Origin: an uncultured Armatimonadetes bacterium
Lineage (GTDB): Bacteria; Armatimonadota; Hebobacteria; Hebobacterales; Hebobacteraceae
NCBI GenBank assembly: GCA_963716175.1
Contig: OY970296.1
Span: 3,168,001 to 3,232,000 of the forward strand
Direction: 5' to 3'
Length of the DNA: 64,000 nt
Part shown: piece after piece, positions 1-64,000 of the stretch
Layout: each line of letters begins with the position of its first letter
Numbering within the stretch: the stretch's first letter is position 1
Notes under the pieces: model-generated
What the model saw: the letters and a program-made list of their open reading frames with translations, nothing else
Databases searched by the model: none
What the model was told of the DNA's origin: nothing
Program-made: the position numbers and the translations under genes

Positions 1-970
1 CCCCATGCCGAGGTGTGGGCGCTGGAGCAGGCCGGGAAGAACGCCAGGGGGGCCACTGTCTACGTCAACCTCGAACCCTGCTGTCATCACGGCCGCACCC
101 CCCCGTGCACCGAGACCTTGATCCGGGCCGGGGTGGCGCAGGTGGTGGCGGCCGTCTTGGATCCCGATCCGCGGGTGAACGGCCGAGGACTGAGGGAGCT
201 CAGACGGGCCGGCGTCGCAGTCAGCGTCGGCGTGCTGGAGCGCGAGGCGCGCCGGCTCAACGAGGGCTACTTCAAGCGCCTCGCCACCGGACTGCCGGTT
301 GTAGCTTTGAAGGCCGCCATGAGTCTCGATGGCAAGATCGCCACCGCCGCGGGCGAGTCGAAGTGGATCACCGGGGAGAAAGCGCGCGCCTTCGGCCATC
401 GCCTGCGCGCCCAGCACGACGCAGTGATGGTGGGTGTGCACACCGTGCTGGCCAATGACCCGGAGCTTACGGTCCGCCTCGCGGGGGCGCAGCCCGCTCC
501 GCGTGGTGGTTGACAGCCGGGGCCGTACCCCGGCCGCGGCTCGGCTGCTCAGGAGCGGTGATCGGCCGCCGGTGATCGCCGTCACCAGGCGAGCGGCCTT
601 GGCCCGCCGCCGGGCCCTGGAAGCAGTCGGCGCCGAGGTGTGGGTGGCGCCCGCGCGGGACCGGAGAGTGGACCTGGCATGGCTGGCGAAGCGCCTGGCA
701 CAGGGGGGCGTGAACAGCCTCTTGATCGAAGGGGGTGGCACGCTAGCCGCCAGCGCCCTAGCCGCGGGCCTGGTGGATCGTGTATACTTCTTCCTGGCGC
801 CCCTGATCGTCGGCGGAGCCAAGGCGCTGACGCCGGTGGAGGGGGAGGGCGCGCGGCGGCTGGGCCAGGCCTGGCGGATTCGGGGGATGCGCACCCGGCG
901 GGTAGGGGAGGATCTGCTGATCACCGGGGAAGTGACCGGCAGCGCGGGCAATGTTCACCGGCCTGATTGA
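1..970 (+). CDS. ribD: Bifunctional diaminohydroxyphosphoribosylaminopyrimidine deaminase/reductase; 5' end outside window; frameshift near 483-487
   Basis: HAE and [13 protein letters not shown] zinc motifs and SLDGKIA..KWIT in ORF 13-513; RVVVD and LLIEGG reductase motifs continue in ORF 434-970; frame switch at a G5 run. Confidence 0.93.
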
Positions 971-1583
971 GGAGATCGGCGTCATCGCGGAGGTCTCTCG
1001 CGGCCCAGCACTGCGACTGGCGGTGCGGGCGCGGCAGGTGCTGGAGGATCTCAAGGTGGGTGACAGCATCGCGGTCAGCGGGCCCTGCCTCACGGTGGAG
1101 CGCATCGCCGGTGACCGCTTCCATGCTTCCCTGCTGCCGGAGACGGCCGAGGCCACCACGCTCAGCGCGGCCCAGATCGGCCGGCGCGTTAACCTGGAGC
1201 GGCCGCTGCGGCTCGGCGACCGCCTGGGCGGCCATCTGGTCACTGGGCATGTGGACGGCGTCGCCGAGGTCACGTCGGCGCAGGATCGCGGGGAGACGCG
1301 ACTGGTCGAGCTGCTCTGCCCGGCCGGGCTGGAGCAGTATCTGGTGGACCGGGGCTCGGTGGCCCTGGATGGAGTGAGCCTGACCGTGCGCGCGCCCGCG
1401 GGGCGGCGCTTCTCGGTGGCCCTGGTCGGGGCCACGCTGGCCGCCACCACCCTGGGTGGGCTGCGGGCCGGGGAGCGCGTGAACATGGAGGCGGACTTAC
1501 TGGCCAAGCATGTGGCGCGGTTGGTGCGGGCAGGGGAGGAGGCCGACGAGAAGCTGGCGGCCTGGCTGACGGAGGCGGAGTAG
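951..1583 (+). CDS. ribE: Riboflavin synthase (alpha chain)
   Basis: [11 protein letters not shown]-terminus, [16 protein letters not shown]; position in rib operon. Confidence 0.96.
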
Positions 1584-1585
1584 CA

Positions 1586-2842
1586 GTGAGCGAAGAGCAA
1601 GCGCATGTCATCATCTCTGTGGAGCAGGCGATCGAGGAGTTCAAGGCCGGTCGCTGCCTGATCCTGGTGGATGACGAGGACCGGGAGAACGAGGGCGACC
1701 TGACCGTAGCCGCGCAGTTCGCCTCGCCCGAGATGATCAACTTCATGGCCCGCGAGGGCCGGGGGTTGATCTGCGTCGCCATGACGCGGGAGCGCCTGCA
1801 CGAGCTGGCCCTCTATCCCATGGTGGCCGAGGAAAACGCGCTGCATGGCACCGCGTTCATGGTGTCGGTTGACGCCAAGCACGGCACCACCACCGGGATC
1901 TCGGCCTATGACCGGGCACGAACGGTGCGGGCGCTGATCGCACCCGAGACCCGGCCGGAGGACCTGGCCCGCCCGGGGCACTTGTTCCCATTGCAGGCCA
2001 AGGAAGGTGGCGTGCTGGCGCGCGCTGGCCAAACCGAGGCCTCCGTGGATCTGGCTCGCCTGGCCGGCCTCTATCCGGCGGCGGTGATCTGCGAGGTGAT
2101 GGCCGAGGACGGCACCATGGCGCGGCTGCCCAGGCTGATGGAGTTCGCCCGCGCCCACCAGGTTCACATCGTCACGGTCGAATCCATCATGAACTACCGT
2201 AGGCAGCGGGAGCGGCTGGTGCGGAGAGCGGCCACCTCGACTGTTCCTACCCGCTACGGCACCTTCACGGTGCACGCCTACGAGAGCTTGGTTGATAACA
2301 AGCCCTATCTCGCGCTGGTCTATGGCGACCTCGGGCCCGGCCCCACCCTGGTGCGGGTACATTCGAGCTGCCTGACCGGCGACGTCTTTCACTCCCATCG
2401 CTGCGACTGCGGCGATCAGCTCGAGCGCGCGCTCCAGATGATCGTGGAGGAGGGCTCGGGGGTGCTGCTGTACATCCAGCAAGAGGGACGCGGCATCGGC
2501 CTGATAAACAAGATAAGGGCTTACGAGCTGCAGGAGCATGGGCACGATACCGTAGAGGCCAATCGCTTGCTCGGATTCGCCCCGGATATTCGCGACTACG
2601 GCATCGGCGCGCAGATTCTGCACGACCTGGGTCTGCGTGAGATTCGCCTCATGACCAACAACCCGGGCAAGGTGGTGGGCCTGGAGGGGATGGGCATGAG
2701 GGTGGTGGAGCGGGTGCCGCTGGAGGTGCCCCCGACCGATGTGAACCGCGGCTACCTGAGGACCAAGCGCGACAAGCTGGGACATCTTCTCTCCGGGGCG
2801 CCGGACGAGGAGCCCAACCAGGGAAAGGACGAAGGGCCATGA
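1586..2842 (+). CDS. ribBA: Bifunctional DHBP synthase / GTP cyclohydrolase II
   Basis: [55 protein letters not shown]. Confidence 0.97.
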
Positions 2843-3336
2843 CCAACACTTACGAGGGCAATCTGCTCGCCAAAGGGCTGCGCTTCGCCATCGTCGCCAG
2901 CCGCTTCAACGACCTGATCACCCGCCGCCTGCTCTCCGGCGCGCTGGATGCGCTCTCTCGCCATGGCGCCGATGAGCAGCAGATTGATGTGGCCTGGGTG
3001 CCAGGCGCGTTCGAACTGCCCCTGGTAGCCCAGCGGCTGGCCCAGTCGGAGAGCTATGATGCCGTGATCTGCCTCGCCGCCATCATCCGCGGCGCCACTC
3101 CTCACTTCGAGTACGTGGCCGCCGAGGCCGCCAAGGGCGTCGCCAAGGTGGGGCTGGACACTGGCGTCCCGACCATCTACGGGATCGTCACTGCCGACAG
3201 CATCGAGCAAGCGGTGGAAAGGGCGGGCACGAAGGCCGGAAACCGGGGTGCGGATGCGGCTCGTTCCGCCATCGAGATGGCCAATCTGATGCGATCTCTG
3301 CCAGCCAAGGGATCGGCGCGAGGCAAGGCGCGGTAG
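2839..3336 (+). CDS. ribH: 6,7-dimethyl-8-ribityllumazine synthase
   Basis: [26 protein letters not shown]; ATGA overlap with ribBA. Confidence 0.97.
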
Positions 3337-3783
3337 GTGCGAGCGGTCGTCCAGCGGGTCAGCTCGGCGCGAGTGGCAGTGGACGAGCAGCCCGTTGCCG
3401 CTATCGGCAAAGGGCTGCTCGTGCTGTTGGGTGTGGCCGCCGGCGACGGCGAGCGGGAGGCGGAATGGCTCGCCGACAAGATCGCCAGCCTGCGCATCTT
3501 CGAGGACCAGGCGGGAAAGATGAACCTGTCCGTGCAGGAGGTTGGCGGCGCGCTCCTCGTGGTGAGCCAGTTCACCCTCCTCGCCGACTGCCGCAAGGGC
3601 CGCCGGCCCAGCTTCACCGCAGCCGCCCCACCGGCCGAGGCCGACCGCCTCTACCAGGTGTTCGTCGCCAGACTCAGATTGGCCGGCCTTGCCGCTGAGA
3701 CCGGCGTCTTCCAGGCCCACATGGCGGTGCATCTGGTCAATGATGGGCCGGTGACGGTGATTCTGGACACGAAGTGTGGTTAG
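3337..3783 (+). CDS. dtd: D-aminoacyl-tRNA deacylase
   Basis: MRAVVQRV, VSQFTL, GRRPSF, NDGPVT. Confidence 0.96.
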
Positions 3784-3988
3784 GGCGAGCATCCCCGCGT
3801 CCGTGGGAGCCCTCAGTTTGGGGCGATGTCCGTTGGGCAGGAGCTTGCTCCTGCCAATCGCAAACCGCGGCGTTGTTGCAGGCGCTCCTCTGCTGTGGTA
3901 AGATGGCCGAGCCGAGCGCAGCGCCTGCCGGTTGAGCGCCTGAGTGGTTGAGGCGCTCTCGCCCTTCCCTGGCAGCGAAGAGGAGCGT

Positions 3989-4309
3989 ATGGGAGTTGAC
4001 GAGTCCCTGGTCCAGGAGATAACCCGGCGCATTCTCACGGTCGCCAGACCAGACAAGATCATCCTCTTCGGTTCGGCCGCCGCGGGCAGGACGACCCGGG
4101 ACAGCGACATTGATCTTCTCGTGGTGGAGCCGGACGCAGGAGATCGGCGCGAGGAATACGTCCGCATCCGGCGGGCGCTCAGCGGCATAGGCTATCCCTT
4201 CGACGTAATCCTGATCTCCACCGAATGGTTCGAAGAGAGCAAGCATGTCATCGGCGGCATCGCTTACCCGGCGAACAAGTACGGAAGGGTGATATATGAG
4301 GCCGCCTGA
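3989..4309 (+). CDS. Minimal nucleotidyltransferase (MNT/MntA-type antitoxin)
   Basis: IILFGSAAAG..DSDIDLLVV motif; ~106 aa; AGGAG RBS before ATG 3989. Confidence 0.88.
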   Translation: MGVDESLVQEITRRILTVARPDKIILFGSAAAGRTTRDSDIDLLVVEPDAGDRREEYVRIRRALSGIGYPFDVILISTEWFEESKHVIGGIAYPANKYGRVIYEAA

Positions 4310-4349
4310 GGAGGTCAAGCGCGAGATCGTGGCAGGCTGGCTGCGCTAG
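4296..4349 (+). pseudogene. Truncated HEPN toxin N-terminal remnant (17 aa)
   Basis: MRPPEEVKREIVAGWLR* overlaps the MNT 3' end as in MNT-HEPN pairs; no HEPN continuation seen. Confidence 0.55.
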
Positions 4350-4422
4350 CCGGGCAATGCGGTCAGCGATAGCGCGAAGGGCAGCGGACTGCGTTCTGCC
4401 GCGTAAGGTTGAAAGGAATCCC

Positions 4423-4833
4423 ATGACGGCTTACAGCACCAAGGTGATGGAGCACTTCCGCAATCCGCGCAATGTGGGCGTGGTCGAGAACGCGGATGGC
4501 GTGGGCAAAGTCGGCAATCCGGTGTGCGGTGATATCATGGAGCTCACCATCAAGGTGGACGGCGGTATCATCACTGACGCCAAGTTTCGCACCTTCGGCT
4601 GCGGCGCCGCCATCGCCACCAGCAGCATGGTCACCGAGATCGTGAAGGGCAAGACCATCGAGGAAGCGCTGAAGGTGAGCAATGCCACGGTGGCTGAAGC
4701 GCTGGGCGGCCTGCCCAGCATCAAGATGCACTGCTCGGTCCTGGCCGAGCAGGCGCTCAAGCTCGCGATCCAGGATTACTACGAGAAGAAAGGCGAGAAC
4801 CGGGAAATCCCGGCCCCGAAGGACAACGGCTGA
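4423..4833 (+). CDS. iscU: Fe-S cluster scaffold protein IscU/NifU
   Basis: YSTKVMEHFRNPRNVG, GNPVCGD, FGCGAAIA, KMHCSVLA. Confidence 0.95.
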   Translation: MTAYSTKVMEHFRNPRNVGVVENADGVGKVGNPVCGDIMELTIKVDGGIITDAKFRTFGCGAAIATSSMVTEIVKGKTIEEALKVSNATVAEALGGLPSIKMHCSVLAEQALKLAIQDYYEKKGENREIPAPKDNG

Positions 4834-4912
4834 GGCCACGAGGCCGGGAAGCGAGTCGCCGGAGGCGGCCAAAGCTCGCCCGCGTCGCGCGGGCTCCTCC
4901 CCAGGGACTCCT

Positions 4913-6529
4913 TCAGCTCTGCGCCGGGTCCGGGCCCGGGTCGGCGCCGGCTCCGCCGTTCTCCATCACCTGCAGCAAGCCGTACTCTACTCCATCAACG
5001 AGCGCTTGCCAGCTCGCCTCGATGATGTTGGTGTGGACCCCCACTGTGGTCCAGGTGCGGGCCCCGGCGCGGGACTCCACCATCACCCGCACCGCGGCCG
5101 CGGTGGCCTGCTCGGGCGCATCCACCACTCGCACCTTGAAGTCGGTGAGCCGGATGCCCTTCAGCTCCGGGTAGAACCGCTCCAGGGCCTTCCGCAGGGC
5201 ATTGTCCAGGGCGTGCACCGGGCCGTCTCCCTCTGCCGCGGTGTGCTCCCACTCGCCATCCACATGCACCTTGATAGTGGCCTCGGTGCGAAGCTCCCCG
5301 GCGCGGTCCTTTTCCACGATCACCCGGAAGCCCTCCAGGTCGAACCGCGGCTTGTAGAGGCCCACGCTCTTGCGCATCATCAGCTCGAAAGAGGCTTCCG
5401 CGCCCTCGAACTGGTAGCCCGCGTGCTCCATCTCCTTCAGTCGCGCCATGATCGCCTGCGCCTGCGGCGAATCCTTCTCCAGCCCCAGCGCCAGCGCTTG
5501 CGCCTTGAAGATGATGGCGCTCCTGCCGGCCTGGTCCGAGATCAGGTGGCGCCTCTCGTTGCCCACCAGCTCGGGCCTGACGTGCTCGTAGGTGCGCGAG
5601 TGTTTCAGCATGGCATCCACGTGCATGCCGCTCTTGTGGGCGAACGCGCTCCGGCCTACGTATGCATCGCGCTCCGGCGGCGGCATGTTGGCCACCGAAG
5701 CGACATAGTGCGCCACCTCATAGAGCTGCGCGAGCTGCTCCTCCGACAGGCAGTGCCGGTTCATCTTCAACTGCAGATTGGGGATCACCGCGCATAGGTT
5801 GGTCATGCCGCAGCGCTCGGCGTAGCCGTTGATCGTCCCCTGCACCTGCGCGCATCCGGCCTCGACCGCGACCAGGGTGTTTGCCACCGCCAGCCCGCAG
5901 TCGTCGTGAGCGTGTATCCCCAACGGAAGGCGCACGGACTCGCGAACCGCTTTCACCGCGCGCCTGACCTCGTGTGGCAGCATGCCCCCATTGGTATCGC
6001 AGAGACAGATCCAGTCCGCACCGGCCTGCTGCGCCGCGCGCAGGCAGGCCAGCGCGTACTCCGGATTGTGCTTGAATCCGTCGAAGAAATGCTCGGCGTC
6101 AAACCCGACCTCGAGGCCGTGTCCCTTCACGTAGCCGACCGACTCCTGGATGATCTTGAAGTTTTCCTCCAGGGTCACGCGGAGGGCATCGGTCACATGC
6201 AGATCCCAGGTCTTGGCCACCAGGGTGGCCACAGGCGCGCCCAGGCCGACCAGGTTCCGCAGTCCCGGATCATCTTCGGCTCTCACCCCCGCCCGCCGGG
6301 TCATGCCAAAGGCCGCCAGCCGGGCCTGCTGCAGCGGCTGCTCTCGCAGCCGCTCGAAGAACTCCACATCGGTGCGGTTGCCCGGCGCCGAGAAACCGCC
6401 CTCCAGGTAGTGCACGCCCAGGTCGTCCAGCTTGCGCGCGATCTTGACCTTGTCGTCCACCGAGAAGGAGATGCCCTCTGCCTGCGCACCGTCGCGAAGT
6501 GTGGTGTCATATAGCAGAAGGTCGCTCAC
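4913..6529 (-). CDS. cimA: Citramalate synthase (LeuA-like family)
   Basis: YDTTLRDGAQAEG, DAEHFFDG, HAHDDCG, AFAHKSGMH, GYQFEGAEASFEL, C-terminal GDGPVHALD regulatory domain. Confidence 0.92.
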   Translation of the reverse strand: MSDLLLYDTTLRDGAQAEGISFSVDDKVKIARKLDDLGVHYLEGGFSAPGNRTDVEFFERLREQPLQQARLAAFGMTRRAGVRAEDDPGLRNLVGLGAPVATLVAKTWDLHVTDALRVTLEENFKIIQESVGYVKGHGLEVGFDAEHFFDGFKHNPEYALACLRAAQQAGADWICLCDTNGGMLPHEVRRAVKAVRESVRLPLGIHAHDDCGLAVANTLVAVEAGCAQVQGTINGYAERCGMTNLCAVIPNLQLKMNRHCLSEEQLAQLYEVAHYVASVANMPPPERDAYVGRSAFAHKSGMHVDAMLKHSRTYEHVRPELVGNERRHLISDQAGRSAIIFKAQALALGLEKDSPQAQAIMARLKEMEHAGYQFEGAEASFELMMRKSVGLYKPRFDLEGFRVIVEKDRAGELRTEATIKVHVDGEWEHTAAEGDGPVHALDNALRKALERFYPELKGIRLTDFKVRVVDAPEQATAAAVRVMVESRAGARTWTTVGVHTNIIEASWQALVDGVEYGLLQVMENGGAGADPGPDPAQS

Positions 6530-6690
6530 CGCTCTTCTCCTCGTGTTCCCGCGCCTGGCAGACTGGTCTCCGATCGCGGCAGGGCATGATAGCCGATTCT
6601 ACTCTCGCCCTGTGGAGTGTGTCAAACCGGCCCCGTAGGGGCGCAATTCATCGCGCTCACAAAGGCTGTCGGGCGTGATCAACCACCCCC

Positions 6691-8688
6691 CTACGCCGCC
6701 CCGCGCCCTCCCGACATCAACAGCACCATAGAAGAGAGCAAAGTAGCCGCGGCCTGCCCCAGAAACAGGCCGAAGAAGGAGGGGCGGAGCTGCTGGTACA
6801 AGCGCAGGCCTCCGAAGCGGTAGATCACGTTCACCAGCACCCAGCCCACCAGGGCATTGGCCCAGATCAAGGCATTTATCCCCCAGCCCCCCTGCAGCAG
6901 GAAGCCCACCGGGCTCAGCCGCCACCAGGAGACGTGCATCTGCAGTAGCGCCAGGCCGCAGGCGATGCCGACGCCTGACAGCATGGCGAGGATGCCCACC
7001 CCATCCGGCCGCTGAGGATTCTGGAGCATGCTCGCCATGTCCCCGAACTCCCACCGCGGCACGCCATCATAGGTCCACGAGTCCAGCCCACCGATGCCGC
7101 GGTGATAGCCCGCCCAGATTCTCCCCACCGGCCCCAGCGCTACCATCAACACCACTGCCGCGGCCAGGGAGAGCACCACGGTGGTCCCCCGCAGCCGGCT
7201 GGCGTGGAAGATCCTCATGTCGTTGGCCGCGTAGTGCATGAACGAGACCTTGAACTCGGTCATGAATACGGCGTCCATCGGGTTCAGCAGGGCGAAGGTC
7301 CCAGGGCGCGCGCCCAGTGTCCCGAACCCGCCGTCCAAGAGGTAGCGAACCTGAGGTCCGCACTCCACGTGATTGGTGCCTGCGGCGGCGATCACCCGGG
7401 TGAGCGAGAGCGCGGTCATGTAGAACATGAACATCAGGACCAGCAGACGAGAGACCTGCGCCCCGGCGGCGTGCGCGACCCAGCACAGGCCAAGGGTGCT
7501 GACCGCCAGCCCGATCAGCGCATAGCGCGGTCTGAGCAGGTCCAGCGGGTCAGGATCCCGCCACCTGGGGTCCCACCAGGATCGCACCGCCGCCAGCAGG
7601 GCGCGGCGGGATTGGTAGAGCACGAAGACCCCAAACCCGACCAGCGCACCGCCAGTCTGGAACCCATAGAAACCCGAGCTCCAGCCGACCGCCCCGCCCA
7701 GGAAGCCGAGAGCGGCGAGCGTCACCAACTGTGCGTAGTAGAAGGCATGGAAGAACCAGAGACTCAGTGACACCTCCACCGGCAGCAGGCACATGATCCC
7801 GATGCTGCCCCAGCTCAGGTTGAACTCGATCCGGTTGAGCACGCCCCAGGGCACCACGTTCTCGTTGAACACCCGTCCGATCGCCCACTCCATCGGGAAA
7901 TGGGGAATCGCCGGCAGATAGCGGTTCAGCAGCCCGGTCATCCCATAGAGGAAGGCCAGGCCAAACCCGATCAGGAACATGGACTGGCGCAGCAGCGGGG
8001 TGCCCGGAGTGCCGTGATAACCGACCGTCTCCAGGGGGATCTGCGCCAGAGGGAAGGCCAGCCGCTGGCCTTCGATCCAGTCCCTGCGCACCAAAGACAT
8101 CAGGGAGAAGGAACCGCTGTACACACACAGGCTGATCGCGCCCCAGGCCAGCAGGGGCTGGCGCCAGGCCGCCCAGGGAATGGCCTGGCCCTCGGGGATG
8201 CCCTCCCAGAGCCAACGGATCGCCTCGGGATTGCCTACCTGAAGCCAGACTGGGACATGCGGCTGAATCAGTGTCGTCCAGCGGTTCTCCGGGCTGGCGA
8301 AGTACTGACTCGCGGTCACCATGACGGTGACGAAGGTGGCATAGCCGACGGTGGACATGGCCGCGGTCGCAGCCACCATGGCATAGACAGTCAGGATCTC
8401 AGACCTGCTCAGGCCGCGACCGCGGCGCCGCCAGAGCAGGAGTCCGTTGACCGGGCCCAGCAAGAGGAAAAGCGCCAGCAGGGAGGCCGCGGTGATCGGC
8501 CCCAGGCCCAGGTCAGGGCCGTCTTTCACATCGCTGAGATAGGGCAGCAGAAAGGCGAGCCCGGCGATCAGGCTCAGCCCCAGCAGGAAGGCCCGGAGGG
8601 TCACCCCGCGGGGGCGATCCGGCTCGGAGCTCGCCGCCCCCGCGCCCATGGCAGGTCCGGCAGTCGCTTCCCCGTGCACCGCCATCAC
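6691..8688 (-). CDS. Large polytopic membrane protein (DUF6785/DUF6784-like, putative transporter)
   Basis: 665 aa, many TM segments, GVTLRAFLLG and WIEGQRLAFPLAQIP motifs. Confidence 0.65.
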   Translation of the reverse strand: MMAVHGEATAGPAMGAGAASSEPDRPRGVTLRAFLLGLSLIAGLAFLLPYLSDVKDGPDLGLGPITAASLLALFLLLGPVNGLLLWRRRGRGLSRSEILTVYAMVAATAAMSTVGYATFVTVMVTASQYFASPENRWTTLIQPHVPVWLQVGNPEAIRWLWEGIPEGQAIPWAAWRQPLLAWGAISLCVYSGSFSLMSLVRRDWIEGQRLAFPLAQIPLETVGYHGTPGTPLLRQSMFLIGFGLAFLYGMTGLLNRYLPAIPHFPMEWAIGRVFNENVVPWGVLNRIEFNLSWGSIGIMCLLPVEVSLSLWFFHAFYYAQLVTLAALGFLGGAVGWSSGFYGFQTGGALVGFGVFVLYQSRRALLAAVRSWWDPRWRDPDPLDLLRPRYALIGLAVSTLGLCWVAHAAGAQVSRLLVLMFMFYMTALSLTRVIAAAGTNHVECGPQVRYLLDGGFGTLGARPGTFALLNPMDAVFMTEFKVSFMHYAANDMRIFHASRLRGTTVVLSLAAAVVLMVALGPVGRIWAGYHRGIGGLDSWTYDGVPRWEFGDMASMLQNPQRPDGVGILAMLSGVGIACGLALLQMHVSWWRLSPVGFLLQGGWGINALIWANALVGWVLVNVIYRFGGLRLYQQLRPSFFGLFLGQAAATLLSSMVLLMSGGRGAA

Positions 8689-8729
8689 GCCAGGTAGTTC
8701 GACTGCGTGCCGGGGTCGCCCTGCCGGGT

Positions 8730-10067
8730 CTATTGCGTTGGCTGGCCCAGGTCGGCAGCCACCACCCGCGCGATCAGCAGGGTCATATCATCGCGGTGCC
8801 GGCCGCCCCTGCCGTAGTCGTTCACCGCCTCGAAGATCCGGACTGTCATCTCCTGGGCGGAGGCGGCGGCCCGATGGCTCAGCACCTGGGTCACAAACGC
8901 CTCTCGTCCCAGCAGCCGGCCTCGCCGATCCATCACCTCGGTCATACCGTCAGTGAACATTACCAGCGTGTCGCCGGGATGCAGAGGGATGCTCTCCTCC
9001 TGGTAGACCACCTCCGGCAGCACGCCCAGCACCAGGCCTGCTCGCGCCAGCGCCACCGGGGCCTCAGCCCCGGCTGGGATCAGCACCGGGGGCTCGTGGC
9101 CCGCGTTGGCATAGGTGAGCGTGCCGGTATCTAGATCAACTACCAGATAGGACATGCTGATGAAGATCTCCAGCTCCACGTTGTCCGCCGCCGCCGCCGC
9201 CACCTCGCGGTTGATCTCGGTGAGCACGCGGGCCGGCGACTGCTCCCGGCGCGCGGTCAGCCGGAGCGTAGTCTTGAAGGTGGAGAGATAGCCGATCTGT
9301 TGGCTGAACTGCCCCGAGAGGTCGGCGATGCACAGCCCCCAGCGTCGTCCGCCCAGCGGGATGAGATCGTAGTAGTCACCGGAGAACGCGAACGCCGCGG
9401 GGCGGTACTGAAACCCGATTTCCAGGCCAGGGGCCGCGGGCAAGCGCTTGGGCCTGACCAGCTCGTCCACATACTGCGCCACCCGGATGCGCTCCCGGAA
9501 CTGGTGCAGCACGGCCCTGCTGCTGGCCAGCGCCTGGCGCTCCCGTCCGTGGGCCTCCGCGGCGATGCTCACTACCCCTGCGGTGACGATCAGGAAGACG
9601 ATCTGGAGCATCACCGTGGTCCCCAGCCCACCTCCCCCGGGAAATCGCGCCGTCGCCACCGCCCACACATAGAGCGCCGACGCGAACAGCGCGGTGAGGA
9701 ACGCGCCGCTCACCCCAAACCAGAAGGCCGAGATGATGACCACCGCGAAGTAGAGCGGGAAGAAGCCGACCGCCCCGGGCCCCGAGAAGTAGATCCACAG
9801 CGAGATCAGGATCACGTCCACCGCCACGATGACGGAGCGGGGGAACGGCAGCTGCCGCGTGTGCACCACGAAGAGAGCAAGATTGTAGACTGTGGCCGCG
9901 ATGATCGCCGCGTGCAGCAGCAGGCCGCTGGTACCGCGGGCTTCCATGAACTGGGGTGAGAACAGCACGACCAGCAGGAAGATGGTGCGAAATACCGCGA
10001 TCACGATCTCCGTGTCGCGGCGCCGATGTTCGATCTCCTCGGGTCGCGGAACGCCGGGTCTGGCCAT
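8730..10067 (-). CDS. Membrane-bound PP2C/SpoIIE-type phosphatase
   Basis: N-terminal TM helices; SGDYYD, IADLSG, NAGHEPP, FTDGMTE, DDMT motifs. Confidence 0.9.
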   Translation of the reverse strand: MARPGVPRPEEIEHRRRDTEIVIAVFRTIFLLVVLFSPQFMEARGTSGLLLHAAIIAATVYNLALFVVHTRQLPFPRSVIVAVDVILISLWIYFSGPGAVGFFPLYFAVVIISAFWFGVSGAFLTALFASALYVWAVATARFPGGGGLGTTVMLQIVFLIVTAGVVSIAAEAHGRERQALASSRAVLHQFRERIRVAQYVDELVRPKRLPAAPGLEIGFQYRPAAFAFSGDYYDLIPLGGRRWGLCIADLSGQFSQQIGYLSTFKTTLRLTARREQSPARVLTEINREVAAAAADNVELEIFISMSYLVVDLDTGTLTYANAGHEPPVLIPAGAEAPVALARAGLVLGVLPEVVYQEESIPLHPGDTLVMFTDGMTEVMDRRGRLLGREAFVTQVLSHRAAASAQEMTVRIFEAVNDYGRGGRHRDDMTLLIARVVAADLGQPTQ

Positions 10068-10290
10068 AGACTATCCCTGGATGCCCTCGGCACTTCGGCA
10101 GCCCGCTGCCGAATCCTGCTCAGCCCACAAAGGGCCAGTTCGCAAGGCGGGTAACGCGGGCCGGAGGCATAGGAGATTTGCCCCAAGCTATGGTAAAAGT
10201 TAGGTGAGGCGCGCGGAAGAGGCGAGGCTGCGCGTCTAATCTCCAGCACCGAACGCCCCGGCTCCATAGCACAAAGGGGAAGCTCAAAGC

Positions 10291-11457
10291 ATGCCAGGTC
10301 GCCACGCTCGTCGCATTCGTCTCACGGCCCTTGGCTTTCTGCTCTTCGGCCTTGTCGTCACAGGCGTCTCCGTCGCGGCTCGCCGTGCCAGCTCCACTGA
10401 CCCGGCGGCGCTCCGCAAGCAGCTCAACTCCATCTACCGGAAGCAGGAGCGCACCCTCAAGAACCTGCGCACCGTGAAGGCGCGCCAGCAGCGGGTGAAG
10501 CGCGAGCTGCGCCAGGCCGAGGCCGCCCTGGACGAGACTGATAGCCGTCTGGGCGAGGTGCGCCAGGATGTCCACGTTGCCCGCCGCAACCTGGCCCAGG
10601 CGCAGCGCGAATACCGCGCCGCCGAGGCCCGGCTGGACGGCCACCGGGAGGACGTTTCCGACCGCTTGGTTGCCATCTACGAGCTGGGTGAGGTGCGCCC
10701 CCTCGAGGTGCTGCTTCAGGCCACCAGCTTCACCGATTTCGCCAACCGGCTCTATCTGCTGAACCTGCTGGTGGAGCGCGACGCCGAGCTGCTCGATGCC
10801 TTCGAGCAGGCGCAGACGACCGCCGACCAGCATCGCGCCAATGTGGCGACCGAGGAGCGAAGGCTCAACGAGCTGCAGGGGCAGGTGGAAGCCAAGAAGC
10901 ATCGCGTGTCCGACTGGCGCGATGCCACGGCCGACAAGCAGGCCAGCCTCCAGGCCGCGCGGGCCGAGTACGAGCGCCAGCTCGCCGAGTTGGAGGAGAA
11001 TTCCCGCGAAGTCACCGCCATGTTGGAGCGGCTGGAGCAGACCAGGGCGGGCCGGGCCCGTTTTGCTCAGCCCTGGAAAGGCGCCTTGATCCGACCGGTT
11101 CAGGGCCGGATCACCTCCGGTTTCGGATATCGCACCCATCCCATCTTCCGGGTGCGGAGGATGCACACCGGGGTTGACATCGCCGCTGCCTCCGGCACGC
11201 CCATTCACGCCGCGGCCGGCGGCACGGTGGTGTTCGCAGGGCGGTGGGGCGGCTACGGCAACTGCGTAATCATAGATCACGGCGGCGGCCTGGCCACTCT
11301 CTATGGGCACTGCTCGAGCCTGGCTGTGGGAGAGGGCAACTCGGTCAAGCAGGGACAGACCATCGCCTATGTGGGCAGCACGGGCCTCGCCACCGGCCCC
11401 CATCTGCACTTCGAGACCCGCCGCAACGGCCGGCCGGTGGACCCGTCGGGCTTCTGA
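10291..11457 (+). CDS. M23 peptidase with coiled coil (EnvC-like)
   Basis: Signal/TM segment, long coiled coil, HTGVDI, YGNCVIIDHG, TGPHLHFE. Confidence 0.92.
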   Translation: MPGRHARRIRLTALGFLLFGLVVTGVSVAARRASSTDPAALRKQLNSIYRKQERTLKNLRTVKARQQRVKRELRQAEAALDETDSRLGEVRQDVHVARRNLAQAQREYRAAEARLDGHREDVSDRLVAIYELGEVRPLEVLLQATSFTDFANRLYLLNLLVERDAELLDAFEQAQTTADQHRANVATEERRLNELQGQVEAKKHRVSDWRDATADKQASLQAARAEYERQLAELEENSREVTAMLERLEQTRAGRARFAQPWKGALIRPVQGRITSGFGYRTHPIFRVRRMHTGVDIAAASGTPIHAAAGGTVVFAGRWGGYGNCVIIDHGGGLATLYGHCSSLAVGEGNSVKQGQTIAYVGSTGLATGPHLHFETRRNGRPVDPSGF

Positions 11458-11463
11458 GCCCCC

Positions 11464-12684
11464 CTACATCCGGATCCCAAACCACCTCTCCGCCGCCCGC
11501 CACATCACTCCCTCCGCGTAGCGCAGCCCTTCCCTTCGCGTCCAGTACCCGCCCTCCACCTTGTCTGCCACCGCCTTCGCCAGGCAGTCCTTGAAGGTGA
11601 GCGCGGCGGCATAGCTTTCCTCGGCGTGCCAGTTGTCCCCACCCCAGAGCAGGGTGTCGGCGCGGTAGGCCACCTCCGCGTACTCCTGGTACACGCGCAC
11701 CGCGGCCGAGGGGGAGATGATTGGCAGCCAGCAGGTGTCCACGATCAGATTGGGCCGCTCCGAGGCCATCGCCAGCACATCATCCATCCAGGGATAGCCC
11801 ACGTGGAAGAGGTCGAAGGTGGTGTTGGGGTTGCTGTCCAGCAGCCACATCAGCCGCTGGGGGTGCGAGGTCGCTTGCCGCGCCAGGCCGGCGTGGACCT
11901 GGAAGACCAGCCCATATTCCGCGGTCTTCTGCGCCAGCAGGTTGAGGATGAAGTCGCCGAACTCCTTCTGCTCCCGCGGATCCCGCGTGCCGGTGTCGAA
12001 GATCCGCTCCGCCTCGCGTCGGCTCACCGGCCCCACATCAATGTCCCGCTCGTAGGCCAGCGCCGACTTGATCGCCACCGCGCCTCTCCGTTTGTGTTCG
12101 GCCACCCAGAAGTCCACCCACCCCAGGTAGTCGTCGAAGCTGGAAATGCCGCGGCCGAACTTGGCGGCGAAGGCGAACGGGTTATTGCCGCCGTGATCCA
12201 CTGCCGACCGATCATAGCCATGCACCAGCATGTGCGACCGCAAGGCCAGGTGAAAGCTCGGCTCCGCGTGCACATAGCCCGGCTCCGGCAGAGGATCAAC
12301 GATGGTGTGCTGGATTCCCGCCTTTCGCAGCACACTCAGCGCCCAGCCTGGCTCCTGGTAGGCGCCCGCCACCTTTTCGGCCAGCCCAGCCAATGCGCCC
12401 TCATCTCTCTGCCTGACATCAGTCCCATACAGCTCGCTCAGCCCCCGCAGCAGTGAGACCGTGTACGCGTTGTAGCGACCCGGCTCCAACCACCTCGCCA
12501 GCGAAGGCGCTCCTGGCTCGAGCTCGCTGTCGTGCGCGGTCCAGCCCACATAAGACTCGCGGAAGATGTCGTAGAGCGTTGTCTCCGGCGAGTCCCACTT
12601 CTCCCCGTAGTGCTCGTGCGTGTCAATGATGGGGATCTCGTCGAGAGCTTTGCGAAGTGATCGGAACTCGGTGCCAGTGAACAT
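11464..12684 (-). CDS. Amidohydrolase family protein
   Basis: IIDTHEH, FQVHAG, DLFHVGYPW, WGGD metal-binding pattern. Confidence 0.85.
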   Translation of the reverse strand: MFTGTEFRSLRKALDEIPIIDTHEHYGEKWDSPETTLYDIFRESYVGWTAHDSELEPGAPSLARWLEPGRYNAYTVSLLRGLSELYGTDVRQRDEGALAGLAEKVAGAYQEPGWALSVLRKAGIQHTIVDPLPEPGYVHAEPSFHLALRSHMLVHGYDRSAVDHGGNNPFAFAAKFGRGISSFDDYLGWVDFWVAEHKRRGAVAIKSALAYERDIDVGPVSRREAERIFDTGTRDPREQKEFGDFILNLLAQKTAEYGLVFQVHAGLARQATSHPQRLMWLLDSNPNTTFDLFHVGYPWMDDVLAMASERPNLIVDTCWLPIISPSAAVRVYQEYAEVAYRADTLLWGGDNWHAEESYAAALTFKDCLAKAVADKVEGGYWTRREGLRYAEGVMWRAAERWFGIRM

Positions 12685-12731
12685 GGCGCTCGCCTATCCT
12701 CCTCCATGCGCGTGCCTCGGCGGGCACGCGA

Positions 12732-13406
12732 TCATCGCGCCAAGGCCTTCACGAACCGCTTCGTCAGGTCTGTGGGCCGGGTGATCGCGCTCCCTACCAC
12801 CACTGCCCACGCCCCCAGGTCCAGCGCGCACCGCGCCTCCGCCGGCGTCGCAATCCCGCCTTCCGCGATCACCGGCACTCTCACCGCGCGGACGACGGCG
12901 TCCAGCAAGCCCCAGTCCGGCCCCTCGCCCCGCTTGCTGTAGGCGGTGTAGCCGCTCAGGGTGGTGGCGACGAGGTCGGCGCCGGCCTGCTCGGCCGCGA
13001 TCGCTTCCGCGACTGTGGAAATATCGGCCATCACCGGCAGCTTGAGCTCGGTCCTGATGCGGTGGACCAGCTGCTCCATGCTCACGCCCCCCGGGCGGGG
13101 CCGCGGGGTGCAGTCGAGCGCGATGATCGCGGCGCCAGCTTCCGCGATGCGCTGGGCGTCCTCGAAACGCGGCGTGATGTAGACCTCGAAGCCCTCCAGG
13201 TAGACCTTATCTATCCCGAGAATGGGAAGGCCGCACATCGCGCGAATGGCTGACATGTCCGGCCACTTCGCGCGAATCCCCACCGCGCCGCCCAACTCCG
13301 CGGCCCGGGCGAAGCGCGCCATCAGCCCGGGCTCGTAGAACGGGCTTCCCTCCTCCGCCTGGCAGGAGACAATCAGTCCGCCTTTGATCTGCTCAATCAC
13401 GCCCAT
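12732..13406 (-). CDS. nanE: N-acetylmannosamine-6-phosphate 2-epimerase
   Basis: LIVSCQA, GAVGIR, YITP, MADIST, TTLSGYT, VVVGSAITRP. Confidence 0.95.
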   Translation of the reverse strand: MGVIEQIKGGLIVSCQAEEGSPFYEPGLMARFARAAELGGAVGIRAKWPDMSAIRAMCGLPILGIDKVYLEGFEVYITPRFEDAQRIAEAGAAIIALDCTPRPRPGGVSMEQLVHRIRTELKLPVMADISTVAEAIAAEQAGADLVATTLSGYTAYSKRGEGPDWGLLDAVVRAVRVPVIAEGGIATPAEARCALDLGAWAVVVGSAITRPTDLTKRFVKALAR

Positions 13407-13523
13407 CGGTCCACATCCTTCCTGTCATTCCGAGCGACTTGCCCTGCGAAGCTTCAGCGCAGCAGGGCGCGAGCAATGCCGTCATTCTCTGCGCCCTTCG
13501 TGCCCCTGCGGTGAATCCTGCTA

Positions 13524-14267
13524 TCAGAAATTCGGCCGCGCCTTCGGAAACAGCGCGGCCACCACTTCCGCCTCCCGCGCGGACAGCTTCAGGCGACCGG
13601 GCAGGCCCAGCTCCTCCGGCGTGTCGCGGCCCATCAGCATCCGGAAGAAAGTGAGCGGATCGAGATCGAGCCGCAGATCGGGCGAGGGCGAGTGGTCCAG
13701 CGGCCGCAGCCAGTCCTTGGTGAATTCGAGGAAAGCCTGCTGCCCGGAGCACGAGATCGCAATGGTCCCGAGGAAGGATTCGCTCAGCCTCTTCGCGCGG
13801 GCCTGGAACACCGGCACGGTCCGGGAGAACAGCGACTTGATGTTGATCAGGCGCCACAGCAGATACTGCTCCGGCTCCGGGAAGGCCACCCAGCCCGCCT
13901 TCTGGTAAATGGGCACGCCCGAGTAGACCGAGCTGATATCGAAGCCTCGCAGATAGAGGAACTGGGCCGCGACATTGAGGAGGGCGGTCATGTACCCCCG
14001 GCCGCGGTGGCGCGGATGAGTGCAGACATCGCCGATCTCGGCCGAGCGGATCAGGCAATCGCCCACCCGCCGGCCCCGATCGAAGATGCGGATATGGCTG
14101 GCGATCTCGCCGTCCGCGACCAGCACCAGCGAGGACGCGCTCGCGCCCATTCGCTTGAAGCCGTCGGAGAAATAGCCCCGGTTGGCATCCATCACCTCGG
14201 CCAACAGATCCAGGCACTGGTCCCACTCGTCTTCTCTCAGCCATCTGATGTCATAGGCCATGTCCAC
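13524..14267 (-). CDS. GNAT family N-acetyltransferase (Eis-like)
   Basis: IGDVCTHPRHRGRGYMTALL acetyl-CoA motif A; YQKAGW. Confidence 0.85.
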   Translation of the reverse strand: MDMAYDIRWLREDEWDQCLDLLAEVMDANRGYFSDGFKRMGASASSLVLVADGEIASHIRIFDRGRRVGDCLIRSAEIGDVCTHPRHRGRGYMTALLNVAAQFLYLRGFDISSVYSGVPIYQKAGWVAFPEPEQYLLWRLINIKSLFSRTVPVFQARAKRLSESFLGTIAISCSGQQAFLEFTKDWLRPLDHSPSPDLRLDLDPLTFFRMLMGRDTPEELGLPGRLKLSAREAEVVAALFPKARPNF

Positions 14268-14303
14268 TCATCTCCTCGTCAAGGTTCGTCGGATTCGCGC
14301 GTG

Positions 14304-15281
14304 CTACTTCGCACCGACTACTGCCGACCCCGCCTCCAGGTTGGCCAGCACCTGGGGCGTGATCCGGACTTCCGCCAGCTTGAGCGCCAGCAGCACCGCG
14401 GCCATCACCGGCGGGAAGCGCGGCTCTGCGAACACTGCTCCCGGGACGTGGCGCCTGACTTCTCGGCGGAAGCTGCGCCTAACCTGCTCCGAGCCGCGCA
14501 GCACGCCGCCCACCATGCTCACGGTGACGCGACCTCGGGCCATGGCGAGTCGCTCCGCCACCACGCCGGCTGACAGGCCCAGCTCGCGGCCCGCCCGCGC
14601 CAGGACTTGCCGCGCCGCCCGGTCGCCGGCCGCGGCCGCCTTCGGCACCACCGCGGCCAGCGCCGCCATCCCGGCCCGCGAGAGCTTCCCGGAGTAGACG
14701 AGCGCATGCAGCTCCCATAGCCCGCTTGCGCCGGCCTCGGCGAGCAGCAGCGGGGTTAGCGCCGTCGCCTCCGCCCGGCCATCATGAGCCCGGCAGGCCG
14801 CCGCTATCGCCTGGCGTGCGATCCAGAAGCCCCCGCCTTCGTCGCCCAGCAGGTACCCCCAACCGCTGGCGACTGCCTCCCGGCCGCGGGCGTTGCGGCC
14901 GTAGGCGATGGTGCCCGTGCCCGCGATCACCACCACTCCTGGCTTGCCGCCGGTGACGCAGGCCAGCGCGGTCACCGCATCGTTCTCGAGTTGGAAGCGC
15001 CTGGCCGCCACAGACCCTCTCACCGCGCGTCTGGTTCGGTGGTCGCCTCCGGTCATCCCGAGAAATGCGCTCGCGAACGCCGTCGGCTTCAGCCGCGCGC
15101 TCCGCCAGGCCCGGGCGATACTGCTGGTCACGGCGCGCTGCGCCCGCGCTACCCCTCCGGGTTCCCAGACATGATCCGCCGGACCGGCGCGGCCCAGGCC
15201 CAGCAGGTTCCCGGCGAGATCACAGATGGCGGCCGTGGTCGCGGTCTGGCCACCATCCATACCCAGGACGAAGCCGCCCAT
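14304..15281 (-). CDS. BadF/BadG/BcrA/BcrD-type sugar kinase (likely N-acetylhexosamine kinase)
   Basis: LGMDGGQT, ENDA, VIAGTGTI, GWGYLLGDEGG; clustered with nanE. Confidence 0.88.
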   Translation of the reverse strand: MGGFVLGMDGGQTATTAAICDLAGNLLGLGRAGPADHVWEPGGVARAQRAVTSSIARAWRSARLKPTAFASAFLGMTGGDHRTRRAVRGSVAARRFQLENDAVTALACVTGGKPGVVVIAGTGTIAYGRNARGREAVASGWGYLLGDEGGGFWIARQAIAAACRAHDGRAEATALTPLLLAEAGASGLWELHALVYSGKLSRAGMAALAAVVPKAAAAGDRAARQVLARAGRELGLSAGVVAERLAMARGRVTVSMVGGVLRGSEQVRRSFRREVRRHVPGAVFAEPRFPPVMAAVLLALKLAEVRITPQVLANLEAGSAVVGAK

Positions 15282-15399
15282 ACCTGCCTCCGCCGCCTCT
15301 TTCGCCGCCGTCCGAGAGGTGTCCTCGCCCGGCCCGCATTGTCGCCGCCCGCGCACCATGCTACAATACGCCCCATCCTGGTCTCGGGCGGGGGTCAGT

Positions 15400-17325
15400 G
15401 TGGATCGCTCTGACAGGCTCTTCCTGCTTCTCCTGCTGATCGGTTTGGCCGCGGCGCTCTTCCTCGCGGTCGGTCGCGCGCGGGTAGAGCGCAGCAACCG
15501 GATCGTCGAGATGGTGGTGGACGCAGACGATGTGCGGCAGTTGGCGATGGCCGCGGGGCTGCCCACCAGCGCCGTGCTCGAGCAGCTCCGCCGCGCCGGG
15601 GCGACTGCGCTGGCAGTGCGGGAGCTGACCATCGGCGAGCTGGTTGACCTGGGAAGCGTGATGCCCATGGCTCTGCCGGGCGGGACCACCCTGGTCTCGC
15701 CTGATCCCGAACTGCTGAGTGTGCTCGCCGGGGCCATTCACGCCAAGCTGCCGCGGGCCGAGGTCGGCCTCCTGGAGTCGCGCGGCGGGGTCGCCATCGT
15801 GCTCCGGGGCCTGGACATGGACCAGCTCATGAAGGTCCCGGTGCTGCTGCGGACCGAGGACGTGCGCGCCGCCCGGGGCGCCGGGCTGCGGCTGGTGGCG
15901 CGCCTCATGAACTTCGCCGCCGCCTCCCCGGAGGCGATCTCCGCCGCGGCCGCGGAGGCGAAGGCAGCGGGAGCCACGCTGGTGATCTTCCGCGAGGACC
16001 AGGTGCTCGGCTTCCAGGATTTGCTGACCGACACCGCCGAAGCTTTCGACCGCAGCCGCCTCCTCTATGGCTATATCGAGATGGTCAGTCAGAAGGGAGG
16101 GGATGCGCTGGCCGCACGGCTGATCCCCCGGCTGGTGCGGGTGCATAGCATCACGGAGGCGGACATGCAGACCATCTCGCCCGCGGTGGCGATTCCACGC
16201 TATGCCCGGGCAGTGGAGGAGCGGAACGTACGCGCCTGCTACGTGCGCCTGATCCTGCGGCCTCAGCCCGATCCCATGGGGAAGAACTCCCGCTACCTGG
16301 AGGCCATCGCCACGGCCCTGCGGGGCCGGGGGTTTCGCATAGGTCCACCTGCCCCGTTCTTCGCGCCAGAGGGATGGCCGCCCAAGTGGGCTCGGGAGCT
16401 GGCGCTGCTGGCGCTGCCCGCCGCGCTCGTGCTGCTGCTGCGCCGGTTGCTGCCACTATCGCAAGTTTGGGCCTGGCTGATCTTCGTCCTGGTGATGGCG
16501 GCAGGGCTGCTGCTGCACCTGGGCCGGCCGGCGCTGGCGGTTCCCGTCTCCGGCCTGGCGGCAGCGTGCATCTTCCCGGCGCTGGCGCTGGCCTGGGTGA
16601 TGCAGTGGGCCCGCGGTCTCCAGGTGCATGTGACCACCGGACGGCTGATCGGCCGCGCGCTGCTGGGCCTGCTGCTCAGTTGTCTGGCGACATTGGCGGG
16701 AAGCATGGTGATCGTCGGCCTCTTCTCGCGGGTGGGCTACCTGGAGGGCGTGGGGCGCTTCCTGGGGGTGAAGCTGGCCTACTTGGCGCCCGTGCTGGTT
16801 ATCCTGGCGGTGGTGGTCTTCGACCTGCCCGGACGAGTGGAGCCTGGCCGCCAATGGTGGATTCGGGTGAGGCTGCGCGCCGGCCAGTTCTTCCGCCAGC
16901 CGGTGAGCATGATCGCAGCCGCCGTGATCCTGATCGCGCTCGCCGCGCTCGCCTTCGCGATCAGTCGCAGCGGCAACCAGCCCGCGGTGGCGCCCACCGG
17001 CGGTGAACTCAAGCTGCGCGGCCTCCTGGAGTCTCTGCTGGTGGTGCGGCCTCGCACCAAAGAGTTCCTGCTGGGCCACCCCGCGCTGATGCTCGCGGTC
17101 GCGCTCTCTCTCCGCGGGCGCCGCACTTGGCTCCCACTGATCGCCGTTCTGGCCGGCGTGGGTCAGGTCTCGCTGCTCAACACCTTCTGCCACTTCCACA
17201 CCCCGCTCTACGTCAGCCTGATCAGGACGGCCAACGGCATCTGGCTGGGTGCCGTGGTGGGAGTGGTGGTGGTCCTGGTGTGGCGGAGGCTATGCGATCA
17301 CCGGCCTCGCCCGACGCGCTCATGA
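15400..17325 (+). CDS. DUF5693-like membrane protein
   Basis: RAVEERNVR, FLGVKLAY, RPRTKEFLLGHP, NTFCHFHTP motifs; directly upstream of csaB. Confidence 0.8.
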   Translation: MDRSDRLFLLLLLIGLAAALFLAVGRARVERSNRIVEMVVDADDVRQLAMAAGLPTSAVLEQLRRAGATALAVRELTIGELVDLGSVMPMALPGGTTLVSPDPELLSVLAGAIHAKLPRAEVGLLESRGGVAIVLRGLDMDQLMKVPVLLRTEDVRAARGAGLRLVARLMNFAAASPEAISAAAAEAKAAGATLVIFREDQVLGFQDLLTDTAEAFDRSRLLYGYIEMVSQKGGDALAARLIPRLVRVHSITEADMQTISPAVAIPRYARAVEERNVRACYVRLILRPQPDPMGKNSRYLEAIATALRGRGFRIGPPAPFFAPEGWPPKWARELALLALPAALVLLLRRLLPLSQVWAWLIFVLVMAAGLLLHLGRPALAVPVSGLAAACIFPALALAWVMQWARGLQVHVTTGRLIGRALLGLLLSCLATLAGSMVIVGLFSRVGYLEGVGRFLGVKLAYLAPVLVILAVVVFDLPGRVEPGRQWWIRVRLRAGQFFRQPVSMIAAAVILIALAALAFAISRSGNQPAVAPTGGELKLRGLLESLLVVRPRTKEFLLGHPALMLAVALSLRGRRTWLPLIAVLAGVGQVSLLNTFCHFHTPLYVSLIRTANGIWLGAVVGVVVVLVWRRLCDHRPRPTRS

Positions 17326-18434
17326 CCCGGCCCTCGCGCCTGCTGATCTCCGGCTACTACGGCTTCGCCAACGCCGGCGATGAGGCCATCCTCGCCGGGC
17401 TGGTGCAGGGGTTCCGAGAGCTGGCCCCTGAGGCGCAGCTCACCGTTCTCTCTGAAGATCCCCTGGCCACCGCGGCCGAGCACGGCGTAGCGGCGGTTCC
17501 CCGTGGGCTTACCAGTGCCTTCTCGGCAATCCAAGATAGCGATCTGTTAGTTAGCGGGGGCGGAGGGCTGCTCCAGGACGCGACTAGTTGGCGCTCTCCC
17601 CTCTATTACCTGGCCCTGCTTTGGCTGGCTCGCGCCTCCCATGTGCCCATGGCCTGCATCGGCCACGGCATCGGGCCGCTGCGCCGGAGCTGGGTGCGCC
17701 GGCTCACGCGGCGCGAGCTGTCTCGGGTGAACCTGCTGGTGGTGCGGGACAAGCTCTCGCTGACTATCCTCCAGGGGCTCGCCGTCGGGCGGGAGATCCA
17801 TGTCGCTGCCGATCTCGCCTTCCTGTTGCCTCCGCCTGGCGAAGACGAAACGGCCGCCGCCTGGGCCAAGGCTGAACTGCCCCAGGACTCCCGCCCGGCC
17901 CTGGGCATCGCGCTCCGCCAACCTTCAGGCGATTCCTCTCCCGACCTCTCGCCCTCCCTCGCTGCTGCCATCGGCGCCGCCTGCCAGCAGCTCGGACTTC
18001 GCCCCCTGCTGTTGCCGATGCAGCACCCGCGTGATCTCGCCGTGGCCGAAGTGGTGGCGCAGCACATGCCGCTGCCGGCCCAGATCGCACGGCCGCGCCT
18101 GACGGCGCGGGAGATGCTGGCCCTGGTCGCGGGGTGCGACCTGGTGGTGGCGCTCCGCCTTCATGCCCTGATCTTCGCCGCGGTGTGCGGACGCCCGATG
18201 GTGGCCATCTCCTATGATCCCAAGGTGGACGGGCAGATGGAGGAGCTGGGCCTGAAGGCCGCCACCTCGGTCGCAGCCTTCGACGCCCAGGCGCTCGGCG
18301 ATGCTCTCGCCCGGGCCTGGGAGCAGAGAACGGAGATCGCCACCTCGCTCGCCGAGCCCGTGGCGCGGCTGCGCGCCGCCGCCCGGCGCAGCATTGAGTT
18401 GGCACTATCGCTCTTGCCAGAGGTCGCGCCATGA
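17322..18434 (+). CDS. csaB: Polysaccharide pyruvyl transferase
   Basis: ISGYYGFANAGDEAIL, SGGGGLLQDATS, RLHALIFA, SYDPKV; ATGA coupling. Confidence 0.92.
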   Translation: MTRPSRLLISGYYGFANAGDEAILAGLVQGFRELAPEAQLTVLSEDPLATAAEHGVAAVPRGLTSAFSAIQDSDLLVSGGGGLLQDATSWRSPLYYLALLWLARASHVPMACIGHGIGPLRRSWVRRLTRRELSRVNLLVVRDKLSLTILQGLAVGREIHVAADLAFLLPPPGEDETAAAWAKAELPQDSRPALGIALRQPSGDSSPDLSPSLAAAIGAACQQLGLRPLLLPMQHPRDLAVAEVVAQHMPLPAQIARPRLTAREMLALVAGCDLVVALRLHALIFAAVCGRPMVAISYDPKVDGQMEELGLKAATSVAAFDAQALGDALARAWEQRTEIATSLAEPVARLRAAARRSIELALSLLPEVAP

Positions 18435-19598
18435 GCCAGAGGCATCTGCTGCCGGCCTGGTTGGCTGCTGTTCTTCTCTTTGCGGTGCTGCCCGCGGTGC
18501 CCAGCGGGGAGGTGGATGTGCCCACGACTCACGAGATCCTCCGCTTTCGCATCGTCAATGATGCCGGCGGAGAGATCGCCGCCAGCTTCGATGGCGGACA
18601 GACCTGGCAGACCGCCGGCCGGGTGATCCGCTATACCACCCAGGTCAACCGCCGCGGATACACAGCGAGCAAATGGGTTCTGCCAGGACACGTGGCGGCC
18701 ACCGCGGTCAACGCCATCCATATCAACGTTGGCTATAACCAGGAGGAGGACCGCGGCGTGGTTTTCTCTCTGCTGCCGCGGGAGATGCTCGCGGCCACTG
18801 CCTCCTACAGTTCCTTCCTCAGCCCGGACTCCTCCATCTACACCGACATCCCGGCCGGCCAGGGCATCTTCGGCGGCGGAGGCGCGCCCCTGGTCGGAAA
18901 CTGCATCTACCAGGAGACGGGCGGCGGGTTGGTGCCCCTCTCGGCGGGATACGTTCCCGCGCGGGGAGGTGCTGGTGGTGATCGTGGATCGCCCGGCGCG
19001 CTATCCCATTGCCGCTGAGTTCGAAAACCAGGCGGGAGGGGCAGTCACCCTGTCCTACTCAGACGGCTCCCGCGAGCTGTTAGGTTGGGTCGTCAAGCCG
19101 GTCCTGGGCGTAGGGCGCTTCCTGGGCGCCGTCTACACCGGCACCGGTCGCATCCGCGCCAACCACACCGGGGTGATAGACATCTCCACCTCGCCCGTAG
19201 GGGAGCTGGGGGCGTTCCAGATCATCCCTTTCGGTCACGCCCTCAGCCCCGAGATGGGCAATGCCTGGGGGCTGACCCAGTGGATGATAGTCGGTCCTCT
19301 CCGCGATAGGTCCTCCCTCTGGGACGGGATCACCCCGCTCTTCTGTCAGCATATCAGGCCCGACTACCTGTCCGACGACCTCTATGGTCAGGACTGGCGA
19401 GTGCGCTTGCTCTCCCGGTTTCTCGCCGAGGTGGACACCGGCCGGGGCTGGCAGCCGTTTCCGGCCATTCGCCTTTCCCCAGACCCCGGCGCGCCTCTCC
19501 CCGGATGGGCCGGGGATGCGCTCAGCCCGGTGAAGCGGGTGCGCATTCTCTTCCCCCTGGCCGAGCGGGGAGCGGTGGAGGTGGTAGCGCGGAAGTGA
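18431..19598 (+). CDS. Secreted hypothetical protein; frameshift near 18960
   Basis: Signal peptide; ORF 18431-19018 continues in the frame of ORF 18729-19598. Confidence 0.65.
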
Positions 19599-19849
19599 GA
19601 AGGGGACGGCACCTATGCGGCGCCGTCCCCGGGTTGGCGCGTCACTGCATGACTGCCGGCCCGGCGGAAGACACTCGTGAGGGCGCGAGCATCCCCCAAC
19701 CGGGCCGCCAAGAAGGGCCCCCCGCAGGAGGCCCTCCTTGACCTCTGTGCCCGTGGGTCGCCTGTCTACAGGCGCCCCTATCTCAAAGCAGCCTCAGCCT
19801 ACCAGTGGCAGGAGTGCCCGCTCCTGGCCAGAGTGCAGCCGAGGGCTGA

Positions 19850-21521
19850 CTATTCGGAGTTTCTCCTCCCCACCGCCGCAAGCTCACCATCAAGCCGGGA
19901 GTGCATGGCCTCGGGCATCGGCTCCGCGTCGCCCTGTTTGCTGACGGCAATGGGCAGACGCACGCACACCCGCGTGCCGAGGCTCGAGTCGCCCTGCATC
20001 AACATGGTTCCGCCCTGCGCGCGGATGATCCGCTCTGCGGCCGCCAGGGCCAGCCCGGTCTCAATGGTACCTCTGTGGGGCACACCGAAGGCCTCGCAGC
20101 TCTTGTCACAGGAATCAGAGGCCTCGCCAGCGCGGGCATCTGCGATCTCGGCCTGCACCCAATCGGCCTCGGAGGCGGTGGTCTGAACTGACAGCCGACC
20201 TCCCTCCGGCATATTGTTCAGCGCGTTCACGAACAGATTCAGGAACGCCTGCTGCACCTGCGCGGGACTAGCCTGGACGCAGGGCAGAACGGTGTAGCAT
20301 TCCTGCACCTCGATCTTCGATGCGCAGTACTCCGGCCGCATCACATCGAGCGTGCTCTGGATGACCTGGTTGAGGTCGGCGCTGTCGCGGGATTCGGATC
20401 CGGAGCGCCGCGCCAGTGCCAGCAATCCCGTCAAGGTCTCGGCGACCCGAGCTGCCAGGCTGCGGACGGCGCCCACTTCGCGCCGGACCAGGTCCGGGTC
20501 CCACTCCTGGCGCTCCAGCAGTTGGTCGGCCTTGGCCATGATTGCGGCCGCCGGGTTATTCACCACATAGGCGACCCCTCCGGCAATCACCCCCAGGCCG
20601 GGTACCCTCTCGGCCTCCGTCAGCTGGGCCTGGGTGGCGTGCAGATCATCCAGCAGCTTGCCGAGACGATCCAGTTGCTTCTGGTTCTCGCCGTAGAGAT
20701 GCGCTTTCTCGAGCGCGATGGAGGCCTGATTAGCAAACGACTGAAGAGTGCTGAGGACATGGCTCGAGAAGGGCTCGTGCGGCTTCAGCCGGCCCACCAA
20801 CAGGGCCCCTACCACTCTCTCTCCGGCCAACAGCGGCTCTGCCGCGAGCGCGCTCAGCTCGTCCCAGGGAAGATCGGGCCGGCTGAACTCCTCCGGCGGC
20901 GCCTGCGGAGACAGGCACATCGCCCGCCCGCTGCGGATGACTATCGCCGCCACCCGTTCCGCCAACTCGACCTGGAGGCCCCGCTGATAGATCGCGGCCA
21001 GGCGCAGATGGCGTACCCCTCCTTCCGCCCGGATCAGCGCCGCGCAGTCGGACTCCGTGACATCGGCGGCGGTGCGCGCGATCAGCTCCAGCAGGCGGGG
21101 CAAGTTGAAGTTCGTGATCAGGGTGTGGCTGAGCTGAGACCAGGTGTCCAGTTGCTGGTTGCGATCTGCCAGCGTCTGCGCGGTCGTATCCAGGGTCTGC
21201 ACCAGGTCCCGGTTCTGGTTCCGCACCGCCGTCAGCTTCTCGTAGAGGTAGGCGCAGATCAGCCAGGCCACCACCAGCAGGGCAGCCGGCAGCGCGTAGG
21301 CCTTGGAGGGCCCCCAGCAGGCGCCCCGTCCATGCCAGCGGGATTCGTTCCTCGATGATCGCGGTGGCGTCCAGCAGGAACAGGCCCACGGCCAGCAGCA
21401 GGAAAAGGCTCAGCGCCAGGAACCAGAGCCGCTGCTCTGCCCGCTCGATCCGCTTCAGCCTCTCCAGACTGCCGACCCCCTCGCCTTCCATGCTTGCCCC
21501 TGCCCTCGCTTGCCTCATCAA
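19850..21521 (-). CDS. Membrane GAF-domain histidine-kinase-like protein with degenerate H and G boxes; frameshift near 21310
   Basis: TM helices, GAF (FANQASIALE), HisKA-like GGVAYVVNNP, N box QAFLNLFVNA. Confidence 0.8.
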
Positions 21522-21785
21522 CTATCCCCCTCCTGCTGTCAGGAAACGGCGCGCCATCCGCCGGCTGTCTCGGGGATGGTGCTCAGGAAGCCGTCGCCGG
21601 TTTGCAGGGCCGCGTTCGCCACGACCCTGGTGTGCTTCTGCTACGGGCTTCATTCCACACTTCCCAGCAGGTTCTGAGACGCTCCCTGGCCGCGTTTGGC
21701 CGCCCAGATAGCCATTCTCCGCTGCTCTGGTTTGTGGAATAAGGCCGAGGGATGGGCCACCGTCCTTGACCCGGGGAGGGAGAGT

Positions 21786-22370
21786 GTGGAGACGCTCCGC
21801 ATTGTCGTGGCGGACGACGAGGAGGCGGTTCGCGCTACCCTGGTAGAGCTGGCCAGTGCCCTCAACCACCAGGTGGTAGGGGAGGCAAGAGATGGCCAGG
21901 AGGCGGTAGCCCTGGCCCGGACCACCTCCCCGGACCTCATCCTGTTGGACATCCGCATGCCTCACCTCGATGGCCTGCAAGCGGCCCACGCCATCAGCGA
22001 AGAGCGACCCGTTCCCATCATCATCGTCACCGCCCATGCCGACCAGGACTTGATAGAGGAGGCGGCCGAGGCCGGTGTGTTCAGCTACCTGCTCAAGCCC
22101 ATCACGCAGCAGCGGCTGGCCGCCGCCATCTCCACCGCCCGCGCCCGCTTCGCCGATCTCCAGCTCCTGCGGTCTGAGGTAGGCGACCTGAAGGGCGCGC
22201 TCGAGGCGCGCAAACTGGTGGAGCGAGCGAAAGGCATCTTGATGCGGGACCTGCGGGTGGGCGAGCAGGAAGCCTATCGCTGGCTCAAGCGCACCAGCAG
22301 CCATCACAACCAGAAGCTCGCCGATATCGCTCGCCGCATCGTCGCCCTGGAGCAGCAGCACCCGCGCTGA
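21786..22370 (+). CDS. ANTAR-domain response regulator (REC+ANTAR)
   Basis: VADDE, LLDIRMP and KP receiver motifs; RKLVERAKGILM..EQEAY ANTAR domain. Confidence 0.95.
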   Translation: METLRIVVADDEEAVRATLVELASALNHQVVGEARDGQEAVALARTTSPDLILLDIRMPHLDGLQAAHAISEERPVPIIIVTAHADQDLIEEAAEAGVFSYLLKPITQQRLAAAISTARARFADLQLLRSEVGDLKGALEARKLVERAKGILMRDLRVGEQEAYRWLKRTSSHHNQKLADIARRIVALEQQHPR

Positions 22371-22456
22371 TACCGCCGGTCCCCGCCTCCTCAGCCCAGG
22401 CCGTGCCCTCCACAGCCGCAGCGCCGCTCCGCTCATGGCAGGCCCAGCCCAGGTTC

Positions 22457-22485
22457 TTGACGAGCGGCTCCCTCCGTGCTATGTT
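22457..22485 (+). promoter_or_regulatory. Sigma70-type promoter
   Basis: TTGACG-17 bp-TATGTT with TG extended -10. Confidence 0.6.
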
Positions 22486-22490
22486 GTACC

Positions 22491-22614
22491 AGCCTGACAA
22501 AGACTGGTCCGGGCAGAGCATGAACGTGGACCGCGCGTGGTGGTTCGGTTCGCTTGATGTCTGGTGGCTCAGGCCTTAGACGAGGCGCGCTAGCTAGCGC
22601 GCCTCGTCTGCTTT
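22491..22614 (+). ncRNA. Candidate structured sRNA or attenuator leader
   Basis: Begins just after the promoter; long irregular hairpin (GCCTGA 22492-22497 / TCAGGC 22569-22574) followed by a perfect palindrome. Confidence 0.4.
22578..22614 (+). terminator. Strong hairpin, likely terminator
   Basis: Perfect 32-bp palindrome AGACGAGGCGCGCTAGCTAGCGCGCCTCGTCT then GCTTT. Confidence 0.55.
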
Positions 22615-22814
22615 GGCCGCTTGTCTGCGGTCGGGCCGGGAGAGGAGGTGAGAGAAGGGGATTGGCGCGCAGTATCAGGCCAGGCGTTGTCTGTTGGGCA
22701 GGAGCCCCTAGGCTGCCTGAGGCGGCCGGGGTGGCGGCCGGCGAAACAGGCTTAGCCACTTGCCTCCTGCCGTGGGCGGATCGCTGTTCCAGGCGTGAGG
22801 AGGGAAGGGGAGGT

Positions 22815-23862
22815 ATGATCAAACAGAGGAAGGGCTTCACCCTGATCGAGTTGTTGGTAGTGATCGCGATCATCGCGATCTTGGCGGCGATGCTGTTCCC
22901 CGTGTTCGCACGCGCGCGAGTCGGCGCGCAAGATTCAGTGCCTGTCCAATGTGAAGAACATCGCCATGGCCATCCAGATGTACCTGGCGGACTTCGACCA
23001 GTTCTTCCCGCTCGAGCACGACAGGGCCGCTGCGGACTTCTTCAACGCCTTTGGCGCCAGCCAGGGTCGCTACGACGAGGCCTGGCCGAGCGTGTGCAAC
23101 CATGCTCGCCAGGCGAATCCCTACCTGCGGGAGCCGGTCGTCCTGGATGAGTACACCAGGAACCGTCAGGTGTGGCAGTGCCCGAGTGCGAAGCTGGAGT
23201 ACGGCCCAGGTTACATCTGCCCTATGGGCCGTGGGGGCTGGTGGGTCAACAATTACATTGACCACCCGAACTTCTATGATGACTGGATGGCTCCGCCCTG
23301 CACGATCGCCTACCCCACAGGTTGGGGCGGCAGCGTCACCGACTCCTTCGTGCAAGGAATGTGTCAAGACGCCGAGGCGGGCGGGTTAACCGCCACCGCG
23401 AAGGAGAGTATGTTCGCCGAATCCATCGGGATCAACGACAACATGCACTGGTCGAAGCCCGCTACTGTGAGCGATGCCGCCCACTATATCACGTGCGGCG
23501 AGTGTGGCTCGGGCGGTCTGTGGGGATCGCACTTCCTGGCCTACCCGGATCTGTGTTATGGATCGTCTCCCTGCGGCCTGCCGGACTGTCCTGAGGCCTG
23601 CACCGCAGATTGGGTCAACTGCGCGTGGACCCAGGCCTGCGGGCTGGACACTGAGCATAAGTGGATGTTCTATAGCGACGCGAACTTTCGCAAACAGTAC
23701 ACCCGGCATCTGGGCGGATCCAACGTTGGCTTCCTGGATGGGCACGCGAGGTGGTATCCCGCGGAGACGATCATCTTCCAGAATGGGCCATACGACTGCA
23801 CAGTCTTCGAGGGCCTGGCAACCGGGTGCTGCTGGTATCCGTTGCCGCCGCAGTGCCAGTAG
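22815..23862 (+). CDS. Prepilin-type N-terminal cleavage/methylation + H-X9-DG protein (DUF1559-like); 2-bp frameshift at (CG)4 22911-22918
   Basis: [29 protein letters not shown]; C-terminal RHLGGSNVGFLDGHA; GGAGG RBS. Confidence 0.9.
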
Positions 23863-23929
23863 GCGCTCTGTGCGAACAGTGACGCAGGCAAGCGAGCGGG
23901 GTCCGCTGCGGCGGGCCCCGCTCTGTCCT

Positions 23930-24811
23930 TCAGGCCTCTACCGCGGCCTTCCTGCGTTCCCGATACTGGGCTGGGGTGCAGGCGTACTGCTTGACGAAAA
24001 CTCGGTGCAGGTGGCTGTCGTCCACGAAGCCGGCCTCGGCCGCGATCGCGGCCACGGAGCGGTCGGTGTTGAGCAGGCGGTGAGTGGCATAGGATAGGCG
24101 CGCCCGCAGGCCGAAGGCCCCGAAGCTGACCCCCATGGTGTGGCGGAACAAGTCCTGGAAACGCGATCCACTGAGCCTACAGGCCGCTGCCGCCTCCGTC
24201 ACTTCCACCCTGCGCCAAGGCAGGGAATGAACCAGATTGAGGGCCGGCATCAGGCGTGCCAGACTGCTGAGGCGAACCGGTCCGGGCGTCCTGGGCAGCC
24301 TGCTCAGGTCCCAACCGCGGTGCAGCTCGATCAGCAGGCGCAGCAACTCCAGCCGCACCGCGCTTTGCCAGTGCGGCCGCGCCTCCTCGATCTCCCCGCG
24401 CAGCACCTGCCCAATCGCCAGCACCCGCCTGCGCATTTCGGGGGAAGTCACCCGCGGCCGCTGGGCTGGAGGCACCGAGAACAGGGTCAGCCACGGCACC
24501 TCCCCCACCAGCTCCTCTCCGATGAACTCGGGGGCGAAGAGCAGGACCAGGTTGCGAGTACCCGCCGATTTCGCGAACCCGTGGGGCTCCCTGGTGCCGC
24601 AGAGCCACACGTCGCCCGGCCTGCAGGTGAGCTGGTGGTCGCTGAACTCGATCCGCTCCTCTCCAGCCAGCAGCAGGCCCACTTCGACCTCAGAGTGGAG
24701 GTGAATGTCTAGGGGAAGCGGATGCTCGGTGAAGATCGCCTCGGCGTACAGCCCGCGCGCGCCGACCAAAGGTTGCCCCTGCCTGGGCGAAGCGAACGAG
24801 TATTCAGGCAC
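23930..24811 (-). CDS. AraC family transcriptional regulator
   Basis: Cupin HLHSEVE..PH; C-terminal double HTH (AEAGFVDDSHLHRVF..TPAQYR). Confidence 0.93.
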   Translation of the reverse strand: MPEYSFASPRQGQPLVGARGLYAEAIFTEHPLPLDIHLHSEVEVGLLLAGEERIEFSDHQLTCRPGDVWLCGTREPHGFAKSAGTRNLVLLFAPEFIGEELVGEVPWLTLFSVPPAQRPRVTSPEMRRRVLAIGQVLRGEIEEARPHWQSAVRLELLRLLIELHRGWDLSRLPRTPGPVRLSSLARLMPALNLVHSLPWRRVEVTEAAAACRLSGSRFQDLFRHTMGVSFGAFGLRARLSYATHRLLNTDRSVAAIAAEAGFVDDSHLHRVFVKQYACTPAQYRERRKAAVEA

Positions 24812-25102
24812 TTCACCTCTCCGACGGCACTACCAGGCTGTACCAGAACCCAGCCGAGTGCGGTGTCTCGTCGCCCGGCAACGTTGATGCAGCCCGACTG
24901 AGAGCTTCACCAGGCTCCACCAGAGCAGTAGGATAGTACAGGAAATCCGTATGTTTGTACAGCCTGAAATGAGGTCCGGGGTGGTAACATGGGCGAGCGG
25001 CATCGAGATGGAGCGTGCCTGACCGAAAGGAGGTGATGGGAGCAGCGCTGCCTTGCAGTGCAGTCTCAAGCAGACGGGCGATGTCTGCGAGGAGGTAGTG
25101 CC

Positions 25103-26155
25103 GTGAGCAAGCGACGGAAGGGCTTCACCCTGATCGAGTTGTTGGTGGTGATCGCGATCATTGCGATCCTGGCGGCAATGCTGTTCCCCGTGTTCGCGCG
25201 GGCGCGGGAATCGGCCCGCAAGATCCAGTGCATGTCCAATGTCAAGAACATCGCCATCGCGGTGCAGATGTACCTCACCGACTATGACAAGTTCCCTGGC
25301 GGTGAGCACGCCGCAGACGCCGAAGCCTACTTCGTGAATGCCCCTGGCGGCGGGCAGGACGCCCCCAGGGAGGACTGCAACCACAAGACTCATGCCAACC
25401 CCTACCTGCGGTGGCCGGTGGTTTTCGACGAGTACGTGAAGAACCGGGATGTCTGGCGCTGTCCCAGCGCCAAGCTGGTGAAGGGCGTTACGGTTGTCAT
25501 CACCGCCCAGCCGGGCTGGCTCCAGTACTGGCAGAACCACGAGGGCCTATGGGGCCGCAGCTCTGACTGCAATGGCGGCGGCCCTTGCGGGGTAGCCTGG
25601 CCCACCGGCTGGGGCGGGAGCATCACCGACTCTATCGTGCAGGGAAGATGCGCCACCGCCGATACCGGTACTTTCGAGCAGAGCATCGGGACCGCTACCG
25701 GTCTGGCGGACATGAAGACCTCTCAGATAGACGATCCCTCCTGGACCGTGATCTGTGGTGATGCCGGCGGCCAGGTGGAGATCTCCAGCCCCACCATGCT
25801 CGCCTTCCCGGATGTCTGCGCGCTGAATGGCTGCGGCACTTGCTGCTACAGCCAGCCGGCCGAGATCGGCTGCTGCGCGGGAGACTGGGCCAACTGCCCC
25901 CTCTCTCCGGAGCAATCCTGCCTGGACTACAACCTGAAGCTCAAGTTCTGGACCGATCCCAATCTCCGCAAGCCGTTCGCTCGCCACCTGGGCGGCGTCA
26001 ACGCCGGCTTCGCCGACGGCCACGCCAGTTGGATGGCGTCTGACGCGATCATTGCCAACGCGCCCAGCTCGAACGACTCCAGCGCTGGCAAGATTCGCGG
26101 CATCGGGTGCGCCTGTCTTCCTCCGCCGCCCGGACAGCTGGGCCCGAACCAGTAG
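25103..26155 (+). CDS. Prepilin-type N-terminal cleavage/methylation + H-X9-DG protein (DUF1559-like)
   Basis: [34 protein letters not shown]; [15 protein letters not shown]; AGGAGG RBS. Confidence 0.93.
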
Positions 26156-26186
26156 ACGAGCTGCAGAGTACGTAACTTAACGAATG

Positions 26187-26214
26187 GGCGGAGTCCGCCT
26201 CGGCGGACTCCGCC
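26187..26214. terminator. Hairpin between convergent genes (REP-like)
   Basis: GGCGGAGTCCGCC-TC-GGCGGACTCCGCC; same core as 41676-41720. Confidence 0.55.
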
Positions 26215-26242
26215 GGTTTCCGTCTCCGCACCGGGAACCGTC

Positions 26243-27959
26243 TCAGGGAGCGAGCCGCGGCCGAAGTCCTGTCTCCAGCGCGGGTGGAGGGTGGTTCGCC
26301 ACCGCCACGTAATCGCCGCGCTCTGCCAGCACCGACAGGCCGGGCAAGGACTGCTTGAGCGCCGGCACGAATCTCCGGTGGGTGAGGGCGCAGGCCGGGG
26401 TGGGGGAGGAGAGAAACCGCACTAGCCCCGCGAACTCGCCTTCCGTCTCTCCCAGGTCCACGATCGGTCGCCCCAGGTAGAAAACTGTGGCATTCCGCTT
26501 CGCGTAGTAGATCCCGACTGGCTCCGATGACGGCAGCGCGCTCGCCAGCAGCAGCGCCAGCTCTTTCCGGGGCTGCGCCTGGATCATCGCCCGCCGCGGC
26601 ACGAACCAGCCGACGTTCACCATCCCCGCTAGGAGCATGGCGCCCGCCAGCGCGGGCGCCACTACTACCCGGCGGAGTGGCGCCGCCACCGCAGCCACCA
26701 GTGAACCCGCGCCGATCGCCGCCAGCATCACCACTGGCGACCAGCCTGGCGTCCAGTCCCCGTACCTGGCTAGCGCCTGGTGCAGCCAGGGTGGCATGAG
26801 GGCCGCAATCACGGCGCCCGCGCCGCAGAGCGTGCCCACTATGCCGAGGGTGGCGAAGCCGGCCGCCGCCCAACCTCGACTCAGAGTGTGTCCCGCCAGC
26901 CACTCGTCCAACCAGGCGCCCACCAGGAGGGCCAGGGCGGGGAAGGCCGGCGCCAGGTAGTGGGCCAGCTTGGACTGTGGCAGGGAGAAGATGACCAGCA
27001 CCGCCAGGCTCCACCAGGCCGCCAGCCGCAGCACGTGGCCGCGATCGGGCTGGCGGAACGCGTGCACCAGAGCCGCCGGCAGGAACGCCACCCAGGGGTA
27101 GAAGTAGATCGCCAGATACATCAGGTTGCCCCATGCGGGCTGAGTGCGGGCCAGCTCCCCCTGGAGGTGGCCGAAGTGCTCTCCCAGGAAGAAGGTGGCG
27201 AAGAACCGGGGCTGGTGGACCAGCTCGTATCCATACCAGGGCCCCGCCACCGCCAGCATCAGCGCCGTCCCGGACAGGAGGCGCGCCTGCGCGAGCACCG
27301 TTCTCAGCCGTCCTGCCGCCGCCAGGTAGGCCAGGGCGCCACACATCACGACCGCCACCGGCACCGGCCCTTTCGCCAACAGCGCCAGGCCCAGCAGCGC
27401 GTAGCCCGCGAGATAGCGCCACCGGTTTCGATGCGGCGGCGCCTGCGTGGCAAGATAGAACAGGAAGAAGCGCGGCCGTGAGCGCCGCGGTGAGGGGAAT
27501 GTCAATCGAGGCCTCCCGGGAGATGTCCATCCACATATAGCACAGCCCCAGCGCCAGCCCCGCCAGGAAGCCCGCCCGCCGGGTCAAGGTGCGCGCGCCG
27601 AACCAGTAGGTGAGCACCACAACCACCACGCCCCAGAAGGCTGATCCCAACCGCGCGGCGAACTCAGTAGGGCCGAACAGGCGGAGAGCGGCCGCCATCA
27701 GCCAGTAGATGAGAATCGGTTTCAGCAGGAAGGGCTGCCCATTGAAATAGGGAGTGCCGAGGTCGCCTCTGGCCAGCATCTCGCGGGCCCCCGCGGCGTA
27801 GTAGGCTTCGTCGAAGTCCTTCAGCGGTGTGAGCCCCAGGCGCCAAGAGTAGAGAGCGCCGCACGCCACCAGGAGGATCAGAGGGCATAGCATGCGGCGC
27901 CAATCGCGCTTCCTGCCGAGAGATAGCTTGGTAAGGCAGTCTCCGCTCGCCGATGCCAT
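26243..27959 (-). CDS. ArnT/GT39-family GT-C glycosyltransferase; frameshift near 27470 (alternative start 27893)
   Basis: DFDEAYYAAGAREM, KPILIYW, EFAARL, LAKGPV, SKLAHYLAPAFP. Confidence 0.88.
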
Positions 27960-28132
27960 GGCCTTATCGTTCGTATATCCGTGCTGCTATGAGATAGGAA
28001 ACCGGCCCCGCCCGACCATGCCATGACCCTATCATTCGTATATCCCATCTACAATGAGATAGGAAACCGGCCCCGCCCGACCATGTCATGACCCTATCAT
28101 TCGTATATCCCATCTACAATGAGATAGGGAAC
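27958..28132 (+). repeat. 65-bp tandem repeat of the GT2 gene start (copies at 27958, 28023, 28088)
   Basis: ATGACCCTATCATTCGTATATCCCATCTACAATGAGATAGG recurs at a 65-bp period; first copy is diverged. Confidence 0.9.
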
Positions 28133-29649
28133 CTGCCTCGCCTTCTGCCCGAGACCGGCCGCATCGCCGCCGGCCTGGTGTCAGACTATGAGGTGGTGCT
28201 GGTCAATGACGGCAGCACGGACGGCAGTGGCGCTCTCATAGACCGGCTGGCCGCCGAGTTCCCCCACGTGCGCGCCTGCCACCACACTCGCAATCGCGGC
28301 CTGGGAGCGGCCGTCGTCACCGGCCTCTGCCAGAGCAGCAAAGAGCTAGTTCTCTACATGGACTCCGATTTCCCTGTCAGCGCCGAGGAGGCGCGGGAGG
28401 CCATTCGCCGGTTCACCCCGGACTGCGATCTCCTCATCGGCTACCGGGTGGGGCGGGCTGAAGGCCCCCGCCGGGAGCTGATGTCCTGGACCTACAATCG
28501 CCTCATCCGCTGGACCTTCGGCCTGCGGGTGCGCGATGTCAACTTCGCCTTCAAGCTCATCCGCCGCTCCCTGCTCCAGCAGATGCGGCTGCGCTCCGAG
28601 GGTTCGTTCATTGACGCCGAGTTGCTGCTGGAGGCCAGTCGCCTGGGGGGCCGCATCCAGGAAGTTGGGCTTCGCTATCACCCCCGGGTGGCGGGCGTTT
28701 CCACCGCGGCCAGCAGCCGCGTGGTGGTGCGCATTCTGGGCGAGGCGTTGCGCTACTGGGGCCGCCAGCGGGCCGGGGCCCTGGGTCCTGCTGGCGTGAT
28801 CATCAACGCCGACGACTTCGGCCTCTGCGCCGCCGTCAACCAGGGTGTGGTGCAGGCCTTCGACCATGGGGTAGTGACCAGCGTCAGCATCCTGCCTACA
28901 GGCGAGGCCTTCGCGCAGGCCGCCGAACTGGCGCGCTCTCGGCCAAGCCTCGACCTGGGGGTGCACCTCGCCCTCACCCAGACCAGGCCCCTCTCCCCGC
29001 CGGAGGCCGTGCCTTCTCTGGTCAACAGCCGGGGTGAGTTCGCGCCGAGCTGGCCTGCTTTTGTCGCTCGCTACCTAAGGGGAGGAGTCCGCAGGGACGA
29101 GATCGAGGCCGAGCTGCGCGCGCGCAGATCGAGCGCAGCTATCAGGCCGGGCTGAGTGTCTCCCACCTGGATAGCCATCAGCACCTGCACGTGCTCCCTG
29201 GCATCCTGCCGTTGGTGACCAAGCTGGCGGCCGAGTACGGCATCGGCGCCCTGCGCTATCCCTGCCAGAGGCGGAGATGGGCGGCCATCGGCGGGCCGGG
29301 CCGCCTTCGCCGGCAAGTGGAAGGGAGAGCGTTGGCCGCGGTCTGCCGCCTGGGGGCGACTCGCCTGAGATCGAACGGTCTGCTACTCACCGACGATTTC
29401 CGGGGCTTCGGCGAGGCTGGGGCCTGGGACCGGGAGAGCCTCTCGCGCGCCGTCGCCAGCCTCGACGCGGGTCTCACCGAGATCTGCTGCCACCCGGGCG
29501 CCGATGACCGCATCGCCCATCGCTTCCCCTGGGGCTACCGCTGGGAGCAGGAGCTGGCCGCTCTTACCAGCCTGGAGGTAGCCACCGCGGTGGCCGCCAG
29601 CGGAGTGACGCTCACCAGCTTTCGCGACCTGCTGGCCAGAGGACGCTGA
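28088..29649 (+). CDS. GT2 (polyprenol-phosphate sugar synthase-like) fused to YdjC/ChbG/HpnK deacetylase; 2-bp frameshift at 29116-29125
   Basis: PIYNE, VNDGSTD, YMDSD; then IINADDFG, GVHLAL, HLDSHQHLH, EICCHPG. Confidence 0.87.
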
Positions 29650-29725
29650 CCCCCGCTGCTCGCCCCCTCGCCCCGGAGTCCCAGGGGCCTTGTCACAGGC
29701 CAGGCAGGCGCCTCAGCTACCTCAG

Positions 29726-30688
29726 CTACCTCAGCTCAGTGTCTGCGCCCATCTCGAGATTCACCTTCGCCTGAGCGCCGGCGGGGGTGGGGGCTACCAT
29801 CTCCATCGAGACCGCGACCAGCTCCTTCACCCTACGCCCGGCCTGATAGTCGAACCACGTCGTCACCTGGGTGCGGCCCGACTCTCGCAAGGCGGGGGAT
29901 TCCGCCTGCTCCGGCCCCATCGGCATGCTCAACTTCCAGGGCGCCACGGCCTCGATCTTCGCGCACTCGACTCCGTTGATGGTCTCAAAGCCGACCAGCG
30001 TGGAGGTGGTCTGCACCGGGAACTTCAGGTGGGCCAGCTGCTCCTTCGCCTCCGCCGGCATGGGCGCGCCCAGCATCTCCGCGATCGCCGCCGGATCTAC
30101 CATCATCTTCCACTCCCAGGATTCGCCCACCGACACTGACTTGTCCGGGTACAGCGGCTGGCCAAAGGCCTTGACCGCCTTGTCCAGCAGCTCCCCCAGG
30201 TTGATCTTCTGCCCGCCGGGGCCGGGTATGGGTGGCAGCAGCTTGTCCAGCCCCGTGATCGCCACCGGCTTGCCCCGCTTGCTTATCACCATCTCGATGG
30301 GAAGCGCGGGGAGCTTGATCAGTTGCGGCGGGCCCCCGCCGGGGCCCTGAATGGCCACCTGCACGTGCAAATCGGCCACGTCGAGCTTGACATCGAAGGA
30401 CTCGATCTGAGTCCCCATCGTCAGGTCCCCGTTCTCGGCCACACTTGTCACCCGCTCCAGGGTCATCGCCCTTCCCTCGAGCCGTGGGCTCACGACGAGG
30501 TTCGACTCCTGAGCCAGCGGCACGGCGATATCCATCGTCATGTTGAACTTGGACTCATAGCGGGAGGCGGTCCCCGGCGTACCCTTCAGCTCCAGTCTCA
30601 CCGATTCCGGCGCCGCCCATCCCGCCGCCACCACGGCTGCGAGCAGCACCCACATCAGCACTATCGCCAACCCTCGCCGCATCTGCAT
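29726..30688 (-). CDS. Secreted hypothetical protein
   Basis: Signal peptide, GAAGGAG RBS, beta-rich 320 aa with PDKSVSVGESWE motif. Confidence 0.7.
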   Translation of the reverse strand: MQMRRGLAIVLMWVLLAAVVAAGWAAPESVRLELKGTPGTASRYESKFNMTMDIAVPLAQESNLVVSPRLEGRAMTLERVTSVAENGDLTMGTQIESFDVKLDVADLHVQVAIQGPGGGPPQLIKLPALPIEMVISKRGKPVAITGLDKLLPPIPGPGGQKINLGELLDKAVKAFGQPLYPDKSVSVGESWEWKMMVDPAAIAEMLGAPMPAEAKEQLAHLKFPVQTTSTLVGFETINGVECAKIEAVAPWKLSMPMGPEQAESPALRESGRTQVTTWFDYQAGRRVKELVAVSMEMVAPTPAGAQAKVNLEMGADTELR

Positions 30689-30714
30689 TCTCCTTCCAGT
30701 AGTTGCCTTCGCCC

Positions 30715-31278
30715 TTATTCCGACACCGACGGAGCAAACCCCTTGGCGATCCCTCGCATCCGCTCTGCCGCCGCCGCCATCTGCGCGGCATCCAGCAACC
30801 GCTCGATCATAGGGAAGACCAGCCTGTTCTCCTTCTCGATATGTCGCGTCAGGAGGTCGAGGCTGGCGCTCACCACCGCCTGCAGCCCTTCCGTGGAGTA
30901 ACCGTTGGAGCTTCCAGCCCGCCCCATGGCCCCGAGCAAGCTCATCATCTCGCGCATGCGACTGCGGAGCAGATGGTGGGCGCTCAGGTCATCATCCGCC
31001 GCCTCCCCAAAGAACTGAGACAGGATGTCAACCGCGGGCGCGCCCTCCGCCACTATCCTTCGCACCTCCGGGTACAGCCCCTCCTCCTCCTTGCGGAAAT
31101 GCAGCAGCAGGCGCTGTCGCATGGCCTCCAGTCGGGCCCGTATCTCTTTCTCTGCTTGCGGCCGGGCCTGCTTGGCCGCGGTCGCGCCTGCGGCCACCGC
31201 CGCCGCCAGCTCGCGCATGCAGGCCAGCCCGGCCTCGTGCTCTTCCCGCAGTTCCCCCGTCGCTGACTTCTCACTCAT
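30715..31278 (-). CDS. Hemerythrin-like (HHE) domain protein
   Basis: LREEH, HFRKEEEGLYP, HIEKENRLVFP. Confidence 0.85.
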   Translation of the reverse strand: MSEKSATGELREEHEAGLACMRELAAAVAAGATAAKQARPQAEKEIRARLEAMRQRLLLHFRKEEEGLYPEVRRIVAEGAPAVDILSQFFGEAADDDLSAHHLLRSRMREMMSLLGAMGRAGSSNGYSTEGLQAVVSASLDLLTRHIEKENRLVFPMIERLLDAAQMAAAAERMRGIAKGFAPSVSE

Positions 31279-31384
31279 CGCGCCAGCTCCCCTTGGCAAC
31301 ACCACGCAGCTTGCGCCCCGCCACACGGCCGCCGGGCAAGTCTCCTTTCCTGGGACTCTCTGCTAGTCCTGCTGGCATCTGACG

Positions 31385-31458
31385 CTCCAGACGCGAGACC
31401 GCCCGGCATCTCTGCCGGGCGGCAAGCCTGGATTCACCTTGATCCAGCTGTTGGTGGT
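31385..31458 (-). ncRNA. Candidate sRNA antisense to prepilin motif (copy B)
   Basis: -10 TATCCT (31465-31470); seed ACCACCAACAGCTGGATCAAGGTGAATCC; 10-bp GC hairpin 31399-31422. Confidence 0.45.
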
Positions 31459-31591
31459 GAGAGTAGGATAGCCCGATTGTGTGTCGGGATCATTAACCCA
31501 ACCGCAAACTTCTGTGAGTTTTCCAGGCAGCATGGGGGTTCGGCCCCGCCGGTGGTCGCCGAAAGCACTGCCCCATGCCAGGCTGAGGGCG

Positions 31592-31662
31592 TCCCAAACG
31601 CGCAGCCGCCCGGCGTGTGCCGGGCGGCCACCGCACTTCACCCTGATCCAGCTGTTGCTGGT
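31592..31662 (-). ncRNA. Candidate sRNA antisense to prepilin motif (copy A)
   Basis: -10 TATGAT (31669-31674); seed ACCAGCAACAGCTGGATCAGGGTGAAG; 10-bp GC hairpin 31605-31628. Confidence 0.45.
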
Positions 31663-31835
31663 GCCATTATCATAGGCCACAGCCATGTCCGTACTGTGAA
31701 GGCAAGACCAACCTTCTGTGAGTTTTTGTGCCATTGAGGGCTAAGTACCATGTAGGATTTCGGTCACATGGCCGACATCCGTGACACAAATGGTAGTACG
31801 CAAACCTGTGGACCTGTGGTATATAGAGTCGGCGG

Positions 31836-31915
31836 TCACCACCAACAGCTCGATCAGACGTATCAACCGCCCGAACAGCTCTGCTAGGGGTCACCCATGC
31901 AGAGCTGTTCTGTTT
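31836..31915 (+). ncRNA. Candidate sRNA antisense to prepilin motif (copy C)
   Basis: Seed TCACCACCAACAGCTCGATCAG after TGGTATATAGAGT; 12-bp hairpin 31873-31910 followed by TGTTT. Confidence 0.4.
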
Positions 31916-31954
31916 GTGCCAGGTCAGCCGCGGAGGTCGCGAGCAGGCCCCAGG

Positions 31955-32308
31955 CTAGCTGCCCGGGTTTCTCGCGCTCTCCCGCGCCTCTCCTCCAGGC
32001 TTGTGTGGTCTCTGTTCCAGGCGGCGCTGCTGGCCGCGCCGTCGCGTTTGCTGCACCTGGTGCAGCCGGCCGTGGGCTCTTTGCCTGTCGGTCGGCGAGA
32101 CGCGCGCTGGCGCAGCGCGCTGCTCCCTCCCACCGGCCTGGTCACTCGGCGTTTCGCCCGGCGAGAGCATGCGGCCTCCGACCGTCCCCACCATGGCGTG
32201 GCCAGTCGCCAGGTAGTAGGTCACCCTGAAATCATAGATAAGCACTACCAGCACGGCCACCATCAGGATGATGGTGATCCCCAGCAGTGTCGGCACAGAC
32301 CGATCCAT
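31955..32308 (-). CDS. Small membrane-anchored hypothetical protein
   Basis: AGGAGG RBS; MDRSVPTLLGITIILMVAVLVVLIY TM helix; C-terminal frame uncertain. Confidence 0.55.
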   Translation of the reverse strand: MDRSVPTLLGITIILMVAVLVVLIYDFRVTYYLATGHAMVGTVGGRMLSPGETPSDQAGGREQRAAPARVSPTDRQRAHGRLHQVQQTRRRGQQRRLEQRPHKPGGEARESARNPGS

Positions 32309-32511
32309 GGTCCACCTCCTCTCCCGCTGATCCATCCCTGGCGCGGCCGCCCCGGCCGCCACACGGCGGGCGGGAAAGCCCGGCGCAAGCGAAGGCCCTC
32401 ATAGGAAGGTATCGGCAAGTGGACCGGCCGACTGTAGCGGCGCAGACAGCAGCAGAGGGGCAATGGGGACGCAGGCACACCCGCCGCCACTTCTCCGGCA
32501 GCTCCCCGGGG

Positions 32512-32670
32512 TCAGTTGCGCTGGTGCCGCACCACCAGGTGCCAGATCACGCCGACCACGAGCAGCAGCACCCCGAGCGGGACCGCGACATGCACCAGGA
32601 ACGCTACCAGTTGCAGCAGCGCTCCCACCACGATCAGCACCAGTCCCACCACGATCAAGGTGTGGGCCAT
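32512..32670 (-). CDS. 52-aa two-TM small membrane protein
   Basis: MAHTLIVVGLVLIVVGALLQLVAFLVHVAVPLGVLLLVVGVIWHLVVRHQRN; immediately follows the upstream gene stop; absent from ORF track. Confidence 0.7.
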   Translation of the reverse strand: MAHTLIVVGLVLIVVGALLQLVAFLVHVAVPLGVLLLVVGVIWHLVVRHQRN

Positions 32671-32673
32671 GGC

Positions 32674-33658
32674 TCACCCTCTGCCGGCAGTGGCGCGGGT
32701 GGAGGAAGGCCTTGCGGCTTCGGCCAGCCTTGCCTCCGGGAACAGCACGCACCAGGACAGGGGAATCACGATCGGGGCTAAAGGCAGGTAGACCCGCACC
32801 TCTTGCGCGATCGCCACCGCGTAGTGCAGGGCCACATAGGGCGGCACCAGCCAGAGCGAGCGCCGCAGCATCTCCCGGCCCTCGGCGCTGGCCCATGAAA
32901 GCCAGCACCCACAGCGCACCGAAAAGCAGGAAGACGTAGACCGTTGGCAGCACTGTGCTCAGGTTCCGCCACAGCATCACTACATCGCAGTAGTAGCCGC
33001 GCGGGCCGTAGATCATCAGCATTCCGCCATACACCAGCACCCAGGCCGCCCCCAACGCAACCGTGGTCCAGGCCAATCGCAGCGGCCGCTCTTTTCCCCA
33101 GCCGATGATGAGATAGAGGGCCGGGATCATCGCCACCGTCTCTCGGTTCAGCGTTCCCACCAATACCAGCGGGAGCAGCAGCAGGTCCCTCCGCCGCGCC
33201 AGCGCCCAGAAGGCGAGCACGAAGACCAGCAGATTGATGGGGTCGCTCTCCTGCACTACGCGCCAGTAGGTGAAGGGGATGATCGCCGCCAGAAAGAGGG
33301 CGCCGGCCGCGGCCGCGGCCGGCGAGAACCATATCCTCAGATAGCGGTCGAAGCAGAACAGGCCCAGGCCGGTGGCCGCCGCCCGCACTGCGAAGTAGGC
33401 GGCGTAGATGCTCTCGCCCGGCATCAGGTAGCGCACCATCTCGGCCAGCCAAGGGGTCAGCGGCCGGTACTGATTGGGGGCCGGTGCGGAGCCGGAGATC
33501 ATCTGGAGATGCCAGGAGGGGAGCTCCTGCAGATTCGCGATGCGGGCCCAGATCAGCGCGCTGGCCGCGCCCAAGCCCAGATAGAGCAGGAGAAGGCCGA
33601 TCGAACCTGGCAGAGCCGTTTCCTCCGAGCTGGCCGTGAGTTTCTCTCGCGGGGGCAC
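32674..33658 (-). CDS. Polytopic membrane protein (GT-C-like); frameshift near 32890
   Basis: APNQYRPLTP and GTLNRET motifs, TM helices; C-terminus in ORF 32674-32919. Confidence 0.65.
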
Positions 33659-33733
33659 AGTGGGATCTCAGTCCCGGCCCGGCGCGCTTGTCGGCCGGCC
33701 GCGCACCGCCGTCTCCGCGGTCGAGCACCCCAT

Positions 33734-34291
33734 CTAGCGCTCGCCCTTGTTCAGTTCCGCCAGAATGGCAGCCCTCAACTCGGCCTCATGATCCGGCCCC
33801 ACCTCCCCCTCATAGCGCACCTCATTGATATACAACGTCGGCGTGCCATTTACCCCGCTGCGAACCCCCAGCATCTTCTCCCTCTTTATCTTCTCCAGCA
33901 GGGCCGGGTCCTTCATATCCCGCTGAAAGCGGTCTTCCTCCAGGCCCAGCTCCCGAGCATAGCGGGAGAGCTCATCATCGCCGAGCGCTCCTCTGGCCTC
34001 GAACAGCCGCTGGTGCATCTCCCAGAACTTCCCCTGCCGTCCCGCCGCCTCCGCCGCCAGCGCCGCCTTCTCCGCCCGGGGATGGAGGCTGAATACCGGG
34101 AATGGGCGGACCACGAAGCGCACCCGGGGCTCCAGCGCCTTCAGCACCCGCTCGATCACCGGGTGGGCGGCCTGGCAGAAGGGGCACTGGTAGTCCATGT
34201 ACTCGACCAGCGTCACCGCGCCCAGGGGGCCTCGCGCCCAATCCTCGTCCGAGACCGGCCGCTTCAGCCGGGGAGGCTGTTCCGAGGTCAT
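33734..34291 (-). CDS. DsbA-like thioredoxin-fold protein
   Basis: EYMDYQCPFC, FWEMH, GVNGTPT. Confidence 0.92.
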   Translation of the reverse strand: MTSEQPPRLKRPVSDEDWARGPLGAVTLVEYMDYQCPFCQAAHPVIERVLKALEPRVRFVVRPFPVFSLHPRAEKAALAAEAAGRQGKFWEMHQRLFEARGALGDDELSRYARELGLEEDRFQRDMKDPALLEKIKREKMLGVRSGVNGTPTLYINEVRYEGEVGPDHEAELRAAILAELNKGER

Positions 34292-34761
34292 GCTCCCTCT
34301 GCCTGCATCTTCTCCAGCACGTTGAGCAAGCGATCTGCGCCCGGATTCTTACCGATCTCCGAGACGTAGCTATAGCGCACTACTCCCGTGTGGTCAACGA
34401 TGAAGAGCGCGCGCTCTGCCATTCCGTCCTCACGCATCACTCCGTACTGTGACGCCACTGCCCCTTTTGGATGGAAGTCGGCCAGCACCGGAAAGGTCAG
34501 CCCATTGCTCTGGGCAAAGGCGTGCTGCACATACTTGCTGTCCACAGAGACCCCCACCACGCGGGCCCCCAGTCGCGCGAGCTCGTCCTTTACCTCCTCG
34601 AGCAGGTTCATCTCGTTGGTGCACACCGGGCTGAAGGCCAGGGGGAAGAACGCCAACACCACATGGTGCCCTTCCTTCAGCAGCTTCGACAGACGCACTT
34701 TTCCCGCTGATCCGTCGAGCTCGAAATCGGGCGCCTTGACGCCCACGGCAAGTGGCGGCAT
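34288..34761 (-). CDS. Peroxiredoxin (AhpE/BCP-like)
   Basis: APDFEL, FFPLAFSPVCTNE, ADFHPKG, ERALFIVD. Confidence 0.92.
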   Translation of the reverse strand: MPPLAVGVKAPDFELDGSAGKVRLSKLLKEGHHVVLAFFPLAFSPVCTNEMNLLEEVKDELARLGARVVGVSVDSKYVQHAFAQSNGLTFPVLADFHPKGAVASQYGVMREDGMAERALFIVDHTGVVRYSYVSEIGKNPGADRLLNVLEKMQAEGA

Positions 34762-34902
34762 GGTGATCTCCTTCCCATCGTGCTGCCGCTTGTGTTCTCC
34801 ACCCGCGGTGAGCGGCCTTGCCCAGGTAGGTATGTAATGTCGCAAGCGGCGACCAATGTGCGCCGGCGCAGCAGAGCACGACGAGCAGGCCTGGCCCGCA
34901 GG

Positions 34903-37542
34903 TCACATCGGCAGCTCCAGGGCTCGCTGCACATATACGGCCATCTGGTCCCGGCTGCATACGTACTCGGGATGGTAGAGGCCATCGAGGTAGCCGCGTA
35001 CGACAGCGACGCTGCCCTGCGCCAGGTACTCGATGTACTTGAACGCCCAGAATGCGGCCGGAACATCCGCGAAACTCGGGTGGGTGGGAGGGACATATCC
35101 GGCCAGGCCTTCGTCTCCCATAGGATAGGCGATGGCGCGGGCGATGAAGGCGGCCATCTGCCCCCGGTCGAGCGTGGCCAGCGGCCGGTAGCTGCCGTCC
35201 TCGTAGCCCTCCACGATCTGGTTGGCGCGGGCGTATTCGATGTACTTGTAGGCCCAGTGAGAGGTGGGGACATCGGAGAAGTAGGCGTGGCCAGGCCCCG
35301 GGGGCACGCCCGCCTCGCCCCCGGCCACCGCCCGGGAGATGTAGACGGCCATCTGGTCGCGAGTGACTGGCAGGCTGGGCCGATAGGTCACGTCCGGGTA
35401 GCCGAGGACAATCCTCGCATCCACGCAGGCGATGATCTCCAGCCAGGCCCAGAACCCGGGAGGGGCATCAGGGAAAGCGACACGGATGCCGCGGCGCCCG
35501 ATCGCGGTGTCATAGCCCCAGCCGTTGGTCACCATCAGCTTCACCGTCTTCGAGCCTGGCGCTTCGTAGGTGTGAACGGGGTTGAGCTGCCTGCTGGTGG
35601 CGCCATCCCCGAACTGCCACAACCGGCTGAGGGGGGAGCCGCTCGAGCGGTCAGCGAACCTCACCATCAGGGGCGCGATCCCGGCCGTGGGAAAGGCGCT
35701 GAAATCTGCCGTCGGCGATCCGGTGATGGCCAGGTGCACTACCTGCCCGTTGCCCGTGTCGGCCACCCAGCAGGAGCCATTGCTCTCATCCACCGAGATG
35801 GAGCTGGGCAGGTAGAAGCCACCTCCCCACCAGAGCCTGGTGCCATCCTGGGCCAGGTGCGCCACCTGGTAGCGATAGCTATCAACCACCCAACACGAGT
35901 CGTCAACCGGGTTGACGGATAGCGAGCCGCCGGCGCTGAACCCAGGGGACTGGCCCACCTCTGCGCCGGTCTGGTCCAAGTGCAGCACGCGGCCGCTCCC
36001 CTCTCCCTCGTCGAGCAGAACCCAGCACGACCCATCCTGCGAGTTCGCAGAGACGAATGCGGGCGAGCCGCGCAGACCCCCGATCCGCACCAGCTCACTG
36101 CCGTCTGCGGCCAGATGAACCACCTGCTCAGCCCCCGCATCCGCCACCCAACACGACCCGTCTTCCTGATCAACCGAGAGCGATATGGGCTGGCCGAAGC
36201 TGCCGCGCCAGAGCTCGATCCCCCGCCGCGAGAGGTGGACCACTTCGCCTGCGCCGGTGCTCTGGCTGAAGTCGGCTACCCAGCAGGAGCCGTCGGTGGC
36301 ATTGGCCGCCAGCGCTCTGGGTTGGCCCAGCAAGCTCCCACCACGCCAGGCCTCACTGCCATCGCCTCTCAGGCGGATCACCTGTGCATCATCCGCCACC
36401 CAGCAGGAGTCATTGGTCGGGTTGACGGCCACTAGGTTGGGCTGGCCGGAGAAGCTGCCCCCACGCCACAGCTCGGCCCCGTCCTCGGCCACGTGCACCA
36501 CCTGTGCGTCGAGGCTGTCGGTAGCCCAGCAGGAGCTGTCGTACAAGTTCACTGAGACCGACTCCGTCTGGTAGCGCCCGCCCCCGCGCCACAACTCCTC
36601 GCCGTCTTCGGCCAGGTGCACGAGCTGGTTGCTGGCCAGATCGGCCACCCAGCAAGAGCCATCTATGGGGTTGACCGCTGCCGACCTGGGCCACTGGAAG
36701 CTCCCGCCTCTCCATAGCTCCGCGCCGCTCTCCGCCAGGTGCACCACTTCGTCGCGGCCATAGTCGGCCACCCAACAGGAGTCATCCTGCGGGTTGGCGG
36801 AGACCGAGACGGGGTTTTCGAATCCCCCGCCCCGCCACAGCTCGGTCCCGTCCTCGGCGAGGTGGACCACCTGGTTCCCCGCCCAGTCTGCCACCCAACA
36901 GGAGCCGTCCTCCGGGTTGACGGAAAGAGAGGCGGGCCCGCCAAACTGCTGGCCCCGCCACAGCTCTGTCCCATCCCGATCCAGGTGCGCGACTCCGGAG
37001 GCGTGTGGGTCCACCGCCCAGGCCACCCAGCACGAGCCGTCCGCCGGATTCACTGAGATCGCAGACGCGCCGGGGAAGCCGCCCCCCTCCCACAGCGTGG
37101 CCCCAAACTCAGAGAGATGCTCGATCTGCCCACTGCCCCGGCTTGCCACCCAGCAAGACCAGTCCGTCGGATTGGCCGAGACTGACACGGGGAAGTCGAA
37201 ACCCCAGGTTCGCAACTGCTCCGCGCCGTGCTTGTCCAGATGCACCACCGCATCGTTCCAGGTGTCAGCCACCCAGCAGGAGCCATCGCTGGGGTCGACC
37301 GATAGCGACTCCGGCGCCCAGAAGCCGTTGGTCTGGCTGAGCAGCGTCCCGCCGTCAGCCACGTGCATGACACTCGAGCCCACCGCCGCCCAGCAGGACC
37401 CATCGCTCGGATCAACCGCCACCGCGCGAGCGGAGCCAAAGGGGCTGCGCCAGGCCTCGGTGGCGAACTGAGCGGCGCTGGCAGGGCAGGCCACGGCGAC
37501 GAGGAGGAGGGGCAGTTCAGACATTAGGCGAGGCCATCTCAT
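34903..37542 (-). CDS. Cell-surface protein: NHL-like beta-propeller repeats + PKD + SLH domains
   Basis: About 14 repeats of SVNPxDGSCWVAD..VVHL..G.ELWRGG; WQFGDG PKD; three SLH repeats (TRDQMA, DRGQMA, SRDQMA). Confidence 0.9.
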   Translation of the reverse strand: MRWPRLMSELPLLLVAVACPASAAQFATEAWRSPFGSARAVAVDPSDGSCWAAVGSSVMHVADGGTLLSQTNGFWAPESLSVDPSDGSCWVADTWNDAVVHLDKHGAEQLRTWGFDFPVSVSANPTDWSCWVASRGSGQIEHLSEFGATLWEGGGFPGASAISVNPADGSCWVAWAVDPHASGVAHLDRDGTELWRGQQFGGPASLSVNPEDGSCWVADWAGNQVVHLAEDGTELWRGGGFENPVSVSANPQDDSCWVADYGRDEVVHLAESGAELWRGGSFQWPRSAAVNPIDGSCWVADLASNQLVHLAEDGEELWRGGGRYQTESVSVNLYDSSCWATDSLDAQVVHVAEDGAELWRGGSFSGQPNLVAVNPTNDSCWVADDAQVIRLRGDGSEAWRGGSLLGQPRALAANATDGSCWVADFSQSTGAGEVVHLSRRGIELWRGSFGQPISLSVDQEDGSCWVADAGAEQVVHLAADGSELVRIGGLRGSPAFVSANSQDGSCWVLLDEGEGSGRVLHLDQTGAEVGQSPGFSAGGSLSVNPVDDSCWVVDSYRYQVAHLAQDGTRLWWGGGFYLPSSISVDESNGSCWVADTGNGQVVHLAITGSPTADFSAFPTAGIAPLMVRFADRSSGSPLSRLWQFGDGATSRQLNPVHTYEAPGSKTVKLMVTNGWGYDTAIGRRGIRVAFPDAPPGFWAWLEIIACVDARIVLGYPDVTYRPSLPVTRDQMAVYISRAVAGGEAGVPPGPGHAYFSDVPTSHWAYKYIEYARANQIVEGYEDGSYRPLATLDRGQMAAFIARAIAYPMGDEGLAGYVPPTHPSFADVPAAFWAFKYIEYLAQGSVAVVRGYLDGLYHPEYVCSRDQMAVYVQRALELPM

Positions 37543-37719
37543 CTTGCTCACCTTCGGCTGCAAGTCAACACAGGGCAGCGCCCGCGGGCCCAACTGGATG
37601 AGTTCCAGAGGTGGTGAGGCCTTCCTGCCGGGCGTTAGCCGAGAGGTCCGCCCGGCACCACCGGCGAACCCTGGTGCTTCGTGTCGGTGGCTAGCATGAC
37701 ACGCTGAGAGGAGACGGCC

Positions 37720-38961
37720 ATGGCCCTTTCGCCACTTGAGCAGAGCCTGCTAACTGCCCTGGAGAGTATCGAAGTCATCGACGCCCATGAGCATCTGTCG
37801 CCCGAGGCCGATCGCGTCAAGGCCAGGGTGGACGTCTTCACGCTGTTCTCTCACTACACTTACGGTGACCTGATGGCGGCCGGCATGTCCGAGTCGGACT
37901 ATCGGGCGACTCAGAATGCCGATCTCCCTCTGGACTATCGCTGGCGCTTGTTCGCCCCCTACTGGGAGCAGATTCGCTGGGGCAGCTACGCCCGCGCCGC
38001 CTTGCTTGCGGCCGCCAAGTTCTACGGCGCCGATGACATCAACGAGAAGACCTATGTCTCCATTTCCGAGAGGATGGCAAAGGCGAACACGCCCGGCATC
38101 TACCAGCGGGTGCTGCGCGAGGCCTGCCACATCCGCACCTCCCTGACGCAATGCGGGCGCACCGACCTGGGCACGCCCCTGCTCACGCCGGTGATGCCGC
38201 TGCTGCTTCACGATCTGTGGGAGGTGGAGTCGTGGCGCCGCATCAGCCAGCCCGACCTCGCCCCCGGCGCCGCCATTCGCACCCTCGACGATCTGCTCGC
38301 CGTGACCCGCGCTTACATCAACCGCGTGAAATCGGAGGGGGCGGCCGGCCTGAAGATGGTGTCCAATCCCTACGGTGAGCCCAACCGCGGCGGCGCCTAT
38401 CAGGCCTTCGAGCAGCTCCGCACCGGCGCGGTCTCATCTCTCCCCTATGTCAACCCGCTGCGCGACTACCTGGTGGACGAGGCAGTCCGCTTCGCCGGCG
38501 AGCAGGACCTGGCGGTGGCCGTCCACACCGGCTACTGGGGCGATTTCCGCACCCTCGACCCCCTGCACATGATTCCCATCCTGCAGCGGCATCCGCGGGT
38601 GCGCTTCGATCTCTACCATCTCGGCTATCCCTGGTTGCGCGAGTCCATCATGTTGGGCAAGGGCTTCCCCAATGTCTGGCTCAACTTCTGCTGGACTCAC
38701 ATCATCTCCCAGCGTTTTGCCATGGATGCCCTCGACGAGGTGATTGACGTCGTACCCATGAACAAGGTCGTCGGCTTTGGCGGGGACTACGGTGTCCCCG
38801 TTGAGAAGGCCTACGGCCATCTCGTGATGGCCCGGGAGGACATGGCGCGGGTGCTAGCCCGGCGGATCGAGCGGGGCCAGATGAGTGAGGATCAGGCCTT
38901 GGCACTCGCCCGCAAGTGGCTGTGGGATAACCCCAAGCAGCTCTACCGCCTCAATGTCTAG
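37720..38961 (+). CDS. Amidohydrolase family protein
   Basis: IDAHEH, VHTG, DLYHLGYP, FGGDY. Confidence 0.85.
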   Translation: MALSPLEQSLLTALESIEVIDAHEHLSPEADRVKARVDVFTLFSHYTYGDLMAAGMSESDYRATQNADLPLDYRWRLFAPYWEQIRWGSYARAALLAAAKFYGADDINEKTYVSISERMAKANTPGIYQRVLREACHIRTSLTQCGRTDLGTPLLTPVMPLLLHDLWEVESWRRISQPDLAPGAAIRTLDDLLAVTRAYINRVKSEGAAGLKMVSNPYGEPNRGGAYQAFEQLRTGAVSSLPYVNPLRDYLVDEAVRFAGEQDLAVAVHTGYWGDFRTLDPLHMIPILQRHPRVRFDLYHLGYPWLRESIMLGKGFPNVWLNFCWTHIISQRFAMDALDEVIDVVPMNKVVGFGGDYGVPVEKAYGHLVMAREDMARVLARRIERGQMSEDQALALARKWLWDNPKQLYRLNV

Positions 38962-39026
38962 GCCTTTTGTAGGGCGGGCATGCCTATGCCCGCCGCCAAT
39001 GCCGGCGCGCCGGATCATGCGGACCG

Positions 39027-39908
39027 ATGAAACTGGAACGCCCCGCCTCGCTCCGCGCTGACCTCGCCCTGGTCGGCATCGCCGCCATCTGGGGGTTCAC
39101 CTTTCCCGCCATCCAGTTGGCGCTTCGCGACGCCGGCCCGCTCACCTTCATCTCCCTGCGTTTCGGCCTTGCCGCGGCAGTCCTGGCCGCGATCTTCCGC
39201 GGGCGCGCCTTTCGCTTCACTCGCTCCGGCCTGGGCTTCTCGCTCGCGCTGGGCCTGTGCCTCGCCTCCGGCACGGTGCTGCAGACCTTCGGGCTGCTCT
39301 ACACCACCGCCTCCAAGTCGGCCTTCATCACCGCCCTCTACGTGGTGCTGGTGCCGCTGATGGCAGTGGCCGCCATCCGGGTGCGGCCTCGAGCCAGCTC
39401 CCTGCTCGCAGTGCCGGTGGCCACTGCCGGGCTGTACGAGATCACCTCCGCGCGTGTCACTGGGTTCAACCTGGGGGATCTGCTCACCGTGGGCTGCGCG
39501 GTGGCGTTTGCCGCGCACATCGTGATCGCCGAGATCGCCGCCCCCAAGCACGATCCGGTCGCGCTGACCTTCGGGCAGGTGCTCACCACCGCGGTGCTCA
39601 GCGCAGGGCTGATGCTGGGCGCGGAGACTCCCCATTTCGCCCTCACCCCGTGGACCATTACCGCCCTGGTGGTCACCGGCCTGTTTGCCACCGCGCTCGC
39701 CTTCGCAGTGCAGATGTGGGGCCAGCGAGAGACCAGCGGCACCCACGTCGCCCTGATCTTCACCGCAGAGCCGGTCTTCGCTGCCATCTTCGCCCGGCTG
39801 ATCCAGCAGGAGAGACTGGGCGCTCACGGGCTCATCGGCGGCGCGCTGATCGTGGCGGCGATTCTGCTGTCGGAGATCGGCGCTCGCCCGCACCCCCGGC
39901 GCGACTGA
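39027..39908 (+). CDS. EamA/DMT family transporter
   Basis: IWGFTF, ~10 TM helices, AFITALYVVLVP, EPVFA. Confidence 0.92.
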   Translation: MKLERPASLRADLALVGIAAIWGFTFPAIQLALRDAGPLTFISLRFGLAAAVLAAIFRGRAFRFTRSGLGFSLALGLCLASGTVLQTFGLLYTTASKSAFITALYVVLVPLMAVAAIRVRPRASSLLAVPVATAGLYEITSARVTGFNLGDLLTVGCAVAFAAHIVIAEIAAPKHDPVALTFGQVLTTAVLSAGLMLGAETPHFALTPWTITALVVTGLFATALAFAVQMWGQRETSGTHVALIFTAEPVFAAIFARLIQQERLGAHGLIGGALIVAAILLSEIGARPHPRRD

Positions 39909-40028
39909 GGAAGCCATCTGCAGATTCCGCAGATCACACAGACACGGCGGCTTCGGGATTTCTCCCGAAGCCGCCAGACCATGCTGTCTCTGCGGTCTCC
40001 GCGTGTCTGCGGTGAACCGCGAGCTCCG

Positions 40029-41531
40029 CTACCAGAGGTGGATCAAGGCATCCACAGGCGCGTAGTCGTCGGTCAAGGTCGGCACATCCTTGGTCTGCAC
40101 CGAAGGACCGATGTAGTTCGCCACCCGGGAAGCAAGCAGGCTGTCCTTGATCAGTTTGCCCTGCATCTGGGCGGTGCGGCTCCGGATCTTCTCGATCCCG
40201 ATACGCTGGTCCGAGTTGACCGCGAACACCTCGAAGTTGAAGGCCGAGGTATCGCTGTCCACTACCTTGAACCCATAGAGCTGCGGGAACACTTCGGCCA
40301 TGGTGCGATAGACAGAGCGGAAGAACTTGCTCTTCGGACCGGCCATCTGGCCGATGAGGTTGTTGGCGAACACCCCGCCAGGCCGCAGGTGGGAGCGCGC
40401 GATCTGGAAGAACTCCCGGGTGGCGAGGAAGAAAGGGACGGTGTCCGCATAGTAAGCGTCGAGCAAGATCAGATCGTACTGGTTCTTCGTGCGCCTCAGA
40501 AAGATGCGGCCGTCCGCCTGGTGGACAGCTAGCCTGGGCCCCGGGTGGACGTCGAAGTAGCGAGCCGCGATCTTGATCACATCCGGGTCAATCTCCACCG
40601 CGTCCACCTTCACCTGCGGGTAGTCGCGCACCAGCCGCTTCGGCACCGAGCCGCCGCCCAGGCCAATGACCAGCACGTCGTGGATGCCGGGGTTGAGCAG
40701 GAAAGCGATGTCCACGTAATCGGTGTAGGGCAGGCCCCGTCCGTGGGGGTCCTTCCGGTCCATCCGGGTGTGCCAGATGTTGTCCGCTCGCAGGTAGCGA
40801 TAGGGTCCCTCATCAGTCACGAACAGCCGGTGGTAGGGGCTGTCCCGCTCCAGCAGGATGCGCTCGGCCGCGTATCCCGGCTGCGCCAGGCCCAGGGCCG
40901 CCAGGGCCAGCACGGCGGCCGCCGCTCGCCCCGGCCGGCGCCAGGCCCCAGCCACGATCGCCAGCGTCCCGGTGCAGATCAGGCCGAGACCCAGGCAAGA
41001 CAGTATCTTCCTGGTGCCATAGGCCGGGATCAGGTAGAACGCGGAGCCCAGGGTGCCGACGATGCTGCCCAGAGTGGAGATGGCATAGACCATCCCCGCG
41101 GTCCGCCCCACTTGCGTCACGGTGCGGGCGGTGAGGCGGATAACGAAGGGCGAGGTCGTGCCCATGAGCAGACCTGGCAGAAAGAAGAGGACGAGGGAGG
41201 CCAGCAACGGATTAGCCCGGGGCCCGAGATCGCGGAGGGCGATGCGGTCGGAGATGGCGACTCCCCAGTGAGGCAGCAGCAACACGCAGCCCCCGGCGGC
41301 GAGCAGCAGCAAGCCCAACAGCCAGGGCCGCGGGGCGCGATCCGCCAGGCCGCCTCCCAGGTAGTACCCGATGCTCAGGGCGGCCAGAAACACGCCGATC
41401 AGACTGCCCCAGACGAAGATGGATCCCCCGAAGTTGGGTGCCAGCACCCGGCTGCCGACGATCTCCAGCGCCATGAGAATGGCGCCTGACAGGAATGCCA
41501 CCAGCAGCAGGAGGTACTCGATCCAGGCCAA
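40029..41531 (-). CDS. Fused membrane domain / spermidine-synthase-like SAM methyltransferase
   Basis: N-terminal TM bundle; VIGLGGG, VEIDP, ILLDAY, TDDYAP. Confidence 0.9.
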   Translation of the reverse strand: MAWIEYLLLLVAFLSGAILMALEIVGSRVLAPNFGGSIFVWGSLIGVFLAALSIGYYLGGGLADRAPRPWLLGLLLLAAGGCVLLLPHWGVAISDRIALRDLGPRANPLLASLVLFFLPGLLMGTTSPFVIRLTARTVTQVGRTAGMVYAISTLGSIVGTLGSAFYLIPAYGTRKILSCLGLGLICTGTLAIVAGAWRRPGRAAAAVLALAALGLAQPGYAAERILLERDSPYHRLFVTDEGPYRYLRADNIWHTRMDRKDPHGRGLPYTDYVDIAFLLNPGIHDVLVIGLGGGSVPKRLVRDYPQVKVDAVEIDPDVIKIAARYFDVHPGPRLAVHQADGRIFLRRTKNQYDLILLDAYYADTVPFFLATREFFQIARSHLRPGGVFANNLIGQMAGPKSKFFRSVYRTMAEVFPQLYGFKVVDSDTSAFNFEVFAVNSDQRIGIEKIRSRTAQMQGKLIKDSLLASRVANYIGPSVQTKDVPTLTDDYAPVDALIHLW

Positions 41532-41675
41532 GGTTTCGTTCCAGACCTACATTCCTACATGCTAGGTTCCCCGATGGCAGGGAGGGTTCCTCTGGGGGAA
41601 GGCGGCGCAAGCGCGGAATGCAGCGGGGCCCCGGCTCGTCTCTAACAGCGGACAATCCCCGTCCGTCACGCGAGT

Positions 41676-41720
41676 GACAAGCTAACGGAGTCCGCCGTCG
41701 GCGGACTCCGTTAGCTTGTC
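41676..41720. repeat. Perfect 21-bp inverted repeat (REP-like)
   Basis: GACAAGCTAACGGAGTCCGCC-GTC-GGCGGACTCCGTTAGCTTGTC. Confidence 0.8.
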
Positions 41721-41823
41721 CGGAGACTGATCTGCCCGGCGCTGCCAGCAAGCTGCGCGAAGACGTCTCAGGGGAATCACACCTCGGATCTGGCAGAACC
41801 CCGGCTGCCGGAGGCGCGCAAGC

Positions 41824-42018
41824 TCAGTCCACGATGACGAGCTTCGGCCCGGCTTGTCTCCCCTGGTGAGGCATCACCAGGTGGAAACCGTGCCTGCGAA
41901 GTGCCTGCCTCAGCTCCCTATCCCCATTCACCCAGCCGAACAGCTCCCCCGTGCGCGGGTCTCGCACTTCCTGCAGCAGCCTGACTTCGACGGGTAGTGC
42001 GGTTGGTGCTTGGCTCAT
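41824..42018 (-). CDS. Small hypothetical protein (64 aa)
   Basis: AGGAG RBS; plausible composition. Confidence 0.45.
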   Translation of the reverse strand: MSQAPTALPVEVRLLQEVRDPRTGELFGWVNGDRELRQALRRHGFHLVMPHQGRQAGPKLVIVD

Positions 42019-42171
42019 GGCTTCGACTCCTGGTTCCCCGCCGGCTTGTTCAGCTATTCACTTGACTTGATGCCACTTCTTGCGCGTTCTTTCCCACATT
42101 TCAGGGCTGGATGTGGACACCGCTCATCCGGATATGGCATTAGAGTGCAATCTCAGCAGAGTCGGATTCCC

Positions 42172-42525
42172 ATGGCCAGGAGAGAGCACATCGCCTACGT
42201 GCCTTACGCCGAGCTCGCCCGCGCGTTCCGGGAGAGCGGGGGCTGGACCTGCGCGGTGTGTGGGGGCGCCGTGGTGTTCATGGGGTTCGGGCACGAGCCG
42301 CAGCCGCGGGTGCCTCTGTTCGAGTGCACGCGCTGCGGGCGACGCTCTGATGGCTGCCAGACCTTTGAGGGACATCACCTGCTCTACGGTGGTTGTCCCC
42401 TGGCGGACGAAGCGAGCAGCCGATGCGGCTACTGGCTGGGGCAATGGGCGCGTCCCCGCGGCGGGTGCCCAGTGTGTGGCCGGGCGCGGACGCCACCAGA
42501 AACGGCTGCGGCCCGGGGGCATTGA
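42172..42525 (+). CDS. Cys-rich putative zinc-binding protein
   Basis: CAVC, CTRC, CPVC plus further Cys residues. Confidence 0.55.
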   Translation: MARREHIAYVPYAELARAFRESGGWTCAVCGGAVVFMGFGHEPQPRVPLFECTRCGRRSDGCQTFEGHHLLYGGCPLADEASSRCGYWLGQWARPRGGCPVCGRARTPPETAAARGH

Positions 42526-42595
42526 CCTCCCCGGGCCGAGCTGGATTCGGTGCGAGAGACCGCCGCTTACGAGGCCTCTCACGGAAGAAGGGCTG

Positions 42596-42754
42596 CTACT
42601 TGCAGCAGGACTCCTTGGTCTCCTTCTTCTCGGTCTCGCAGGTTTCTTTCTTCTCCGTCTCGCAAGACTGCTTGGTTTCCTTCTTCTCGGTCTCGCAGGT
42701 CTCTTTCTTCTCCGTCTCGCAAGTCTGCTTCTTTTCCTTCTCTTCGCATCCCAT
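42596..42754 (-). CDS. 52-aa Cys/Glu/Lys/Thr repeat peptide
   Basis: TAAGGAG RBS; MGCEEKEKKQTCETEKKETCETEKKETKQSCETEKKETCETEKKETKESCCK. Confidence 0.7.
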   Translation of the reverse strand: MGCEEKEKKQTCETEKKETCETEKKETKQSCETEKKETCETEKKETKESCCK

Positions 42755-42951
42755 TCTGCTCTCTCCTTAGTAAGGTGCTTTGCGCCTGGATTCGCCAGGG
42801 CAGTGGCTTCCTCCTGCTGGACTTTGCCACTCTGGGTACGCTAGCAGCAACACCCCCCGTGGCGCCCGTGGTGCCCGCAGGGGCCCATTATATCTTTGAA
42901 GGCCATCAGGAGCAGACCCACGGCGACTGCCGCGATCGCCCCGACCAGGAG

Positions 42952-43695
42952 CTACCGCCGGCCGCTCTCCCCTCGCTTCCGCTCGCCCTCAATCCGATCC
43001 AGCTCGGCGAAGGTCTTCCTGATGTACTCGACCGTCCTCCGGGTCGCCTCCCGGAGGCTCTGCTCTCCCTGCTCGGCCGAGGCCCTGCTGGGCGCGCCCC
43101 ACAGGCCGGTCGGGCTCACACCCCGAGTCCCGACGTAGTCGAAGAACTCGCGTCCCTGCGAGGGGGCGAAGTCCGGCCTCGCCCGGTCCATCTTCACCAG
43201 CTCCGGACGTAGGTGCATGATGAGGGAGGTCTCGCTCTGGCCTGCGTGCAGTTCGGCGAATTCGCCCTGCTCTACGGTGAACGCGTCGGGTCCGCTCCAG
43301 ATCACCTGCACACCCCTGCGGTCCAGGTTGATCTCCCTTAGTGTGGGCTTGATGATCCAGTTCCCACCGTGCGCCACCAGCAGCACCACCTTGTTGATGC
43401 CATGGTAGTGCAAAGCGCCCACCAGGTCCTCGATCACTGCCGCCAGAGTGGCAGGCCGAAGCCACACCGTGCCGAAGAAATCCATGTGTTCGCGGGCGCA
43501 GCTGAACGGCAGGGCCGGCAGCAGGTAGCAATTCTCCAGCTCCCTTGCCACCCGCTCGCCCAGGGCCTGGGCCACCAGGTAGTCCGTGGCCAGCGGCAGC
43601 TGGTAGCTGTGCTGCTCGATGGAGCCGATGGGAAGGATGGCGATCTGCGGCTTCGCCTGCTCGATCTCGTGAAACGTATTCTCCCAGGTGACCAT
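42952..43695 (-). CDS. Creatininase family amidohydrolase
   Basis: LPIGSIEQH..LPLATD, EHMDFFGT, AHGGN, HAGQSETS. Confidence 0.9.
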   Translation of the reverse strand: MVTWENTFHEIEQAKPQIAILPIGSIEQHSYQLPLATDYLVAQALGERVARELENCYLLPALPFSCAREHMDFFGTVWLRPATLAAVIEDLVGALHYHGINKVVLLVAHGGNWIIKPTLREINLDRRGVQVIWSGPDAFTVEQGEFAELHAGQSETSLIMHLRPELVKMDRARPDFAPSQGREFFDYVGTRGVSPTGLWGAPSRASAEQGEQSLREATRRTVEYIRKTFAELDRIEGERKRGESGRR

Positions 43696-43844
43696 CTCGC
43701 TGCCTCCTGGCGGGATATTCAGAGCCGGGGGCCGGCGCTCCTGCTGCCGGTCCACCTGAGGGTCGCGTGGCAGCAACTTTGACGAAGGATATGCTAGCTG
43801 CATGTGGCAGTTACATGGTAGGATGGTACTAGGCGGGTAACGGG

Positions 43845-46157
43845 ATGCAGGCCACGGTGCCGACAACTGAAGAGCAGCGGGTTCAGGCCCAGGCGCTGCC
43901 AGCGGATGTCGCGGCTTGGCTGAAAGAGCAACTGCCAGACGAGCAGGTGCGCTTGAGCCAGTACGCGGACCTGCACGGGCCCGGCCACTTTGGCGTCGCC
44001 TGGGTGGCGGCCACTGACAGCTCCCTGGTGGGAATGCGGGAGGATGCGGATGGCCTGAAGCTGCAGGCGCGGGTGCCCCTGGAGCAGATCGAAGCCCTGG
44101 AGCTGCGGGAGTTTGTGGGCAACGGCCGGCTGGAGGCGGTGACCGCCGAGGGCAAGGTCGCCATGGTGCGGTTCACCCGCTCCCTGGCGCGGCCCATGGA
44201 GCAGGTCAGCCGCGAGTTCGCGCGGCTCGCCACTGAGCGCCGGGCCACCGTGGGCAAGCCGGCGGTGGCGCTGACCGGTGATGTGGGCGAGCGGACCGCG
44301 GCGCGGTGTGCCATCTGCGGGCGCGTGCTCAGCCAGGAGGGGGTCTGTTCCCAGTGCTTGGACCGGCAGCAGCTGGCCTGGCGCATGCTGAACTTCATCC
44401 GGCCCTACAGCTTTCAGGCGATCATGGGCCTGGTGCTGGCCGGGGCCGCCACCTTCGTCTCCTTGCTGCCTCCCTGGTTCACGAAGACCCTGATAGATGA
44501 TGTCCTGATCAAGGGCCAGGGCCAACTGCTGGGCCCCATCACGGCCTGGCTGGCGGTCATTTATATCTTCCGCTCGGCGCTGAGCTATGCCCGCTCCTAT
44601 CTGCTGGCCTGGCTGGGCCAGCGAGTGGTGGCCGATGTGCGGTCCCGCACTTACCGCCACCTGCAGCAGCTCTCGGTTGGCTTCTACGAGCGCCGCCAGA
44701 CCGGTCAGCTGATGTCTCGCTTGACCCACGACACCGGCCACATCCAGGATTTCGTGGCCGACTACATGCAAGAGATCGTGGTGCAGTCATTCACCGTCAT
44801 CATCATCATGGCCATCCTGCTGTGGCAGTCGCCCATGCTCACCCTGTTCGCGCTCCTCCCGGTGCCTCTGATCGTGCTCACCACCACCATGATCCGGCAG
44901 CGCGTCCGCCGCTACTACCGGAGCGTGCGCCGGCGCATGGGCGGAATGCAGGCCGTGCTCGCCGACGCCATCCCGGGGGTGCGGGTGGTGAAGGCCTTCG
45001 CCCAGGAAGATCGGGAGAGCGAGCGGTTCGACGTCCGCAACGAGGGCTACACCCAGACCAGCATCAGCGCCGCCCGGCTGCGCAGCGGGTTCATGGCGAT
45101 CGTGGCCCTGATCACCTCCCTGGGCTCTCTCCTGGTGTGGTACTTCGGCGGGACGATGAGCCTTCAGGGGACGCTCACGGTCGGCACCATCGTGCTCTTC
45201 ACCAGCTATATCTGGCAGCTCTACGGGCCCATCGGGCAGATCAGCAACATGTACGAGCGCTTCCAGTTCGCCGCCACCGCGGCCGAGCGCGTGTTCGAGG
45301 TGCTCGACACCCAGTCCGAGCTAGAGCAGACCGGCCAGCGCCGCTCCGCCTCCGGGCTGGAAGGAGCGATCCGGTTCGACCGCGTTTCCTTTAGCTATGA
45401 GGACGGCGCCCCGGTATTGTCCGACATCTGCCTGGACGTGGCGCCGGGAGAGATGATCGGGCTGGTGGGCCGGACCGGCGTGGGCAAGACCACCATCATC
45501 AACCTGCTCTGCCGGTTCTATGATCCCGACCGGGGCGTGATCTATGTGGACGGCCAGGATCTGCGCGATTACGACCTCCGCTCCTGGCGCAGCCAGATCG
45601 GGATGGTGCTGCAAGAGCCCTTCCTCTTCCACGGCAGCATCGCCGACAACATCGCCTATGGGCGGTCGGATGCCAGCGAGCGGGAGATCATCGCTGCCGC
45701 CAGGGCGGCGAACGCACACGAGTTCATCATGGGGCTGGCCGACGCCTATGACACCCAGGTCGGGGAGCGGGGAGTGCGCCTCTCCGGGGGAGAGCGCCAG
45801 CGGATTTCCATTGCCCGCGCCATCCTGCACAACCCGCGGCTCTTGATCTTCGACGAGGCCACCTCCTCGGTTGACACCGAGACCGAGATGCTGATCCAGA
45901 CCGCGATCCAGCGCCTGGTGGCAGACCGGACCACCTTCGCCATCGCCCATCGGCTGTCCACGCTGCGGCATGCCCACCGCATTGTGGTGTTGGAGGAAGG
46001 CCGGGTGGCCGAGGTGGGCACGCACGATCAGCTGATGGCGCAGTCGGGGACCTATGCCCGGCTGGTGGAGGCCCAGAGCCGGATGGCCGCCCACGGCGTG
46101 CCGGTGGAGAACGAGGATCACGAGGCCGAGACGGACAACGGCGAGTACGGTGTGTGA
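43845..46157 (+). CDS. ABC exporter (fused TMD+NBD) with N-terminal extension and CxxC-x9-CxxC
   Basis: GRTGVGKT Walker [15 protein letters not shown]; TM domain. Confidence 0.93.
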
Positions 46158-46684
46158 TGGCACCGGACACTGAATTCGAGTTCGGCCGTACGGTGCGTGA
46201 GGTGCCAGTGCTGGACCCCGGCAGCGTGAAAGCGCGGCTGGACCAGCAGGGCCGGGTGCGGCTGACCTTGCGGGAGGCCGAAGAGCATGTCAACGTGCGC
46301 GTGGTGCCGGCCTTCCCCATCACCCGGCCCGATCATTTCATCTACTTCCAGGACGAATCCGGCAAGGAGCTGGGCCTGCTGGTGGAGCCGCGCCGCCTGG
46401 ACCGGGAGTCGCGGGATCTGATTCTGGCGCAAGCGGACCAGGCCTACTTCATGCCCCGCATCACCCGCATCATCCGGGTGGACGAGCAGGCAGGCGTGGC
46501 GACCTGGGAAGTGGAGACCGACCGCGGCTGGAGCCGGTTCGAGACGGTGCCCCGGGGCGAGTCCACCTGGTTTGTGGGCCGCGACCGGGTGCTGATCCGG
46601 GACGTGGACGGCAACCGCTATCTGATCGAGGAGCTGGGTAAGCTCGATCTGCGCAGCCGCCGCTGGGCCGAGCTCTACCTCTAA
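46157..46684 (+). CDS. DUF1854-like protein
   Basis: AFPIT, YFMPRITRI, WEVETDRG, DVDGNRY; coupled to the ABC gene. Confidence 0.8.
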   Translation: MAPDTEFEFGRTVREVPVLDPGSVKARLDQQGRVRLTLREAEEHVNVRVVPAFPITRPDHFIYFQDESGKELGLLVEPRRLDRESRDLILAQADQAYFMPRITRIIRVDEQAGVATWEVETDRGWSRFETVPRGESTWFVGRDRVLIRDVDGNRYLIEELGKLDLRSRRWAELYL

Positions 46685-46777
46685 TGGCGTTCGCACAAAG
46701 AAGTAATGTGCGAACGCCGCTCTGGGCCCGTCTGAGCAGTTGCCTGAGCTTCGCCCGCTTGCTTCTTTGAGCGAAGC

Positions 46778-47662
46778 TCAGTAGCTGCGTCTGCGCAGCA
46801 GACTCTCCAGCACCGGCTTGATCTTCCCCCACTCGCTGGACCGCGCATAGCTGACCGGCACTCCGTCATCCGTTAGCCGCAGCCGACCGGACGCATCCAT
46901 GGCCACCCGCAGCTCATCGAAGAGGAACGCCTCCGGCGCCACCAGCGACAGCAGCGTGATGGCATCGAACAGCGTGAGCGGAGCCTCCTCCCGCACCGTC
47001 CCTCCCCGGTTGCGGTATTCCCGGTAGCAGTCGAGCAAAAAGGCCGAGGCTGGGTCCGCCGGGTTCAGCAATGCTTCCACCTCCGGCCTGGTCAGGATGT
47101 CGCTGCACGCCTCCAGCCCCACCAGCTTCGGGTTAGTCCTCTGGAAAACCAGCTTCGCCCCTACCGGGTCGCACCAGATATTGTACTCCGGCGCATTGCG
47201 CTCCGGATCCCCTTCCAGGCGGCCGGCCATGCACGTCACCGATCGCCAGCAGCTCGCGATCCCCGGATCGCTGGCAAGCATGCGGCCGATGTTGGTCAGG
47301 GGCCCGATGGTGATCAGATCGAACTCCTCCGCCACCCTCATCGCGGCGGCGATCGAGCTGGCGCGAAGCTCATCGTGCTCTGCTGAGAGGCGAGCCAGAT
47401 GGACCGGCGCCAGCGTCTCATAGGAGGGCAGCTCCTCGGGAGGAGCCTGGCCGCCCAGGGGGGTGATCGCCCCCGCGAGCACCGGCAGATCCAGCCCCGC
47501 TCGGCTCAGCAGCTCCTGCGCCAGCCACTGCCGCGCCTCTACCCGGCCATAGACCGTGGAGACTCCTACCACCTCGATCTCGGGGTGCCGGGCCGCGCAC
47601 AGCAGCGCCACCGCGTCATCTATGTCTGAGCCGATGTCAGTGTCAATCCACACCTTGCGCAT
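46778..47662 (-). CDS. Nucleoside hydrolase (IU-NH family)
   Basis: IDTDIGSDIDDAVAL, IGPLTN, EYNIWCDP. Confidence 0.9.
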   Translation of the reverse strand: MRKVWIDTDIGSDIDDAVALLCAARHPEIEVVGVSTVYGRVEARQWLAQELLSRAGLDLPVLAGAITPLGGQAPPEELPSYETLAPVHLARLSAEHDELRASSIAAAMRVAEEFDLITIGPLTNIGRMLASDPGIASCWRSVTCMAGRLEGDPERNAPEYNIWCDPVGAKLVFQRTNPKLVGLEACSDILTRPEVEALLNPADPASAFLLDCYREYRNRGGTVREEAPLTLFDAITLLSLVAPEAFLFDELRVAMDASGRLRLTDDGVPVSYARSSEWGKIKPVLESLLRRRSY

Positions 47663-47863
47663 CTCGCTTACCCTTTCTTGCCCGCCTCCGGCGGGCCCGG
47701 CGGTTCGTCTGCTCTTGCTGCAGGCCGCGCCAGAACGCAACAGGCCCCGGTTGTGTCCCCTCCTGCCGGCGCCAACCTGGGCCTATCGCGAGGTTCGCTC
47801 CTTCCGCTAGGATTCCTCGGCCGGCGAGAGGACCGGCAGCCAGCAAGGGCTAAAACTCCGCAC

Positions 47864-48925
47864 ATGGGACGATCACCAGCACCAAGCATCATCATCACCG
47901 GGGGCGCGGGCTTCCTGGGCTGCCATCTTGCCGCCGGTCTGGCCGGGCGCGCCGGGAGGCTGACCCTGATAGACGTGGCCCCCTTTGTCGCCGACGAATA
48001 CCCGCCCGGGGCCGAGCTGGTGCAGGCCGACGTGCGCGACGCGGCCGCCCTGGGCCAGGTCGTGGCCGCACATCCCTGCGATGTCGTCATACACGCCGCC
48101 GCCGCGCTGCCTCTGTGGACGCGCGAGGACATCTTCGGGGTGAATGTGGAGGGCACGCGGAATGTGCTCGCGGCGGCCCTCGCCTATGGGGTGAAGCGCG
48201 TGGTTTTCATCTCCTCTACTGCGGTCTACGGTGTCCCCAAGAAGCACCCGATTGAGGAGGACGATCCCCTGATCGGCGTCGGGCCCTATGGGGAGAGCAA
48301 GATCCAGGCGGAGCGGCTTTGCGAGGAGTATCGCATCAAGGGCTTGTGCGTGCCGATCATCCGCCCAAAGACCTTCATCGGCACCGGGCGGCTGGGGGTG
48401 TTCGCCATCCTCTACGACTGGGTGAAGAGCGGCGTCCGCATCCCGGTCATTGGTTCGGGGAAGAACCGTTATCAACTGCTGGAGGTGGAGGACCTGGTAG
48501 AGGCGATCTGGCTCGCCTGCGCCGCGCCCGCGGAGAAAGCGAACGTCGCCTTCAACGTCGGGGCGAAGCGGTTCGGCACCGTCCAGGAGGACGTGGGCGC
48601 GCTCTGCCAGTACGCGGGCAGCGGCGCGCGGGTGATGGCGACCCCGGCCTGGCTGGTGAAAGCGCTGCTGCGGTTCTTCGAGTTGGTCAAGCTGTCGCCG
48701 CTCTACAAGTGGGTCTATGGCACCGCCGACAAGGACTCGTTTGTCTCCAGCGAGCGCATCGAGCGGGCGCTGGGCTGGTCGCCGCGTTACAGCAATGCAG
48801 AAGCCCTGATCCGGTCCTATCAGTGGTACCTAGACCACTACACCGAGGTGGAGCAGGCCGTCGGCATCACCCACCGGGTGGCCTGGAAGCAGGGCGTGCT
48901 CAAGCTGTTGAAACGCCTGCTCTGA
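47864..48925 (+). CDS. NAD-dependent epimerase/dehydratase
   Basis: ITGGAGFLG, SSTAVYG, YGESK. Confidence 0.92.
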   Translation: MGRSPAPSIIITGGAGFLGCHLAAGLAGRAGRLTLIDVAPFVADEYPPGAELVQADVRDAAALGQVVAAHPCDVVIHAAAALPLWTREDIFGVNVEGTRNVLAAALAYGVKRVVFISSTAVYGVPKKHPIEEDDPLIGVGPYGESKIQAERLCEEYRIKGLCVPIIRPKTFIGTGRLGVFAILYDWVKSGVRIPVIGSGKNRYQLLEVEDLVEAIWLACAAPAEKANVAFNVGAKRFGTVQEDVGALCQYAGSGARVMATPAWLVKALLRFFELVKLSPLYKWVYGTADKDSFVSSERIERALGWSPRYSNAEALIRSYQWYLDHYTEVEQAVGITHRVAWKQGVLKLLKRLL

Positions 48926-50462
48926 TTGGCAGGGCGTTTTTGCCCCTCAGGTCCTTTCCAGCCCATGCTATCTCGATCTCATACTTCCGGTCCTTCGACG
49001 GGGCGCGCCAGTTGTCGCAGGCCACCGTCACCTTGAAATCAAGCTCTTGGAGAAGCCACCTCTTCTCTGGTAGTGTCATCGTGTCGAGTCGCCCGGCCAG
49101 GCCAGTGACTCTCTCGGCGACGGCGGCGGCGACCCGCTCCCGCAGCTCCGCGTCCTCGATCAAGGGCTCGATCTCTGCCAGGCGTGCCGCCCACTCCTCC
49201 TTGTCCTCCTCGATGTCCTTGCGGTGCGCAGCCAGCTCCGCAGCCGTGATCTCCTCGCCAGCACGCATCCGAATGTAGCGGTCAAGCTTCGCGTCCAGTT
49301 CCTTGAGCCTCCGCCTCAGCCGCTCGCGCTCCTCGCGGTACTCCGGCACCTTCCGGTCCTGCGTCCGCGCCATGTAGACCGCGGCCATCCTCGGGTCCGC
49401 CACCAGCTCCTCGATCAGGCCCCACACCTTCGCGTCGATGGGCGCCGCCGGCACGTAGCGCTCACGACAGGGCCTGCCCACGTTCGCCTTCCTCTGACAG
49501 CAGGAGTAGTAGCCCAACAGGGGCGCCTCCTGCACCATGCGGCCGAACATCTTCGACCCGCACTCCGCGCAGTGAATCACGCCGCCCAGCAGGAAGTTGT
49601 GCAGGAGCTTGCGCCGCGATCTGTGCTTGTGATAGCGGAGAGCCTTCTGCGCTTTCGCCCAGGTGGCCTCGCTCACCGCCGCCCCTGGTGTCAGGTCGGC
49701 CCGGGCGAAGCAGGCCTCCTCAACCTCCGGCGCCGATATGCGCCACTCGCCCTTGTACCGCGGATCCCTCAGCAGTTCTCGCACCACTGAGGGCCTCCAC
49801 GGCCGATGCGTCCTGGCGAACAGCCGGCGCCCGTTCAGCTCGTCACTGATCTCGCGCGTACCCTTGCCCCGGCAGGACAGGTCGAAGATCAGCCGCACCG
49901 TCGCCAGCTCCTCTTCGCAGGCCGCCGGGCGGCCGCACACCCCCCGCCGCTCGCCCCGCTGCCAGCGATACCCGAACGGTTCCTGCCACACCGAGAACTC
50001 GCCCCGTGCCGCCCTGCCCTGCTTGCCGGTCTTGGTGCGCCGGTAGATGTCGTCGGCCTCCCGCTGCGCCTTCCATGAGCCGATCATGGACACCAGCACG
50101 TCAATGTCGTCGCCGAAGTCCACGTCGCCCCGCGGGGTATGCACCCGAACCCCGGCCGCCTTCAGCCGCGCCGCGATCATCGGCCATACAAGCTGATTCC
50201 TGGCGAGCCGGTCCTGGTCATAGACGACGAGGTGCTTGAACCGTCCGGCCTCCGCGTCGTCCAGCAGTCGGCGCAGCGCCGGCCTGTTGCTGAGGTCATC
50301 CTTGCGCGCGGACTTACCGGCGTCCTCGTAGACCTCACTTAGCGGCCAGCCTGCCCGCTTGCAGACCTCGCGCCCCTGCCGGTCTTGCTCCGGCAAGCTC
50401 ACCGCGTCGAGCGTCGCCTGGCCTTGTGAGCTTACTCTGGTGTAAATCGCTGCCTTCGTCAT
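48900..50462 (-). CDS. Large serine recombinase (integrase)
   Basis: AAIYTRVSS catalytic Ser, DRLAR, recombinase domain, CAECG..YYSC zinc ribbon, coiled coil. Confidence 0.95.
   Translation of the reverse strand: MTKAAIYTRVSSQGQATLDAVSLPEQDRQGREVCKRAGWPLSEVYEDAGKSARKDDLSNRPALRRLLDDAEAGRFKHLVVYDQDRLARNQLVWPMIAARLKAAGVRVHTPRGDVDFGDDIDVLVSMIGSWKAQREADDIYRRTKTGKQGRAARGEFSVWQEPFGYRWQRGERRGVCGRPAACEEELATVRLIFDLSCRGKGTREISDELNGRRLFARTHRPWRPSVVRELLRDPRYKGEWRISAPEVEEACFARADLTPGAAVSEATWAKAQKALRYHKHRSRRKLLHNFLLGGVIHCAECGSKMFGRMVQEAPLLGYYSCCQRKANVGRPCRERYVPAAPIDAKVWGLIEELVADPRMAAVYMARTQDRKVPEYREERERLRRRLKELDAKLDRYIRMRAGEEITAAELAAHRKDIEEDKEEWAARLAEIEPLIEDAELRERVAAAVAERVTGLAGRLDTMTLPEKRWLLQELDFKVTVACDNWRAPSKDRKYEIEIAWAGKDLRGKNALPIRAGVSTA
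48934..48951 (+). repeat. Candidate att site (left)
   Basis: GCGTTTTTGCCCCTCAGG matches 57194-57211 at 16/18. Confidence 0.5.
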
Positions 50463-50716
50463 CTATGCCCCTCCTGTCTGGGCCGGCGGCCAGCCGGTGA
50501 GGGGGTGTGCCGGCCAGCCGCGCGGCCCGATGTGATCGCGGTTCACCGGGCAGGGCGGCCTCCCGAGAGTGAGGGTCAAAGGGCCCCTCGGAAAGCGCAA
50601 GCCCCGCCCGGCAGACACCGCGTCAGGTGGTAAGGCCAGACGTAGTGCAACACGGACGGGGCGAATAGGTTCTCTACCAGAGTATGGTGTCTGCACCGTC
50701 TGACCTTACCGCCCCG

Positions 50717-50745
50717 ATTCTAAGCCACCAGGCCCGATCTGTCAA
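50717..50745 (-). promoter_or_regulatory. Near-consensus sigma70 promoter upstream of the integrase leader
   Basis: TTGACA-17 bp-TAGAAT on the minus strand. Confidence 0.7.
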
Positions 50746-51192
50746 GCACGAAAACCGCCCAATCCACCTGCACCTCCACCCCATGCCCAGCACGAACCGC
50801 CCCGCACATCGCCACCTGCGAGGCCATTTCCGGCCGAACGTCCAGAATCGCCCAGGAATCGGCTTTGCCGGGGCCGCACCCACCACCCATGCCAGGCGCT
50901 AATCGCCTGCCCTGCCGCCACCAGTGCAGCCAGGGCAGGCCTTGTGGCGGCCTCGCGCCTCCAAGCAGGGAGGGCCGCCGCCTCCAGACAGACGGCGGCC
51001 CTCAACCCGGCGGCGCCGCCCCCGACGTCGGGGAAAAGTCGAGCCCGCTCCCGCGATCCCACGGGAGAAGGGCGGCGCCACTGATGCCGCCTCGGCGGAT
51101 CAGACCGCGGCTGCCAAAGTCAAGTCAGGTGGGGCCGGCCTGCCACCGGCGCGACCGGCCCCCGGCCTCTGGCTCGCAGGCGCGGCCGAGGC

Positions 51193-52449
51193 CTACACCA
51201 GACACACGAACGGCGAAACCTGGGTCAGACCGTCGGCAAGCGTGATAGGCGCGCGAAGCCACGGCTGCCCATCGGTGCAGGCGAACGCCTTCAACACGCT
51301 GCGGTTCTGAATGAAGTTCGTGCCGTGCGCGTTGGTCATGTCCACGGTCAGGTTCGTGCCGTCTTTGCAGATGTAGTACGACCAGTCCACCAGCAGCACG
51401 TCGCCCGCGGTCCCGAGCACCGGCGCGGCGTCCCATATGTCCACGGGAAAACCGAGCACCGAGCCCCAGGCGTTGGCCGAGGGCTGCCATAGAGGAGTCA
51501 GCCCGCCCGGCAGAGTCGCCATCGCGATCTGCGCGATCACGGTCTGACTGATGATCCACCGCTTCTGCCTACCGCGCGAAGCAGCGACCATGTTCACGAA
51601 GTCGGCGTAGGCCACCGCGCCCGGGCCGGCCCGCGTGACGTTGATCGTCGCCGGATGGCCGATCACGCCCAGCGGTTTCGCCACGCCATCGCCGGCCAAG
51701 TAGGCGTCATCCATCGTCGCCGCGATGGCCTGCGCGAACAACCCGCCCAGGAGCGCGGACACGCCGGGCACGTTCCGGATCAGCTTGTCCGTCAGTTCGG
51801 TGTACCCGGCCAGTTCGTTGGGCTTCAGGGTCAGCTCGCCGAAGGTGGGCTGAGACTCGGGCTTCGCCGCGCCCTCCCCGATCCACGAAACGGTCACGCC
51901 GCCGAACCGCCCGGCCGTGTAGTCGAGCAGCGGCATTTCGATTGCCGCGTCCGGCTGCTGGTCCGACCGGGGCGCATACCGCGCATAGGGCCGGACAAGT
52001 GACTGGTAGGTGATCGCCTCCACCAGCGCGTCGCTCCACTGAGTCGGAACCAAGAAGCCGCCGCTCGCGCCTGTTTGCACTTCCAGCGCGCGGGTGTTCA
52101 GCGCCTGAAGTCGGGAGTCACCGGGGTTCGCGTTCAGCGTCCGGATGAAATCGCCGAAGCTGTCGAAGCCACCGGCCGCCGAGTCCAGCGCCCGCAGCTC
52201 GGAGTCCGGCCGCCGCTCGGCGACGCCGCCGAGGTTGATCGCGGCCCGCTGCGCCGACAGGGAAGCCTGGTCGCGCTGCCCTTCGAGCGCCGTGATGCGA
52301 TCCACCACGGAGGTGCGAATCCGGGCGATCTCGTCCCGGAACTGCCGCACCACATCCTCGTCGCCGCCGGGCAGTGCCAGTCGCGCCCCGCAATCGCAAA
52401 AGAGTCGCGTACCGTCATACTGCTTGCCGCACTTCGGACAGACCTGCAT
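51193..52449 (-). CDS. HK97-family phage major capsid protein with N-terminal zinc ribbon
   Basis: GGFLVP, WIGEGAAKPESQPTF, GDGVAKPLGVI; N-terminal CPKC..CDC. Confidence 0.9.
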   Translation of the reverse strand: MQVCPKCGKQYDGTRLFCDCGARLALPGGDEDVVRQFRDEIARIRTSVVDRITALEGQRDQASLSAQRAAINLGGVAERRPDSELRALDSAAGGFDSFGDFIRTLNANPGDSRLQALNTRALEVQTGASGGFLVPTQWSDALVEAITYQSLVRPYARYAPRSDQQPDAAIEMPLLDYTAGRFGGVTVSWIGEGAAKPESQPTFGELTLKPNELAGYTELTDKLIRNVPGVSALLGGLFAQAIAATMDDAYLAGDGVAKPLGVIGHPATINVTRAGPGAVAYADFVNMVAASRGRQKRWIISQTVIAQIAMATLPGGLTPLWQPSANAWGSVLGFPVDIWDAAPVLGTAGDVLLVDWSYYICKDGTNLTVDMTNAHGTNFIQNRSVLKAFACTDGQPWLRAPITLADGLTQVSPFVCLV

Positions 52450-52709
52450 GGTCTGCTCACTTTCCGACCTGCCCGGCCACCGCGGCCGGGTCAGGTCTCA
52501 CGCTTAGTGTGCATCCGCCGAGAGGTGGCTATGCCGGCCTCCCTGCGCTCGACTGCCGGCCCGGAAACAAGCGTGGTGGCCGCCGTCGCGAACGGCGAAT
52601 CCGTCGCCTGCCCCCGGGTGGCTCTGCCGGCCCGGTTGGGAGGTGGTGTCCTGCCGCGGCCGCGACAGTCCCGGCCTCCGTCCCCGGGTGGCGTATGCAC
52701 CAACGCCCC

Positions 52710-53345
52710 TCATCGCTGATACCGTTCATAGGGGTCCCACTCTTCGACGCTGCCATAGGTCTTCGAGCCCGGCGGCATGACGGGAGGATCCCCGGGCCGC
52801 CGCAGCACGATCACCTCAACCTCTTCCGCCGCCGGCGCCTCCTCAGAGACCGCCACCACCGCGTCAACCGCCGCCGTCATGCCCGCAGGCTGCGCACCCC
52901 GCCCCGGTGCCCGCGCCCTGGCGATGGCCTCGGCTTCCCCCTCATCGGGCTCGGCCCGGGCCACCACGATGGGCGGTGCCGGTTTCGGACGCAACTGCTT
53001 GGCCGCCGACGCCAGCGCCGACCAAGCATCGCTCCGCGGAAAGTGCCGCAGAAGCCCCTGCACGGCGACTTTCCAGCCAGAGGCGTCCTGGCAGAGGATG
53101 GCCCTCAAGGTCCTCACCACGTCGTCACGCAGAGGCTCCAGCGCACCTTCTGCCGGCAAGGCCGCGACCGCCGCCAGTAACGGCTCCGGCCAGTTCTCTG
53201 TAGTGGTGTCCGCCAGTGCCGACTTGGCTCTTTCGTAGCCGAGAAAGTCGAACACCAGGTCCGCTCCGTCTAAGAGTGACGGCAGCGCCCACCGCCGCAC
53301 CAGCCGCCCCGCCCTTTCCAGTAGGCTCAGCATAGCCTTACTCAT
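52710..53345 (-). CDS. Hypothetical protein of the element
   Basis: Start overlaps the upstream gene end; ~211 aa, Ala/Pro-rich C-terminus. Confidence 0.55.
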   Translation of the reverse strand: MSKAMLSLLERAGRLVRRWALPSLLDGADLVFDFLGYERAKSALADTTTENWPEPLLAAVAALPAEGALEPLRDDVVRTLRAILCQDASGWKVAVQGLLRHFPRSDAWSALASAAKQLRPKPAPPIVVARAEPDEGEAEAIARARAPGRGAQPAGMTAAVDAVVAVSEEAPAAEEVEVIVLRRPGDPPVMPPGSKTYGSVEEWDPYERYQR

Positions 53346-53775
53346 GCGCCGCCTCCAGCGCCGCCACCAGCCTTTCCAGTTCGACCAGCCGCTCCTCGAC
53401 CTCAACACCCCGCCTCACGGCCAAGGCCATCTGCGCGATGCTGGCGCAATCCCGCGCCCTGCCGGATGCCAGCTCGCCCCGAAGGACGGCCCGGGCCAGC
53501 GACTCAAAGAACCCGCGCACGGCCTCACCCGAAGAGAAGTCTATCTGCCCCACCAGCAGCTTCCGCCGTTCCGCCACCACGCGGCCCCCCTGGGCCTGAG
53601 CCTGCCGGCGCTTGTCCGCCAGCCGCTCTGAGTGCGCGAAGCACATGCCGCTGCCATCTGCCAGGGGTATGCCCCGACACCGCTTCCCTGCCCGTGTAGT
53701 GGCTGAGCAGAACTGCCCAGCCGTCTCTGACCCGATCACGCCGCGCTCATTGTCCCTGTGAGTCTCAGAGGCCAC
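53338..53775 (-). CDS. Phage-type protein with C-x9-C..CxxH motif (possibly TerS-like)
   Basis: CSATTRAGKRCRGIPLADGSGMCFAH, then helical C-terminus; AGGAGG RBS. Confidence 0.65.
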   Translation of the reverse strand: MASETHRDNERGVIGSETAGQFCSATTRAGKRCRGIPLADGSGMCFAHSERLADKRRQAQAQGGRVVAERRKLLVGQIDFSSGEAVRGFFESLARAVLRGELASGRARDCASIAQMALAVRRGVEVEERLVELERLVAALEAAHE

Positions 53776-53930
53776 TGTGGCCCTCCTGGTGCGTCCTGCG
53801 TGTTTTCACCTGACACCCATGTAAAGCGTGCTTGAACAGCCGCCCCCTACATGGGCCGCCGCCCAGCCAGGCCGCGGCCTGGCGCCACCCAAAGCAAGCA
53901 AGTACACGGTTCACTGAATCTCACTCTGCC

Positions 53931-54713
53931 TCACCACTTCACCCTGCCGCCCTTGTCCCCGAACTCTTCGGCCGCGGCTGGCGCTCCACGAGGTGGCCAG
54001 TATGGTTGCTTCTTATCGTCATCGCTCATCCGTGCGTCGCGGAAGTCCCTGCGCGGTGGCGGCCAGTTGCCCTTGATGGATGCCACCAGCACTCGGATCG
54101 GGTCATCGGCCGTCCGCTGTGGGAGCAGTTCGATCTGCGCCTCGATGACCTCGATGCCGAAGTCCTGCACCAGCTTTGCGGCCTGGCTTTTCCCCACGCC
54201 TTGACTTACCAACCGGGAAACAGCAGCAGCGCGCTCTGCTGCTCCCCCCTCTGAAATGTCTTTCTCTGAAGAGGGGGGGGTGTCGTTTTTGTTGTCACTT
54301 TGCCCGTGAGTGACAACACCCACGTTGTCACTAGTGACAACACCAGTGTTGTCAGTTGGCTGGTCCGAAGTGACAACACCCACGTTGTCAGTTGGCCGCC
54401 ATGCCGGGTTCAGATCGTGGCTCGAAGTAGCGCCTCGCCGGCGCATGATTTTGAGGTGTCCCCGCTGCTCGAGGTGGCGGATGGCCCGGGACACGATCCG
54501 CTTGCCGACCTGCACCTCCAGGCCGAGTTTCTGGGCGATCGTCCGGGTTCGAATCTTGGCGGGGATGAGGGCGCCACTCGCCTTGTCCTTCCGGCTGTGT
54601 CGGGCCAGCACGCAGAACACCCGGAGATCCCAGGCCGTCAGTAGCAGGTCGGAGATCACGCGCTCGGGCACTTGCGCAAACCTCGCTCGTGGGGTATCAT
54701 CTGGTCGCCGCAC
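53931..54713 (-). CDS. Putative replication initiator (winged HTH with internal iterons)
   Basis: FAQVP..DLRVFCVLAR..VSRAIRHLEQRGHL; repeated DNVGVVT linker. Confidence 0.7.
   Translation of the reverse strand: MRRPDDTPRARFAQVPERVISDLLLTAWDLRVFCVLARHSRKDKASGALIPAKIRTRTIAQKLGLEVQVGKRIVSRAIRHLEQRGHLKIMRRRGATSSHDLNPAWRPTDNVGVVTSDQPTDNTGVVTSDNVGVVTHGQSDNKNDTPPSSEKDISEGGAAERAAAVSRLVSQGVGKSQAAKLVQDFGIEVIEAQIELLPQRTADDPIRVLVASIKGNWPPPRRDFRDARMSDDDKKQPYWPPRGAPAAAEEFGDKGGRVKW
54291..54390. repeat. Palindromic iteron-like repeats (putative origin)
   Basis: TGACAAC-N6-GTTGTCA at 54311, 54335 and 54371, plus a half site at 54291. Confidence 0.75.
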
Positions 54714-54917
54714 TCTCCAGCTCCTGGGTGCGGCATGAACCGGCCTGGCAGGGCCGGTTTTCTTCTGGCCATCGCAGCGCGCCGCCCGGGCCTCGGGCTC
54801 GGCGGAGACGCCACGCGCGCACCTCGCTGAGATGCTTCCCGTGGGCAAACGGATCTACGTGGCGCATCCGGGGCGAGTGGGGCAAGACGCAGCCGGCGTG
54901 TGTATGGTAGCGGCCGG

Positions 54918-56183
54918 TCATGGCGCCCCCTCCTGCACCGCCACCTGCCTGGCCTGCTCCGCCTCGCGGATGCGCGCCTCGGCCGTCGCCATCGCCACCG
55001 GGTCGATCTCTATCCCCACGAAGTCCCGGCCCAGCTCGACCGCGGCCACGCCGGTTGTGCCGCCGCCGAGGAAGGGATCGCACACCAGGTCCCCAGGCGA
55101 AGTCAGCCGGCCGATGTAGTACCGGGCACAGCCGATGCTCTGCTGCCAGGGGTGCGCGTCCTTCTGGACGTGCTCGCTCACATAGACGTTCTCGAACCAC
55201 GCCCGTGGCCCGGTGAAGTCGTGCCGCACGAAGAAGAGAAGCGGCTTGCTTCTCGTCCAGATACACATGGTGAAGAGGCGGCCCTCGGCGCCCGGCAGGA
55301 AGATGCTGCCCGAGCACCAGAAACGGAGCTGCTGCCGTAGGCCGTCGAACGCCGCTGGCAGGCAGATGTTCCCCGAGTATGCGATCAGCATACCGTCGGA
55401 CTTGAGGACGCGCGCCGCGAACTCGCTCAGTGCCGGCCAGAGGTGTTCGGCCTGCTTGAGATAGGGCGGATCGGTAAAGAGCAAGTCAACCGAGGCGTCG
55501 GCGATCTCCGCGCCTCGCTCGCGCATATCGCCCAGCAGTAGCGTCGCCGTGCCGATGGTGGCGTCGGCCTCGGCCGCGCCGTTCGCAGAGTAGCCGTCTC
55601 TGCGGGCCAGTTTCTCCAGGCCGCGGGCGTCGAGGACCCGATGGGGCAGATCCCCACCGAAGCTGGCCAGGGCCTTCAGCGCGCGGTCGCGCTCCAGGCG
55701 GTTCTTGGCGATCACTGCTGGCCGCGACGGACGGTACAGCTTACCGTCCCGGCCAAGCACCTCCCCAGGTGTATGATTCTGAACACCTGAAAGGTCGGCG
55801 GCCACGGTGCCCAGGCTCATGCCCACCAGCTCGGCGATGCGGCGAAGGCTCAGGCCGCGGCCGCGCAGTTCGCCGCAGAGTGCGCCCCTCTGCTCCTTGC
55901 TCAACTGGCGGCGAGCGAGGTTCAGCGTCAGCACGTGCTCAAGCTTCTGGCCTTCGGTCAGGCCAGGGCGAACGATCGTGGGGTAGTCCGTGATGCCGAG
56001 TTCGGCGCAGATGGCAAGCCGGGTGTGGCCGTCGAGTACCTGCCCTTTCTCGTCGAGTTCTATCGGGACAAGCACGCCCTCCCAGGCGATGGAAGCCTTG
56101 AGCGCGGCGCGCCGGTCGGTGGCCAAGGGTAGAAACAAATCGGCGAACCTACCGGGCCGCACTTCGGGCTTGGGCGCGCTCAT
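54918..56183 (-). CDS. ParB-like domain + HTH + N6/N4 DNA methyltransferase fusion
   Basis: VLDGHTRL ParB motif; TDPPY motif IV before DPFLGGGTT motif I (beta order). Confidence 0.9.
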   Translation of the reverse strand: MSAPKPEVRPGRFADLFLPLATDRRAALKASIAWEGVLVPIELDEKGQVLDGHTRLAICAELGITDYPTIVRPGLTEGQKLEHVLTLNLARRQLSKEQRGALCGELRGRGLSLRRIAELVGMSLGTVAADLSGVQNHTPGEVLGRDGKLYRPSRPAVIAKNRLERDRALKALASFGGDLPHRVLDARGLEKLARRDGYSANGAAEADATIGTATLLLGDMRERGAEIADASVDLLFTDPPYLKQAEHLWPALSEFAARVLKSDGMLIAYSGNICLPAAFDGLRQQLRFWCSGSIFLPGAEGRLFTMCIWTRSKPLLFFVRHDFTGPRAWFENVYVSEHVQKDAHPWQQSIGCARYYIGRLTSPGDLVCDPFLGGGTTGVAAVELGRDFVGIEIDPVAMATAEARIREAEQARQVAVQEGAP

Positions 56184-56410
56184 CGCGCCCGCCCCTCCGC
56201 CAGCGCGGCGATCGCCTGCTCACAGCGCCGCACCGCTTCTTCCGGCGTCATCCCCACGGGCAAGCGCTGGCGGAACGTGAAGGTCGGGCCCTTGCGCTCG
56301 GCCTTCTGCTTTCGTTGGTCTTCGGTTTTCGCGCCGATCATCCGCACGTGTCTCCCCAAACAGAACGCGAGCCCGCTCGGTTCTCCGAGCTGTGGGCTCG
56401 CGTCGGCCAC
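56180..56410 (-). CDS. Small hypothetical protein
   Basis: Stop overlaps the MTase start (ATGA); start uncertain. Confidence 0.4.
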   Translation of the reverse strand: MADASPQLGEPSGLAFCLGRHVRMIGAKTEDQRKQKAERKGPTFTFRQRLPVGMTPEEAVRRCEQAIAALAEGRAR

Positions 56411-56573
56411 CGCGAGGCGGTCTGGGTTATGTCAACGGGCTTGCGCCCGGTCTTCGCTGGGCAGGCCAGCCGCTAGGACAGCCGACCTGCCCATGAGACT
56501 GCACTCGTTCCAACTGCGAACTCGCCGCGCCCTGTGGGCGCACGTCAAGCCGCGCACCGCGCGGCAGGGGGTG

Positions 56574-57113
56574 TCACCCTTCAGCTAGCAACCAGCGCCA
56601 TCGCGCGCACACGGTCTCCGCGATTTTCTGATCGCCCTCGCCGAGTCTCACGCCCGCGCGCTCGGCCAGGAACTCGGGCGTCAACGCCGCCGCCACTCGC
56701 GCCTGATGTTCAAGCAGCAGACGATGACGCTCAGCCCTGCCGGCAAGCTCGGCGGCGACTTCGTCGGCATCTTCCTGCCAGGCCCACGTTACGCCGGGGT
56801 AACCCTCCGCGAGGAACTCTGCCGCGGCCCGATCCAGCCGCGCCGTCATCTGTGCCGCCATGAGCTTCATGGCCTCGGCCTCGGCGCGGTCGCGCTCCTC
56901 CTCGGCCACGAGTGCGGTGACTTCCTCGCCCAGGACGAGGCGCAGGGTGCGCGCGTACGTCATGAGGCGGCGGGTCCCGGTGTCGCGAACAAGGTCCGAC
57001 AGTATGGCAGGGTGAACCCTCGCCCGCCGCGCTGCCTCGTTCAAGCTGAATCCGGCCCGTTCTATGAGCTGGCCCAGCCGCTTACCCCGGGAAGGGGTTT
57101 CAGGTGTTCCCAT
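56574..57113 (-). CDS. XRE/Cro-like HTH protein
   Basis: LGQLIERAGFSLNEAARRARVHPAILSDLV helix-turn-helix. Confidence 0.65.
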   Translation of the reverse strand: MGTPETPSRGKRLGQLIERAGFSLNEAARRARVHPAILSDLVRDTGTRRLMTYARTLRLVLGEEVTALVAEEERDRAEAEAMKLMAAQMTARLDRAAAEFLAEGYPGVTWAWQEDADEVAAELAGRAERHRLLLEHQARVAAALTPEFLAERAGVRLGEGDQKIAETVCARWRWLLAEG

Positions 57114-57162
57114 GTTTCTCTCCGTTTCATCACAGCCGACTGTATGCCCCATAACACGGCTC

Positions 57163-57191
57163 AGTATACCACATCGGGGCTGGCCTGTCTA
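57163..57191 (-). promoter_or_regulatory. Sigma70 promoter driving the element's operon
   Basis: TAGACA-17 bp-TATACT with TG extension on the minus strand. Confidence 0.6.
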
Positions 57192-57193
57192 TA

Positions 57194-57211
57194 GCGATTT
57201 TGCCCCTCCGG
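57194..57211 (+). repeat. Candidate att site (right)
   Basis: GCGATTTTGCCCCTCCGG; shares the 11-bp core TTTTGCCCCTC with 48934-48951. Confidence 0.5.
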
Positions 57212-57544
57212 CCAGGTTTTTTTCGCGCCCCCGCCCGGGCCAAAGAGAAGGACCCCGCACCCGAGGGCGCGAGGTCCGGTCCGCCCGATCAGGTTGTCAG
57301 CCGCTCACGCCGCCCAGCGCCCGACCGCCCTCAGGCCCACAAGGTCGCACCGCTTCTCACAGAGCCGCAGGACGCTCCTGGTGGACTCGCAATCTGAGCG
57401 GGGGCTTCTTCAAGCGGGTCTTGTAGGGCGGGCATGTCTGTGCATGCCCGCCGGCCTCTCTCTCCTCCGCCTCGCCGGGGAGGTGGGCGAGCGACGACAG
57501 CGAACACAGTTGGCCGTAGTCCACTACATCGCAAGGAGACTCCA

Positions 57545-59812
57545 ATGGCCGATACTTCGCCCTCAGTCTGGCCCATCCCCCAAGAGATGAAGCTGCGCGA
57601 GGACGCGCTCGCGCTCAGCCGCGCCGTGCTCGTCGTTCCTCCGCAGGCCAGGGAGGCTGACCTGGGGCCGACGCATCTCTTCGCCGATATGGTGGCCGAT
57701 GACTTCGGCCTGGTGGTGCCAGTGGTGCGCGGCGAGGCGCCGGCCGGCAAGCTGCCCATTCGCATTCGCGTCGCCGGCCAGCGCGGCGGAGGGCGGACGC
57801 CGCGGCATCTCCCCGGCGCCGAGGGTTATCTGCTGCGCATCACCGCGGATGGCGCGGAGGCCGTAGGCCGGGACCGGCGCGGCGCGCAGTACGCAGCGGC
57901 CACCATGCTCCAGCTCGCCCAGCGGCAGGGTGGGGAAGCGGTGCTGCGCGGGGCCGAGATTCGGGATTGGCCCTACAAGCCGGTGCGCATGGTGCACCTC
58001 TATCTGCCCGGCACCGAGCATCTGGGTTACGCCCGGCGCTATCTGCGCGACTTCCTCCTGCGCTACAAGTATAACGGTCTCTTCCTGGAGCTGGGCGGGG
58101 GGGTGAGGCTGCGCAACCGGCCCGAGATCGCCCAGGGATGGCGGCGCTTCGTCGAGGAGCTGCGCGCTATCGGCGACACCGGGCCCATCTATGGCGAGCA
58201 CTGCCCGCTGGGGCCTGGTGGGCGATTTGCCGCCTCCGTGCACACCCATCTCGCGGACGGGCGCTACCTGGAGCCCGGCGACCTGCGCCTGATCAGCGAC
58301 TGGGCGCGAGCATACGACCTCGACCTGGTCCCGGAGATCCAGTCCCTTGCCCACGCCTACTACCTGGCTTGCACCTATCCCGAGATCGCGGAACTGAAAG
58401 AGGCCGATTTCCCAGATACCTACTGCCCCTGCAACCCGAAATCGTATGAGATCCTGTTCGATGTCATGGCCGCCTACATCGAGCTGACGCAGTGCCGCAG
58501 CCTGCACATCGGGCACGATGAGTGGCGCGCCGCCGGCCTCTGCCCGGAATGCCGTCAGAAGGACACCGGCGTGCTGTTCGGCGAGGACGTGGTCAAGATC
58601 GCCTCCTGGCTGGCTGAGCGAGAGATCGGCGTCTGGATGTGGGGCGACCACTTGGTGCCCAAGCACAATGCCCGCGCGCGCAGCCATCGCAGTGCCAAGG
58701 TGTGGTACGACCATCCCGACACCCAGGCTGCGGCCGAGATCGTGCGCCGCGGGGCCCCGCAGATCACCATGCTGAACTGGTCCTGGTACCTGGGCGCAGA
58801 GGACGGCGACCGCGTGCTCGCCGACCTGGGGTTCAAGCAGATCTACGGGAATTTCCATGCCCGCGGTTTCCCCGACTGGCCCGGCCGCAGCGCGCATCCC
58901 AGCGTGCTCGGGGCGGAAGTCTCCTCCTGGTGTGCCTGGGACGATTTCGAGCTGGGCATGATCCACTACCCGGACGCCGTTCACTCTGCCAACGCCATGT
59001 GGTCTCAGCATTGGCCCGCGGCCGGCGAAGTGGAGAGGATCGTGGCCCAGCAACTGCCCAAGCTGCGGGACCGGATGCGGCGCGGCTGGGAGAAGCCGCG
59101 ACTGCTGTCAGAGGCCACCCCGCGAAAGCGCAAGCAGATCATCTCCATTCGCCAGGCCTGCAACGCTCTGTCGAGAACGGAAGACTGGGACCTGAGCGGC
59201 CTTCGCTTCGGCCCCCAGGAGTCGGACGGCCTCGCCTATGAGCTGCTCGATCCGGCCGCGAATCAGGGGTGCGTGGGCGTAGTGGTGGAGCGGCTGCAGA
59301 AGCCCGAGACTCAGTATCCGCAGGCCTCAAAGGCGATTCGCATTGGCGGCAAGTACGCGAGCCTGATCTTCTGGCAGGTGGCAACCGCTGCCGGCGGGAG
59401 ACCCGCCCACGCTGGAGATGGCACCAATCACCCTCGCGAGGCAGCCGAGCTGCTGGGCTGGTATGAGATCAGATTCGCCGATGGCCTGACCCGGCAGGCC
59501 GAGGTCCGCTATCACGAGAACGTGGGCGCCTGGGATGAGGGCCACGTGTTGCTGTACTACGCCAGGGAAGTGGAGTCCGGCCGCCTGCCCGAGGGCAAGC
59601 CGCTGGTGATCTGGGGCCTGGAGTGGACGAACCCGCGGCCGGAGGTCGAGATCGAGTCAGTAACCCTGCACGGCGCCAGGACCATGCCTGAGCGTGGGGA
59701 GGGGCACTTCTCCGGGGCGCGGCCCATGCTGCTGGGGATCACCGCAATCGAGGCCCTCAAGTGGGAGGACTACCGCCCGGGGAAGGAGGGGAAGCTGCCG
59801 GGGGTGCCCTAG
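57545..59812 (+). CDS. GH20-like beta-N-acetylhexosaminidase
   Basis: AEGYLLRI, IRDWP, PEIQSLAH, HIGHDE catalytic motif, MWGD. Confidence 0.85.
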   Translation: MADTSPSVWPIPQEMKLREDALALSRAVLVVPPQAREADLGPTHLFADMVADDFGLVVPVVRGEAPAGKLPIRIRVAGQRGGGRTPRHLPGAEGYLLRITADGAEAVGRDRRGAQYAAATMLQLAQRQGGEAVLRGAEIRDWPYKPVRMVHLYLPGTEHLGYARRYLRDFLLRYKYNGLFLELGGGVRLRNRPEIAQGWRRFVEELRAIGDTGPIYGEHCPLGPGGRFAASVHTHLADGRYLEPGDLRLISDWARAYDLDLVPEIQSLAHAYYLACTYPEIAELKEADFPDTYCPCNPKSYEILFDVMAAYIELTQCRSLHIGHDEWRAAGLCPECRQKDTGVLFGEDVVKIASWLAEREIGVWMWGDHLVPKHNARARSHRSAKVWYDHPDTQAAAEIVRRGAPQITMLNWSWYLGAEDGDRVLADLGFKQIYGNFHARGFPDWPGRSAHPSVLGAEVSSWCAWDDFELGMIHYPDAVHSANAMWSQHWPAAGEVERIVAQQLPKLRDRMRRGWEKPRLLSEATPRKRKQIISIRQACNALSRTEDWDLSGLRFGPQESDGLAYELLDPAANQGCVGVVVERLQKPETQYPQASKAIRIGGKYASLIFWQVATAAGGRPAHAGDGTNHPREAAELLGWYEIRFADGLTRQAEVRYHENVGAWDEGHVLLYYAREVESGRLPEGKPLVIWGLEWTNPRPEVEIESVTLHGARTMPERGEGHFSGARPMLLGITAIEALKWEDYRPGKEGKLPGVP

Positions 59813-60090
59813 GCGGAGCCGAAGGGCCGGCCCTGACTGGCCCTGGCGATGGGAAGGCGGCTGGCGCGCGTGGTAATCGCTATTGGTGTAGAGGGGCCGG
59901 GCTGGCCGCCTCAATCCGCTTCGCTATTGACCTGGAGGGGCCAGCCCGGCTCGTCCATTTCGGATTGTTCCGGCCTCCCTCAGGCCTGCCAGGGCATGCC
60001 CATGAGCCCTGACAAGTAACCGGTACTGCTATCTTTCTCCGGCAGCGCCTGCCTTATGCCTGCTTCTGTCACGGTCTTCAGACACCGCCC

Positions 60091-62220
60091 CTACCTGGTC
60101 AGGACAAACAGCTTCGCTTCTCGCTTGCTCCCGCGAAGCAGGCTGCGGCCATTATACTCGAGGTAGCTTCCGTCCAGCAAGAAGCACTTGACCGGCTCTC
60201 CGGCCGCGTTCAGGTGCAGCCAGGCAAAGGGCGCATCGGTCACGACCGGGTCCCCGTCGTCCACCGGCAGGCTCAGGCCGTTGGTCCAGCTTATGGAATC
60301 GGTCGAGCCGTCCGGCAGCCGCAGTTCGAGATGATGGACCTGACCCCAGCCGGTGCTGGAGGCGCGCTTGATGGCGAAGCTGGGCTTCTCGGTCCCCTGG
60401 AATGGCGCCAGCAGCACCGCCGAAGTGCTGCCGCCGCCTCCCCCGCTGGGATAGCGGAACTCCACTAATGGGGCCGGTATGGCATCGTGCCCATGTGAAC
60501 CCACCCATCCCCGCAGCGGCTCTCGACTGCCCTCGAAGCATTCCATCTCGGCCTTGCCCTCGAACGGGATGAGCTGGAGAAACAGGTTCACGCCCTCGTT
60601 TCGCGACCACCAGCTCAGCGTTTCCTCCTCCTTGGACCAGCCCTCCATGGGCCCCATCTGCCAGCAGTTGTGCACCGTCGCTTCACCATCGGCTTCCATG
60701 GTGTCGAGCGCGAGCAAGTACTCTCCCTTGACCCAGAACAGCACTCGCTCGTGGCTGCCGAAGACGCCCTTCCCGTGTCCGCGCTCGAAGCTCCAACCAT
60801 AGCTCCCGGGCCAGTACCCGCCCTGGTAGCTGGCGTGGATGAGCGCGGTCTCCGCGGTGAACTCGGTTCGCAGCAGTTGGGCGTCGGCCTCTGACTGGTT
60901 CCAGCCATTCAGGTTGAGCGTGCTGTGGGCAGGAGTGGACTTGCCATACGGCCCCAGGGGATCGCTCATCTCGTAGTTCAGGATCCCCGGGTCGGCAATC
61001 AGCTCCCGGCCTTTGGACCGGAACACGAAAGAGAGGCGGTTGAGATGGCAGTGCCCGCCTCCCCAGGTGCCGGCGTCGAAGGCCAGGTAGTCGGCGCCTG
61101 GCTGCCAGGCCGAACGCGCGAACACCTGGCCGGCGTCAGGGAATACCTGCTCGAGCGGCGGATAGTCACCGATTACTTGATCGGAAAGCAGGCGCCGCAG
61201 CACCTCTCTTCTGTGCTCGGCCCCGCGCAGGATTTCCGGGTCTCGGTGGCGCGAGCCGGAATCGTTGACCCCAAAGAGGTCGCTCTGCGCGCTGTAATCG
61301 AACGCCCCCACCAGCAGCGCGGGGTCAACGTGAGCATCGGCCTCCGGGAAGCGCTTCGCCAGGTCGTAGTAGTTGGCGGCCACGTTCGCCATCCAGTCGT
61401 GGTAGCTCGGCGTTCGCTCGACGTGCACGCCGTCGGGCAGAAACTGGGTGGCGAAGGCATTGCGCAGGCCCTCGACGCCGATGTCGAGCAGCTCCTGCGC
61501 GTTCTCGAGGAAGGGGAGACGCAAGGCCGTGAAGACCAGCGCGTCCAGCTCGGAAATCCGCCAGTTCGCCCTCGGCGTGAGGTGGCGAGAGAGAAACCGG
61601 GCCTGGCTGGAGATGGATACCATCATCGTCTTCAGGAACTCGTCATCGAAGGCCGGGCTGTCGAGGAAAACCGGCAGCACTCCGGCCCATCCCGAGGCCA
61701 CGCTCGTGCCCAGGCGGATACTCATGTTGAGGCTGCTGTCGCTGGGCCGGAACCGATCATATCCCGGGTTGCTGCGAATCCAATCCTCGATGTAGGCGCG
61801 CGCGGCCGTGGCGAAGCGCTCGTCATGAGTCGCCCGGTAGGCGCTCGCCAGTTGGCGCAGGTAGCCGAAGCGGTTGAGTTGAGCCGGCCATTCCTGGTGC
61901 TTGAGATGTCCGCCGCTCCAGTCTATGTCGCGCAGGCCCACCTTCACCGGCACCTCGCCGTAGAAGAAAACAGTGCCGCTCGCGATCTCCTCGGTCCTCC
62001 CCAGGTCTCCGCTTACCTCCGGAATCGCCTGCCCCGCAAAGCCCTGCAGAGCGCGATCTCGTTCCAATATCATCTCTCGCATGCTCATCTCCGCCATCTT
62101 TGGGTTGCCCGCGGCGGCCTGCGCCGCGACCGGCAGTAGCAGATACCACGTGAGTGCGAGCAAGACCTGGAGCATAGGGTGAGCTTTCACGGGAATCACC
62201 TCTCGTCCCCTCACTGCCAC
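60091..62220 (-). CDS. Heparinase II/III family polysaccharide lyase
   Basis: Signal peptide; NW, QFLPDGVHVERTPSYH, GHCHLNRLSF, DPG, AHSTL. Confidence 0.88.
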   Translation of the reverse strand: MAVRGREVIPVKAHPMLQVLLALTWYLLLPVAAQAAAGNPKMAEMSMREMILERDRALQGFAGQAIPEVSGDLGRTEEIASGTVFFYGEVPVKVGLRDIDWSGGHLKHQEWPAQLNRFGYLRQLASAYRATHDERFATAARAYIEDWIRSNPGYDRFRPSDSSLNMSIRLGTSVASGWAGVLPVFLDSPAFDDEFLKTMMVSISSQARFLSRHLTPRANWRISELDALVFTALRLPFLENAQELLDIGVEGLRNAFATQFLPDGVHVERTPSYHDWMANVAANYYDLAKRFPEADAHVDPALLVGAFDYSAQSDLFGVNDSGSRHRDPEILRGAEHRREVLRRLLSDQVIGDYPPLEQVFPDAGQVFARSAWQPGADYLAFDAGTWGGGHCHLNRLSFVFRSKGRELIADPGILNYEMSDPLGPYGKSTPAHSTLNLNGWNQSEADAQLLRTEFTAETALIHASYQGGYWPGSYGWSFERGHGKGVFGSHERVLFWVKGEYLLALDTMEADGEATVHNCWQMGPMEGWSKEEETLSWWSRNEGVNLFLQLIPFEGKAEMECFEGSREPLRGWVGSHGHDAIPAPLVEFRYPSGGGGGSTSAVLLAPFQGTEKPSFAIKRASSTGWGQVHHLELRLPDGSTDSISWTNGLSLPVDDGDPVVTDAPFAWLHLNAAGEPVKCFLLDGSYLEYNGRSLLRGSKREAKLFVLTR

Positions 62221-62475
62221 CAGTGGCCGCCTGGCAGTGGCGTGGGTTTGTCACGAGCCCGCCGGAGGCGGACAAGCGCAGCCAGGCGCAACCCGCTAAG
62301 GGGCGGAGCCCCTTCCCCTTCGCGCTGTGCGCCCACTCAGGTGCTTCCTAGAAGCTGTTTCATAACCCTCCCAGGGGAGGTTATGAAACAGCACTGCACA
62401 ACGTCAGGCCGTGGCAGGCGCATTTCATGCGAGGGCGTGGTGCGGCCAGCCAGCAGGTAGGTTATGAAATGCGCT

Positions 62476-63561
62476 CTAGATGACCTCCAGGTAATCCTTC
62501 TCCGGCAGCGCTGGAAACGGGTTGGTCGGCAGGGTCTGGTACCAGTAGGCGACTGACGCGATGTCATCCTGCAATGGCAGGTAGCGACCGCCGCTCCGCC
62601 AGCCGAGGGCCTGGATGGTGACGCGCAGGTCCTGCTGAAAGCGAACGGGGTCCATGATGTGCCAGCGGTAGAGCCCGAAGCGGGTCTGGGAGGAGTACAG
62701 CCCATCGGGCCGGATTACCTGGGGCAGGCCGGAGTAGGGGGTGGTGAACTCGCGGTACCCGCCCTGCTCCTTGCCGACATCGAAGTTGTAGGCGCCGCAG
62801 AAGTAGTCCTCGGTGCCGGTGCCGCAGATGGTGGGGAAGTCGCCATCGCCGTCCAGGTAGAACTTGATCTCCCCCTCCCCCCACCAGCCGCAGTTATTCA
62901 CCCCCCAGGCCATATAGGCGCCGACGTACTGGCCCTGCCCTTTCACCCCATCGAGGATGGTGTGGACACTCTTATAGGGCAGCGGATTCACGCGGCGGAA
63001 CTGGGCGTGGAAGTAAGCGGCATCAGCGGGTACCTCGGTCAGGGTGTAGTTGATCTGGTAGTAGAGCGTCATCGCCTCCTCGGCGATGTTGGTCACGGTG
63101 ATCTTGCAGGCTTTGCGGAAGGGCATCTCCCAGTAGCAGTTCAGGCCGCTGCCCGGGTTCACGCACACCGCGAGCGACGAGACCTGCGCGTACTTGCCCC
63201 AGCCGCAGGCGAAGAAATCGCCCACCGGGCACTCCACCGCCGGCGTCTCCGCCCCATCCCAGTAGATGCGCAGAATGCTGAACCGCCAGTGGCCGGTGGG
63301 GGTCATCCAGATCTGCTGGATCGCTCCCGAGCCCTGGATATCGGCGATGGCGCGGCACTCCCCCGGCTCGATGCGGATGAACGGGTTGACCTTCCAGCCC
63401 TGGCCCAGGTCGCGGGCGCTGCCGGAGGCGCTGCCCTCGGCGGCCATCCCCCCCTTGCCCTTCTCGCCGCCGGGGTTCTCCGGGCTGATGGAACGCGTCT
63501 TGGCCGATGATAGGCGAGACAAGTTCCCGAGGTGTAGTCCGAGTCCGTTGAATGGAGACAT
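62476..63561 (-). CDS. DUF2961 / GH172 glycoside hydrolase
   Basis: SISPENP, WWGEGEIKFY, GTGTEDYF, YRWHIMDP, VAYWYQ. Confidence 0.92.
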   Translation of the reverse strand: MSPFNGLGLHLGNLSRLSSAKTRSISPENPGGEKGKGGMAAEGSASGSARDLGQGWKVNPFIRIEPGECRAIADIQGSGAIQQIWMTPTGHWRFSILRIYWDGAETPAVECPVGDFFACGWGKYAQVSSLAVCVNPGSGLNCYWEMPFRKACKITVTNIAEEAMTLYYQINYTLTEVPADAAYFHAQFRRVNPLPYKSVHTILDGVKGQGQYVGAYMAWGVNNCGWWGEGEIKFYLDGDGDFPTICGTGTEDYFCGAYNFDVGKEQGGYREFTTPYSGLPQVIRPDGLYSSQTRFGLYRWHIMDPVRFQQDLRVTIQALGWRSGGRYLPLQDDIASVAYWYQTLPTNPFPALPEKDYLEVI

Positions 63562-63765
63562 GGACGGCTCCTTGCAGGTTGGTCTGCGAGAATGGGCGGG
63601 ATCGCAGATCCCGCTTCAGGACATGCCACAGGCGGGAAGTGCGGACTTCGCCCGCGCCCAATATAGCGGACAGGCGAGGGAAGGTCAAAGCCGTTTGCGT
63701 GCCCGCAGGCCGCGCGGTGAGAGGAGGGCCCGCCGCCACCTGCTCTGTCCGCGGAAGCGGGGGCG

Positions 63766-63999
63766 TCAGTGGCCGGCCGCGATCGCGGCCGCCGCCGCCG
63801 CGCCCACCATATCGCTGATCAGATAGCCGGCCACCGGGTACCGCTTCTCGAACCATAGGAGAGTGGCCTCTAGCCCCATCGGTACACCCTCTTCACTGAG
63901 CCTTGACGCCGGGTCTGTTGCCACCAGGTACTGCCCATAAAAGTTCCAGGACCAGTCCGAATTCATGCCGCGGATGTCCAAGAGCACGTCCCCCAGGGT
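63766..63999 (-). CDS. C-terminus of a protein that starts beyond the window
   Basis: Frame is open to the window edge; ends AAAAAAIAAGH*. Confidence 0.5.
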   Translation of the reverse strand, partial: TLGDVLLDIRGMNSDWSWNFYGQYLVATDPASRLSEEGVPMGLEATLLWFEKRYPVAGYLISDMVGAAAAAAIAAGH

Positions 64000-64000
64000 G

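Follow-up and report, generated by a model that had tools for sequence, protein, structure and literature searches.

Candidate small RNA genes antisense to a conserved prepilin coding motif in the family Hebobacteraceae (Armatimonadota)

In an uncultured Armatimonadetes bacterium, a hemerythrin-domain gene is separated from a small membrane-protein gene by a gap of 1.07 kb that contains three short units, here called A, B, and C. They probably represent a new group of antisense small RNAs (sRNAs) that act in trans and are restricted to one bacterial family. Confidence is high that they are functional and non-coding. The full mechanism of trans-acting anti-prepilin sRNAs, in which transcription, orientation, transcript starts, intracellular pairing, and the direction of the regulatory effect are all inferred, is rated slightly better than an even bet. 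The window, i.e., the whole stretch of DNA that was analyzed, comprises 64,000 nucleotides (GenBank assembly GCA_963716175.1, contig OY970296.1, positions 3,168,001 to 3,232,000), and coordinates refer to it unless given as genomic. Upon re-reading of the sequence, every feature that a first-pass annotation had placed in the three units was found in position. That annotation had also taken unit C for a divergent third copy; it is instead a distinct and better conserved type (type 2), and A and B are type 1. The units and their neighbors are as follows, with the supporting evidence in parentheses:

30715-31326, minus strand: hemerythrin-domain gene, 3' of units A and B and in the same direction (Pfam PF01814; syntenic in relatives)
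31385-31530, minus strand: unit A, type-1 sRNA gene candidate including upstream boxes (73.3 bits over 31376-31470; alignment)
31399-31422, minus strand: GC hairpin of unit A (genome-wide pattern search; covariation; fold)
31433-31460, minus strand: seed of unit A (mean of 4.4 mismatches per 28 nt against 45 paralogs)
31465-31470, minus strand: -10-like hexamer TATCCT of unit A (sequence reading; TAnnnT enrichment)
31509-31522, minus strand: upstream box AAAACTCACAGAAG of unit A (genome-wide motif search)
31589-31734, minus strand: unit B, type-1 sRNA gene candidate including upstream boxes (77.8 bits over 31583-31674; aligned with 14 other copies)
31606-31627, minus strand: GC hairpin of unit B (genome-wide pattern search; covariation over 15 copies)
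31637-31664, minus strand: seed of unit B, antisense to F-T-L-I-(E>Q)-L-L-(V>L)-V (mean of 5.6 mismatches per 28 nt against 45 paralogs)
31669-31674, minus strand: -10-like hexamer TATGAT of unit B (sequence reading; TAnnnT enrichment)
31713-31726, minus strand: upstream box AAAACTCACAGAAG of unit B (genome-wide motif search; alignment)
Upstream boxes of type 1: TCACAGAAGTTTG and GTTCACA
31808-31927, plus strand: unit C, type-2 sRNA gene candidate, whole covariance-model match (104.5 bits; sole full-length type-2 match in the genome)
31817-31825, plus strand: -10-like element TGGTATATA of unit C, with TG upstream (TGGTAT near-invariant in 12 copies)
31831-31836, plus strand: 5' arm GGCGGT of helix P1 of unit C (pairs with 31866-31871 in the minimum-free-energy fold)
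31836-31857, plus strand: seed of unit C, antisense to L-I-E-L-L-V-V(-I) codons (equals the consensus of 45 intact paralogs)
31866-31871, plus strand: 3' arm ACCGCC of helix P1 of unit C (fold and covariation)
31873-31918, plus strand: 12-bp hairpin of unit C, terminator-like, with its T-rich tail (31873-31884 pairs with 31899-31910, followed by TGTTTGTG)
31955-32362, minus strand: small membrane-protein ORF, convergent with unit C (DNA matches in genomes G003, G007, G009, G013, and G014; no Pfam family)

A repeat search returned the 204-bp period reported earlier for A and B. Their shared geometry, in which the box is followed by 38 nt, TATCCT or TATGAT, 6 nt, and the seed, was confirmed by reading the sequence. 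The 14-nt minus-strand box AAAACTCACAGAAG has only two sites in the 4,560,930-bp genome, even when one mismatch is tolerated, and the hairpin pattern CCGCCCGGC-N(2-10)-GCCGGGCGG occurs genome-wide only at 31399-31422 and 31606-31627. The 38-nt spacers had been described as unrelated, which is true only in part: the sub-boxes GTTCACA and GACACA are kept at fixed spacing in other genomes. Hairpin and tail of unit C converge on ORF 31955-32362.

Searches with 30700-33700 as query matched other genera in intergenic DNA only at the units. Type 2 shows 74-90% DNA identity over 42-102 nt in 10 genomes, versus 67-73% in the adjacent membrane-protein gene. With a covariance model, 12 of the 15 genomes of the host family were found to carry one full-length type-2 copy each at the same locus (>80 bits), the exceptions being G005 (93% complete), G006 (84%), and G009 (74%, contig end). 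No type-2 match above 45 bits was present in the 16 other genomes of the class or in 144 genomes sampled from other families of the phylum; all matches outside the family were weaker than this, and the two inspected, in G025 and G087, proved to be antisense strands of intact prepilin genes and were discarded as units. Type 1 was found at >55 bits in 19 copies in nine genomes, all within the host family (15 of these copies are the training set of the model and four are new); G012, G008, G013, and G014 contain type 2 without a strong type 1. Further type-1 loci include genome position 2875693-2875794 in G000, 319673 and 3748145 in G011, 2175057 in G001, and several contigs of G005. These searches recovered the layout of promoter-like element, seed, and hairpin in the relatives. 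They also speak against the possibility, raised in the first-pass annotation, that the units are decayed prepilin genes, since the corresponding loci of other genera contain no intact prepilin gene but these same units, laid out alike. Selection on RNA genes rather than decay, as that annotation proposed, is supported by this syntenic conservation together with covariation in the hairpins.

The type-2 structure has 18 pairs, with 92.5% of cells paired and four pairs changed on both sides, a pairing score reached by none of 500 shuffles (slid controls, 34-51% paired). Helix P1 is 87.7% paired and has one pair changed on both sides in two copies; helix 2 is 95.5% paired and has three such pairs. 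In the type-1 hairpin, 10 pairs are 92.7% paired over 15 copies and four are changed on both sides, again at a score that none of 500 shuffles reached (slid controls, 28-49%), and G006 adds a compensatory variant, CCGTCCG/CGGACGG. Single-sequence folds of the three units have z-scores of -4.7, -3.1, and -4.0, the first being that of unit C at -37.4 kcal/mol. The type-2 seed lies in a loop; those of A and B, which stand at the 5' end, are partly base-paired when each sequence is folded singly. Covarying dyads near ACACA upstream of the type-1 seed were considered and dropped, since per-sequence folds gave z-scores of -3.0 to +1.3, mostly near 0, and no common structure.

The case for the promoters proposed in the first-pass annotation is weaker than was supposed there, and the evidence is divided. 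Conserved A/T-rich, -10-like elements do exist: TAnnnT occurs within 21 nt upstream of the seed in 19 of 27 units versus 3.6% of random windows, and these 21 nt are 53% A+T versus 34% genome-wide. However, a strict consensus scan of 31200-32100 returned no sigma-70 promoter (and no intrinsic terminator), and the elements depart from the promoters of the host tRNA genes, which read TTGACA, spacer, TGnTAnnnT with a final T in 16 of 18. The type-2 element resembles this TGnTAnnnT, but all 12 copies end it in A or G, never in T; in type-1 units the TG is missing and a TTCACA box lies 20 nt from the hexamer. With its GGAAC-like box and 20-nt spacer, the type-1 upstream layout might, very tentatively, be that of an ECF-type or MerR-type promoter. 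Behind the hairpins, T makes up 4.1 of 10 bases in type 2 and 4.7 of 12 in type 1, and A before the hairpins 2.5 of 10 and 3.1 of 12, respectively; the T-tails are weak, and many begin several bases beyond the stem. Three nanopore metatranscriptome runs of the same study, available as contigs, aligned nowhere within 31000-32500, a result that counts neither for nor against transcription.

No conserved reading frame was found on either strand of the units across relatives. In sense-strand readings only LIELLVV(TA) is kept, with no common start and with stops after 10-81 codons. ORF 31363-31734 on the minus strand, named earlier as a protein that might account for the repeat, contains interrupting stop codons in 9 of the 15 type-1 copies and matches no Pfam family. 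Since no frame is conserved and the overlapping ORFs belong to no Pfam family, the units are taken to be untranslated and non-coding. Rfam release 15, searched over 29000-34000 at E up to 1, gave nothing at the gathering threshold and two sub-threshold matches only, namely CRISPR-DR9 (20.9 bits) on hairpin A and DnaX (24 bits) elsewhere. Several known classes were rejected: cis-encoded antisense RNA, since the sense strands of the units hold a 7-10-codon fragment and no gene; pseudogene remnant, since homology stops at the motif and relatives carry the same short units; and MITE-like miniature mobile repeat, since there are one to six strong copies per genome and no terminal inverted repeats around the units.

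The sequence to which the seeds are antisense, (F-T-)L-I-E-L-L-V-V, is the N-terminal methylation motif common to about 45 intact DUF1559 prepilin-like paralogs, in which it begins 15-30 nt past the ATG. As DNA it occurs at about 50 genomic places, and at least seven motif sites belong to truncated paralogs with stops after 13-105 codons. An example of a predicted target within the window is:

25058-26155, plus strand: intact DUF1559 and N-methyl prepilin-like gene (Pfam PF07596, PF07963; motif at 25121-25151)

The motif near 22833, cited earlier as a second target, is present, but its gene is split over two overlapping ORFs. Duplex energies, target ranking, mismatch counts, and folds together indicate conserved seeds that are predicted to be accessible and are complementary to mRNAs encoded elsewhere. 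The type-2 seed reproduces the 45-paralog consensus exactly (centrality rank 1 of 46) and is identical to four individual paralogs; it has on average 1.98 mismatches in 22 nt, and two or fewer in 34 of 45. The A and B seeds have a central mismatch to every paralog (GAG read as CAG), which is conserved in one type-1 subtype. The earlier count for copy C, 21 of 22 pairs plus one G:U, holds; that for copy B against 25121-25151 was too high, as 6 of 31 positions differ, giving 25 of 31, or 26 with one G:U, instead of 27. Median duplex energies at 77 motif sites are -40 to -45 kcal/mol versus -18 to -22 kcal/mol for random 60-mers, and prepilin 5' coding regions make up 29 (A), 18 (B), and 29 (C) of the top 30 predicted targets, in agreement with the first-pass prediction.

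It is proposed that the gap contains three small non-coding RNA genes of about 70-90 nt and of two types. The type-2 RNA (unit C, plus strand) would start just after the TGGTATA element, present its 22-nt seed in a loop of about 29 nt closed by the GGCGGT/ACCGCC stem, and end in the 12-bp hairpin with its T-rich tail. The type-1 RNAs (units A and B, minus strand) would start a few bases past the TAnnnT hexamer and carry a 26-28-nt seed at the 5' end and the GC hairpin at the 3' end. The RNAs are predicted to base-pair in trans with numerous paralog mRNAs early in the coding sequence (about +22/+28 to about +49), in duplexes of 12-22 bp formed without Hfq, and would thereby lower the whole paralog family jointly, a silencing that is inferred. 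Duplex-triggered cleavage by RNase III, or interference just 3' of the initiating ribosome, would be a likelier route than occlusion of the ribosome-binding site. RNase III is encoded in the genome and a search of it for an Hfq gene found none, which fits long-duplex antisense action. The units probably originated as 5' fragments of paralogs. Pairing from about +22/+28 falls outside the window in which sRNAs classically block initiation. This is counted against the sRNA reading, as are the empty strict scan, the mismatch to the tRNA promoter consensus, the weak T-tails, the central mismatch of A and B, the discord at a Leu codon and the few switches behind the Ile-codon tracking, both described below, and the type-2 hairpin, which may owe part of its conservation to terminating the convergent membrane-protein ORF. 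More tentatively, and with somewhat less than even confidence, the sRNAs may be target-derived, Hfq-independent master regulators of a pilin-like family of 45-50 members via one invariant coding motif, with seed variants (consensus type 2, mismatched type-1 subtypes) giving graded or subset control.

Among known systems, the enterobacterial envelope-stress sRNAs RybB and MicA are likewise short RNAs encoded in trans; they have a hairpin terminator and, 5'-terminally or close to the 5' end, a conserved seed, and one seed lowers many exported-protein mRNAs. They require Hfq and pair over 7-16 nt near the ribosome-binding sites of unrelated genes, whereas the units have a seed of 20-28 nt antisense to a coding motif of paralogs, occur in a genome in which no Hfq gene was found, and have no sequence or Rfam relationship to them. 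MicC also pairs with ompD well inside the coding region, past the initiation window, as predicted here, and acts by nuclease cleavage rather than ribosome occlusion; it depends on Hfq and RNase E and forms a short duplex with a single target, in contrast to the long predicted duplexes with about 45 targets. Plant miR482/2118 RNAs, 22 nt in length, target the P-loop-coding motif of NLR genes through the eukaryotic Argonaute pathway. Here only the logic is alike, without homology: a small RNA, probably target-derived, is directed against the most conserved motif of a large paralog family, with mismatches mostly at wobble positions. Non-coding or DNA-level control at the conserved 5' part of pilin genes is also known from the pilE antisense and G4-associated RNAs of Neisseria and from Piv inversion in the conserved pilin N-terminal coding region of Moraxella. 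These act in cis at one expression locus, whereas the units stand apart from all intact paralogs, show no recombinase among the five flanking ORFs scanned, and do not conserve the inverted arrangement.

Some of the largest families of paralogs in Armatimonadetes and Planctomycetes consist of DUF1559/N-methyl proteins, of whose role and control almost nothing is known. DUF1559 is seldom named in the literature searched, in which no report of sRNAs directed at prepilin or DUF1559 genes was found. A study of Rhodopirellula baltica reports 74 of these genes, nine being up in cold and salt shock and 16 down in heat shock (PMC2754498). If the proposed mechanism is true, one RNA addressing a whole family via its shared motif would be a simple means of joint regulation of this kind. 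It would also bring into bacterial sRNA biology a phylum that is little studied, mostly uncultured, and seemingly without Hfq, and would offer a clear case of sRNA genes evolved from pieces of their targets, a bacterial counterpart of miR482 on NLR genes.

Other readings of the units have to be weighed. It is unlikely that they are functional RNAs with a task other than trans-repression of the prepilin family, e.g., protein-binding RNAs, sense-direction decoys for a factor or RNA that recognizes the prepilin 5' region, or longer transcripts with 5' ends at the upstream boxes. The misfit of the promoter elements to the local consensus would agree with this, as would the type-1 boxes, which stand as far as about 60 nt ahead of the seed with constant spacing, and the central mismatch conserved in one type-1 subtype, which argues against simple maximal pairing. 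On one strand, moreover, the sense copies in A and B and the antisense copy in C are 95% complementary over 21 nt (repeat search); however, pairing of A/B with C is not required, given the four genomes that have type 2 without a strong type 1. T-enrichment after the hairpins is found only in the antisense orientation, an A/T-rich hexamer directly precedes the seed on its 5' side, and no stable fold lies upstream of the type-1 seed, all of which favor the antisense sRNAs.

It is quite unlikely that the units act as DNA, either as operators for a regulator that also binds the paralog motif or as sites of recombination or gene conversion akin to pilin-type DNA switches. The many places where the motif exists as DNA, the inverted orientation of A and C relative to each other, and the resemblance of the upstream boxes to protein-binding sites would suit such a role, and the many broken paralogs make recombination among paralogs plausible. 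Compensatory changes in two different hairpins, however, point to single-stranded nucleic-acid structure. No recombinase domain was found by Pfam among the five flanking ORFs scanned, and there is no full gene segment between the repeats. An invertible switch of Piv or Hin type was rejected: the A/C inverted pair exists, yet this arrangement is not kept where a strong type 1 is missing (G012, G008, G013, and G014).

A cis role, with type 1 as leader or attenuator of the hemerythrin gene, the type-2 hairpin as terminator of the convergent ORF, and the prepilin-like stretch as incidental, is very unlikely. The order hemerythrin gene, type 1, type 2, small ORF, and PMT_2-like gene does recur in relatives, and the hairpin of unit A ends about 75 nt before the annotatable hemerythrin ORF start at 31326. 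Such a role leaves unexplained that conservation peaks in a 20-28-nt antisense copy of a paralog motif, and type-1 copies are also found at other loci in G000, G011, G001, and G005. Finally, non-functional 5' prepilin remnants kept similar by gene conversion or recent origin are disfavored as highly improbable: the genome has several truncated paralogs and the seeds are gene fragments by origin, but syntenic one-copy conservation extends over nine genera while flanking intergenic DNA cannot be aligned, the conserved parts include non-genic ones (TGGTATA, the 3' arm of P1, and the covarying hairpins), homology to the prepilin family ends with the motif, and three genomes retain departures from the prepilin consensus that are specific to a subtype.

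The evolution of the seeds bears on this last point, and the tracking of target codons by the seeds is mixed overall. In 12 of 12 unit-bearing genomes, the base of the type-2 seed that faces the wobble position of the Ile codon agrees with the majority codon (ATC or ATT); this reflects one or two evolutionary switches, between which a gene tree of 13 rows (G008 and G012, which lack the gene, left out) cannot tell, and gene conversion, as under the remnant reading, would yield it too. At the second Leu codon, the seed base corresponds to the majority codon in 6 of 11 scorable genomes, G014 not being scorable; in G013, with 5 TTG versus 18 CTG, the seed yet pairs with TTG. As for type 1, A and B of G000 share identical departures from the target consensus (ACCAGC, CTGGATC) with copies in G011 and G005. 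As gene conversion from the paralogs would erase these departures, their recurrence suggests that the type-1 seeds are under a constraint of their own. Separately, type-1 subtype b was observed to sit inside a repeat of 245-313 nt.

The three units in this intergenic region are very probably functional, conserved non-coding units. Each carries a seed, i.e., a stretch antisense to the L-I-E-L-L-V-V codons of the DUF1559/N-methyl prepilin-like paralogs, and two genes flank the set:

30715-31326, minus strand: hemerythrin-domain gene, on one side of the three units
31385-31530, minus strand: unit A (type 1)
31589-31734, minus strand: unit B (type 1)
31808-31927, plus strand: unit C (type 2)
31955-32362, minus strand: small membrane-protein ORF, on the other side of the three units

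The element coordinates that the first-pass annotation had assigned to A, B, and C were all correct on inspection of the sequence, as were the 204-bp tandem repeat of A and B and the seed with 12-bp hairpin of unit C; the match of copy B to the gene at 25121-25151 amounts to 25/31 positions instead of the 27/31 claimed. Genome-wide, the 14-nt box of A/B and their hairpin pattern are each present exactly twice, both times at this locus. In the alignment, type-1 units consist of, in order, the box TCACAGAAGTTTG, GTTCACA..GACACA, a TAnnnT hexamer, the seed ..ACAGCTsGATsAGGGTGAA, the hairpin CCGCCCGG/CCGGGCGG, and a T-containing tail. Type-2 homologues, aligned antisense to the motif, have five features in common:

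Common features of type-2 units
1: TGGTATA
2: GGCGGTC, about 9 nt past TGGTATA
3: seed ACCACCAACAGCTCGATCAG
4: ACCGCC
5: hairpin ACAGCTCTG...CAGAGCTGT, then a T-rich tail

In unit C, the 5' arm of the terminator (AACAGCTCTG, within 31873-31910) repeats the seed core AACAGCTC (31843-31851) and the 3' arm (GAGCTGTT) reproduces the target in sense orientation, which would give the seed an alternative pairing partner in that arm; an inverted duplication may have left this arrangement behind, or the fold may mask the seed.

The paralog family is large. A six-frame search of the genome, a single contig of 4.56 Mb with 66% G+C, gives 58 matches to the N-terminal methylation motif, the majority inside ORFs of about 320-350 codons; the strict motif is present in 45 intact paralogs, and both Pfam DUF1559 (SBP_bac_10) and N_methyl score in the gene at 25058-26155. 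The paralog with its motif at 22833-22863 is divided between the overlapping ORFs 22554-23150 and 22951-23862 and reaches a stop 105 codons past the Gly codon that opens the motif; a frameshift has made it a pseudogene, or else the assembly is wrong here. Early stops also occur at further motif sites, e.g., at genome positions 112973, 758116, and 4059176.

The type-2 seed matches the 22-nt consensus of the 45 paralogs at every position; against the individual paralogs it has 1.98 mismatches on average (two or fewer in 34/45), and its centrality equals that of the four paralogs identical to the seed. Over 28 nt, the A and B seeds average 4.4 and 5.6 mismatches, with a common central mismatch (GAG read as CAG). 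Their subtype-specific departures reappear in the family genomes G011 and G005, which argues for constraint on the seeds themselves, not for copying of the paralogs. The duplexes predicted at 77 motif sites reach median energies of -40 to -45 kcal/mol, versus -18 to -22 for random 60-mers. Among the top 30 genome-wide candidates, prepilin sites account for 29 (A), 18 (B), and 29 (C), a ranking that is partly by construction; the BLAST prefilter used also overlooks some sites. In 41/45 paralogs the Phe codon is preceded by an ATG at a distance of 15-30 nt, so pairing would span roughly +22/+28 to +49. RNase III is present (1755994-1756368 of the contig), and an Hfq domain was not found in this single-contig genome, the completeness of which is estimated at 90.85%.

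That the units might instead encode protein is contradicted by their reading frames. On the sense strand, copies have only LIELLVV(TA) in common, preceded by varying residues, with no common start and with stops after 10-81 codons; the essential Glu reads as Gln in A and B, and B also lacks the Gly before Phe. The ORF at 31363-31734 on the antisense strand, named in the first-pass annotation as a possible conserved protein, is not one, its frame being broken in 9/15 copies, and the overlapping ORFs match no Pfam family.

The alternative that the units are decayed prepilin remnants is countered by their distribution. When 3 kb around the locus were searched against 30 relatives, matches to intergenic DNA were confined to the units, and the type-2 layout is kept in 12/15 family genomes, each with one full-length copy above 80 bits under the type-2 covariance model; unit C is the sole match in its own genome. 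Full-length type-2 copies were not found in G005, G006, and G009 (93, 84, and 74% complete), and matches above 45 bits were absent from 16 other genomes of the class and from a phylum-wide sample of 144 genomes of other families. A 39.5-bit match outside the family was rejected as a type-2 unit, as it lies antisense on an intact gene. In the same search, the unit C region was 74-90% identical in 10 genomes, unit B-like stretches were matched in G011 (twice), G005, G010, and G004, and the membrane-protein gene was 67-73% identical in 14/14 other genomes of the family. The type-1 model gave 19 copies above 55 bits (15 from its training set, four new) in nine genomes, every one inside the family; weaker yet complete units exist, including a syntenic one in G006.

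RNA structure is conserved as well. In type 2, a 7-pair stem closing the seed loop and an 11-pair terminator are 92.5% paired, with four pairs altered on both sides and a covariation score attained by 0/500 shuffles; partners slid by 1-3 columns pair at just 34-51%. RNAalifold, unaided, recovered the terminator and not the short stem. The type-1 hairpin is 92.7% paired, again with four pairs altered on both sides and a further compensatory variant in G006. Since sequence conservation extends to the stems too, this covariation, though real, is of modest size. Single sequences fold more stably than their shuffled versions (z = -4.7, -3.1, and -4.0).

The putative antisense orientation is supported by base composition: A+T makes up 53% of the 21 nt that precede the seeds (34% genome-wide), TAnnnT is present there in 19/27 units versus 3.6% of random windows, and T enrichment after the hairpins exceeds A enrichment before them. 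Other results speak against calling a promoter firmly. A strict consensus scan of the locus yielded no promoters and no terminators. The tRNA genes of this genome have a clear promoter, namely, TTGACA, spacer, and TGnTAnnnT, with the extended -10 element within 100 nt upstream of 22/58 genes (1.8% of random windows) and T as its final base in 16/18. The type-2 element shares TGGTA with this consensus and never has the final T, while the type-1 TTCACA box lies 20 nt from the hexamer; given these departures, the transcript starts of the units are putative. The units might be served by another sigma factor, or by an activator at the conserved upstream boxes.

Seed and target were also compared across the family. 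Where the type-2 seed faces the Ile wobble position, its base fits the majority codon in 12/12 genomes:

Type-2 seed base and ATC/ATT codon counts (G000, the genome studied here)
Base G, ATC majority: G000 40/9, G003 14/2, G004 2/1, G007 5/0, G011 27/12, G008 4/0, G012 3/0
Base A, ATT majority: G001 5/11, G002 9/11, G010 4/14, G013 5/19, G014 13/20

In a tree of a neighbouring protein, genomes with base A fall into two supported clades whose mutual relation the tree does not settle, so that the Ile tracking represents one or two events. Since, moreover, the seed fits the majority at the second Leu codon in just 6/11 genomes, the signal is only suggestive of seed/target tracking, and gene conversion would yield the same pattern.

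We lean slightly towards the full mechanism, in which family-restricted sRNAs would derive from 5' fragments of the paralogs and act in trans, antisense to the coding motif through which the whole paralog family would be addressed. The units have no match in Rfam, and a literature search found no such system. In its logic it would resemble the repression of many targets by RybB and MicA, the action of MicC inside coding sequence, and that of plant miR482 on NLR genes.

Several smaller observations concern the surroundings and further loci. The ORF at 31955-32362 has one hydrophobic segment and no Pfam family; its DNA sequence is conserved in G003, G007, G009, G013, and G014, and in every case it is convergent with the type-2 unit. 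The Rfam model of the DnaX frameshift element matches weakly, and probably by chance, at 33271-33327 (plus strand; 24 bits versus a gathering threshold of 35), inside a PMT_2-like membrane-protein gene that runs on the other strand. Outside the window, a fourth unit at 2875693-2875794 of the contig (minus strand) has the full type-1 layout, namely, the box CACGGAAGTTT, GGACACAC, TATAGC, a seed 3 nt short, and the hairpin GACCGCCTGG/CCGGGCGGTC, and scores 42.9 bits with the type-1 model. Also outside it, a short 14-residue fragment at about 10850-10960 (minus strand) lacks the usual hairpin; its antisense resembles a third subtype (GAGCGATCA, then seed), and its upstream stretch TTCATGCAAATG..CAAT recurs in a G001 unit (L087). 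The subtype-b type-1 units L023, L048, and L089 (G005) and L046 (G011) lie within a repeat of 245-313 nt, shared by three G005 contigs and one G011 site at about 86% identity, and the functional unit at these loci may extend beyond what the sRNA model covers.

Follow-up and report, generated by a model that had tools for sequence, protein, structure and literature searches.

The window analyzed here, a 64,000-nucleotide stretch of DNA from an uncultured Armatimonadetes bacterium, contains an 8,501-bp integrated element (positions 48910 to 57410) that we judge from its sequence, at about even confidence, to represent a lineage of helper-dependent satellites with a capsid gene and no other virion gene. 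An initial annotation had already proposed a satellite; what stands of that proposal is that the element is discrete, intact, compact, and integrative, that its capsid gene is the only recognizable virion gene, and that it belongs to a conserved lineage.

Borders and integration site

Integration occurred in the last codons of an NAD-dependent epimerase (sugar-epimerase) gene. The limits given in the initial annotation, 48934 and 57211, were corrected to att junctions at positions 48908/9 and 57409/10, as follows.

48885 to 48935, no strand: attL, in which the half derived from the host extends to the core TT (48908-48909) and is followed by an element-derived P' arm (48910-48928)
57385 to 57435, no strand: attR, with an element-derived P arm (57390-57408), the core TT (57409-57410), and then host sequence

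At attL, homology to relatives reached 48912-48925, and the substitute last codons and stop codon (48923-48925) of the epimerase gene come from the element, similar codons having replaced those that were lost. The host side of attR begins with the displaced original last codons and stop codon (to 57426-57428), followed by the original intergenic DNA; this original 3' end of the gene was located at 57409-57428, and the alignments of relatives L176 and L177 begin at the TT. Relative G005 has an empty site, in which the epimerase gene (C204:464-1507) is directly followed by a GH20 gene (1577-3850), and the matched blocks are separated by 113 bp in L176 versus 8,654 bp in the window. The element ends form an imperfect palindrome around the TT core, with 17 of 25 positions complementary in a symmetry scan. 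Because of the empty site in a relative, the displaced epimerase 3' end, and the complementary ends, the element was considered a discrete, clean insertion.

The att sites of serine integrases such as those of phiC31 and Bxb1 are about 40 to 50 bp long, with imperfect dyad symmetry and a nonpalindromic central dinucleotide, and leave no long direct repeat at the ends. The sites described here show such arm symmetry, and their host-side halves match the uninterrupted epimerase gene of relatives. The sequence indicates recombination by the serine integrase between a palindromic attP and an attB in the last epimerase codons, with TT as the core. The integrase gene itself lies at the attL end.

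48900 to 50462, minus strand: large serine integrase, 520 amino acids (Pfam Resolvase, Recombinase, and Zn_ribbon_recom; phrog_95, 1e-86)

As the initial annotation had stated, this is a large serine recombinase: all three domains scored over their cut-offs (PF00239, 4.3e-25; PF07508, 2.2e-13; PF13408, 1.1e-7) within one protein in the 450-to-600-amino-acid range of that class. The int stop codon lies in host DNA, 6 nucleotides past the crossover, and when read across the joined element ends the open reading frame (ORF) would be 552 amino acids long, with its stop at 57305.

Gene content and integrity

In agreement with the initial annotation, the eight genes form a single minus-strand run; their third-position GC content is high. 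The other seven genes are listed below in the order in which they precede int, together with the sites found among them; between the capsid gene and int lie a hairpin, a conserved noncoding block, and a second strong promoter.

57250 to 57277, minus strand: terminator-like hairpin with a 12-pair stem, 9 of the pairs G-C
57163 to 57191, minus strand: TAGACA-17-TATACT, a promoter-like site with a TG extension that precedes the first gene and fits the consensus at 10 of 12 positions
56574 to 57152, minus strand: weak-HTH protein, 192 amino acids, first gene of the run (GC3, 0.75)
56180 to 56410, minus strand: 76-amino-acid protein overlapping the methylase start (GC3, 0.82)
54918 to 56183, minus strand: ParB-like N-terminal domain fused to an N6/N4 DNA methyltransferase, 421 amino acids
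53931 to 54848, minus strand: initiator-like winged-helix protein, 305 amino acids
54309 to 54396: three palindromic iterons (repeats D1, I23, and I24) within the initiator-like ORF
53338 to 53775, minus strand: DUF5763-type zinc-finger protein, 145 amino acids
52710 to 53408, minus strand: uncharacterized protein, 232 amino acids from GTG or 211 from the ATG at 53345
51193 to 52449, minus strand: HK97-fold major capsid protein, 418 amino acids
51128 to 51170, minus strand: hairpin rich in G+C, immediately following the capsid stop codon
50767 to 50940, minus strand: conserved noncoding block of about 170 nucleotides
50717 to 50745, minus strand: TTGACA-17-TAGAAT, a sigma-70-like promoter that precedes int and fits the consensus at 11 of 12 positions

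All of these ORFs are intact and have a normal coding signal. When the five noncoding gaps were compared by blastx with 14,852 ORFs of related loci, no gene debris was detected at an E value of ≤0.01, which bears out the earlier statement that pseudogene debris is lacking.

Family searches confirmed the ParB-methyltransferase fusion (PF01555, 4.8e-16; phrog_67, 3e-31; phrog_620 ParB, 4e-10), and no family match was obtained for the 76-amino-acid protein in Pfam, PHROGs, or NCBIfam. Two further labels of the initial annotation held less firmly. The "HTH" protein does match HTH_3 at its N terminus, but weakly (E = 0.0055, below the usual cut-off), and is possibly a regulator; likewise, for the "Rep" protein, the matches to phrog_270, "replication initiation protein" (4e-4), and HTH_36 (E = 0.001) are both weak and below the usual cut-offs, and searches of phage collections, plasmid collections, and the PDB returned no match to it. 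The iterons reported within its ORF are present and probably constitute the origin. In a circular form, the terminator-like hairpin at 57250-57277 would follow the extended int ORF.

Sigma-70-like sites of the int-promoter kind occur twice in the region versus 0.6 times expected. The neighboring noncoding block is highly conserved with metagenome contig L094, although the capsid proteins of the two are only 67% identical. It has no coding signal, its RNA fold is not unusual (z-score, -1.34), and no Rfam match reached a family's gathering score; it may be a regulatory or packaging site. The hairpin after the capsid gene is conserved in all four clade members for which DNA could be compared (the window, L094, L095, and L003).

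Capsid protein and its upstream partners

The capsid assignment made earlier was supported over the full capsid body by PF05065 (2.9e-33; 115.9 bits against a cut-off of 24.2; profile positions 1 to 277 of 280) and by TIGR01554 (160.2 bits against a cut-off of 27.5). The protein has three parts: an N-terminal CxxC...CxCG zinc ribbon (kept in 12 of the 19 homologues that were aligned), a delta-like coiled coil spanning about residues 30 to 120, and the capsid body. Its best relative of solved structure is the RcGTA capsid (6tba/6tb9, 5.5e-23), its relatives in cultured phages are those of Caulobacter phages (37% identity; genomes of about 42 kb), and its N-terminal region is shared with full phages L098 and L028.

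The initial annotation's Cys/His protein, encoded two genes upstream, proved to be a zinc finger of the DUF5763 type (24 of 70 family members match PF19067), with a C-x9-C-x11-C-x2-H knuckle and three helices in a model of high confidence (pLDDT, 88). It has 301 representative relatives at an E value of ≤0.001, and the Atlas clusters closest to it are 64% and 50% viral. The ORF left unassigned in the initial annotation was placed at 52710-53408; its product has only four homologues besides itself and comprises a variable helical N-terminal part, a linker of low confidence, and, at the C terminus, a strongly conserved peptide of about 35 residues containing PGDPPVMPPGS (model pLDDT, 52). The profile of this protein matched only upstream of the capsid genes of the clade described below (L094, L095, and L003).

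The cargo of family 1 encapsulins is loaded through a short C-terminal targeting peptide, and the arrangement of a putative cargo gene with a variable body and an invariant terminal peptide, here about 35 residues long, followed by a shell gene, in a genome with neither an HK97-type portal nor an S78 protease, could be read as an encapsulin-like compartment on a mobile element, i.e., a closed shell without a portal into which the upstream protein is loaded. We regard this as very improbable, since the shell protein matches the phage capsid equivalog TIGR01554 as well as PF05065, the latter being the only Pfam family listed for it at an E value of ≤0.01 (no encapsulin family), and keeps the coiled-coil delta-like region typical of phage capsid precursors. 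Moreover, the putative cargo has no enzyme domain in Pfam, PHROGs, or NCBIfam, and the whole unit lies within an element carrying an integrase and phage-type genes.

Missing virion genes and genomic context

The earlier observation that portal, large terminase, protease, and tail genes are missing was confirmed for all eight element proteins with Pfam, PHROGs, and NCBIfam. A complete prophage was expected to encode a portal, a large terminase, a head maturation protease or scaffold, connectors, a tail, and lysis functions; at 8.5 kb with clean borders, the element is not a complete temperate tailed phage. Nor was a small terminase, a pac or cos site, or an anti-helper function identified in it. 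Across the whole genome there were no matches to PF04860, PF04586, or PF03354 and no HK97-type portal or S78 protease, the element capsid was the sole PF05065 protein, and no helper prophage was present. The host genome contains a large terminase subunit (TerL) 69% identical to that of L098, a contig whose full head module includes a zinc-ribbon capsid; this identity points to a lineage of possible helpers in this host.

The host genome also contains another partial phage-like block (G000:C1:2218871-2231195), with a serine recombinase, ParB, two methylases, DUF5681, and TerL and without a portal or capsid gene. The block and the element have in common a serine recombinase, a methylase, and a single head-packaging piece, but the block has a terminase without a capsid, whereas the element has a capsid without a terminase.

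A conserved lineage

Related capsid genes ordinarily stand behind a protease or portal gene (130 of 138 loci). The 138 ORFs upstream of these capsid relatives included 71 that matched Peptidase_S78, 20 that matched Phage_portal, and 24 that matched NfeD/ClpP-type families, and 130 of them fell into four large BLAST clusters. The element capsid, by comparison, belongs to a separate nine-row clade with a support of 90 (FastTree, 100 rows). The uncharacterized protein is encoded directly upstream of the capsid in all four of the nine rows with readable context (the window, L094, L095, and L003), and in L003 the zinc-finger protein is also upstream; the contexts of clade members other than the one in the window are short contigs of 1.9 to 3.3 kb. 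Both upstream genes are conserved with the capsid in three other sequences (43 to 67% identity), and profiles of the two had no match in 160 other capsid loci. From these contexts the clade appears to keep its own module of zinc-finger protein, uncharacterized protein, and capsid. In a second genus (G006), the integrase is 46% and the capsid 44% identical, a zinc-finger homologue lies upstream of the capsid, and the integrase is next to a different host gene; there, searches for homologues of Rep and HTH192 found none, and methylase matches were only generic. In IMG/VR, the best 80 of 549 capsid matches were all outside the clade, and neither the integrase nor the uncharacterized protein had a match.

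The initial annotation had allowed that homologs might lie only within full prophages, making the element a deletion remnant. Because the capsid forms its own clade, the three-gene module is specific to that clade, and the integrase has co-diverged in another genus, the element is instead considered a member of a conserved lineage and not a one-off deletion product. A decayed prophage would be a temperate phage of about 40 kb that deletions stripped of its genes for terminase, portal, protease, connector, tail, and lysis, leaving early genes, an integrase, and a capsid without present function between the old att sites. The 42-kb Caulobacter phages, the canonical head modules at 130 of 138 related loci, and the second partial block in the same genome are consistent with such an origin, as is the fact that four public runs covering portions of the stretch yielded only short contigs of low depth, with no joints and hence no sign of mobility. 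We consider it unlikely nonetheless, as it needs deletions to have occurred to either side of the capsid gene without leaving debris, while the ORFs are intact with a normal coding signal and the attP symmetry is preserved. It also accords poorly with a capsid clade separate from phage capsids, with the conservation in three sequences of two upstream genes that are missing from 160 other capsid loci, and with the co-divergence of integrase and capsid in a second genus and another insertion context.

It is also unlikely, in our estimation, that the element is an integrative plasmid-like element that spreads by other means and uses its capsid as a weapon, the capsid and its two partners co-assembling with or titrating the head proteins of an infecting phage, so that particles are aborted and the host is protected. 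The element encodes functions for integration and, probably, for replication and nothing for packaging, the clade was not found in IMG/VR (among the best 80 of 549 capsid matches), and the N-terminal region shared with L098 and L028 makes mixed assembly conceivable. However, no known defense family was found (PADLOC reported methylase models only), and since the element has no conjugation or other transfer genes, its long-term spread between genera would be unexplained; interference is, moreover, a trait of satellites too, and this explanation thus overlaps with the helper-dependent satellite that we prefer.

Comparison with known satellites

Known satellites of tailed phages are of two types: those without a capsid gene, which remodel the helper's shell (P4, SaPI, and PLE), and those with a nearly complete head module (cf-PICI, MulchRoom/MiniFlayer, and EPIP). 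Classical PICIs and SaPIs have a tyrosine integrase, a divergent repressor/activator pair, a primase-replicase with an origin, capsid remodeling, and terS or rpp. The element has a serine-type integrase, and its genes are all co-directional; neither a primase nor a terS or cpm-like family was detected in it, and an initiator-like protein with iterons is present.

The possibly undescribed satellite class claimed in the initial annotation was overstated, since satellites with serine integrases have been described, namely, PLEs (PMC6002521) and VEIME module 3 (PMC9618062), as have satellites combining a serine integrase with a capsid gene, namely, the EPIPs (PMC12822802). What sets the element apart is that its capsid gene is unaccompanied by genes for a portal, protease, terminase, or connector. 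In Mycolicibacterium aichiense, the EPIPs (Extracellular Prophage-Inducing Particles) are small and helper dependent, likewise with a serine integrase, a major capsid protein, and an HTH protein; their host is of a different phylum, and according to their description, from which the distinction is drawn, they add a small terminase, head-to-tail adaptor, stopper, scaffolding protein, and tape measure protein, none of which was found in the element (PMC12822802). The cf-PICIs are also integrated satellites that build their own capsids instead of remodeling those of the helper, but they are described as encoding the capsid, maturation protease, portal, head-tail connectors, both terminase subunits, and an HNH endonuclease and as taking only tails from the helper, whereas the element has the capsid protein alone with a serine integrase (PMC10690885). 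PLEs of Vibrio cholerae, compared here by description and common recombinase family, likewise have a large serine recombinase and their own replication initiator and origin, and their helper is a lytic phage that, as would be so for the element, is not resident in the genome (PMC6002521, PMC7145576); as described, however, PLEs lack a capsid gene and instead remodel the coat protein of their helper (PMC10945586). The SRCE satellites of haloarchaeal spindle-shaped viruses are reported to combine a replication module with an incomplete morphogenetic module that can be the major capsid protein alone, but they are archaeal and plasmid borne, with an unrelated capsid fold outside the HK97 lineage of tailed phages (bioRxiv 10.1101/2025.02.15.638363).

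Proposed life cycle and implications

For the capsid-only satellite that we favor, the cycle would begin with infection by a helper phage, a candidate being a siphovirus like contigs L098 and L028, in both of which a full head module includes a zinc-ribbon capsid. The element would then excise and replicate from its iterons. Its capsid protein would assemble on the helper's portal, aided by the two clade-specific upstream proteins, of which the one with the conserved C-terminal peptide might act like a scaffold. The helper's prohead protease would mature the shell, its terminase would fill it, and its tail would complete the particle, the outcome being either particles for the element or spoiled helper assembly.

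A broader proposal, which we put forward tentatively as possible but less than probable, is that minimal capsid-only satellites of tailed phages exist in uncultured Armatimonadota and perhaps Planctomycetota, that the capsid and its two partners redirect the helper's portal, protease, terminase, and tail toward particles carrying an 8.5-kb genome, and that the same cell keeps a mirror-image, terminase-only serine-integrase element.

If the element is such a satellite, supplying only the shell protein would be a third satellite strategy and would offer a simple system for determining what a capsid needs from a foreign portal, protease, and terminase. Satellites would be extended to phyla with almost no cultured phages. 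The serine-integrase att-site pair, the three-gene capsid module, and the zinc-ribbon extension on an HK97 capsid are themselves directly testable. Should capsid-only and terminase-only elements indeed occur together in one cell, the functions of head assembly would be parceled out among separate small hijackers.

Borders and geometry of integration

The element lies between an epimerase gene (left flank) and a GH20 gene (right flank), homologues of which were present at E <= 1e-30 in 4/15 and 8/15 family genomes, respectively, the window's own genome being counted. In the related genome G005 the two genes adjoin (epimerase at C204:464-1507 and GH20 at 1577-3850), and in G011 they are separated by about 0.8 kb; in G003 the epimerase was present and GH20 was not found. 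By blastn, window positions 47972-48912 matched positions 557-1497 of L176, a locus of a relative, and positions 57566-59000 matched 1610-3050, leaving 8,654 bp between the matched blocks in the window versus 113 bp in L176. The end of the epimerase as it stands uninterrupted in the relatives (last codons plus stop) recurred at 57409-57428, with the old intergenic sequence after it, and at the left junction the epimerase finishes in element DNA that codes for a similar C-terminus. The insert measures 8,501 bp, with a TT at both junctions (48908-9 and 57409-10). The limits proposed in the initial annotation, 48934 and 57211, fell on an 11-nt direct repeat and not on the junction.

Since the old epimerase end and intergenic DNA lie at the right junction, the true GH20 start is probably the ATG at 57546, which has a ribosome-binding-like AGGAG upstream and aligns with the start in the relatives; the long ORF opens at 57434, and 57434-57546 is probably the old intergenic region. 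In G011 (contig C1, L177:1420-2200) another insert, about 0.8 kb long and apparently with two small minus-strand ORFs, occupies this intergenic spot; insertion may recur at this site.

Around the TT, the element-side arms (57390-57408 and 48910-28) were complementary at 17/25 positions, with 15/19 in the inner arms as counted by eye. Such complementarity of the arms around the core is expected of serine-integrase attP sites, as in phiC31 and Bxb1, and the element ends have this expected structure. The integrase stop codon lies in host DNA, 6 nt past the crossover; the ORF has 520 aa in the integrated state and 552 aa when read through the joined ends (window 48900-48909 plus 57305-57410). Because the ORF spans the recombination site, the state of integration would alter the tail of the protein. 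The 552-aa form would stop ahead of a terminator-like hairpin at 57250-57277. Among public reads, four DNA runs from one study contained 9 to 15% of the sampled words; the contigs obtained from them (151 to 328 nt, low depth) were identical to the window, and none covers a joint at either junction. No RNA run was listed as containing the stretch.

Gene content and non-coding parts

Eight minus-strand ORFs run across 48.9 to 57.2 kb, each with a high GC3 that is gene-like for a genome of about 67% GC, and the gene run of the initial annotation is confirmed within corrected limits. Those with an assignment are as follows:

48900-50462, minus strand, large serine recombinase (three Pfam domains, all over cut-off; phrog_95, 1e-86)
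51193-52449, minus strand, HK97-family major capsid protein (PF05065, 2.9e-33; TIGR01554, 160 bits; phrog_10, 3e-38)
53338-53775, minus strand, 145-aa Cys/His (zinc-finger) protein, weaker assignment (DUF5763 in 24/70 aligned family members)
minus strand, 305-aa "Rep," weak assignment (HTH_36, E = 0.001; phrog_270, 4e-4)
54918-56183, minus strand, ParB-domain/N6-N4 methylase fusion (Pfam, PHROGs and PADLOC methylase models)
minus strand, 192-aa protein, first gene of the run, weak assignment (HTH_3, E = 0.0055)

The two other ORFs, one of 232 aa (52710-53408; 211 aa from its ATG) and one of 76 aa, matched no family in Pfam, PHROGs or NCBIfam. The same three collections revealed no portal, terminase, protease, connector, tail or lysis family among the element's proteins; packaging and maturation genes were absent. 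No defence family was detected beyond the methylase models.

No match to "Rep" was found among phage collections, plasmid collections or the PDB. Its coding sequence encloses three palindromic iterons (54309-54396); the O gene of phage lambda likewise holds iterons inside the initiator's own coding sequence. The iterons encode a repeated VVTSDN-like peptide in the middle of this initiator-like protein, between its winged-helix and C-terminal parts. Two promoter-like sites were detected versus 0.6 expected, one ahead of the first gene and one ahead of int.

A family of 301 representative proteins includes the zinc-finger protein, whose closest Atlas clusters were 64% and 50% viral, counting members with a known taxon. 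Its structure model was good (pLDDT 88); Foldseek paired it with nothing in the PDB or BFVD at E <= 0.001 (best BFVD row, E = 5.8e-3), a VIA wide structure search returned generic helical hairpins only (Z <= 7.5), and PHROGs gave no named family. A role as small terminase was rejected, with hhalign giving a probability of 1.5% against the DUF5681 protein that precedes the large terminase (TerL) of a second block in this genome. The model of the 232-aa protein was unusable (pLDDT 52), and this protein had no usable Atlas match and no PDB profile match at E < 0.85. From its position, helical N-terminal part and invariant C-terminal peptide, we infer that it may be scaffold-like; phage scaffolds and SaPI CpmB share this build of a helical part and a C-terminal peptide.

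No gene debris was detectable in the non-coding gaps of the element. The 730-bp gap between the capsid gene and int was in part strongly conserved with the metagenome contig L094, and a hairpin after the capsid stop codon was kept in 4/4 sequences (the window, L094, a second metagenome contig, L095, and L003, from the genome G006). Upstream of the int promoter, about 170 nt of non-coding DNA (50767-50940) were more conserved with L094 than the capsid gene next to them; this block belonged to no Rfam family, and its predicted fold (z-score, -1.34) was not unusually stable. The Rfam search gave three matches (E = 0.2 to 1), all far under gathering scores.

Context and clade of the capsid gene

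We compiled 160 loci with capsid relatives: the best 80 of 549 confirmed IMG/VR matches and the best 80 of 140 from metagenomes. The capsid ORF was usable in 158, and in 138 of these an ORF of 100 aa or more ended directly ahead of the capsid gene, the other 20 lying mostly too near a contig end. The 138 upstream ORFs included 71 matches to Peptidase_S78 and 20 to Phage_portal, along with NfeD (24), S49 (17), ClpP (12) and SDH-type protease (9), the protease families overlapping. BLAST clustering placed 130/138 in four large clusters and L094 and L095 in a separate one. Capsid genes of this kind thus usually reside in a canonical head module. Cultured relatives were Caulobacter phages of about 42 kb (37% identity), and relatives at 66 to 68% identity also exist. 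Named homologues came from Phycisphaerae and Sedimentisphaerales metagenome-assembled genomes (MAGs), one Treponema MAG and Paenalkalicoccus. The capsid was rare in species-representative genomes, occurring at E <= 1e-20 in 4/401 (phylum sample, own genome counted) and at E <= 1e-30 in 2/31 genomes of the class.

A capsid tree of 100 rows was built with FastTree, with SH-like support, not bootstrap, leaving out loci below 36% identity (except L025, L028, L063, L096 and L098), rows with under 250 aligned residues and nine duplicates. The window grouped with P0001, L094, P0003, P0005 and P0006 (support 100), then with L003 (84), and then with L095 and P0007, the latter from a Phycisphaerae MAG (90). 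This nine-row clade stood apart from the remaining rows; L063 joined it weakly, on a very long branch. The protein corresponding to the 232-aa ORF was encoded just before the capsid in 4/4 clade rows with DNA (the window, L094, L095 and L003; contexts outside the window spanned only 1.9 to 3.3 kb), with profile E values of 5e-34 for L094, 3e-22 for L095 and 1e-4 for L003. In L003, from another genus, the zinc-finger protein, split over two frames, precedes it. Profiles of the two proteins matched no ORF of the other capsid loci, in a set of 14,852 ORFs.

The G006 integrase was 46% identical to that of the element, versus 44% for the G006 capsid, and lay on a separate short contig with a different host gene alongside; integrase relatives in metagenomes showed 74, 50, 47 and 43% identity. 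In G006 (84% complete, 490 contigs) no homologue of "Rep" or of the 192-aa HTH protein was detected and methylase matches were generic only. Neither the integrase clade nor the 232-aa protein gave a confirmed match when scanned against IMG/VR.

Together, the capsid clade, its specific upstream genes, the G006 integrase and capsid, the lack of debris and the conserved non-coding parts speak for a lineage of compact elements that moved after its divergence, and against a random remnant. We regard a prophage deletion remnant as fairly unlikely.

The N-terminal region of the capsid was constrained, with several invariant columns in the homologue alignment, which fits processing by a protease that would be supplied in trans. 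An N-terminal CxxC...CxCG zinc ribbon (capsid residues 1-25, window 52375-52449) was seen in two separate HK97 capsid clades, one of which stands in complete phage head modules that include an S78 protease (L098:8098-9420 and L028:9693-11027). We know of no description of such an extension on HK97 capsids.

Candidate helpers and comparison with known satellites

The genome, a single 4.56-Mb contig, gave zero matches to Phage_portal, Peptidase_S78 and TerL_ATPase, and the element's capsid was its sole Phage_capsid match. We then compared the genome by tblastn with 1,608 ORFs, each 200 aa or longer, taken from the 160 capsid loci (E <= 1e-8). The capsid was recovered, along with dispersed methylase and ClpP/S49-like matches, which are probably host genes, and a large terminase at 2,229,699-2,231,195 that shared 69% identity with the TerL of L098 over 458 aa. 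It belongs to the following feature:

G000:C1:2218871-2231195 (L179:1871-14195), second serine-recombinase block (573-aa serine recombinase, DnaG-zinc-finger protein, ParB, two N6/N4 methylases, DUF5681 protein and TerL, phrog_2, 7e-38)

No recognisable portal or capsid follows TerL in this block. Three more serine-recombinase paralogues, near G000:C1 827589, 1481332 and 2042018, were 24 to 26% identical to the element's integrase. The contigs L098 and L028 carry TerL, portal, S78 protease and a capsid with the same N-terminal zinc ribbon. Judging by the L098-like TerL in the genome and the shared ribbon, this host lineage has probably encountered such phages, which would be the obvious helper candidates.

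Serine recombinases are described in PLEs (PMC6002521) and in VEIME module 3, VEIMEs being described there without a major capsid gene (PMC9618062). Full head modules are reported for cf-PICIs (PMC10690885) and for MulchRoom/MiniFlayer. EPIPs, like the element, combine a serine integrase with a capsid protein, but as described they add TerS, adaptors and a tape measure (PMC12822802), which were not found here. In archaeal SRCEs, as in the element, the capsid protein can reportedly stand alone, but the virus type is unrelated (bioRxiv 10.1101/2025.02.15.638363). In the literature searched we found no paper on a tailed-phage satellite with the capsid as its sole structural gene; supplements, such as the VEIME and SatelliteFinder data sets, may list such elements.

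The initial annotation had proposed a possibly undescribed satellite that supplies only a capsid protein. This reading is supported in part: the geometry of integration, the gene content, the absence of genes for packaging and maturation, and the lineage itself are established, and all steps of the life cycle are predicted. We give a satellite about even chances and consider an element that acts by interference only unlikely and an encapsulin-like compartment very unlikely; apart from these and the deletion remnant weighed above, the rest falls to something else. Such a satellite would excise, replicate and be packaged via a helper phage.
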